Assembly (NCBI RefSeq): GCF_033153115.1
Contig: NW_026889785.1
Span: 9,114,001-9,178,000 of the forward strand
Source: Saccostrea echinata
Taxonomy: Eukaryota
Length of the DNA: 64,000 nt
Direction of reading: 5' to 3'
Shown here: piece after piece, positions 1 to 64,000 of the stretch
How the letters are laid out: every line of letters starts with the position of its first letter
Numbering within the stretch: position 1 is the stretch's first letter
The notes under the pieces: model-generated
Database searches by the model: none
Told to the model about the DNA's origin: nothing
What the model saw: only the letters and a program-made list of their open reading frames with translations
Position numbers and translations under genes: made by a program

Positions 1-27929: not shown

Positions 27930-28830
27930 CCATGTTGTATCTTTATATATATGTGCTCCTGAAATAAGAAACCTTTACGAATTGATCCTATGTTTAATAA
28001 CTACACACAGAGAGAAGGAAAGGGAATTTTATGTTAATACACAAATGTACATTATTTTAAATGTATGTGGTTATTCTGAATTGTAAGTGAAGTGAAGTTT
28101 GGAATAGGCATGTTTGAAAATACCATGATTATACCAATTATATGTGAATTTGCACGTTTATTGATGGAAAAATGAAGAATTCTGAAAAGAAAGTTTGAGA
28201 AAAGGTGTTTCAATAGGAGCCCACATCTGTACAAAACTCTATCTAATTGTTGGTAACTTAACAAACTGAAGAGGCTGTAATAGACAGTAGAAAATTTGCA
28301 TGCTTTAGTTCATTTCGATTTGGGGATGGACAAGACAATTGTAAAGGCTCTGATACGTGTGGTGAGGAGGGGCATGTCGGAAAGAGTTGCCAGAAGGATG
28401 CAAAATATAAGAACTTCAAGGGAAACCATATGTTATATCTTTATATATATGTGTTCCTAAAATAAGAAATCTTTACCAATTTAACCTGTATTTAATAACT
28501 CTATACAAAGAGATACAGAGAAAAAAAAGAGAATGGAATATTAATACACAAATGCACATTTACATTTATGTGGTTATTCTGAATTGTAAGTGAAGTGAAG
28601 TTTGGAATAGGCATGTGTGAAAATACCATGATTATACCAGTTATATGTGAATTTGCACGTTTATTGATGAAAAAAATGAAGAATTCTGGAAAGAAAGTTT
28701 GAGAAAAGGTGTTTGGATAGGAGTACACAAGAGAAAAAAACCCACATCTGTACAAAACCCAATCTAATTGTTGGTAACTTACCAAACTTAGGAGGCTGTA
28801 ATAGACAGTATTTATTTCTGTAGAAAATTA
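27930..28830. repeat. Local tandem duplication (~2 x 500 bp)
   Basis: tgtggttattctgaattgtaagtgaagtgaagtttggaataggcatg at ~28066 and ~28568. Confidence 0.75.
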
Positions 28831-28949
28831 GCATACATTTCTTCAATATTAAAGAAAATGTGGACTCATGAACTGTAGATATTTTCAAAAATATTTTAAC
28901 AGATTTTGATCAGTACTTAAATAATCACTTGTGACTTTAAACTTCTTAA

Positions 28950-29200
28950 AACCTAAACCACTTCGGATATCGCGGAAAGTTTCCTCTAGAGCACCCAGTG
29001 ATGAAGAATTTTTGATGCCAGTTTTCATTCCATTGTTTTAAATACTGCAGACCTCTTTTGATGGAAAGTTTTGTTTCATCAGCAGTAACAAAGCATCCAA
29101 CTGTAGTACTTTGAAATTTTGTAAGTCGCATCTAATAGACATTTCTTGGCCATACATTTTCAATATCCTTTTCTGAGACTCCGTCTACCCCCAAGGCTTA
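28950..29200 (-). pseudogene. Probable MULE transposase fragment
   Basis: TVGCFVTADETKLSIKRGLQYLKQWNENWHQKFFIT resembles the MULE core before the second catalytic D. Confidence 0.4.
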
Positions 29201-30529
29201 TTTCTTCGGTTCTGCAAAGTGTTGTGCAGTATCTTATTTTGAATGAATTAAAACAAATTGGAAAAAAAATACACATTATGATAGATACAACCATTTCTGA
29301 AATAATCTGAAATATGTCAGGTACTAAGTATGTCATTGAAGGGAATACTTTTCCAATTTTTACTCTATTGAGGTTTTAATTGACGGGATTTTATTCTTAT
29401 GTTAACCCAAACACAGACGGACTTCTTTGAAACCCTGAACTAATGGTTGCACAACAGTATTAAATTTTGCTATATATTCTTACCAAAAATGCGCAACTCT
29501 GAGTAGGTGGTATTAATTGAAAACAAACTTTTGAGAAGTTTCCTTTTCAGATCTTGTAAAACAATTCTTTATAAAGATTTTAGTACCAAAAAATACATAG
29601 CCATCCAGCAAGTCACGCAAGTTTGTCTCGCTCGAAGTCGAGCAGGTGCTTGAAAATCAAGTCTAGGACCTAATCACTCTCCACTCAAATACAGTATATA
29701 GAAAATTCAGCACGCCCTAAATTTTAATGAATCTAGTCAATATAGGAAGTTTACATATTGTTTTTCATCTCATAAAAAAATTCAGCTCCAGTCTCGTGTT
29801 AAAATGCCCGAATCGGAAGGGAAGATTCAGGAATTATTTTGCGTCAGCCATGATTTGACGTGAACCTCAAGTGAAATACTGTTATGACACCTGCATAATG
29901 GACGTCTCTATATGAGTAAAAAAATTCTCGATGGGGACCTAAAACAACATACAATCAATCTGAACGAATCGTTATATAAACACAAGAATTTACAGTTTAC
30001 CCCAAGTAATTTTTTGCAACATTCTTTTTGATACAAGTACAAATGAAACAAAAATCTATACCCTGATATATCAAGATAAACGCTGTCCTCATTTGCTGCT
30101 CTCTTTGTCGTCTTTTGAAAACCTGGAAAGTTAAAATATTGGTTGTCAACAAGTCAACAAGTCAAAACATATATACTTATACTTTATATATATATAATGT
30201 TAAGAAATATTCCCTAACAAATGCAAAACTCAACCAGCAGTTCCTTTTTAGCTCATTTGAGCTAAAGGCTCATGAAGTAAGGAATCTATAATACAGTCAA
30301 AGATACCACGTCTATTCCTTAGAAGAATTCATAAAGTTTCTGCTATTTTTTCAAATGAAACAAGCGTCGATTTTCTTCTTCAGTCTGTCTTTGATACCTC
30401 CCTATTGCTGAATGACTTAATGCGACACCTCATCTCAGAAATTTTTGATACTCTATCGTCGATCAAACTAGATAATTTTTCCTTGATGCTATGGTCAATT
30501 GGTTGGCAAATCCCTGCAACCTATCAAAG

Positions 30530-30746
30530 TACACATACCAACGTGCCAACGTCTACCGTGACAAGGGACCTCGGTTTGTAAAGTATTATCCGAAAGACCC
30601 ACGAATTTCACTTTTAGTGCCGGGCGCTTAGCGAAGGAACAGTCACTACCTACGTTTACGTCTTAGGTTTGACGCGGCGCGGCGAACGAGAATCGAACCC
30701 GGGCCTCCCGATCACGAAGCCCTACCTCTAGGCTACCGTGACCGGA
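30530..30746 (-). mobile_element. tRNA-derived SINE, partial
   Basis: B-box complement gaatcgaacccgggcctccc, head ending ctaccgtgaccgg. Confidence 0.65.
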
Positions 30747-31679
30747 TATATGTGATAGACTGCTTGTGGATACAGAATAAAACGGATTGTGGGATTAATC
30801 CTGTATCCTCATCAATTTTTGTTATAAATCACTAAGCACCATGAGGATGTTATTGATTCTTTTCCTACACCTGACCAAAACTTCTTTCTCCTAGTTTCAG
30901 AAACTGTGTAACCATGTGGTAATAATTGTCTTTCAACGAAGGCAAAAATCTCTTGTTGTGTTTAGGTGGCAGTGTAGAATATTCTAATGGACTGCTTTGA
31001 GAAAACCTCAATAAGCAGCTTCATTTTTAAGAGTGCTCGTGACACCATGTTTAGTCACAGCTTTCTAAATAAATTTCGAAATTCTCTTGTCCATTGGCTG
31101 CAAAATGCTGGGTGATTGTATTGTTATGACATTATATTGCAGTACATTGAAAAGCATATTTGTGAATTTGAATTTCAAATATGATAAGTAATTAATACAA
31201 AATCTTGGGATTAAAAAAATTTTATTCAGTGAATAAAATCAATACCGCTCTTTTCAAGTGCTTTTTATATGCTTCTGCTTGTAGAAAGGAGACATAGAAC
31301 CGGAATACAATCACTGAAACGATGCGAGAACTTAAACTTTATATTTAAAAAAATGAAATACATGTTTCTGAATAACCTGGTATACAGGCATCTTCACTTC
31401 CAACTTGCCAAATATATTTTTCACCACTTTCCACTTTTTAAACACCGAAACCCAGAAAACAATGTGTACTCATACTCCTCTAAGAATTCTTTAAAGATGT
31501 TATATATGCACAATGAGACGAAAACCCTTCATTAAAAAGATACTTCCATGGGTTATGATGTATATTTACTGTAGTACAGTAACTGGGCTATGTGGTGTGG
31601 TGGAATTATGAAGTAGTGTGACTGGGTTGAACAGTGACTGGTCTTTATAGTCTAGTGATTGGGTTATCTTATACATTGA

Positions 31680-31930
31680 AATATTGATTCTGAAGTCGCA
31701 AAGATTATTGTATGATCAACAAACTCTACGCCTAATTCACAAAGTTCATGTGCACTTAATCCTTTCTTTTGTAATACATGACTTCTAATAATGGTAATCA
31801 GAGGGAAAATGACCCTCACAATTGTATTATCATCAGTTGAACCTAATGCTTGGAACAAAAAAGGTACCAGTTCAAATGGTAAAGATTTACCACTTCCAGT
31901 ACGTGAACAGAAGAAAACATCTTTTTTCTT
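31680..31930 (-). pseudogene. RecQ-like SF2 helicase fragment (possibly Academ transposon-derived)
   Basis: Minus-strand reading KDVFFCSRTGSGKSLPFELVP...VIFPL...IIFATSESI resembles helicase motifs I, Ia and Ib. Confidence 0.5.
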
Positions 31931-32039
31931 TAATTATGCTTCTTAAACTTTTTTTCTTGTTTAATTTTAAGTGACTTATAGACAATTGCTTTGATCCATC
32001 AGATATTGCTAGAGATATTTTTTTCTGTGTTCAGAAGTT

Positions 32040-32312
32040 GTCGCCCGCATGCCGCAATGGTAGAGCGTCCACCCTAGATTTGCGGAGTAAGGAGTTGATC
32101 CTTACGGACGGGTTCAAATCCCGCTTTGGGACGTGGAGACCGGTCATTCGGATGAGACCGTATCAACCGAGAACATGCTGGCACTAAAATATCCTTCAAT
32201 GTTCAATGGTCCTAAGTACCAAGTATAGTTAAAAATTTGCTCTCCATCGGCAAGTGGTGGCATCTCCATATGAGTGAAAGATTCTCTCGAGGGACGTTAA
32301 ACAACAAACAAA
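32040..32312 (+). mobile_element. tRNA-derived SINE
   Basis: A-box-like caatggtagagcg, B-box gggttcaaatccc, (aaac)n tail. Confidence 0.7.
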
Positions 32313-33089
32313 ACTTAAAAGTGTGTAAAATTTGTCCAGCTATGTAACATTTAGGAAATCCCAAATAACCATTCATCACCTTCAACTTATCAGCGATTCT
32401 CCAGTAGCACACTGCAGTGCTGTAATATGATCCCGTTATCGACCATAGTCTGGTCGATGAATTTACAGAGTTTACAAGTCTCTATGTGTGACATTACCAA
32501 AAAGTATAGAAGAGAGCACTAAAACATAGAGGCTTAAACAAGTCTAATAAGGCAGCCAAAAATGGAGATAAATAAATAAAGAAAGAAAAGAAAAGGAAAA
32601 AGGGGCTGTCCAAACTCAACATTTTCATTTCTTTGAAGGAGGGATTACAACTTCCGACAAACATATTTTATATTATAATACATTCCCGTGGGATGATTTG
32701 ACGTACCATACTGCAAAAAAAGATGGAAGAGGGGGCAAGGGTGCGCCTTTTCAATGTTTGGGAAAAATGTGGAAGGGGCGGCCCTCCTGATGCTACGTGC
32801 CTGTATTATTTTACCTGATGTAAATATGCTTTATCAGGGGTTGAAATGTACGGTAGCCCGACGCCCGGGGCTAGTCATTTTAAGACTCGGGCTAGCTAAT
32901 TTATAAGTAACGATAATCCGTCGGACTAGCAGACCGGGAAAAAAATCTCGTCAGTTTACTTTCGTTTTCTTAATTTGGAGACTGGTTTCTTTTGACTGAG
33001 AACTAGTTTAATTTGTTTTTATCACCAAAGCGTTTGAAAGCAAGCAAATAAATAAACGCGATAAAGCATTTTAATCACATTGATCAAAA

Positions 33090-33317
33090 TTGAGTAAGCA
33101 AACAACGTTGTTCGCATTATCAAAAGTTCTGACGGGAATAAGAGGAAAAAGGTCAGTAGTGTGTCAGATAACGGAAGTATTAATAAAGGTGAAAAGAATG
33201 ATCATACCAAAAGAAAAAGAAAGTTTCAAGAGAGTTGGAGAGAAAGATTCCCGTGGGTGGAACTGGAAGTCCAGTCTCAATCTACAAGTGATACTGATAA
33301 CGGTGACTTGATGTATT
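33090..33317 (+). pseudogene. hAT transposase N-terminal part
   Basis: Reads RKFQESWRERFPWVEL...DLMY up to the TSD; continues in frame as CSYCR after 56018. Confidence 0.85.
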
Positions 33318-33508
33318 AGTAGTAAGGGGGACAGAGTACAGTCAGTATACAGTCACGATGACGTCATGGGGTTTTCCAGACCCCGCCCACATAGGTCATA
33401 ATATGGGTCACAGTCAAGGGGTGAGTCTACAGTCAATGACGTCATAGGTATCTAAGTGCAAAGAGTGAGTCTACAGTCAATGACCTCACGAGGTAGTTCA
33501 CAGTCAAG
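33318..33508 (+). repeat. Polinton left TIR
   Basis: Reverse complement of 55822-56012. Confidence 0.96.
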
Positions 33509-33690
33509 AGTGAGTCTACAGTCGCTGAGGATATTTAAGTGCACCAAGTGCGTCTACAGTCATTGAGGTCATTACAGTCAAGATCAAGCATTTCACAGTT
33601 TAGTGTGTCAAAGTGTGTTCACAAGGTTTTTTCACAGTCAAATACAGAAAAAAAGCAATAAATACCACAAACATTTAATTTGTTTTTGTT

Positions 33691-33930
33691 ATGACGATGA
33701 ATACTCAGGAAAAGCAGTACAAGTGGAAAATTTTAGCCTGGAGTGCTATAAGAAGAAATGAGAACAAATGGACATTGCAAGAAAGTCAATGGTTTGACAA
33801 AAAAGAGGATTGCATTGCTGATTTTAAGGAAAAAATGAAAAATGGTTATGACATTGCAGACTGCTGGGGATCTGAAGAATACCTACTAAAACGTCGAATT
33901 ATGCCAAAGAAATACTTCCCACATTCCTGA
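33691..33930 (+). CDS. Polinton hypothetical protein (79 aa, Trp-rich)
   Basis: ATG ORF, first in the left gene block, 12 nt upstream of the next ORF; no motif recognised. Confidence 0.6.
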   Translation: MTMNTQEKQYKWKILAWSAIRRNENKWTLQESQWFDKKEDCIADFKEKMKNGYDIADCWGSEEYLLKRRIMPKKYFPHS

Positions 33931-33942
33931 TAAAATATAGCT

Positions 33943-34170
33943 ATGTTAAAAATTCAACGAGGGAGTGGATGCATAAAAAAACTTAAATTTAATGATCATG
34001 TACAAGTAATTTTAATTCCATATGAAGATCGAAAGGGGATTTGGATGGAATTTGCCATAGATAGAGCTCATTTTAAGAGGAGAGTTCAACAAACGGAAAA
34101 TATTTTATTACCTGTGCTTCTTCAGAAGTTCAAACAATGTACACTTTACAGTCAAAAGAACGAAAAATAG
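33943..34170 (+). CDS. GADD34/ICP34.5/DP71L-like PP1-binding eIF2alpha phosphatase adaptor (75 aa)
   Basis: KKLKF (RVxF), VQVI, RKGIWMEFAIDRAHFKRRV..TENILLPVL match the PPP1R15 C-terminal core. Confidence 0.85.
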   Translation: MLKIQRGSGCIKKLKFNDHVQVILIPYEDRKGIWMEFAIDRAHFKRRVQQTENILLPVLLQKFKQCTLYSQKNEK

Positions 34171-34258
34171 GAAAAAGGGAGTGTCTCCCATTTTCGCCTA
34201 ATATGTATAAATAAGTGCCAGTGTGTTAAGTCAGCATACAGTGTTTTATACTGTGAAA

Positions 34259-34690
34259 ATGGATGGTCTTGTAGTAGAGAGAATGCTGAGGAGAATATCT
34301 TTCCAATGGATTCGACGCTTGAACGACTGTTTTCTCGTTTTAACAAGAAGAGAAGAAGAAGATCTAGTGTGGATCTTAATGTACCTGATGCAATGCCAGA
34401 AACTGGCACTTACCATTAAAGGGAAACTTAAGACTTTTAAAAAAGAGAATCTAAACATACCATTATCAAAGTGGAAAAAACTAACGAAGTTAGTGAATGA
34501 TCTTAAAAGGAAAACAGAGGGAATGGACGTGCAGCTCTCTGCAACAATGAGGAAAAAAGAAACACGCCACGCATGTGCTTATTATTTTGGAAAAACACTG
34601 TACAAGACTACAAAGGAATTACTTGAGACGCTTCAAAAAACTCGTAAATTCATAAAAACCAACCGAAAGAACTTTGTTGTGCAAAAATAA
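34259..34690 (+). CDS. Polinton hypothetical basic protein (143 aa)
   Basis: ATG at 34259, upstream TATAAATAAGT at 34206; Lys-rich; no motif recognised. Confidence 0.6.
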   Translation: MDGLVVERMLRRISFQWIRRLNDCFLVLTRREEEDLVWILMYLMQCQKLALTIKGKLKTFKKENLNIPLSKWKKLTKLVNDLKRKTEGMDVQLSATMRKKETRHACAYYFGKTLYKTTKELLETLQKTRKFIKTNRKNFVVQK

Positions 34691-35035
34691 CTGTCAAATG
34701 TGCCTATTGATTAAGAAAAAAAACAAGTTAATTTTACAAAGTATGTAAACAGACATTTGTACAATCAAGAGGTCACAGTCAATTGTTCTACAGTCAGTGC
34801 GTTCTACAGTCAACAGATTTCCACAGGAAGTGCATTCTACAGTCGGTGCGTTCTACAGTCAAAAATTCTACAATTGGTTCATTTTACAGACATGATTCTA
34901 CAGTCAATAGCCACGTGACTTGAATCATATATAAACTTTGAAAATTTCAAAAAGTTTCATCAGTTCTGAGCAAATCTCAGACAGGATACAACTCTGCTTT
35001 TTTTGTTCCTTGTGAGATCCTTGTCAGCAGCAGAA

Positions 35036-36019
35036 ATGGAGCAAAAACATCAAGACTTGATTAAGGCAAACTACTCGACATTGGTGAAGAAGATGATGGC
35101 TGTTCCTGTTGCGGGACATCTTTACGCCTCAAACATAATTACCGATGAAATGAGACAACAGATAGACGCTGAGAAAACCAGCTATGACAAAAACAGAAAA
35201 TTGATCAGCTTCATTTTACGTCGAGGTTCGAGAGCTTTTATGGGACTTAGAATGGCATTAATGAAAGCCAATCAAGCTGACTTATCCCGACTCCTAATGA
35301 ATAAGGATGATGACACAAAGTCTGAGTACGAAAAGAAGCTGGACATGGCAAGATCATTAGTCGTTAATACTAAAGAAAGAGGAGGTTCCAGAAATCAATC
35401 AAAGAAAGTCGATCATCAACAGTCTCAGGAGCCAAGATGTAGGATAAGTTTGGATGACTTTAATGACCTATTCCTCACCGTCATGCCTTTTAAGGGGGAG
35501 ATTTACGTCCACATCCGTCATTTCACAGAATCGCATGGTCGTTTCATTGCCACCAAGAAGGGAGTTACCTTTCCTTTAGCCCGTTGGTTAAAGTTTGAAT
35601 CTCTCTTACCAGATATTCAAGACTACATTGACAATACTGGAAAAGAGGATGAAGAAGCACAGTGGCATGTTGGTGGAGGTGTGTTCGTTTCGTTATCACC
35701 AGGCTATCCGACAGTGGACATAAGACACTTTTGGAAGCCAGACAATGTTCAAGAACCTATACCTACAAGGAAAGGTGTAACTCTAAACAGAAACAAATTT
35801 GCCAGACTTATCGATGTCATCGGGGAGATGCATGAATGTGTTCCAGAACTAAAAGACATTGAACTTTGCATGCTCAGCGAGTCTCATCAAAATCAGCTTG
35901 GAATGTTAAGCTGCCCGGAATGTACCCCCTTTGGCTACGATCCACAAGACAATATATCAATGGAATGTAACGCCGGTGATTTACAAGACAGGGAAACCAT
36001 TGAAAATGATCTTGAATGA
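35036..36019 (+). CDS. CARD + two PC4-like ssDNA-binding domains + C-H-CxxC finger (327 aa)
   Basis: N-terminal death-fold pattern (LIKANYSTLVKKM..HLYASNIITDEMRQQI..KNRKLISFILRRGSRAF..LRMAL..QADLSRLL); PC4 signatures FKGEIYVHIRHF..TKKGVTF..W and VDIRHFW..PTRKGVTL. Confidence 0.82.
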   Translation: MEQKHQDLIKANYSTLVKKMMAVPVAGHLYASNIITDEMRQQIDAEKTSYDKNRKLISFILRRGSRAFMGLRMALMKANQADLSRLLMNKDDDTKSEYEKKLDMARSLVVNTKERGGSRNQSKKVDHQQSQEPRCRISLDDFNDLFLTVMPFKGEIYVHIRHFTESHGRFIATKKGVTFPLARWLKFESLLPDIQDYIDNTGKEDEEAQWHVGGGVFVSLSPGYPTVDIRHFWKPDNVQEPIPTRKGVTLNRNKFARLIDVIGEMHECVPELKDIELCMLSESHQNQLGMLSCPECTPFGYDPQDNISMECNAGDLQDRETIENDLE

Positions 36020-36211
36020 CAATGAACACTAATCCAACATAATTAATGATATGGGTGTAACATTTATTTATTATTTATTGTGTATCTATCTTTTATGTTA
36101 CTATTTCATTCTAACAATATCAAAATAAAATAGTTCAAAATATACCTTGTATTTTTTTACAATGATATAAAATGTTACAACCGAAGAGAGAGATCATTAT
36201 TATGTTTCAGT

Positions 36212-37369
36212 ATGCCAGACTATACGGATTACTTAAGAGAGCTCTACTACACCCCCGGTAAATCGGGGGCCTATGCAGGGCCTGAAAAATTATATCAAGC
36301 TGTTAAACAGGAAGGCAAATACAAGATTGGTAGACGGAGAATAAGACAGTTTTTAAACAATGAAGATTCTTATAGTCTGTATAAACCTATTCGTAAAACA
36401 TTTCCGCGTTCAAAGGTGATAGTGAACACCATTGACTCTATGTGGGATGGTGACTTGGCAGACGTTTCAAACATTGCATCCCATAATGATGGATTTAAAT
36501 TCTTATTAGTGCTTATTGATATATTTAGTCGATATTTATTTATAGTCCCCTTACAAAATAAACATCATCAGAACATTGTTGATGGTTTAAAATCAGTTTT
36601 CCAAAAAGGACGAAAACCTAACACCCTTAGAACAGATAAGGGTAGCGAATTTAAAAATCGTTGGGTAAAGACATTTCTGAAAAAAGAGGGAATAAACGTC
36701 ATATACACTCAAAATGAAACAAAAGCAAATTATGCCGAGAGGGTAATTCGAACCATGAAGAACCTAATGTATCGTTATTTCATGAAGAATCGAACCTACC
36801 GTTTTGTGAATGTTTTGCAAGACTTGGTAAACAGTTACAACAATAGACCTCACAGATCATTAGGTGGGAATGCTCCAACCAATGTGAACCAAGAAAATGT
36901 CGATGAAATAAGACTCGAGTCTTATCTTTCGGGGAAAACAAAACTAGATCTGACCAAAAACGATCTGAACCAGTCTAATGAATCAAGCAAAACAAAAGTG
37001 AAAAAAAGAGTGAAACCCTTTTTCAAATTAAAAATTGGAGATAATGTCAGAATATCACAACTAAAATACCCTTTTCAAAGAGACTACCAACAGAAATGGA
37101 CAGAAGAGTTTTTTAAAGTGAGTGAAAGATACAAACGCGGTCAATTACCTGTGTACAAGGTAAAAGATTTAGCAGACGACCCTATAGAAGGTACATTCTA
37201 TGAGCCTGAGCTTCAAAAAGTCATAAAGTCAGAAGACGTTTCTTATAGAGTGGAGAAAATTCTTAAAAGAAGACGTCGTGGTAAAGCCAAAGAGGTGTAT
37301 GTAAAATGGGAAGGATGGCCAAAAAAATTTAATTCATGGATTCCGGAGAGCTCTCTGGAAAAACAATAA
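36212..37369 (+). CDS. Retroviral-like (rve) integrase with C-terminal chromodomain
   Basis: WDGDLAD, IDIFSRY, RTDKGSEF, AERVIRT, YNNRPH; YRVEKIL...YVKWEGWPKKFNSWIP. Confidence 0.96.
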   Translation: MPDYTDYLRELYYTPGKSGAYAGPEKLYQAVKQEGKYKIGRRRIRQFLNNEDSYSLYKPIRKTFPRSKVIVNTIDSMWDGDLADVSNIASHNDGFKFLLVLIDIFSRYLFIVPLQNKHHQNIVDGLKSVFQKGRKPNTLRTDKGSEFKNRWVKTFLKKEGINVIYTQNETKANYAERVIRTMKNLMYRYFMKNRTYRFVNVLQDLVNSYNNRPHRSLGGNAPTNVNQENVDEIRLESYLSGKTKLDLTKNDLNQSNESSKTKVKKRVKPFFKLKIGDNVRISQLKYPFQRDYQQKWTEEFFKVSERYKRGQLPVYKVKDLADDPIEGTFYEPELQKVIKSEDVSYRVEKILKRRRRGKAKEVYVKWEGWPKKFNSWIPESSLEKQ

Positions 37370-37404
37370 AAGCCATCATTTTTTAGCAATTTCTCTCATT
37401 CAAA

Positions 37405-37827
37405 ATGAGTGTTCGAATGGTGTTGACGTCTACGGACAGCTCTGAATATTTTGAAAATAAACCCAATTGCTTTCGAGTTCAATTAAATAAACAGATTCAA
37501 TTTGACGGATATTGGACTGTTGCCCTGACAGAATTTTCTACAGAGAGTTGGTTGTCATCTAAGAAGAAATCAGAGTTGTTTGTGTGTTGTGATATTTGTG
37601 AGGAAACGATAATTGGGGGAAAAGAGGCACCCCTTCTAAGACGCGTATACCTAGGTGAGAAACCAGAAAGTATCACTTACACACTACCTTATTACATTCC
37701 AGTTAAAATTAGCCAATTACAGCAGATCGCTATATATATAACAGACAGAGAAGGAAACTTAGTTTCATTCTTAAACGGACCGGTGACTGTAACACTTCAT
37801 TTCAAGAAGTTTCCATACGTTTTATGA
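37405..37827 (+). CDS. Minor capsid protein (penton-like single jelly-roll), short form
   Basis: LTSTDSSEYF.N...FRVQL..I...GYWTVAL.E, CDICEE.IIG....PLLRRV, YIPV, VTLHFKK resemble Polinton mCP. Confidence 0.75.
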   Translation: MSVRMVLTSTDSSEYFENKPNCFRVQLNKQIQFDGYWTVALTEFSTESWLSSKKKSELFVCCDICEETIIGGKEAPLLRRVYLGEKPESITYTLPYYIPVKISQLQQIAIYITDREGNLVSFLNGPVTVTLHFKKFPYVL

Positions 37828-38342
37828 TGAATAGCCAAACGTACGTGAGTGATCCCAGAATATGGGAAGCTTTCTACAAGAACATGGCAGAGAAAAAATT
37901 CAACCCTTACAAATACAAGCCAAAACAAATTGGGAGAGGTGTGAGAAGTTACAAGTCTTACGTCATCCCGCTGAGGCCTCACTCGCAGTTAGAACCTGTA
38001 GAAAACAGCACTCAAGTGACTCCAGTAGCTGCTGTGGAGGAAAGAGCTAAAGTGGAACATGCCAAGGACGTTAAAGAGGGGGTTCCATTTGTCAAAGTAC
38101 AGGGGAGTATAAAAAGGCCACATTCACAATCTTCTGTCATTCCTTCAAAGAAATTGAAGCCAACAACATCTCGAAATCCGAGGAAAAAACAGTCAACTAA
38201 ATCTGCAAAACAAAGAAAGGCCTCAGCAGTGAAGAAAAAGAAGACTGTTAAGAAACAACGACGAGCGCCACGCAAGAAAACACAGTCGAGAAAAAAGAAA
38301 GAATTTAACATTGACAGTTACAGAAGTGTCTTTAAACAGTAA
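37824..38342 (+). CDS. Basic, putative DNA-condensing core protein
   Basis: Very K/R-rich C-terminus, QIGRG motif, located between the two capsid genes. Confidence 0.6.
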   Translation: MMNSQTYVSDPRIWEAFYKNMAEKKFNPYKYKPKQIGRGVRSYKSYVIPLRPHSQLEPVENSTQVTPVAAVEERAKVEHAKDVKEGVPFVKVQGSIKRPHSQSSVIPSKKLKPTTSRNPRKKQSTKSAKQRKASAVKKKKTVKKQRRAPRKKTQSRKKKEFNIDSYRSVFKQ

Positions 38343-38344
38343 AA

Positions 38345-50400: not shown

Positions 50401-50934
50401 TAAAAAAATAAAAAAGGATCATTCAGCAACACACTGTGGCCTTCATATGTTATATTCAGGAACTACCGTAATAAGAAAGGGGTCGATTTACACATGTGCA
50501 CACATCTTTAGCAGAAAAATCAATAATACCACGTGACGTAGCATAAGCCACTTGTAAAGTGTTGACGGGGGACTGGTTTTGAAATGATACTTCTTTATGT
50601 GGCGGATTCAGGATTTACTGTTCCCAAAAAAAAGGGGGGGGGGTGTTGGAGTCGAAATCTAATTTACATGCGTTTTAAATTTTGTAAAAATGCATAATTT
50701 GCACTTACCACAAATACGACCACGAAGATCTCGAATCTTTATCATGGCAGGGTCCCCGAAGACAATCACCCGGTTAAGTCCACAGGATGTCACAAACACT
50801 TCACGAACTTCCGTCACGTTCACCCGGACTTCTCGACAGTCCGGCCAGTAACATGTCAACACCCTCCTGTCTACAGGTGCATTTTGCACCGATACAATAC
50901 ATGTCATAATGATTACGAGCGTTCTGTCGTCCAT
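47403..50934 (-). CDS. Spliced type I membrane mucin-stalk protein; exons 50934-50709, 49960-49904, 49654-49595, 49355-49323, 49125-49063, 48818-48786, 48603-48544, 48415-48371, then 48166-47883 or 48166-48080 + 47824-47403
   Basis: All junctions are GT-AG phase 1 and all internal exons are multiples of 3; signal peptide, 4-Cys head, Thr/Ser/Pro-rich stalk, TM followed by basic residues. Confidence 0.78.
48610..49780. repeat. ~535-bp tandem duplication that duplicates an exon pair
   Basis: Identical 33-nt exons at 48786 and 49323; near-identical exons at 49063 and 49595 with shared intron sequence. Confidence 0.85.
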
Positions 50935-52759
50935 CTTGCAATTACACACTTTGAACTGGTCATATGTGCACGTGATAAAAAAGCGCGCGAAGTACCCCGG
51001 TCAACATCCCCCCGACGTATAGAATAACACCATTTATCACTTTAATGATTTTTTTGTTTAAGAGTGTCTGTTTAGAAACTATCACATAAATGATGTATGG
51101 TAAACAATTGTCAACAGAAAATGTTTTGTTTATTTGGAGGGGAGGGATGGGGGATAAGGTAATGACACAGTTTATAACCTTATAGATAACCTTTTTTTTG
51201 GTACAGGTCAGGGATCAGCTTATCTAAGTCATGTTTTACAACCTAATTCAGAATTCTTAACTAAAAAATTTTTTTCTAATCCATAAAGTTTTATTTTGAA
51301 GTCATGTGTCAAAATGATGTAGATTCTGTGTATTTATTAATAAAAATAAAAGTATGAGCTGTTTTCCGTGGTCAATACTCTTACCTTCTCCTTCGTACGT
51401 ATACATGTATGTTATATATGTTTATATATGTCATGTACCATTTACATGGATTTGAGTGAATAAATTGAAATGAATTAAATTGTGAGCTTTTAAAATAAAT
51501 AATAACTTTTTTATATTTCTTAACTTTAAGATGAATAACTATAACTAATATTTTATCTGAAACTTAATCCAATTTAAGAACTCCAGTTATACATACAACA
51601 TCGCTCGATCGTGATATGGAATCGTCGATTGATGAATTGTGATATTGAAAGTGGCTGTACTTTTTTCAGCTCTTTTTTTACATAAATTCTAATTTTGATT
51701 GATCGGGAGTTGATCAAAATTGTTATGGTGTGTATGTTAATAATAATTGATTATTAGATTAATAAGGTTTTAGAAGATAAGTCAACTCGAAGAAGGATAA
51801 ATACTAATTTATGTTTGGCGCAATTTTCAAGGCTAAACTAGACAAACTTTTTTTTTCTGAACACTCGGGTATTGATGAACTTGAGAGTTACAGTGGAGAC
51901 GCGTGATAGTTTGGGCGCAATTTCCAAGGCTAAATTGACATACTTTTTTTCTTTAACACACTCATGCAGGTATAGATAAACTTGTATCCTTGGGAGTTAC
52001 ACAAGAGACGCGTGATAGTTTTGGCGCATTTTCTTGCTGGATATTAAAATGAAATTTTACAACATAAAGACAAAAATAGAGAAACAACGATTAATTTAAT
52101 TGCAGAATAGATTAATTCAAATTCATTTCAAAAAAATGTAATAATAGACATTACAAGACCAACATCACATTTCCTTACAATTTCTCCGTTTTGAAATTAA
52201 TAATCTTTATTTATATGTTAAATGACTTTTTATGCCTTTTCTGAGCTTCAACATATATCTGAGATATTGTCTGGTTTAATAACCCCAGTTAAATACAACA
52301 TCGCTCGATCATAATATGAAATTGTCGATTGATGGATTGTGATTTGGGAAATAAATGAATTTATTCGGGTCTTTTTAAAATAAATTTTAATTGTTATTGA
52401 TCAAGAGTTTATTAAAATTATGTTGTCTTTAGTTAAATTTTTGCATTGAGAAGTTTTAGAAAATAAGCCAATCCGTAGAAGGATAAATGCTACGCAACAG
52501 ACGCATGTCAGTTTTGGCGCAATTTTCAACCATGCTGACTTGACATGAACGTTAATACCTTTTTAGGACTTTCTCAATGTTGACCCCTCAAAAAGGGACA
52601 TTTAGCCCCCATATCGACCTTTGTAAAATCATGATTTAGATTCCCACCCAAAAGCGAACACCTATAAATACGTGATGTTTCCGTCACTCTACCATCAGTC
52701 GAATAATTACCATTATAAACTTAAGACAATCCTCCTCCTCCTCCTCCTCCTCCAACATA

Positions 52760-54753
52760 ATGGCGCAGAAATATCTAGACATGATGTAAGTGTATTTTTC
52801 CTATTTCAATTTTAAAATTTTGTAAAACTAATAATATATGTATCTTAAATGTTAAAATAATAAAGCATTAAATCAAATTTAATTTTAAAAAAATCCAATC
52901 TTTTGTGATCATCTTTGATAATATATTATATAAATACCCCCTTATATATTTTGTTATATTTTTTAAACATTAATTTAGGTTTTAAAAATGTTAATGTTAT
53001 ATTATTTTTTTAAAAAAAAGGGATCAGGAAAAGGCAAGAACATTTAAGGATTTTGAGGACGAATGGGTGGCATTAGGAGAGGAACTCTGCCTTAATGCAT
53101 TTCAACCAGGGTAAGTTGAATGCTAAGAAAATTGAGTATAAATTCTACAAAAATAATACAAAAATAAAATTACAATATTTTTAAATAAGAGATATATTAC
53201 TATTTGAAATAAGTTAAATGTATTTTCTATAATTACATAAGAAAACCCCACTTTTTTAATATAAAACCTAACATTGATATTGATATAGAAATTCTCCTAA
53301 AGAAGAAAACACCCAGAGCCAACCCATCTCTCGAAAAAGACATTTATCCGAAACGGAGGATTCCTACATTTTAAATCAAAGGTATGTTTTATTTTTATGA
53401 ATTTCTTTAACAATTATTTAATATTATGTTAACACATAATTGTTTATATGTTATACCATATTCAAACATTTCGTTTTGAGACTTACTATACATGCATTAC
53501 CTCAAATTTCAACTAGGACTTGACGTAGCATTGTGAGTTTGTAAATATTTGATTTATCTGCAGAAGACTAAAGCAACAAAAGAGAACAGATGACGATCAA
53601 CAAAAGAGAAGGGATGACGATAGCATAATCACCAANNNNNNNNNNNNNNNNNNNNNNNNNNNNNNNNNNNNNNNNNNNNNNNNNNNNNNNNNNNNNNNNN
53701 NNNNNNNNNNNNNNNNNNNNNNNNNNNNNNNNNNNNNNNNNNNNNNNNNNNNNNNNNNNNNNNNNNNNNTTTAAATTTTTATTGATATACTATGGTACAT
53801 AGTATACATATAATACAAGCGAAATAAATTTCCAACTTTTGAATGTGGCATATAATAATAGCTGTTATTACTTTATTAAATTTTGGAAAAAAAAATTAGT
53901 AGTTATCTTTCCGGTTTTTTTTTTTTTGGTATTCAGAAAAAGGGACCCTTTAAGATTTAAAAAACTGGAGGAGAGGATAGGAGAAGACGGAACTCCCGGG
54001 TGTTGGTCCTCAGAGGGACTAAAGGCAGTAGCGACAATTACCCGGTACTCGCCCCAGTCTCCGGAATGCAGCGCCGCTGCGACTAGTACTGGGTTCTTGC
54101 CCCAGTCGCCGCCCCAGTCACTGGATTGCAGCACCAACGCGACAATTACCGGGTACTCGCCCCAGTCGCCGGAATGCACCGCATTAACCTCGGAGGGACT
54201 CAAGGCAGTAGCGACAATTACCCGGTACTCACCCCAGTCGCCGGAATGCACCGCATTAACCTCGGAGGGACTCAAGGCAGTAGCGACAATTACCCGGTAC
54301 TTACCCAAGTCGCCGGAATGCAGCGCCGCCGCGACTAGTACTGGGTTCTCGCCCCAGTCGCCGTCCCAGTCACTGGATTGCAGCACCAACGCGACAATTA
54401 CCGGGTACTCGCCCCAGTCGCCCGAATTCAACACCAACGCGACAATTACCGGGTACTCACCCCAGTCGCCGGATTGCAGCACCAACGCGACAATTACCGG
54501 GTACTCGCCCCAGTCGCCCGAATTCAACACCGCCGCGGCAAAGGGTGGTTACTTGACCCAATCACCCGGGCAGTCTAACACTACACCTGTGACCAGTTTG
54601 GATTTCTTAAAACGTGTAGTTGGCGGTGCCTTCCCCCTTCATAGGGAATTGGATGCCCTGAATGAGTTGGTCGACAGCATGAGAGTCGACCTGTTGCAGA
54701 CATCCATGCTGCTTAATTATGTTAAAGATTTTTTAAAGAGTTATAAATTTTAA
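52760..54753 (+). CDS. Spliced protein with YSPQSP repeats; exons 52760-52785, 53021-53110, 53289-53381, 53564-(gap), 53937-54753
   Basis: TATA 52663 and TCAGT 52695; all visible junctions are GT-AG phase 2; last exon has 6 exact YSPQSP plus 4 variants and a helical C-terminus. Confidence 0.7.
53636..53769. other. Assembly gap (N run)
   Basis: 134 N. Confidence 1.
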
Positions 54754-55009
54754 TTTCAATTGATTATACCTCTTTTTCTTATTGAAAAAGACTATTATTG
54801 TGTATCATAGTGTACCATTGTGAACAATGCCAAGAAAGTTAACTCTGGCAAACATTGTATGAAACATATACATGTTAGAGTTGCTTTTCTTTCTATAATT
54901 CAAAGGGATTGGATTACCGAGTGAGTTGCTCGACTTTTTGAGAGTCCTCTTGTAGTAAATTCTAAGTTAAACTGATTATCCCTATAGATATTTTGTTTAA
55001 TATTTATGA

Positions 55010-55292
55010 AAATGAATGAGTTGGTTGACAGCATAAGAGTCGACCTGTTGCAGACATCCATGTTGATTGATTATGCTAAACATTTTTAAAGAGTTATAAA
55101 TTTTAATTTCAATTGATTATACCTCTATGATTTGTTTGTATTTTTATTAAAAAGACTACCATTGTCTTAAATAGTGTACCATTGTGATTTTTTAAAGTTA
55201 TAAATTTTAATTTCAATTGATTATACCTTTATGTTTTGTTGTATTTTATTGAAAAAGACTACCATTATGTATCATAGTGTACCATTGTGAAC
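55010..55292 (+). repeat. Partial duplications of the 3' end and UTR of the YSPQSP gene
   Basis: aatgagttggt..gagtcgacctgttgcagacatccatg repeats 54660-54830; ttataaattttaatttcaattgattatacc occurs 3 times. Confidence 0.8.
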
Positions 55293-55589
55293 CAGCTATT
55301 GTTTCAAATGTCTGATACAAGTATCTTTGAAACGCAATTAATTTTAATCGGAGGAACCTAGCTATGTTGTCCACTGATTTTTACCAATAAATGATTTTTT
55401 AACAAAAATGTTTATATCGTATAATATCATAAGGTTTATCTCTTATTAAAACCTATATCAATGGCGTCATGTGTTTTGTGTTTCATTTTCCGATATTATT
55501 CAGGTGCTTACCGTGAATGGTTCAGTGGTTCTGTGACTGTAAATGATGTAAATCCAAGGACTTGTCATATTTTATACTGTATCGCACTC

Positions 55590-55780
55590 AGGGGTGTAAC
55601 CGTTAACGCCCATAATATAGAACGGTTTACTGGTTGTTATCAGTTAAAATATGGGACGTGATATATATTGTGGGTGTAACCGTTAACGCCCATAATATAG
55701 AAAGTCATAGTGATTGTTATCAGCTAAAATATGGAACGTCATATACATTGTGGGTGTAACCGTTAACACCCATAAGATAA
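55590..55780. repeat. Subterminal ~80-bp tandem repeat x3
   Basis: gggtgtaaccgttaac(g/a)cccataa at ~55592, 55672, 55752. Confidence 0.85.
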
Positions 55781-55821
55781 GTCACATAAATTTTGTGACG
55801 TCAGTGACTGTGTACTCACCC

Positions 55822-56012
55822 CTTGACTGTGAACTACCTCGTGAGGTCATTGACTGTAGACTCACTCTTTGCACTTAGATACCTATGACGTCATTGACTG
55901 TAGACTCACCCCTTGACTGTGACCCATATTATGACCTATGTGGGCGGGGTCTGGAAAACCCCATGACGTCATCGTGACTGTATACTGACTGTACTCTGTC
56001 CCCCTTACTACT
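55822..56012 (-). repeat. Polinton right TIR
   Basis: Reverse complement of 33318-33508; ends ACTACT. Confidence 0.96.
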
Positions 56013-56018
56013 TGTATT

Positions 56019-58269
56019 GTAGTTACTGTAGGACCTTTCCTGAATGTGCAAACAAAGCAAGTGCTTTATTCAAGGGAACCAATAATTTTAGAATTGATTC
56101 ATTGATTTCTCATGATAAAAATAGTGAACATTTTGTTGCAAGCAGACGCTATTTTACAAAAATTAAAACTGGTGACCAAAATAACAATCGACTCGAACTT
56201 AGAAATTCAAGTGAATCCTGTAGTAGTGGTGCTGTTGATAAATACAAAGAAAAACTGTTACCTACTGTTTCAAGCACAGAAATTGGCAAAGCAATGTACA
56301 GATTATCAGAGGAAGAAAAGAAAAAGATGACCATACTTTTTAACACAGCTTATGCAGTTGCAAAGAATGGAAAACCCTTTACTGATTATCTCTATTTGTA
56401 TGAACTGAATATGTTGAATGGTTTGTATTTGGGTGGCCAGTATATTAACATTCATGCTTGTGAAAGTTTTGTTGAAGCCATAAGTCAAACATATCGAGAG
56501 AAAATTCAGGCTGAAATTCTGAAGACAAACTGTGTTAGTATTCTGGCAGATGGTTCAACTGATGCTGCTGTAATGGAACAGGAAATTGTGTACTTGCGGT
56601 AAGTGTTTCAGTATGAGTATTTTCAGATGATAAACTGTTCTTGTCAGTGGGATTAAGGAATTGTATGGCAAAATAATTGAAAAAAAATTGCATGGAATAA
56701 AAAAATGGTAATATAAAAAGTCTGCATCAATTCATTATTCTTTTATTCTATAATTATTTATTAGGCATGTTCAGCCATATTCTGGAGTTCCTGTATGTAG
56801 ACAAATAGACATAATTGCTGTTCAATCTTCAGATGCCTCTGGAATCCTTGCTGCATTGCACCAGGCTGTAGAAAAGGGTGTGAATATCCACATGAATGAT
56901 CTCCATCCAAATCATGAGGGAACACCATCTCTTATAATGGACAATTTTGATGGAGCATCTGTTAACTTTGGGGCAAAGTCAGGAGTTGTGAAACTGAAGC
57001 AAGATTTTCCAGATCTGTTATCTTTACAATGTGTTGCACATAAATTAGAATTGTCAATTTTAGATGCTGTAAAATGTTGGAAATACCTCAGTGATGTTTT
57101 TGATGAGGCTGCTAAAGGAATATTCAAGTTTTATCACTATTCTCCAAAAAGAAGGAGAGAACTGAAAGCTATTGCAGAGGTACTTGACAAGGATCTAGTG
57201 CATTTTTCAAATGTAAAGCAAGTCAGATGGCTTGCCAGCAAGTCTAGAGCGCTTGCTACTGTAAAAAAAAAATTGAGCAGGTTGTTACTCATCTAAGGAC
57301 AAAAATTTGTCCAGTAAATGTTTAGAAAGTTCAAGCAAAGCTCTAGGCTATGTGAAAAAAATTAAATCTGTCAAATTTGTGAAGGTTTTTCATTTCATGC
57401 TTGATTTTTTACCTATTGTGGCAGATATGTCAAAAGCTTTCCAATCTGAGACTGTGTTGTTGTTTGAAGTACCAATACTTATTCAAGGGGTTATATTGGC
57501 TTTTGAATCACTAAAAACAAATCCAGGAACTCATATGCAAGAATTCCTAGATAGGTTTGATAGTGAGACATGCACATATAGTAGTGTAAAGTAAACAAAC
57601 AAAACCCAAACTCTCAATTACACTGATGATCATGAAGTCACCAAGTTTTTGTCTGATGTTATCACCTATGTGACAAAAAGGTTTGAAACATTGTACCAAC
57701 CACCTTTCTCTTTCTTTAGCATTTTCGATGTGGAAAAACTGGCCAGTCCTCATACCTGAACTTGGCCAATTTGGAGTTAGTGAGTTGATGTTAATTGTCA
57801 ATCACAAAAGCTTTTCATTTTTGTTTACAGAAGAAGAAAAGTTAGTGATTGTATCACAATGGTGTCTTTTAAAAGCTAAAGTAAGACACCTCAGACATGT
57901 ACCATTAGTTGATGTATTTTCTTCATTGATTGCTGAAAACAAAGTGAAAACAATCAGCTGGGTGCTATCTGTAAAGTTGTTGAAGTTATGATGACTCTCT
58001 CTCCCAGTACTGCTAGCTGTGAGAGGGGGTTTTCTATTCAAAACATTTTAAAAACAAACAAAAGAACTAGATTAACTCAAAGTAATCTTAGAAATCAGCT
58101 GCTTCTGATGACGGAAGGCCCCCCTGTAAATGAATTTATTGCAGATGAGAGTATTTCTAAGTGGTTGCTGTCAAGCACCAAAGGAAGACATATTCAGGGG
58201 CACAAACTGAAAGATACAAACAGAGATCCTGATTCAGAAATGTATTATGAAAGTAGTAAAGTAATATGA
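56019..58269 (+). pseudogene. hAT transposase remainder (frameshifts and stops; intron ~56599-56764)
   Basis: SILADGSTD, FDGASVNFG, QCVAHKLEL, VRWLAS and dimerisation motif STASCERGFS, spread over several frames. Confidence 0.9.
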
Positions 58270-59379
58270 AATCACTGTAATAATGAAATAAATGTGTCAA
58301 ACTTTTACTTGTGTTATGTTTTCATTTTGTTTAGAAAATAGTTGGGCTAGTAAGTTTGATGTTTGGGCTAGTGACTTTTTACTGATCACTAGCCCATGGG
58401 CAAGTGAGTTTTCAAGGAAAATTTCAACCCCTGCTTTATTCATTTTAAATATATTTTGTATGTCTGTAAAAAAATTCTAAACACTGAGAAGTATTTGTAA
58501 GAATTATTTAAAGTCATATATGGCGTATTTTTTTTTTTATAAGTTCAGAGTACCTAAATTAAAAAGATCTGTCTATTTGTTTTAAATTACTTTATATAAA
58601 AATAGGACTTTCCTGTAAATTGCACAATTTAAATCAATCACGTTTCAAAGATACATGTATTAGAAATTTAAAACAATTACCGATTTATTTACCGATTTCG
58701 CATTTAATTTACAGACACAGTTTAATTTTTTTTTAAATCAATCTAACTATGGAAACATGAGGTTATTCAACAATCTCTATCCAGAGTTTATCGTTCCCGC
58801 TACACTCCACTTATACCCCCGTCAACGTCTAAAAAGTAGTACGGAAGGCGGAGACGCGTGGCCTTTATCACAGAAAGATTAATAAGCGTATTACCTTAAC
58901 TTTTCTGTATATGTGTCAATGCTGCAAGTTGTTTGTCTTTATAAACTAAACCATGTTGATATTTGTCAGCAATGCGTTTTAAATTTTCCACGTTCTTCAT
59001 ATCTGTCTACATGAGTGATGCAATTACCCGCCAAGAATTAATCCCTTGTAAGATATGGTGATACAGATATATCTTTCTAATTTTCATACATAAACTTTTC
59101 GTTAAATGTTAAAGCTAAAATATATAACTTTAAAATTTATAATTTGTTATGCAATAGGTCAGGGTAAGTTTTGCCAAGAATCTTGGCAAGTCAATGGCAT
59201 ACGTTTTGCATAAATAACAGAGATTATTCTAACCAATTAATAATGAAGCATTTTGTTCTAAAACTTAATAATATATGGAGGCAAATAAATGAAAAGCTTT
59301 TTCTAGAGAAGTAGTATCTTATATCCAAAGTTAATGTTACTTGTCAGTTTGCTGAATTTTTTTTTCCTTCCCCTCTTTT

Positions 59380-60400
59380 CAAAATGTTTTTGCTATTACC
59401 TTCACAAGTCTTCCAGTGAAATGTGGCAAATTCGTCTCACCTGAAAAATATACGGAACAAAAGTGTCAATTGATCAATTTTCATTTTTAAGCATACAAAT
59501 AAAGAAGTTCAATTTGGAATATGGAAAACTAATTCAACTCACTCTGATCCATGCCATCAATAATGATTCTCATGTGCTTCTGAGGATATTTTTTTGCAGT
59601 ATCTCTTTTTCTGTAGTAATATCTTCTTTCTGTCCTTTAGGTAAAAGAAAATGTAGGTATTATTATTCTTTAAGTTTCATCAGATCAATTGAAAATACCA
59701 TAAACAATAATCAAATAATTAGATAATTAGAATGGATCAAGAAGATGTCATATGTTTGTGGGTGTGTTTGTGCAATTTTGCAAAGGTGTAATTTTATAAT
59801 TTAAATATTGCAAAATGGAAGAAAAAATTCACAATTGAAAGAATCCATATCGTTAAAATATTAATTTGCAAGCACCCTTAATTAATATAAAACACTCATA
59901 TTTGCCTCTGATTATGGACACGCATCATTTGTTTTAATTTTGCTCTCTTAGAAAGATCACGTGTTTTTTCCAGCTCCCTTTCGATGTGTACACAGGTAGA
60001 ACACTTGGAAAATAAGATGGTCTAAAATGAAAAAAGAATATCCCAATAAAAATAATGTTGTTGAAAGGTTAATATATATATGTATTTAATTACAAATTAC
60101 TTTAATTTTCCTCTTCATTTTTCAAGGTATGTTTTAAAAAAAAAAACTTACCTGTTTTATCTTTAAATGGGGAAAGTCATTTTTCCAAATGTCATAAAAT
60201 GCAGACTGACTGACTATGAGTGCATCGAATATAGATCTTTCCAAGCATTCAATTTTTTCATTGACATACATGTTGTAAATATCTCTTTTTTTAGTTTTGA
60301 ATGGTAGCATCATGTGGCCATTTTCTGGCATTCTGTCAGCATGGACAAATTAGTAGTTCTTCAGCCAAACTATAGCATCTTCTTTTGCCACTCAACAACC
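59380..60400 (-). pseudogene. Multi-exon transposase relic (Sola1/DUF7869-like)
   Basis: Exon pieces SQSAFYDIWKNDFPHLKIKQ|gtaag, FSKCSTC, IIIDGMDQ, ETNLPHF; contains an in-frame stop. Confidence 0.5.
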
Positions 60401-61411
60401 TCTTGTATTTCGATACCAAGCAGCAGTTTTTCAATCATTTGCCATTGTAAGATATATGTGTAGTAAAAACTGCGATTTATTCTCAAAATAAAACCGAAAA
60501 CAAGAACAACAAACTTGTTTCTGTCATTTTCTTCGCAGAGGTTGCACATACTGAAATGAAATTTGCAATTTGGTTTACAGATTTATCATAAGAATATCTA
60601 GGCCAAGTTCTGTTTTGAGTAAAATCGAGCAATTTTAGACAGAGTTATGCACTTTGGATTTAGAAAAATTGCAGTTATTGGGGGGGGGGGAGGGTAAGTG
60701 TTTCACAAACATCTCTTGTTCATAATTATTGAATGTCATCTATACACTTCACCTAAATGTACAGTATTTTTTTTTTAATTTTATTTTCTAAACCTTATAA
60801 GTATTTTATACCTGACATCAACAACTTCCAAGCCAGATATGTATCGCATTTAACTCCTACAGGTTTGTCATTTTTCTTTGGTTTTGTTTGATATGCTAAG
60901 GTGGACATGACTTTTCCTATTGTAAATGTAGCTAAAATATGGGGTCTACCTCGAACTGTCACCGTCTCTCATGTGCTTTTGGAAGTCAGGGTCCCAAGTA
61001 AACACAAAAAAAACTTACTTTCAGGGTTCTAGTACCATAATGTTTAACAAACATAAGTAAAACATTGTGTTTGTACATGAATACCTTACCAATAGTAATT
61101 GGGTGAGAAGTATCCCGCAAAACATGTATAAATAGATCATATTAACCATGTACTAAATAGGAGTGAACAACAGAAACTTGTCTTGAATCAGCAAGCTGAT
61201 CATAACTACATGAATGCGCATGAAAATTAAATTTCAGACTATTGTACAATGAATCTGACAAAACATTAATTGCACACTCAGAATCTATCTATGCAGCTAT
61301 TGCTATATCTTTAAAATAGACACAGAGATACATAAAGTTGGAATTATAAGGAAGGATTAGAATTTACACAATCAGTGTTATCACTAGCACAAACCTGTCT
61401 ATGTCATTCTG

Positions 61412-62040
61412 TGTAGCCGACGTGGTGCAGTGGTTATAGCGTTTGCTCTAGAGTCGCGAATTAAGGAGTTGATCCTTAGGTCGCGGGTTTCAATCCCATT
61501 GTGGGACGTTGAGACCGGTCCTTCGGATGTGATTGATCGATTGTATGTTGTTTTACGTCCCATTCGAGAATTTTTCACTTCATATAGAGACGTCACCATA
61601 TACCGGTGAAGGGCTTCAAATTTTGACCTTTACTCGGCACTCAGGGCCATTGAACAGTGAGGGATCTTTATCGTGCCAACGCCTGCCGTGACACAGGGCC
61701 TCCGTTTTTAAGGTCTCATCCGAAGGACCCGCAACTTTCACTTTAAAGTGCCGAGCGCATGGCGAAGGAACAGTTGCTACCCATTTTTTATCGACTTAGG
61801 TCAGTCGCGGCCGAGATTCGAACTCACGACCTCCCGATCACGAAGCGAGCGCTCTACCGACTGAGCTACCGTGAACGGTAATGAGATTGATAAAGCGAGG
61901 TCTATTGCAGTAGCTCAAAGGCCCTGGGTGCCGAGTATAATTAAAAATTTGCAGCTCTCCATCGGCAACTGATGGCGTCTCCATATGAGTGAAAAAATCT
62001 CAGGAAGGAGGTTAAACAACGCACAAACAAACGAAAACGA
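61412..62040 (+). mobile_element. tRNA-SINE interrupted by a second, antisense SINE (61529-61879)
   Basis: Head gtggtgcagtggttatagcg..gggtttcaatccc; inner SINE with gagattcgaactc B-box complement, bounded by atgtgattgat / atgagattgat. Confidence 0.7.
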
Positions 62041-62229
62041 GCAAGAGGAAGCTCATGTTGCATGTCCGTACACTGCAGTGACATGTAATTGTCGAACTCC
62101 GCCAGAACCTTTACAGCATCCTCATGTGAACATCCAGAAAATTTACCAAACTTTACTCTGTCCCTTTGAAACTTTTAAATAAGTCTTCTTCAAAAGGTCA
62201 AGGAAAGTCCATTTTTTGATTCCTCGACA

Positions 62230-63535
62230 CCAGAATATAGGCTCGGATCTGTAGTTATGGATATTGCCAATCATAGGCTTTTTAAACCCCCGCGTTTTAC
62301 TGAAGAAAATGCAGCTAAAACAATCCGTTTTTCCTTAAACTTCAATATGCCAACAAAGGAATTGACGCGGTTAATATAAGTAATATCCTTAATCACAAAA
62401 GGGTCCAGTCTTGTATTCCACCATATTTCAAGTTAAAGACTACACCTTGTATTTCCTACAAATATACATCGACTATTGCTTTCAAACTTTTTAATTACAA
62501 GAAAACTTTACAGGGCCTGGATATCGAATATCTGAAACATAATCCTCCATCGTGTTCATGGTCTTCTTCGCCCTATAACTATAGTCCTGCTGGGCACGTT
62601 ATTACTGGTGACGTAAATATAGTTAATAATGAGGATCTTAGATAACTAATTTTAAAAGGTCCTAAATTTAGGGAGCCCAGATCCTTCAACTGGCGTAAGA
62701 TTTCATGAATATTATGGATTCTGTAGAGGACTACGCCAGGCGATGGGCCAGACATGAAAAAGAAGACCTTGACACTTTGTCAGAATGGATTAAATGTATC
62801 AGATGTATGTTAAAATCACGCATTAAAAGATTGAGAGGCAATATGAAAACCATCTATCCTTCTCTATTCAATAATCTAGAAGTGAAAATAGAAATAGATA
62901 GATTACATGATCAGTACGTACTGGTTCCTGCTGACAAAGCAGGTAACAACATTGTCTTTGTTTGTAAGGCTCATTATATTAAATGTATTTTAGAGGAACT
63001 TGGATTTAATTCTACAAGTGGTAATCCAACTTATACTCATAGTTCCCTTTCTAAGGAAGAAATTCTTCAAAATCATATGTCAGTTTTGAATATTTTTAAT
63101 ATTCCAAACAACCAAAATGAATTCGAATTACCATATTTATATTGGATTCCAAAACTTCATAAAAATCCTTACAAAGATACATAGCGGGTTCCAGTAAATG
63201 TTCAACCAAGCCTCTATCTTTACTCCTCACTAAGATATTAACAGTGGTGAAGGAGAAACTTCAAGAGTACTGTGCAACAATATATTCGAGAAGTGGTGTA
63301 AATCAGATGTGGATACTTAAAAATTCCAAGGAACTTTTGGAAAATTTGAAATTACAAGATTTTACCAAAATCAACAGCTTAAAAACTTACGACTTTTCAA
63401 CTTTATACACAACCATTCCCCACGATTAATTAAAGTCCAGGCTTTTTGATATCATTGACAGCTGCTTTTTCAATAAAAATGGAACTCGTAAATATACTTA
63501 CCTTGTCATTGGTCATTTGCAAAATTATTTTTGTA
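62230..63535 (+). pseudogene. Penelope-like retroelement RT, truncated and frameshifted
   Basis: GHVITGD, KGPKFREP, VPADKAGNN, YWIPKLHK, GVNQMWILKNS, YDFSTLYTTIPHD. Confidence 0.85.
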
Positions 63536-63569
63536 AAGCTGGTCAAAAGTACCTTAAACAAGCCAGAGA

Positions 63570-63860
63570 ACAAAATATTTCAAAAACAGAATGGTGCAAT
63601 GGACTGTGGACTGTTTGCAAAAGCAGCAGCAACATCAATATGACCAGAAGAACATGAGAAAACATCTACATAGATGCAATGAAGAAAAGGAATATCACCA
63701 TTCCCTATGCTCATCTTCAATCCACAGAAACAAACAATATAAAGCAGTCAATAACAGTTACACTTTACTCATTTGCCTATTGCCTGACAACAGGGAGGAG
63801 TGAATGATTGAATGCTGCATTTGTAGCTAATGGTTTCATCAGACATGCTTGACAATTAAG
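63570..63860 (+). pseudogene. Ulp1-like protease / PHD fragment from a DNA transposon
   Basis: QKQNGAMDCGLFA.A.AT, followed by a decayed MIECCICS*WFHQTC. Confidence 0.5.
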
Positions 63861-64000
63861 CGGTTGGTGTTTTACAGTAAAACGCTAAGCAGCTCATGGA
63901 TTTGTCGGGATTGCACACAATCAATATAAATGAGGGATGAGAAACAAAGTAATAATAAATGAACAGCTTTACTGCGTAGTTGACGGCTTGCAGAAACACC

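Follow-up and report, generated by a model that had tools for sequence, protein, structure and literature searches.

The 64,000-nucleotide stretch of Saccostrea echinata DNA analysed here (the window) most probably holds a complete Polinton, a member of an old oyster lineage, that was recently inserted into a dead hAT gene and is maintained in the manner described below, a reading to which we assign a probability of about 0.8. The first-pass annotation had proposed a young, apparently intact Polinton lying within a hAT zinc finger, and the ends of the element (33318-56012; 22,695 bp) bear this out: its TIRs are identical at 191/191 bp, its 6-bp target-site duplication (TSD) is perfect, a match expected at random at fixed positions with a probability of ~7e-4 given base composition, and when the element is removed with one TSD copy the two flank frames join and restore the hAT frame, as had been claimed (Table 1). 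The 0 differences over 191 positions bound TIR divergence at <1.6% (95% bound), a figure subject to the caveat that an assembler can render two near-identical ends identical; when the alignment is lengthened to 212 bp, it shows 97.6% identity and a single gap. The interrupted gene is presumably ZNF862/C17orf113-like. Its 5' piece alone had no match in a Pfam search, but the first residue of the right flank enters the Pfam zf-C17orf113 profile at position 16 (E 1e-4, below the curated cutoff), so the insertion splits the zinc finger. The 3' part also matches Dimer_Tnp_hAT (Pfam, E 0.005), and its several frame changes and stops between 56754 and 58269 agree with the earlier description of the host gene as decayed. 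Because of the 134-N assembly gap, the length of the element and the frame across the gap are only partly read.

Table 1. Features of the Polinton and of the interrupted hAT gene (positions in the window).
Feature	Position	Strand	Basis or remarks
5' piece of interrupted hAT coding sequence	33098..33316	+	73 open codons reaching TSD; ends inside zinc finger
Left TSD, TGTATT	33312..33317	.	sequence
Left TIR, start AGTAGT	33318..33508	.	191 bp, 0 differences vs right TIR
Conserved 79-aa ORF	33691..33930	+	72-73% identical in L001, L002; dN/dS 0.09 vs L002
GADD34/ICP34.5/DP71L-like PP1 recruiter, 75 aa (predicted)	33943..34170	+	Pfam PP1c_bdg, above cutoff
Doubtful 143-aa ORF	34259..34690	+	not conserved
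CARD-PC4 fusion, 327 aa	35036..36019	+	CARD E 4e-12, PC4 E 4e-15; 68% identical in L001
rve integrase (INT) with C-terminal chromodomain, 385 aa	36212..37369	+	rve E 1e-11, Chromo E 6e-10; D, D, E motifs
Minor capsid (penton) protein (mCP), single jelly roll, 140 aa	37405..37827	+	AF2 pLDDT 94.8, fold matches
172-aa basic protein	37824..38342	+	Lys/Arg-rich; 67% identical in L001, L002
Putative major capsid protein (MCP), 438 aa	38345..39661	+	Pfam DJR-like E 0.003, below cutoff
Putative adenovirus-like maturation protease (PRO), 155 aa	39658..40125	+	likeness to P0107; H, D, Q, C motifs
Putative A32/FtsK-like packaging ATPase, 227 aa	40226..40909	+	Pox_A32 E 0.001, below cutoff; Walker A, B
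Two short conserved ORFs, 109 aa and 89 aa	40948..41531	+	64-70% and 54% identical in L001, L002
pPolB exon 2: end of nuclease-like insert; Pol A, B, C	41631..43231	-	DNA_pol_B_2 E 6.5e-25
pPolB intron, GT-AG, 141 nt	43232..43372	-	same position in L001, L002
pPolB exon 1: N-terminal region, Cys-rich part, Exo I-III	43373..46340	-	DNA_pol_B_2 E 8e-20
Gene A, 10-exon type I membrane glycoprotein (predicted)	47403..50934	-	exon signals (see text)
Possible alternative membrane anchor and tail	47883..48079	-	read if last gene A intron retained
Gene B, 5 phase-2 exons	52760..54753	+	NCBI oyster gene models
Assembly gap, 134 N	53636..53769	.	within element, within gene B
Right TIR, end ACTACT	55822..56012	.	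191 bp, 0 differences vs left TIR
Right TSD, TGTATT	56013..56018	.	sequence; perfect 6-bp TSD
3' part of hAT gene	56015..58269	+	weak zf-C17orf113 and Dimer_Tnp_hAT matches; frame changes, stops

All six core genes had been described as open. This holds for INT, mCP, MCP, PRO and the ATPase, which are single open ORFs with lengths nearly as in the relatives L001 and L002, in both of which gene order and lengths are the same, but pPolB occupies two ORFs and an intron. Aligned to these two relatives, the core ORFs contain no stop or frameshift, and the catalytic residues claimed earlier are present in INT, PRO, the ATPase and pPolB as the motifs expected of each. The integrase scores 45.4 bits with the Pfam rve profile (cutoff 32.6) and carries its chromodomain at residues 345-385. 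A fold search with the penton model returned PBCV-1 capsid chains as the best matches (Z 13.6, rmsd 3.0, 136 aligned), followed by Sputnik (Z 11.4), the mavirus penton (11.2) and an aviadenovirus (10.4). The MCP, ATPase and protease assignments are indirect: the Pfam DJR-like profile matches 12 of 43 aligned MCP relatives (best 5e-5), pointing weakly to a double jelly roll, and the protease aligns at 40% identity (E 2e-32) with the C-terminal part of P0107, which is annotated with PF00770. NCBIfam gave weak matches only, and mCP, protease and MCP had no match under E 0.1 among PDB sequences. The 172-aa basic protein is likely a DNA-binding core protein; the 109-aa and 89-aa ORFs belong to no known family.

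The element's protein-primed family B polymerase carries Exo and Pol motifs and is spread over two ORFs (46340-43362 and 43136-41631), with exon 1 at 65% identity to L001 over 987 codons. At the equivalent position the intron measures 120 nt in L001 and 140 nt in L002. An RNA contig from run X6, derived from a related copy, contains the spliced junction: it begins at 43371, and its 11 loose letters occur in the window only at 43219-43229. A contig from X5, a presumed RNA run, stops at 43229 with 144 letters overhanging. Contigs from both runs also cross exon-intron borders, so these libraries contain DNA or unspliced RNA. The conserved GT-AG intron and the spliced contig rule out the break in pPolB as an inactivating lesion. 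Within exon 2, the nuclease-like insert matches REase_MTES_1575 far below cutoff (E 0.007) and carries a putative VSR-type motif; the first 447 residues of the polymerase had no Pfam match, an OTU-like domain included.

In the left arm, the 75-aa protein is predicted to be an eIF2-alpha phosphatase adaptor. Its PP1c_bdg match scores 28.0 bits against a cutoff of 26.1 (E 2e-6), and it is 63-66% identical in L001 and L002, with its two motifs fitting more poorly in this copy than in the L001 copy. The neighbouring 79-aa ORF has no Pfam match and belongs to no known family; the 143-aa ORF matched neither Pfam nor any of 12 loci searched with tblastn.

The 9.5-kb right arm, which ORF finders read as empty, holds genes A and B. 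Gene A is predicted to comprise one exon for a signal peptide and a small Cys domain (50934-50709), seven exons rich in Ser/Thr (49960-48371), a juxtamembrane exon (48166-48080) and an exon for the membrane anchor and tail (47824-47403). Each of the eight internal exons has a length divisible by 3 and is bounded by AG and GT, Ser or Thr fills 51 of 110 stalk residues, and X5 contig ends coincide with two of the nine acceptors. A similar last exon stands at the same place and strand in L001. Gene A possibly has two alternative membrane anchors: the candidate second one comprises 65 open codons with a 19-residue hydropathy of 3.0 (as long in 14 and as hydrophobic in 3 of 20,000 shuffles), and was not seen in L001. 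Searches for gene A, including the ESM Atlas with exon 1, gave no named relative and no usable match, and the AF2 fold of exon 1 was uninformative (pLDDT 52.6; best fold match Z 3.8, meaningless). Gene B (exons 52760-52785, 53021-53110, 53289-53381, 53564 to the gap, and 53937-54753) combines a basic motif, Ser/Thr-Pro repeats and a conserved helical C-terminus. In tblastn, the NCBI S. echinata model P0121 matches exons 1, 2, 3 and 5, and visual comparison adds exon 4; the last exon found no usable match in the ESM Atlas. We considered gene B as an RNA polymerase II CTD mimic and downgraded the idea, as the repeat expansion (6 exact YSPQSP, spaced at least 16 residues apart, and 10 loose copies) is seen only in this copy; P0122 and P0123 have one such motif each, and P0121 has no exact one. 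No predicted intron of the element was among the 15 of 53 joints listed.

Related copies of the element are under strong purifying selection: pN (0.05-0.31) is far below pS (0.61-0.88) in 22/22 gene-by-relative comparisons, and dN/dS is 0.02-0.24 where dS is computable. The family is also multi-copy and transcribed and has other insertion sites, with TIR ends in X5 and X23 adjoining other flanks and 833 X1 contigs spread over all identity levels (99% and above, 152; 95-99%, 220; 90-95%, 245; under 90%, 216). In the stranded poly(A) run X23, first mates over 35151-39819 lie mostly on the minus strand (n=179 records, mostly <95% alike), as expected for sense RNA of plus-strand genes; over part of pPolB antisense reads exceed sense reads, which may reflect silencing. 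Mapping covered 33150-53149 in 4 of 24 runs (X1, X5, X6, X23), using contigs and 1% of one RNA run, and no empty site was found among the matches listed. Since the best of the 24 runs has a 0.26 share of this copy's sampled words and none reaches half, the evidence on transcription and selection concerns related copies rather than this one; the small word shares of the other 20 runs carry no weight either way.

The MCP is up to 95% identical to oyster proteins, and its closest named relatives among the matches listed all come from oysters. We built a tree from the window's MCP and 39 named proteins, each 420 aa or longer, chosen from 120 listed matches and from cluster members, leaving aside short sequences and the unnamed rows from Logan, ENA and JGI. 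This tree mixes oyster genera and a pearl oyster and requires 18 changes of host label, where 7 would be the minimum; in it, a Pinctada imbricata MCP nests among Ostrea edulis proteins at 94% identity. Grouping the 32 oyster rows without P. imbricata was rejected (p-AU 0.001; four distant rows dropped, group chosen after the tree was seen). Because dS is saturated at 91% MCP identity, identities of 90-95% across genera are not evidence of recent transfer, and we discarded them as proof of it.

On our reading, the element's own rve integrase would have pasted it into the dead hAT transposase gene, leaving the 6-bp TSD; after excision, the protein-primed polymerase would, from what is known of the family, copy linear DNA from the identical ends, and its mRNA would require host splicing, as seen for a related copy. 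The domains of the accessory genes would suit a nuclear virus managing its host cell: the PP1 adaptor would reverse eIF2-alpha shut-off, the CARD-PC4 fusion could affect death-domain signalling or transcription, gene B may be a phosphorylation-site-rich nuclear protein, and the mucin-like gene A product could shield the cell or help attachment.

Strong purifying selection acts on the capsid module, made up of MCP, penton, protease, ATPase and basic core protein, so the oyster lineage probably passes at least occasionally through a particle stage; for this copy such a stage is possible, at less than even odds. A purely intragenomic transposon, with capsid genes that are recent relics or are retained for some other purpose, and with no infectious particle produced, is a rival that we judge somewhat improbable. 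The presence of introns in core as well as accessory genes suggests that the element has long resided in a host that splices, a pattern search of IMG/VR returned nine matches of which none was an MCP relative, and the saturated dS removes cross-genus likeness as a sign of recent transfer, all of which would fit such a transposon; yet MCP dN is just 0.05-0.06 at that same saturation, the capsid tree mixes hosts, and a PP1 adaptor would suit a productive viral phase better than transposition alone. More tentative is the picture of a circulating, integrating DNA virus of oysters, with a host-spliced polymerase, a DP71L-like PP1 adaptor against translational shut-off and a variable mucin-like surface protein with switchable anchors, that would have crossed oyster genera and entered pearl oysters, this locus being a fresh, unfixed integration.

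That the copy is older or dead, its TIR identity an assembly artefact or its halves joined from different copies at the gap, is quite improbable: the gap does lie inside the element and the family is multi-copy, with contigs at every identity level, but the perfect TSD, the flanks that form consecutive parts of one zinc finger, the unbroken core ORFs and the collinearity of gene B with P0121 across the gap all speak against it. It is likewise unlikely that genes A and B belong to the host or represent separate insertions trapped within the element, as might be suspected from their many introns, from the intron-bearing host-derived cargo described in the accessible parts of a study of nematode Mavericks (10.1101/2022.07.12.499685), and from X1 depth (most arm bins ~200-500, core ~700-1800). 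Neither gene matched a cellular family (Pfam, ESM Atlas), L001 keeps its similar anchor exon at saturated dS, and P0121 and the MCP model P0051 have close locus numbers on equal-sized contigs in S. echinata, which would make them adjacent.

Several published systems, as described in the accessible text of each source, can be compared with this element. Vertebrate Polintons/Mavericks have (AGT)2//(ACT)2 ends, a 6-bp TSD and sizes of 12.7-24.6 kb (Barreat and Katzourakis, PMC8097293), and this element resembles them in ends, TSD, size, core genes, two convergent modules and flanking accessory regions. It differs in having the ATPase grouped with the capsid genes and pPolB by itself on the opposite strand; moreover, the genes of intact vertebrate elements are described as intronless, whereas here pPolB has one intron and genes A and B nine and four predicted ones. 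The pPolB2 Polintons of molluscs, which bear a VSR insert (Jeong et al., 10.1101/2023.08.22.554363), share the host phylum, Exo I-III, Pol A-C and, going by the weak REase match, a putative nuclease-like insert, but the available text mentions no spliceosomal pPolB intron. Nematode Mavericks (Widen et al., 10.1101/2022.07.12.499685) likewise have a signal-peptide, single-anchor protein and an intron-bearing accessory arm; their MFUS-1 is an 866-aa gB-like fusogen, whereas gene A would encode a short mucin-stalk protein in which no fusogen fold was found, and their core genes are reported as intronless, unlike pPolB here, whose intron is conserved in L001 and L002. Adintoviruses (Buck et al., 10.1101/2024.03.25.586562; Starrett et al., PMC8502044) share the chromodomain-bearing rve integrase, hexon, penton, protease and ATPase, but the OTU-like domain at their PolB N-terminus has no Pfam counterpart in the first 447 residues here. 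The PP1 recruiter resembles GADD34, HSV ICP34.5 and ASFV DP71L in its PP1c_bdg match and in size the short DP71L (70-72 aa; PMC5346070); it differs in being Polinton-borne, with imperfect motifs and eIF2-alpha dephosphorylation only predicted.

Polinton-like regions are abundant in bivalves according to the accessible part of a survey that ignored introns (10.1101/2025.04.19.649669), so an intact copy alone is no surprise. The family is well known; what is unusual here is the polymerase intron, the two multi-exon extra genes and the PP1-adaptor gene. Among the matches listed, no title or abstract opening described Polintons with a spliced pPolB, a mucin-like protein or a PP1 adaptor; Repbase reports and preprint supplements, the latter of which may hold such annotations, lay outside this search. 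Because the polymerase is spliced, surveys by ORF length can miss or misjudge such elements; that of Jeong et al. (10.1101/2023.08.22.554363) filtered for ORFs of at least 900 aa. The same preprint notes, in its accessible text, that animal Polinton virions have not been observed. Whether animal Polintons still assemble particles is an open question, and a farmed animal that carries a complete, multi-copy and transcribed family and has large public data sets allows it to be tested by observation. An anti-shut-off gene and a variable surface glycoprotein, as predicted here, are traits of viruses facing host defence and would give single-gene tests. The first-pass annotation overlooked the more unusual part of the element, namely its polymerase intron, its N gap and its accessory genes.

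The window element is a Polinton by each defining feature tested, and we read it, with a probability of about 0.8, as a complete, recently inserted member of an old oyster lineage. Its termini are 191-bp inverted repeats without a mismatch, starting AGTAGT and finishing ACTACT, and TGTATT is duplicated to the left and right, bearing out the identical repeats and perfect target site duplication described in the first-pass annotation. With 0 differences over 191 positions, divergence between the terminal repeats is below 1.6% unless the assembler merged the two ends, in agreement with the young age proposed there. That annotation also placed the insertion in the zinc finger of a decayed hAT element. 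Consistent with this, the left hAT flank holds 73 open codons reaching the duplication and the first match in the right flank is to profile position 16 of Pfam zf-C17orf113 (E 1e-4, below cutoff), showing that one zinc finger was split by the Polinton; further on, the right flank matches the hAT dimerisation region weakly (Pfam), and past 56754 the hAT carries several frame changes and stops. The element had been called intact, but a run of N lies inside it. P0121, the NCBI S. echinata model for gene B, matches exons on either side of this gap in collinear order, supporting the scaffold join.

Coordinates of the Polinton and of features within it (window positions)
Feature	Position	Strand	Description
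Polinton	33318-56012		22,695 bp
pPolB intron	43372-43232	minus	141 nt, GT-AG, within nuclease-like insert
Gene A	50934-47403	minus	predicted multi-exon membrane protein
Gene B	52760-54753	plus	matches NCBI models of two Saccostrea species
Assembly gap	53636-53769		134 N, inside Polinton

Two metagenome loci carrying relatives of the element, L001 and L002, share its gene order and have ORFs of nearly equal length. Compared with the window copy, pN was 0.05-0.31 vs pS of 0.61-0.88 in all 22 gene comparisons; the lineage is therefore old and under strong purifying selection, above all on the capsid (dN 0.05-0.06). The expected catalytic motifs are present in all four of the integrase, protease, ATPase and polymerase. 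The major capsid protein (MCP), ATPase and protease are tentatively assigned from weak or indirect matches together with position and length. A 140-aa ORF is predicted to form a single jelly roll (pLDDT 94.8), and this model best matches chains of viral capsids, the mavirus penton among them, at Z 13.6 to 10.4.

All six core genes had been described as open, which is true of the others but not of the protein-primed polymerase, pPolB, which consists of two ORFs. We considered this break as an inactivating lesion. However, the identical codon position is interrupted by a GT-AG intron in L001 (120 nt) and in L002 (140 nt), and contigs from two sequencing runs end at the junction: one from X6 (RNA) starts at 43371, with 11 loose letters matching the window solely at 43219-43229, beside the acceptor, and one from X5 (RNA by guess only) ends at 43229 with 144 letters hanging. 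The conserved position and these junction contigs rule out a lesion; the contigs derive from related copies rather than the window copy, and through them we find that the pPolB intron is functional in splicing. A C-run followed by a G-run is kept in three of three copies of the intron (window, L001 9843-9962 and L002 9170-9309) despite saturated synonymous sites, and may form a structure controlling splicing.

Intact vertebrate Polintons are reported to have genes without introns (PMC8097293), and nematode Mavericks to have intronless core genes, introns in cargo and a fusogen (Widen et al.), whereas the window Polinton has a spliced core gene, pPolB. Other work describes a VSR insert in mollusc pPolB2 (Jeong et al.), abundant Polinton-like elements in bivalves (10.1101/2025.04.19.649669) and introns inserted in dinoflagellate elements (introner preprint). 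Among the publications listed, from a collection without Repbase and most subscription papers, none describes Polintons in which a spliced pPolB is conserved, or which encode a PP1 adaptor or mucin-like protein.

Four runs were aligned, to 33150-53149 only. X1 (DNA) yielded 833 contigs at every identity level, indicating that the Polinton family is multi-copy and mixed, and in X5 and X23 the terminal repeats adjoin other flanks. Stranded poly(A) reads from X23 are mostly sense over plus-strand genes (179 records overall), with antisense reads in some excess along part of pPolB; X5 and X6 contain unspliced or DNA contigs too. Across this interval in the four runs, no predicted intron is among the 15 of 53 joints listed, and no empty site is among the loose ends listed (424 more exist). 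In each of the 24 runs listed, fewer than half of the words sampled from the window copy are present (best 0.26). The window copy was thus not found elsewhere, but as many runs lie outside this set, the figure measures neither rarity nor absence. Within one study, P5, run X11 holds 0.16 of sampled words and X21 and X22 hold 0.00, and carriage or expression of the Polinton may differ among its samples.

Gene A begins with an exon encoding a signal peptide and small Cys domain, which has two hit clusters (184 and 3 members), with names on none of the 43 members read. Ser and Thr make up 51 of the 110 residues encoded by the seven short exons that follow. Next come a juxtamembrane exon and, at the end, an exon encoding the membrane anchor and a tail rich in Pro, Ser and Asp. 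The eight internal exons all have lengths divisible by three, X5 contig ends coincide with two of nine acceptors (48415, 47824), and the final exon has a similar counterpart in the same location in L001. The stalk exons (48481-49786) derive from a duplicated unit of ~530 bp, 87% identical, and the Thr-rich exon that an X5 contig carries at the 48415 acceptor differs from that of the window copy, suggesting that stalk length may vary among copies. Retention of the last intron would add 65 open codons and a second strong membrane segment, with a length equalled by 14 and a hydrophobicity by 3 of 20,000 shuffles (per single intron, in a gene with nine); this frame was not seen in L001. Gene B has six YSPQSP motifs, which resemble the RNA polymerase II heptad, but as their expansion is seen only in the window copy, CTD mimicry is a weak lead. 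A partial, broken duplicate of its 3′ end lies at 55012-55110.

The left arm carries an ORF of 75 aa, kept in L001 and L002, whose Pfam match to the GADD34 PP1-binding region exceeds the cutoff; a CARD-PC4 fusion gene lies downstream. ACAGTC(A) is repeated in the terminal region (33318-33660; 6 TACAGTCA), and ACAGTC occurs six times in 34690-35036 (repeats at 34775-34905), upstream of CARD-PC4; these are possible shared binding or promoter sites. At its left end, L001 has a 150-aa ORF (259-711) with a membrane segment and PC4-like tail that lacks a counterpart in the window copy.

Named MCP relatives at 85-95% identity come from Saccostrea, Ostrea, Crassostrea/Magallana and one Pinctada, whose protein nests inside those of Ostrea at 94% identity; a true oyster is therefore the most likely host. 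The MCP tree (40 rows) implies 18 host changes, where 7 is the fewest possible. AU tests rejected both O. edulis as a single clade (p 1e-8) and oyster rows as one clade excluding Pinctada (p 0.001, a group chosen after seeing the tree). Such high identity might suggest recent cross-genus transfer, which is not supported, as dS is saturated already at 91% protein identity; the tree instead shows that several Polinton lineages are common to different hosts.

What the data show of the mechanism is the insertion marks expected of an integrase, core genes that are open, splicing of polymerase RNA within the family, and purifying selection. Beyond it, linear DNA would be copied by protein priming from its ends and occasionally packaged, with accessory proteins presumably managing the host cell. 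A particle stage somewhere in the lineage is somewhat favored, particle competence of the window copy itself is rather doubtful, and it is rather unlikely that the element belongs to a virus still circulating in oysters, equipped with an anti-shut-off gene and a variable surface gene.

A second element, at 6001-18902, has 192-bp terminal inverted repeats, 100% identical and 12.5 kb apart, TA at each end, and an exon (12535-13743) encoding a DDE_3 transposase and, C-terminal to it, a PHD finger; the second D and the E are 83 residues apart. It also looks young, and it resembles the Sailor (DD82E) group of Tc1/mariner. Arrays of 156-168-bp units, which are like Helentron-borne oyster satellites, lie at 7270-8299, 19883-21207 and 25686-26598, with short ACAG/TGTC repeats adjoining two of them.

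Follow-up and report, generated by a model that had tools for sequence, protein, structure and literature searches.

The four small genes at the left end of an oyster Polinton are probably a mixed cassette of putatively early, regulatory function in this virus. Judged from the predicted proteins, it would combine one well-supported counter-defence gene (ORF2), one gene for a nucleic-acid-binding protein with a CARD (ORF4) and two further real genes (ORF1 and ORF3). The original prediction had placed a counter-defence cassette in four plus-strand ORFs between the left TIR and the integrase, and these ORFs were confirmed at 33691–33930, 33943–34170, 34259–34690 and 35036–36019 of the window, i.e. 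of the whole analysed stretch of 64,000 nucleotides from Saccostrea echinata.

The element that carries the block is a Polinton of 22,695 bp. Its left TIR (33318–33508, plus strand, starting with AGTAGT) is 100% complementary over 191 nt to the right TIR (55822–56012, minus strand), and the element is flanked by an identical 6-bp TSD (TGTATT, 33312–33317 and 56013–56018). The identical TIRs and the 6-bp TSD point to a recent insertion. The element has several characteristics of Polintons/Mavericks: TIRs starting with AG, a 6-bp TSD, a size within 15–25 kb and both pPolB and an RVE integrase (Pfam). The integrase with its chromodomain is encoded at 36212–37369 on the plus strand (Pfam rve, E 1e-11; Chromo, E 6e-10), followed by a core virion module (37405–41531, plus strand) encoding a putative minor capsid protein, a basic protein, a presumed major capsid protein (38345–39661; DJR-like, E 0.003, below the Pfam cut-off), a putative protease (39658–40125), a presumed packaging ATPase (40226–40909; Pox_A32, E 0.001, below the Pfam cut-off) and two small ORFs. 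The minor capsid and protease ORFs had no Pfam match and are presumed to be such from position and motif. A Gly-rich motif in three core proteins, which we take to be a protease site, is absent from ORF1 and ORF3, a result in favour of the original prediction. The protein-primed DNA polymerase B is encoded in two pieces on the minus strand (41631–46340; PF03175, E 6e-25 and 8e-20), and the gap between them reads as a GT-AG intron upon inspection of the junction. At the right end, the minus strand holds candidate exons whose translation has a hydrophobic N-terminus, segments rich in Thr/Pro and others resembling membrane segments; a frame with YSPQSPE repeats is found on the plus strand. A DNA search with the block gave 51 genome matches, two of which are near-identical copies, one of them with a stop in ORF4 and a core deletion; many copies are broken.

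The composition of the left end varies considerably. ORF1 is present in all 30 loci found by DNA similarity to the four-ORF block, ORF2 in 29, ORF4 in 26 (the loci being short) and ORF3 in three. In a census of left ends (69 of 111 loci, with duplicate places and loci lacking such a left end excluded), 24 gene orders were counted. The PP1 adaptor was found in 64 of the 69 loci, ORF1 in 54, the PC4 pair in 51, the CARD in 47, a membrane-anchored PC4-like ORF in 33, ORF3 in 14, a Cys-rich 161-aa ORF in eight, a slot ORF that we take to be macrodomain-like in six (none of them with a CARD) and TBP in four, counts that are biased, since the search for the loci started from the same genes. The macrodomain-like ORF had no Pfam match, and its best PDB match was at E 0.38. 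Between the window and locus L009, dS was 0.17 for ORF4, 0.44 for ORF1 and 1.90 for ORF2, while L009 and L058 differed by a dS of 0.47 in ORF2, with ORF4 saturated. Such gene-by-gene differences in divergence between the same two elements show recombination, by which left-end genes were exchanged singly between elements. The block thus behaves as a variable cassette, which supports the original prediction in part. A restriction of the ORF1 family to the terminus did not hold, as in another Polinton family its members follow the integrase and precede the gene of the putative minor capsid protein; the predicted layout of host-interaction ends around a conserved core is plausible.

ORF2 (75 aa, 33943–34170, plus strand) is a minimal PPP1R15/GADD34/DP71L-like PP1 adaptor. 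It was matched by Pfam PP1c_bdg (PF10488, E 2e-6, above the cut-off), and its best relatives in the PDB were ASFV DP71L (9nb9_B, E 1e-5) and PPP1R15B (E 1e-5). The gene is separated from ORF1 by 12 nt and probably co-transcribed with it. All dN/dS medians given here were calculated by NG86 for the window against its relatives from pairs with finite dS only, the pairs not being independent; the value for ORF2 is 0.26 (finite in 15 of 19 pairs), compared to 0.02–0.05 for the capsid. The RVxF-type motif of ORF2 reads KKLKF, in which Leu replaces the Val or Ile of most relatives. In the alignment, L14/F16 and L55/L59 correspond to V16/F18 and L57/L61 of DP71L (part of PMC5346070), and R30, W34, D40, F44, R46 and R47 to R578, W582, D588, F592, R594 and R595 of GADD34 (parts of PMC5346070 and PMC8500838). 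Of these, W582, F592 and R595 are PP1/actin contacts in GADD34 (PMC8500838, in part), and their equivalents W34, F44 and R47 are all kept in ORF2, together with the DP71L-type leucines L55 and L59. The position of GADD34 Arg591, which contacts eIF2α and whose exchange in R591A weakens the enzyme (PMC8500838, in part), is occupied by H43, and the complete eIF2α-binding motif is not matched. His was found at this position in 19 and Arg in 22 of 41 distinct adaptors, and in a tree of these 41 sequences (host gene and broken copies left out) the two types are split by one weakly supported branch (60/39). By its residues, the ORF2 of the window is a variant of the PPP1R15 mimics, which its Arg-type relatives match. 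His43 and the Leu in place of the RVxF Val would count against an eIF2α-phosphatase; the purifying selection on the His-type adaptor implies that it is functional in some way.

At least 150 adaptor matches are present in the genome (150 of 259 candidates scored), distributed over at least three Polinton families in subterminal positions or inside the TIRs. Among 20 stretches, adaptors were detected in the family of the window, in a family with TBP and a CARD-less PC4 pair, where some are present as inverted pairs within the two TIRs, and also in a third family, the major capsid of which is only 28–34% identical. The host PPP1R15 (L062) is a separate gene, long and split by introns. From the homology observed, ORF2 would quite probably bind host PP1 via the RVxF-type motif, engage G-actin and dephosphorylate eIF2α-P, an activity that would keep translation running when eIF2α kinases fire. 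Since poly(I:C) treatment leads to induction of PERK in oyster (PMC9680061, in part), relief of eIF2α-P would be counter-defence either way.

ORF4 (327 aa, 35036–36019, plus strand) consists of a CARD (aa 7–89), two PC4 repeats (approximately 134–200 and 208–272), a putative C-terminal zinc site (C278/H284/C293/C296) with an LxCxE motif at 291–295, and an acidic tail. Pfam matches were obtained for the CARD (E 4e-12) and twice for PC4 (PF02229, E 4e-15), and PC4 in the PDB (1pcf) was matched at E 0.0085. Median dN/dS is 0.11 (six of 19 pairs finite, the others saturated). The nearest named relatives are oyster proteins from Saccostrea (93%), Crassostrea (80%) and Ostrea (69%), the annotation of which is that of uncharacterised host genes; no loci were confirmed in metagenome and viral contig collections. 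In an alignment of 23 sequences, which includes three sister-family proteins without CARD, the invariant columns (G213, R230, P235, G247 and L250) all lie in the second PC4 repeat and the near-invariant Cys and His residues within the PC4/zinc region. ORF4, as far as its domains tell, is not a CARD decoy alone. The original prediction of two host-signalling genes thus stands for the DP71L/GADD34-type adaptor ORF2, while its CARD gene is mostly a PC4 pair with a zinc site, with invariant residues outside the CARD and sister families lacking the latter.

Over 58 close homologues, the zinc region has a mean identity of 89%, the CARD of 74%, the PC4 repeats of 73% and 69% and the linker of 44%. 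Near the end of a distant Polinton, whose polymerase is of another type, a 33%-identical CARD-PC4-PC4 protein is encoded. The CARD, being as conserved as PC4 and present in the distant Polinton, may be integral and not an add-on. The nearest apparent host CARD in the genome is approximately 31–34% identical to that of ORF4. TBP (E 4e-23) adjoins the PC4 pair in four loci. Of 71 homologues with the CxxCxP site, 65 retain the LxCxE; this motif overlaps the CxxC, to which its Cys belongs, and CARD-less relatives keep the CxxC without the Glu. PC4 folds are dimers that bind and unwind DNA, and the phage T5 homologue is tied to replication (both PMC7549692, in part), so that tandem PC4 would fit an ssDNA-binding or coactivator role. 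The core job of ORF4, as suggested by its domains, is likely replication or transcription. It would probably form a PC4 pseudo-dimer within one chain, together with a zinc knuckle, and bind melted or single-stranded DNA, serving as SSB for protein-primed strand-displacement replication and/or as Pol II coactivator. The CARD, if an add-on, has a nearly even chance of acting as a decoy for host CARD signalling and a lower one of being an oligomerisation module; that the LxCxE engages Rb is conceivable and rather unlikely.

ORF1 (33691–33930, plus strand) encodes a small soluble domain of 79 aa, the residue 3 of which aligns with the start Met of its relatives. Twenty-four homologues at 57–82% identity were found, and median dN/dS is 0.19 (finite dS in 24 of 50 pairs). 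In a set of 1.84 billion proteins, the wider family comprises 69 clusters (at 50% identity); 45 of the 69 clusters were inspected, and P0128 and P0170 were removed as repeat-driven false matches. The domain is single in the window, present as paralogous duplicates in some elements and in tandem in the third Polinton family, where the relative between integrase and putative minor capsid gene lies beside Cys-rich ORFs that are presumably RING-like. Two proteins of the family are joined to a BIR domain (E 6e-21 for P0146), possibly by deletion or gene-model error. ORF1 is thus a member of an old single- or tandem-domain family under strong purifying selection. An AlphaFold model from 25 close sequences is all-helical and, with a pLDDT of 60, gives no usable fold; the Foldseek comparison suggested for the orphans gave no match at E ≤ 0.001 among the 25 listed for this model. 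A match to the PC4 profile was not found either. An assignment to YegP/DUF1508, a family that we had presumed for ORF1, was not confirmed: the genome contains no PF07411 match, and hhalign against DUF1508 gave a probability of 0.2%, while a second comparison, which exceeded all 60 column shuffles (1.6%, P 0.03), is a lead only. Tentatively, ORF1 might be an ancient small beta-beta-alpha-beta adaptor with a regulatory role, acting as a dimer; a dedicated immune antagonist would be less likely than this.

ORF3 (143 aa, 34259–34690, plus strand) occupies the variable slot that it fills in 14 of 69 loci. The protein is basic, has no transmembrane segment and, from the alignment pattern, would form four long helices; three Pfam matches were below threshold (E 0.02–0.1). 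The genome contains 15 matches, the divergent ones 28–43% identical and always directly after the PP1 adaptor. No match was confirmed in a search of 5.8 billion proteins (15 candidates). With dN/dS of 0.30–0.63 (median 0.58, six of six pairs finite), ORF3 reaches 2–4 times the values of neighbouring genes in the same element pairs, e.g. 0.62 versus 0.17 for ORF4 in the pair L035/L038. This patchy, faster-evolving and presumably helical protein appears to be the best candidate antagonist of the block. It would fill an exchangeable slot, most likely as a host-protein-binding helical bundle, and its target might, at less than even odds, be an immune or death protein. Neither ORF1 nor ORF3 gave a significant match in Pfam, PHROGs and PDB profile searches, known antagonists included; Atlas scores of 0.84 (ORF1 family) and 0.76 (ORF3 family) are leads only. 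The two proteins had been called orphans, which is correct in that they belong to no named family and incorrect in that both have relatives; both are conserved, so that a lack of conservation, which had been named as one outcome against the prediction, does not apply.

Transcription of the block by host RNA polymerase II would start at three TATA promoters, one each for ORF1 plus ORF2, ORF3 and ORF4. The putative ORF1-ORF2 promoter (33338–33665, plus strand), recognised from repeat counts and upstream comparison, contains an ACAGTCA array, two TGACGTCA sites that we take to be CRE-like, and an ATAAAT box. ACAGTCA occurs 27 times in the 22.7-kb element, nine of them at 33338–33665, versus eight times in the 41.3 kb outside, and is clustered in both TIR regions and upstream of ORF4, which suggests shared regulation. 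All five TGACGTCA occurrences within the element are terminal. TATA[AT]A was found in 14 of 31 ORF1 upstream regions, with ATAAAT at the same place in the remainder. ORF3 is preceded by a TATA box and an initiator-like TCAGC (34206–34235, plus strand, from upstream comparison), with TATA[AT]A 49–68 nt upstream in nine of ten distinct upstream regions. The putative ORF4 promoter (34775–34965, plus strand) comprises a second ACAGTCA array (five copies), CACGTG at 34912, TATA at 34928 and TCAGT at 34960, and TATA[AT]A is located at a constant distance in 31 of 33 distinct upstream regions. By these raw counts, the putative TATA promoters are conserved in position; TATAAA as such is not enriched in the element (1.89 per kb inside versus 2.11 per kb outside).

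For expression, four of 24 listed runs were compared with 33300–42300. Two poly(A) runs contained no reads over 33601–37513 and 34 and 16 reads, respectively, in the 9 kb examined. All but one of these reads were less than 95% alike, so that both runs may not carry this Polinton subfamily. Run X6 showed near-complete, even cover including TIR and flanks and run X1 was sparse; the reads of both may be DNA and were not counted as transcription. Joints at 33445 in run X6 had suggested a spliced leader that connects the TIR with ORF1 and ORF4. This was rejected, since sides of 22–23 letters and the recurrence of the repeat motif before ORF4 in relatives account for these joints.

A cassette of pure counter-defence, as originally predicted, is considered unlikely. 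All four genes would then mainly act against immunity: the PC4 pair of ORF4 would shield viral ssDNA, its CARD would interfere with CARD signalling, and ORF1 and ORF3 would be antagonists of a new kind. The swapping of modules, the fast evolution of ORF3, the constraint on the CARD, the BIR-joined members of the ORF1 family and the macrodomain-like ORF taken up by the slot in six of 69 loci, never with a CARD, are consistent with it. The PC4 pair, however, is retained without CARD and adjoining TBP, ORF1 is under strong purifying selection and internal in another family, and neither ORF1 nor ORF3 resembles a known antagonist in profile searches. The opposite reading, a housekeeping early module without an immune role, appears less probable still: ORF4 and ORF1 would serve replication or transcription, ORF2 would relieve ER or nutrient stress or send PP1 elsewhere, and the CARD would only oligomerise. 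TBP, the PC4 pair and the membrane-anchored PC4-like ORF are common neighbours, in favour of such a module, the clade of ORF2 has His at the Arg591 position, and the right end seems, from its predicted segments, to code for membrane glycoproteins, which would burden the ER. Yet the other substrate- and actin-facing residues of ORF2 are kept, 22 of 41 adaptors have the Arg, closely related elements have exchanged the adaptor, and with PERK induced by poly(I:C) (PMC9680061, in part) the relief of eIF2α-P would be counter-defence anyway.

A reading of the small ORFs as chance frames, or as cargo captured neutrally from the host, is largely refuted and most improbable. The lack of transcripts in the two poly(A) runs and the many broken copies would fit, but for each of the four genes dN/dS stays under 1 in all pairs with finite dS, homologues are found in other oyster species and metagenomes, and the upstream boxes are conserved. 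The mixed regulatory cassette is preferred. In a more far-reaching version, which we regard as rather unlikely, mollusc Polintons would be viruses that actively infect their hosts and whose early region recombines. In these viruses a minimal eIF2α-phosphatase adaptor would be near-core across the lineages, and its His clade would have been adapted to a different substrate or affinity. The CARD-PC4-PC4-zinc protein would be the Polinton SSB, with the CARD coupling genome coating to a block of CARD signalling, and ORF1 and ORF3 would represent new classes of host-binding effectors.

The mixed cassette bears on the question whether animal Polintons are true infectious viruses: a selected, widespread and often-swapped antagonist of translational shut-off would be needed by a replicating virus and hardly by a passive transposon. 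ORF4 is a candidate for the ssDNA-binding protein of Polinton replication, for which none is named in the part of PMC11161782 covered. Many annotated oyster 'host' CARD-PC4 genes are probably proviral, which matters for catalogues of oyster immune genes. ORF2 offers a direct assay target in a farmed host, for a group of viruses whose accessory genes have hardly been tested.

Like the terminal early regions E1/E3/E4 of adenoviruses, the block is terminal, predicted to be TATA-driven and composed of variable small genes around a conserved core. The analogy drawn originally is thus positional; no sequence similarity of the block ORFs to adenovirus early proteins was found in Pfam, PHROGs and PDB profile searches. 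Viral CARD-only decoys such as iridovirus vCARD and EHV-2 E10 share with ORF4 a host-like CARD in a viral gene, whereas that of ORF4 is fused to a PC4 pair and does not stand alone. Two PC4 repeats per chain relate ORF4 to PC4/Sub1, the phage T5 homologue and two-repeat (type I) PC4-like folds. In the alignment with human PC4, repeat 1 keeps the FKG turn and repeat 2 the W after the DIR motif, both of which contact DNA in PC4. ORF4 differs from PC4/Sub1 in the added N-terminal CARD and the C-terminal Cys/His site with LxCxE. Two-domain, partly single-exon PC4 genes are described for scallop (PMC9223095, in part).

The host-interaction genes of animal Polintons and adintoviruses given in part of PMC8502044 are Oncoids (LxCxE next to CxxC), Bcl2 and IAP homologues; in Oncoids a CK2 site comes after the LxCxE. 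ORF4 likewise has an LxCxE, within the CxxC in 65 of the 71 homologues having the site, but Oncoids are typically located upstream of PolB, unlike ORF4 (PMC8502044, in part). Neither a PP1/eIF2α adaptor nor a CARD-PC4 fusion is named in section 3.2 of PMC8502044 or the searched part of its supplement, and a term search of the accessible parts of PMC8502044, PMC11131425, 10.64898/2026.10.13.758929 and 10.1101/2025.04.19.649669 gave no mention of the two genes. No PPP1R15 mimic or CARD-PC4 fusion in Polintons was among the top literature matches listed; figure supplements, Repbase or a 391-protein table mentioned in part of 10.1101/2025.02.28.640897 could hold one. ORF2 is similar in size and in its bare PP1- plus eIF2α/actin-binding architecture to ASFV DP71L (71 aa), HSV-1 ICP34.5 and the GADD34/CReP core, with which it aligns at the F of RVxF, RxGxW, DRxxF..RR and the two leucines of LSAVL. 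It differs from these mimics in the Leu for the RVxF Val, in the His of its subclade at the Arg591 position, and in that its type is carried by integrating Polintons, at 150 or more places in one genome.

A TBP homologue (L051:6041-6622, minus strand; Pfam E-value 4e-23) is flanked by the tandem PC4 gene (PC4x2) and the integrase in a sister Polinton family. Among the 69 left-end loci, which were collected by searches for these same genes, TBP was present at four, and an ORF combining a strong membrane helix with a single PC4-like domain (e.g. L009:1850-2338 and L095:4219-4680; Pfam E-values 1e-3 and 2e-7) occurred at 33. Elements of 16-17 kb (L046/L047 and L048/L049) carry both the PP1 adaptor and PC4x2 inside their long TIRs, so that each gene is present in two copies; core genes were not found within the stretches fetched for these elements.

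Other ORFs occupy the left-end block in some relatives. The 79-aa ORF1 is replaced at eight loci by a cysteine-rich orphan of 161 aa (L035:2307-2789, minus strand), which in L035 contains an IxCxD variant close to its N-terminus. In some elements lacking the CARD, the PP1 adaptor is followed by an ORF that we take to be macrodomain-like (L098:2276-2794, minus strand; also in L095 and L097), matched only in PDB at an E-value of 0.38. A third Polinton family (L052:3142-3695) encodes a 166-aa adaptor, which is overlapped in a different frame by a 137-aa helical ORF; a RING-like ORF lies downstream of the adaptor. The ORF1-family domain is fused with a BIR domain in two proteins (P0123 and P0146), the former annotated as a Saccostrea host gene.

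The window Polinton is lodged within a decayed reading frame, presumably of a hAT-like transposase (56294-58269 on the plus strand, and 33084-33319), which seems to continue on either flank. Elsewhere in the window are tandem arrays with units of 156-168 nt (7270-8364, 19820-21303 and 25686-27173) and a perfect inverted pair of 192 nt (6001-6192 and 18711-18902). Most copies of this Polinton family are concentrated on four contigs of genome G000 (C5, C6, C33 and C36).

Towards the right end, the region 47406-50934 (minus strand) comprises an ORF with a hydrophobic N-terminus followed by numerous short Thr/Pro-rich candidate exons, membrane-like segments in two frames and an internal duplication of approximately 535 nt; one or more mucin-like type I membrane glycoproteins are its probable products. 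A stop-free frame of 316 codons (53803-54750, plus strand) probably forms the final exon of a gene that begins around 52760 and is spliced; the repeated YSPQSPE units of this frame resemble the heptad of the Pol II CTD.

Follow-up and report, generated by a model that had tools for sequence, protein, structure and literature searches.

A CARD joined to tandem PC4 repeats in bivalve Mavericks: a candidate viral ssDNA-binding protein

The CARD-PC4 gene of a Saccostrea echinata Maverick may encode a viral protein that binds ssDNA and, through an accessory CARD, acts on host CARD signalling. We analysed a 64,000-nucleotide stretch of S. echinata DNA (the window) and found, at positions 35036-36019 of the plus strand, a single open frame of 327 amino acids that joins a CARD, two PC4 repeats, and a putative zinc site. 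We read it as a bivalve Maverick version of a tandem-PC4 (MOSUB-like) gene with a CARD added at its N-terminus, and we hold the proposed roles in ssDNA binding and host signalling tentatively, with a probability of about 0.45.

The CARD and the two PC4 repeats were recognized both by family profiles and in a predicted fold. The original prediction had seen a CARD pattern in about 87 N-terminal residues. We place the CARD at aa 1-89 (35036-35302), and Pfam PF00619 matched aa 7-89 with 46.3 bits against a cut-off of 23.9. This domain is basic, with 15 lysines and arginines versus 8 aspartates and glutamates and a pI of 10.1, and Pfam found no caspase domain in the protein. The two PC4 signatures were confirmed by PF02229, which matched two stretches with 55.4 bits (cut-off, 25); repeat 1 covers aa 134-200 (35435-35635) and repeat 2 covers aa 205-272 (35648-35851). 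A linker (aa 90-133; 35303-35434) joins the CARD to the repeats, and the protein ends in an acidic tail (aa 300-327; 35933-36016) that is disordered by model and composition. All of these segments are read from the plus strand. AlphaFold2, with a 75-row alignment of homologues, gave a helical bundle (aa 3-86), a disordered linker of low pLDDT, two beta-sheet and helix repeats, and a low-confidence acidic tail (mean pLDDT 77, pTM 0.53); folding from the single sequence with no alignment reached a pLDDT of only 36. The modelled bundle matched the Apaf-1 CARD with a Z score of 17.9 and an rmsd of 0.9 Å over 89 residues. Pfam, the model, and the structure match agree on a six-helix death fold with the CARD family profile, and the repeats have both the PC4/Sub1 profile and its beta-sheet and helix fold. 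Neither an N-terminus without a death fold nor repeats unlike PC4, the two outcomes that the original prediction had named as contrary to it, was found with Pfam and AlphaFold2.

The putative zinc site follows the repeats. The motif C-x5-H-x8-C-x2-C (aa 278-296; 35867-35923, plus strand) is present as predicted and is conserved: C278, H284, C293, and C296 were kept in 72/73, 71/71, 71/72, and 71/72 of the homologues with a residue at that place. Because Pfam gives no match in this region, the earlier name "zinc finger" comes from the motif and not from a recognized domain.

The two repeats are predicted to pair within one chain as PC4 subunits do between chains. A single-chain PC4 pseudo-dimer had been proposed, and in the model the repeats do pair; together (aa 130-274) they matched repeats I-II of PURA (Z 11.4, rmsd 3.9, 137 aligned residues), and Foldseek concurred. 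PURA also has two PC4-like repeats in one chain that form an intramolecular dimer, but it is cellular, lacks a CARD and the zinc motif, and is 11-12% identical to the window protein; the likeness is one of fold only. Human PC4, fungal MoSub1, and the phage T5 PC4-like SSB have the fold and the DNA-contact residues in common with the window protein. They are homodimers of one-repeat chains, whereas the window protein has two asymmetric repeats per chain, a zinc motif, and a CARD.

The DNA-contact residues of PC4 are divided between the two repeats in a complementary way. Human PC4 binds DNA through both monomers of its dimer, with backbone contacts by R86, R100, and K101 and stacking by F77 and W89, and its ssDNA binding is lost when F77 or W89 alone is changed to alanine (PMC4350104). 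Repeat 1 of the window protein has an F77-like aromatic residue and R86-like and R100/K101-like residues, and lacks the W89-like residue. In repeat 2, as aligned with human PC4, a W89-like W233, R230, and R245/K246 are present and the F77 hairpin is absent. This arrangement recurred across 148 tandem-PC4 relatives. R161 was kept in 142 of 146 and R230 in 147 of 148, with a basic residue at position 174 in 138/146 and at position 245 in 134/148. Repeat 1 had an aromatic residue at the F77-like place in 126/145 and at the W89-like place in 3/146; repeat 2 had the W89-like aromatic in 142/148 and a shortened hairpin with no aromatic. Basic contacts are in both repeats, the F77-like residue only in repeat 1, and the W89-like residue only in repeat 2. 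The simplest reading of these complementary losses would be one composite groove in the fused dimer. If the F77-like and W89-like residues must share one protomer, the pattern would instead argue against ssDNA binding. An SSB role for the tandem-PC4 protein is plausible.

The gene belongs to a 22.7-kb Maverick/polintovirus, directly upstream of the integrase gene. The left TIR, which starts AGTAGT (33318-33528), and the right TIR of 212 nt (55801-56012) are 97.6% identical and are flanked by a 6-bp target duplication, TGTATT (33312-33317 and 56013-56018). Pfam identified an rve integrase with a chromodomain (36212-37369, plus strand; PF00665 and PF00385) and a protein-primed DNA polymerase B (pPolB; 41631-46340, minus strand; PF03175 in both halves). 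With AGTAGT-type ends, a 6-bp duplication, an integrase, and pPolB, the element is a Maverick, and the Polinton setting that had been assumed holds. The polymerase frame contains three internal stops, all within 43232-43372. A broken polymerase was ruled out because this gap is a conserved GT-AG intron: its GTAAGA start and AG end are shared by the window and 7 of 7 other copies that we checked, its length is 120-170 nt, and one RNA read and one contig skip it.

The element also appears to contain a morphogenesis module, all on the plus strand. A double jelly roll major capsid protein (38345-39661; PF21738, E 0.003; 97 genome matches) and an A32-like packaging ATPase (40226-40909; PF04665, E 0.001) were detected below the Pfam cut-off. 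Two ORFs in 37405-38342 had no Pfam match and are kept in relatives; from their position and the Maverick gene order we take them to be a penton (37405-37827) and a basic core-like protein (37824-38342). The ORF at 39658-40125, also with no Pfam match, is presumably an adenain-like protease, judged by motif and position.

The CARD-PC4 gene seems to have its own promoter. A likely Pol II promoter (34912-34964, plus strand) combines CACGTG at 34912, a TATA box at 34928, and a TCAGT initiator-like motif at 34960, and an AATAAA that is likely the polyadenylation signal is at 36124-36129 (plus strand). A TATA at -72 to -111 was present in 31 of 31 distinct upstream sequences and an E-box-like word 15-16 nt ahead of it in 22 of the 31, all from related copies whose counts are not independent. 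The word CTACAGTC is repeated at both TIRs and upstream of the gene (33427-33561, 34788-34905, and 55852-55903), 12 times in the 22.7-kb element versus 2 times in the 41.3 kb outside it, and is possibly a binding site. A 143-aa ORF (34259-34690, plus strand), found at 36-42% in some copies and absent in others, has a weak likeness to PC4 repeat 1 (profile E 0.005, but an hhalign probability of 9.7%). The right arm of the element (46456-50600) consists mainly of tandem repeats with units of ~134 and ~530 nt and has few ORFs.

CARD-PC4 genes form a multi-copy family in bivalves. A protein search found 82 relatives. Those with a name belong to Saccostrea, Crassostrea/Magallana, and Ostrea, and there is also a single partial protein of Pinctada. 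When 1.84 billion representatives were searched with a profile, 166 matches reached E 1e-30 or better; when the longer 63 of the best 150 were scanned, 13 had a CARD and PC4 at E 0.01. The named ones are from Pinctada imbricata, Mytilus galloprovincialis, M. edulis, and M. trossulus, and relatives in M. californianus and M. coruscus were seen as well. We infer that the mussel and pearl-oyster genes, too, are in a viral setting. Two M. coruscus relatives bear the name CASP2 (P0356 and P0350) and have the Pfam CARD (with PC4) only, with no caspase catalytic domain. A scan of IMG/VR found no relative, and atlas searches returned generic CARD clusters only. The architecture had been called unusual, and it is, but it is not rare, recurring in many copies across oysters, mussels, and a pearl oyster.

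Within S. echinata, the family copies are numerous, divergent, often broken, and tied to Mavericks. There are at least 126 matches in the genome, of which 43 cover 297 residues or more with an identity of at least 55% (these are matches, not counts of insertions). The integrase is directly downstream in 28 of the 30 top loci of this genome; the same holds for 6 of 7 additional divergent copies of the family and for 5 of 6 loci from metagenomes. Maverick matches are mostly on four of the 425 contigs (C5, C6, C33, and C36). One 2.6-kb derivative (G000:C33:29867391-29869957; L097/L098) has both AGTAGT ends and a 6-bp duplication, with a CARD-PC4 gene, cut within the C-terminal zinc-motif region, as its sole gene.

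Related Polintons carry tandem-PC4 genes both with and without a CARD, the contrast that the original prediction had suggested surveying. At 17 of 20 distant loci an integrase adjoins a tandem-PC4 gene that has the zinc motif and only a short N-terminus with no CARD. Of the other three, one had no Maverick match within 10 kb, and two belong to a sister family, CARD-PC4-PC4 with no zinc motif. Overall, the zinc motif was present in 126 of the 148 tandem-PC4 relatives. An intact zinc-less sister gene (L044:4225-5082, minus strand; G000:C57:6101224-6102081), with relatives at 81-86% in O. edulis and S. cucullata, adjoins the inner side of the right TIR in another Maverick; the capsid of that element is 39% identical to ours, and its polymerase does not match ours. 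That location ruled out a host gene, a candidate suggested by the lack of Maverick matches within 10 kb. In one cluster of the sister family, an identical 285-aa protein was on 76 contigs and another on 60. Wherever the surroundings could be read far enough, CARD-PC4 copies of both families were in a Maverick or its remnant.

PC4-like ORFs extend to still more distant Mavericks. We chose elements by capsid instead of by PC4, and 7 of 7 (from 11 others at 38-41% capsid identity) contained a PC4-like ORF, of other types; among six scanned with Pfam, one was above the cut-off, four were below it, and one gave no match. Single PC4-like domains in divergent Mavericks (L206:6497-7000, L209:6554-6988, L215:4023-4526, and L218:4037-4477, all plus strand) follow a hydrophobic, membrane-like segment with NxT/NxS sites, which is odd for a DNA-binding fold. 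Because of these ORFs, a PC4-like fold alone does not mean an SSB. L206 and L209 also have degenerate tandem PC4-like ORFs followed by C-x2-C-x4-H-x5-H-x4-C (L206:8995-9771 and L209:8862-9623, minus strand), and neither element had a polymerase that matched two polymerase queries.

The core of the protein has been labelled before in viral records. In a search of viral folds, the top match was MOSUB of a Branchiostoma lancelet adintovirus (A0A5H3CIS2, E 2.4e-6), and a second MOSUB, of a Bos-associated insect adintovirus (A0A5H3CT48), was at rank 7 (E 2.5e-3). Like the tandem-PC4 core, MOSUB is a PC4/MoSub1-like protein of ~200 aa from a Polinton-type virus; unlike the window protein, to which it is 15-16% identical, it is 197-203 aa long and has no room for a CARD. 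From this fold match at 15% identity, the window gene may be homologous to MOSUB, and we call it MOSUB-like. The name is a map label in Supplementary Fig S2 of PMC8502044 and is absent from the main text, as far as that source was available. We found no function or discussion of MOSUB in print. The equine herpesvirus 2 E10 protein and a lymphocystis disease virus CARD protein were also among the viral fold matches. Like the window element, these are animal DNA viruses with a CARD, but neither is a Polinton. E10 is an NF-kB activator, and CARD-only proteins of iridoviruses are apoptosis inhibitors; to our knowledge, neither E10 nor the lymphocystis protein is fused to a DNA-binding replication protein.

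The CARD appears to be an addition to a common Maverick gene. Because most relatives are without a CARD, it is not required for the core role of the PC4 gene, and we regard its function as accessory. We built a tree of the PC4 part from 148 of 170 rows, a selection that cost 5 CARD rows whose PC4 coverage was too short. Of the 32 rows with a CARD, 27 grouped in one clade of 39 (SH-aLRT 94). In a 62-row tree the support for the CARD clade was down to 31, and enlarging the clade by outliers was not rejected in AU tests (p 0.39 and 0.48). The N-terminus of the tandem-PC4 core is a recurrent fusion site, because other additions are found there: a CCHC knuckle, a C2H2 finger, and a weak CARD-like match in P0209, P0228, and P0258.

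The closest structural likeness of the CARD is to Apaf-1. The original prediction had pointed to the part that CARDs play in caspase and RIG-I/MAVS signalling. Since RIG-I/MDA5/MAVS entries matched the model with Z 13.8-14.5 (13.4-14.5 with CARMA1 entries included) versus 17.9 for Apaf-1, a link to RIG-I/MAVS is less favoured. When nine viral CARDs were made into a profile and compared with solved structures, a designed CARD and Apaf-1 came out on top, followed by RAIDD and CARD8. In the S. echinata genome, 55 of 111 Pfam CARD matches coincided with the viral family. The best non-viral CARD among 44 loci, which hold most of the other matches, was a 91-aa ORF ending in a stop (G000:C29:2742897; L070:4898-5173, plus strand), with 61 bits versus 38-47 for the next, an hhalign probability of 98%, and 23% identity. 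This ORF looks like a CARD-only host gene. It is convergent with a death-domain exon, and we take exons near it to be WASH1-like and POGLUT-like. The CARD is only 22-36% identical to its nearest non-viral counterparts in the genome, too distant a likeness to point to a host target. CARDs split by introns were under-scored in this ranking, and the oyster caspase-2 CARD is split in this way (PMC7836458).

The CARD is under purifying selection comparable to that on the PC4 repeats. In a codon model of 31 distinct frames, omega was 0.169 for the CARD, 0.172 and 0.170 for PC4 repeats 1 and 2, and 0.083 for the zinc motif (aa 276-299), and rose to 0.387 in the linker and 0.446 in the tail; the value for 15 integrases was 0.095. 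Pairwise dN/dS (37 loci, 32 with a near-full open frame, 29 of them distinct) was 0.11 and 0.09 for the CARD in two mid-divergence bins and 0.11-0.13 for the integrase. These tests were on open frames, with broken copies excluded. Because the CARD is constrained like the PC4 repeats, and has an omega below that of the linker and tail, it is functional in the replicating lineage and not a passenger. There was no arms-race signature in this uniform, region-wise purifying selection.

The sub-lineage of the window was near silent in three sampled libraries. We sampled 44-47% of the reads of each of three raw oligo-dT adult libraries and counted reads at least 88% alike, a threshold that excludes divergent copies. 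Over 12.75 kb of the element the three libraries yielded 63, 45, and 20 reads, mainly on the polymerase, and the depth over the CARD-PC4 gene was 0, 0.69 (in one bin), and 0. The near-zero RNA weighs against a constitutive host role. One contig covering 35111-35676 comes from X1, which is only presumed to be an RNA run. Runs in which small fractions of the gene's words occur were left out of the evidence.

One described oyster immune protein probably belongs to this family. CgCARDCP-1 of Crassostrea gigas is, we assume, a CARD with one or more PC4 domains, and proteins of the CARD-PC4 family exist in C. gigas/C. angulata. The title of its report (Wang et al. 2018, PMID 29751033) ties it to the recognition of LPS and the activation of NF-kB, and PMC9223095 cites it as the example of PC4 function in oysters. 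Like the window gene it encodes an oyster CARD protein, but it was described as a host immune gene. Because every oyster CARD-PC4 gene whose context was read is in a Maverick or a remnant of one, we infer that CgCARDCP-1 is likely Maverick-derived. The name was absent among the CARD-PC4 protein clusters that we read, and P0266 (253 aa) was rejected as CgCARDCP-1 since it has no such name and no close match in the S. echinata genome. Bivalve PC4 genes have also been treated as a host expansion that includes two single-exon genes of 212 aa with two PC4 domains (PMC9223095). These single-exon scallop genes look like Maverick genes.

On our preferred, tentative reading, the gene encodes a viral ssDNA-binding protein that acts on the CARD signalling of the host through its own CARD. 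The two repeats would form a single-chain pseudo-dimer that likely binds single-stranded viral DNA, with one composite groove that would shield the displaced strand during strand-displacement replication by pPolB, and the zinc site may stabilise the C-terminal end. The CARD would derive from an animal host, probably through a single capture in the main bivalve clade. It might act by homotypic CARD-CARD contact with host proteins of the caspase-2/RAIDD/Apaf-1 type, so that the cell is kept alive or NF-kB is tuned while the element replicates. An explanation with no host target, which we consider unlikely, is that the CARD self-associates and chains PC4 pseudo-dimers along ssDNA in a cooperative coat. 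CARDs form filaments, and several filament entries were among the CARD fold matches; a flexible linker joins the CARD to repeats that are as constrained as it is, and a single-chain pseudo-dimer would have no free dimer surface. However, coating does not need a CARD, most relatives have short N-termini without one, and so strongly basic a domain would be less suited to the pairing of acidic and basic faces. Basic charge also underlies the reading to which we give least credence, that the CARD is a neutral passenger or a second nucleic-acid- or lipid-binding patch with no CARD-type signalling. The pI of 10.1 would suit such a patch, and the LPS recognition in the title of the CgCARDCP-1 report could reflect charge alone, but an omega of 0.17 over saturated synonymous divergence and retention in oysters, mussels, and a pearl oyster exclude a passenger.

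Other explanations assign the PC4 part or the whole protein a different task. Less probable than self-association is that the PC4 part is a viral transcription co-activator or promoter-opening factor like PC4/Sub1, its CARD bringing in partners for signalling or transcription. Cellular PC4 is a cofactor of Pol II (PMC4350104), a conserved TATA promoter precedes the gene near the left end of the element, and the CTACAGTC repeats are concentrated in the TIRs and ahead of the gene. However, the phage T5 homologue of PC4 is described as a replication-tied SSB, and Pfam recognized no other SSB gene among 12 ORFs of the element. A sensor plus a CARD is a layout typical of innate sensors, and the protein could be an ssDNA sensor-adaptor that serves the host or a resident provirus, foreign ssDNA clustering the CARDs to trigger NF-kB or death, with some copies domesticated; we think this quite improbable. 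Consistent with it are the identical zinc-less proteins on 76 and 60 contigs, as expected of a fixed locus, the 2.6-kb TIR-bounded derivative that carries the CARD-PC4 gene alone, and the reported stimulation of CgCARDCP-1 by LPS and Vibrio (PMC9330033). However, each copy whose surroundings were read far enough, the zinc-less one included, is in a Maverick or remnant, the copies are many, divergent, and often broken, their RNA depth is near zero, and viral replication alone can explain the selection. The broadest proposal, improbable and below the transcriptional reading, is that bivalve polintoviruses encode a one-chain ssDNA sensor-adaptor, whose PC4 pseudo-dimer would cluster the CARD on binding ssDNA and thereby switch host NF-kB or death signalling, and that proviruses thus supply about half of the CARD-coding loci of the oyster and part of the "expanded" host immunity that has been studied (CgCARDCP-1 and bivalve PC4 genes).

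Viral CARDs and viral PC4-like proteins are each known; no publication that we found reports a Polinton in which the two are fused, the spread of the fusion in bivalves, or the probable membership of CgCARDCP-1 in the family. The literature that we searched, which did not extend to subscription papers or to the supplements of bioRxiv preprints and most Polinton papers, contained no description of a CARD-PC4 fusion, and none was mentioned in the parts of PMC11131425 and PMC11161782 available to us. Searches that combined Polinton with caspase recruitment found nothing, and the sole match for Polinton with PC4 uses PC4 as a cluster label.

We found no ssDNA-binding protein of animal Polintons named in print, and on the preferred reading the CARD-PC4 protein would be a testable candidate for that role. 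In this gene, moreover, a death domain of host type is joined to a Polinton gene, and the fusion is kept by selection in several genera of bivalves. For annotation, 55 of 111 CARD matches in this genome are Maverick-borne, and two mussel relatives are named CASP2. If CgCARDCP-1 is a member of the family, then what has been published on it for LPS and NF-kB would provide functional data for the first time on an immune modulator from a Polinton.

Follow-up and report, generated by a model that had tools for sequence, protein, structure and literature searches.

The stretch of Saccostrea echinata DNA that we analysed (64,000 nucleotides, hereafter the window) contains a Polinton/Maverick element of 22.7 kb at 33318-56012, which hosts a gene with YSPQSP repeats close to its right end (Table 1). 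The terminal inverted repeats of the element (33318-33508 and 55822-56012, 191 nt each) show no mismatches and a 6-bp target duplication is present on both sides, which indicates that the insertion is young. Pfam matches above the cut-off identify an integrase (rve, PF00665, with Chromo) and pPolB (DNA_pol_B_2, PF03175). A DJR-like capsid (PF21738, E 0.003) and a Pox_A32 ATPase (PF04665, E 0.001) were matched below the cut-off, in the expected order. In total, the element encodes CARD+PC4, integrase, capsid-like, ATPase-like and pPolB proteins, and the Pfam search found no RNA polymerase gene in it. The terminal repeats, the target duplication and the integrase, capsid-like, ATPase-like and pPolB genes bear out the original prediction, made from the sequence alone, that the repeat gene belongs to a Polinton. 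Homologues of its last exon (exon 5) occupy the same position in other elements: a same-strand capsid match lies 11-30 kb upstream at at least 19 of 40 exon-5 loci, a count that draws on 50 of the at least 96 capsid matches listed, and many other exon-5 loci have a terminal repeat or a terminal motif within about 2 kb. Two elements (L109 and L112, those of copies L005 and L006) have pPolB within 20 kb upstream and no capsid, integrase or ATPase match there; they may be deleted or rearranged derivatives.

Several other features were observed in the element and next to it. Just inside the left end, a 75-aa ORF (33943-34170, + strand) matches PP1c_bdg (PF10488) above the cut-off (E 2e-6), presumably the family of GADD34/ICP34.5-type PP1 regulators. 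The ORF at 34970-36019 (+) encodes a CARD followed by two PC4 domains, so that an immune-signalling domain is fused to a transcription coactivator domain. Between the two pPolB ORFs lies a stretch of 141 nt with GT-AG ends (43372-43232, - strand), which is predicted from the sequence to be an intron. At about 47400-51000 on the - strand lies a divergent, apparently spliced gene. It opens with a hydrophobic Cys-rich part, contains short Thr-rich exons in duplicate and a likely membrane segment, and closes with an acidic tail. It resembles a mucin-like membrane protein, and related elements carry Thr-rich and small Cys-rich ORFs at its position. Partial tandem duplications of the repeat gene's last coding bases and 3' flank are found at 54990-55290 (+), and the extra piece is also present in copies L022-L026. 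To the right of the element, ORF fragments at 55967-58269 (+), one of them weakly matching zf-C17orf113, probably represent a transposase-derived gene hit by the Polinton insertion.

Our model of the repeat gene comprises five exons and about 367 codons, the total being obtained by arithmetic. The exon 1 peptide also begins the NCBI models P0001-P0003 (S. cucullata, S. echinata and C. angulata), and compared to copies L005 and L008 this exon carries synonymous changes only. Four public runs (X1-X3 and X11) were examined for splicing. In one contig of X11, introns 2 and 3 are removed at GT-AG sites and the joint between exons 4 and 5 keeps the frame by length. As this contig is 95-99% alike to the locus, comes from a library of unrecorded type, retains the end of intron 1 and has a single base missing at 54051, it documents splicing of a close copy and not of the locus. 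Splicing of intron 1 was not seen in the reads. Runs X1-X3 gave no intron joints; X2 also covers introns, and one X1 contig starts at the first base of exon 5. The spliced gene that had been predicted is thus observed for three of its four introns in the contig of a close copy, intron 1 being the exception. The same contig speaks against an untranscribed gene, the outcome that had been named as fatal to the prediction.

Table 1. Position of the Polinton element, the repeat gene and its parts in the window
Feature	Position	Strand	Basis
Polinton/Maverick element	33318..56012	.	Terminal inverted repeats, target duplication, Pfam matches
Likely promoter: TATA box and initiator-like element about 30 nt downstream	52663..52699	+	TATA by pattern, initiator by eye; putative function
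Exon 1: start codon, 8 codons + 2 nt	52760..52785	+	GT donor at 52786; conservation
Exon 2: acidic amphipathic helix, FxxFxxxWxxL	53021..53110	+	Splice to exon 3 in run X11
Exon 3: linker, basic cluster (candidate nuclear signal), EDS-IL motif	53289..53381	+	GT-AG joints on both sides in X11
Exon 4, visible part; extends a few bases into a stretch of N	53564..53635	+	Frame-keeping joint to exon 5 in X11
Exon 5: short helix, S/T/P-rich linker, long C-terminal helix, stop	53937..54753	+	ORF; acceptor 53935-53936; helices predicted in homologues
Ten CTD-like units, six of them exact YSPQSP	54046..54567	+	Single heptads in 48-, 60- and 72-nt DNA repeats
Conserved C-terminal long helix, likely oligomerisation coil	54637..54750	+	Profile, pN/pS, generic coiled-coil matches

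The non-repeat exons are under purifying selection. Compared to four copies about 82% identical in DNA, dN/dS is 0.08-0.16 over 113-114 codons, rough values with dS near saturation; exon 4 was left out for four copies (<50% ungapped identity). The value of 0.55 obtained with copy L003 is inflated by a deletion in exon 3 of L003. In the region of the C-terminal helix, pN is 0.09-0.15 versus a pS of 0.61-0.66. We also observed that, relative to L005-L008, synonymous divergence reaches 0.6-0.8 in exon 2 and the exon-5 tail, yet introns 1-3 are 81-94% identical. In pPolB, synonymous divergence is only 0.20-0.26 (cleanly aligned parts, two of the L005-L008 elements), in contrast to this exon-restricted divergence in the 52760-54753 gene.

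All ten units of the original prediction, six exact YSPQSP and four variants, were found where it had placed them, in one + frame. The exact units start at 54046, 54154, 54226, 54406, 54454 and 54502; the variants are FLPQSP (54094), YLPKSP (54298), FSPQSP (54346) and YLTQSP (54550). Successive units are spaced by 16, 20, 24, 24, 16, 20, 16, 16 and 16 aa, so that the predicted range of 16-23 aa holds at its lower bound and rises to 24 at its upper one. When the 218-aa linker was shuffled 2000 times, six YSPQSP never arose (shuffle mean 0.002), and YSPxSP is absent from all six frames of the window's other 63,183 nt. The conserved positions of the RNA polymerase II (Pol II) CTD had been described as kept: this is the case for S5-P6, intact in 10/10 units with synonymous variation, and Y1, S2 and P3 are jointly intact in just six. 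At the DNA level the units form a compound minisatellite of 48-, 60- and 72-nt units. Pfam PF05001 matches over them with an E of 0.002, below the cut-off. A PF05001 profile search of the genome gave no match anywhere and is uninformative, since it missed the host RPB1 too. As the original prediction had cautioned, the repeats are not contiguous: this copy has single heptads, with no two tyrosines seven residues apart and no di-heptad, the minimal unit in yeast (with three SP).

The motif was followed across 31 distinct exon-5 frames that have no interruption between head helix and tail helix; copies with frameshifts were excluded. Linkers are 56-221 aa long in 24 of these frames and 5-9 aa in the remaining seven (compact). 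Of the 24 long-linker copies, which are not all independent, 17 carry YSPxSP, against an expectation of 0.1 from shuffling, and 22 carry Y[ST]P. By tree, the long-linker copies make up about 14 lineages (our own grouping, from a tree that leaves the deep branching open), and the exact motif occurs in 10. The amplified DNA units measure 21, 48-72, 51, 54, 168 and 180 nt and their spacers are unrelated. In amino acids, unit length is 16-24 in this copy, 17 in L035, 18 in L033, 56 in L036 and 60 in L048, and the period is exactly 7 in L046, L049, L051, L054, L056 and L062. All repeat periods are multiples of three, which was not counted as evidence given that only open frames had been collected. 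The Ser2 codon is TCN in 13 of 50 motifs (this clade and L064) and AGY in the 37 found elsewhere. Because Ser2 codons are split by lineage in this way, which a DNA-level repeat would not give, conservation lies at the protein level. Degenerate or unrelated units are amplified in some arrays (L005 group, L060 and L064). The check suggested with the original prediction, conservation of YSPxSP with divergence of the spacers, thus came out in its favour: the motif was selectively kept and the spacers diverged.

Ten period-7 arrays occur among 155 sequences, with 51 units and up to 11 units per array; one of them is from Crassostrea gigas, as judged by a cluster mate. Phased on Tyr alone, these arrays have a consensus of Y (84%), S/T (75%), P (88%), A/V/T at position 4, S (80%), P (75%) and G/E/Q/D/K at position 7, and Thr4 and Ser7 are mostly not retained. 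The yeast di-heptad unit is found in 4/31 copies (L046, L051, L056 and L062), and in L049 too if Thr2 is allowed. Owing to these tandem heptads, the resemblance to the CTD is stronger in the relatives than in this copy.

A profile of the last exon retrieved 122 library representatives, and those that are named all come from oysters. YSPxSP was found in 15 of 121 representatives examined, many of which are exon fragments (25 motifs, 0.04 expected). All clades have in common an acidic helix FxxFExxWxx[LM]G, an EDS-IL motif, a short basic helix and a long C-terminal helix, the most conserved parts being the acidic FxxxWxxL helix and the C-terminal helix. Within the family, no motif is better conserved than FxxFxxxWxxL of exon 2 (F, E and W are invariant in 12/12 aligned homologues), and in the EDS-IL motif of exon 3 the D, S and L are nearly invariant. 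The exon 2 helix is predicted in homologue P0023 and is treated here as a putative activation-type helix. The acidic segment and the basic stretches are as originally described, and the C-terminal helix is likewise predicted for homologues. The exact motif is missing from 7/7 compact and 7/24 long-linker copies and is therefore not essential to the family; YSPxSP is a clade-specific module on a protein with another conserved core.

The compact clade (L071-L078 and library proteins including P0023, P0019 and P0010) is without the YSPxSP linker and joins the short basic helix directly to the long C-terminal helix. It usually ends in an RVxF-like tail, which we take to be a candidate PP1-docking site. 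The tail was found in 29 of 107 anchored homologues, after 17 sequences without the anchor had been dropped; YSPxSP occurs in none of the 29 tailed sequences versus 15 of the 78 others, a difference that is confounded by clade. The RVxF motif is absent from this gene. Pfam assigned the full-length homologues to no known family, the PDB sequence-profile search gave nothing (best E 0.077) and Foldseek found no match in the PDB or among viral structures. A wide structural search returned only generic long helices and coiled coils (Z up to 5.3), a protein atlas search no informative match (best 0.85 and 0.79) and an IMG/VR search with P0001 no match. Neither a DNA-binding domain nor a known fold emerged from Pfam, Foldseek and the structural searches.

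We propose that the gene encodes a nuclear motif-hub protein that acts as a free mimic of the Pol II tail and engages CTD kinases and readers, comparable to small DNA virus regulators. Judged from sequence features, we hold this reading with about even confidence. Engagement of host tail-reading enzymes seems likely because the relatives have kept and repeatedly multiplied the YSPxSP word. The basic clusters would bring the protein to the nucleus, and the C-terminal helix may oligomerise and so multiply the display of the motif. CDK7 and CDK9, as CTD-type kinases, would act chiefly on Ser5-Pro6, which does not vary among the units of this copy; the phosphorylated units could then be bound by readers of pSer-Pro (Pin1, capping and CID/WW proteins), and the acidic helix might contact a coactivator. 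Taken together, these steps would bring Pol II factors of the host to the intron-containing genes of the element itself. The Polinton presumably depends on host Pol II, as no RNA polymerase gene was found in it and it carries spliceosomal introns, including a predicted one in pPolB. An adaptor is slightly favoured over a pure sink because of the predicted activation-type helix. The original idea of a CTD mimic or decoy, or of a transactivator, thus gains from the selective retention of the motif, the tandem heptads of relatives and the splicing of a close copy; it loses from the lack of a di-heptad here and from a sister clade without repeats.

Compared to the Pol II CTD, the oyster protein shares Y1, S2-P3 and S5-P6 in an S/T/P-rich region predicted to be disordered, and its relatives share tandem period-7 arrays. 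It differs in being free of a polymerase (Pfam detects no polymerase family in exon 5 or the full-length homologues, and the host RPB1 is on another contig) and in the single heptads of this copy; position 4 is occupied by Q/A/V and position 7 by G/E/D. Moreover, the oyster repeats lie between two helices instead of at the C-terminus, and score below the Pfam cut-off. The minimal CTD unit is reported to be a di-heptad in yeast and a penta-heptad in mammalian cells, and spacer-separated single heptads to fail in supporting CTD function in both (PMC6548728). Given these minima and the absence of a Tyr pair seven residues apart, this copy could not replace a CTD. Single-motif CTD mimics are nevertheless reported, and the Nrd1-interaction motifs of yeast Sen1, Trf4 and Mpp6 are described as short Tyr-anchored CTD mimics in disordered regions (PMC7110113). 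The oyster units are Tyr-anchored as well, and repeat-less members often retain one YSP followed by acidic residues. The yeast motifs are constitutive and have their acidic stretch ahead of the Tyr, whereas the oyster units are repeated and predicted to be phosphorylatable.

PIE-1 of C. elegans has a single, non-phosphorylatable CTD-like heptad. It is reported to decoy P-TEFb from Pol II via cyclin T (PMC548956, PMC2748068). It is, as we propose for the oyster protein, a non-polymerase protein acting on the CTD machinery, and offers a precedent for titration; it is however a host zinc-finger protein, whereas the oyster units are multiple, keep their Ser-Pro sites and reside on a mobile element. 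The gene is also comparable to adenovirus E1A and the adintovirus Oncoids, small accessory proteins of a related DNA virus group that work with short linear motifs. E1A comes from a spliced gene close to a terminal repeat and is not known to have a DNA-binding domain. Oncoids are described as defined by LxCxE and CxxC (bioRxiv 10.1101/697771). Neither motif was found in the five exons as far as these are visible, LxCxE is matched by 2/124 homologues, and the oyster gene lies at the far terminus and not beside pPolB. An Oncoid or E1A-type Rb binder was rejected, as LxCxE and CxxC are absent from the visible part of the gene.

A doubtful but not negligible alternative is that the repeats are a general proline-directed phospho-region or WW ligand (for Pin1 or NEDD4-type ligases, or as a MAPK/GSK3 turnover signal) that tunes the protein's own stability, the CTD likeness being incidental. 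Single spaced units, as in this copy, would suit small readers, and the linkers contain some of the corresponding sites: PPxY in 7/24 (3.3 expected), [ST]PxY in 10/24 (5.2 expected), and MAPK-type and GSK3-type patterns at an enrichment of 2-3 times. However, all these patterns are far less enriched than YSPxSP, this copy has neither PPxY nor [ST]PxY, and the exact period of 7 seen in several lineages is not predicted by a generic phospho or WW signal. For cell-cycle CDK sites the linkers show no enrichment (3 observed versus 6.5 expected), and a cell-cycle CDK substrate was rejected on this ground.

We consider it unlikely that the main function resides in the N-terminal helix, as a mimic of the p53 transactivation domain that binds MDM2 or a coactivator, with the repeats as a mere flexible linker. 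The conserved triad is present in clades with and without repeats, it is the same hydrophobic triad as in p53, again in a predicted acidic amphipathic helix, and the host genome encodes a p53-type motif and an MDM2 (one exon of the host MDM2 matches a Saccostrea protein at 98% identity). However, FxxxWxxL-type patterns are common to many acidic activation helices, the oyster helix has an extra conserved Phe three residues upstream, and no Polinton copy is among the 9 matches of the P53_TAD profile. The FxxxWxxL triad is reported to define MDM2 ligands, but the native mussel p53-MDM2 pair to bind weakly (PMC10303687). This reading also leaves the selection on YSPxSP unexplained. A p53-like helix can in any case be reconciled with the CTD mimic that we prefer.

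A neutral coding minisatellite, sitting in a tolerant loop and carrying the motif along by slippage, is an improbable account of the repeats. Copy number indeed shifts fast (10 units here versus 5 in the 97%-identical copy L003), degenerate units make up 4/10, the array is frameshifted in several copies and a 27-nt array in L064 omits the motif. Yet the same six residues are reached from unrelated unit lengths and codons, the unamplified linkers of L034, L037 and L064 still keep a single exact motif, and among the ten units the S5 and P6 variants are synonymous only while their neighbours change, though in small numbers. At the level of the family, a neutral minisatellite is largely refuted. 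Least credible of all is a recent capture of the array from the host RPB1, or a true frame other than ours (226-codon antisense): two oyster homologues are named 'RPB1-like' by NCBI and the antisense frame is open over the array in this copy, but the best DNA match between a linker and the host RPB1 is 29 nt at 83% (13 nt for this copy), the codons at positions 4 and 5 differ from the host CTD and the same antisense frame is interrupted by stops in 20/24 linkers, so that recent capture was rejected for want of DNA support and the antisense or other frames as not conserved. Since no linker resembles the host RPB1 DNA beyond these 29 nt, the CTD likeness lies at the protein level; an old capture from RPB1 is conceivable.

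Binding or alteration of the Pol II CTD by viruses is known, as are a few host proteins that imitate it. In the literature that we searched, main texts with few subscription papers among them, a viral or transposon protein that mimics the CTD on its own was nowhere described, and neither was this family. The main text of the adintovirus preprint does not mention oysters, splicing or PC4 (10.1101/697771). As a natural series of 0-11 units with 7-60 aa spacing on one scaffold, the family could help to tell which readers of the CTD accept single versus tandem heptads. Going by the motifs of the two clades, it is a tentative possibility that one of them engages CTD kinases and readers via a virus-made, free-standing CTD copy that evolved repeatedly as repeats expanded, up to true tandem heptads, and that its sister clade docks PP1 on the same scaffold. 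If true, one mobile-element gene would offer two opposite routes to rewire host CTD phosphorylation. The family accounts for oyster genes labelled 'RPB1-like' by NCBI, and may give a first handle on host-transcription control by animal Polintons.
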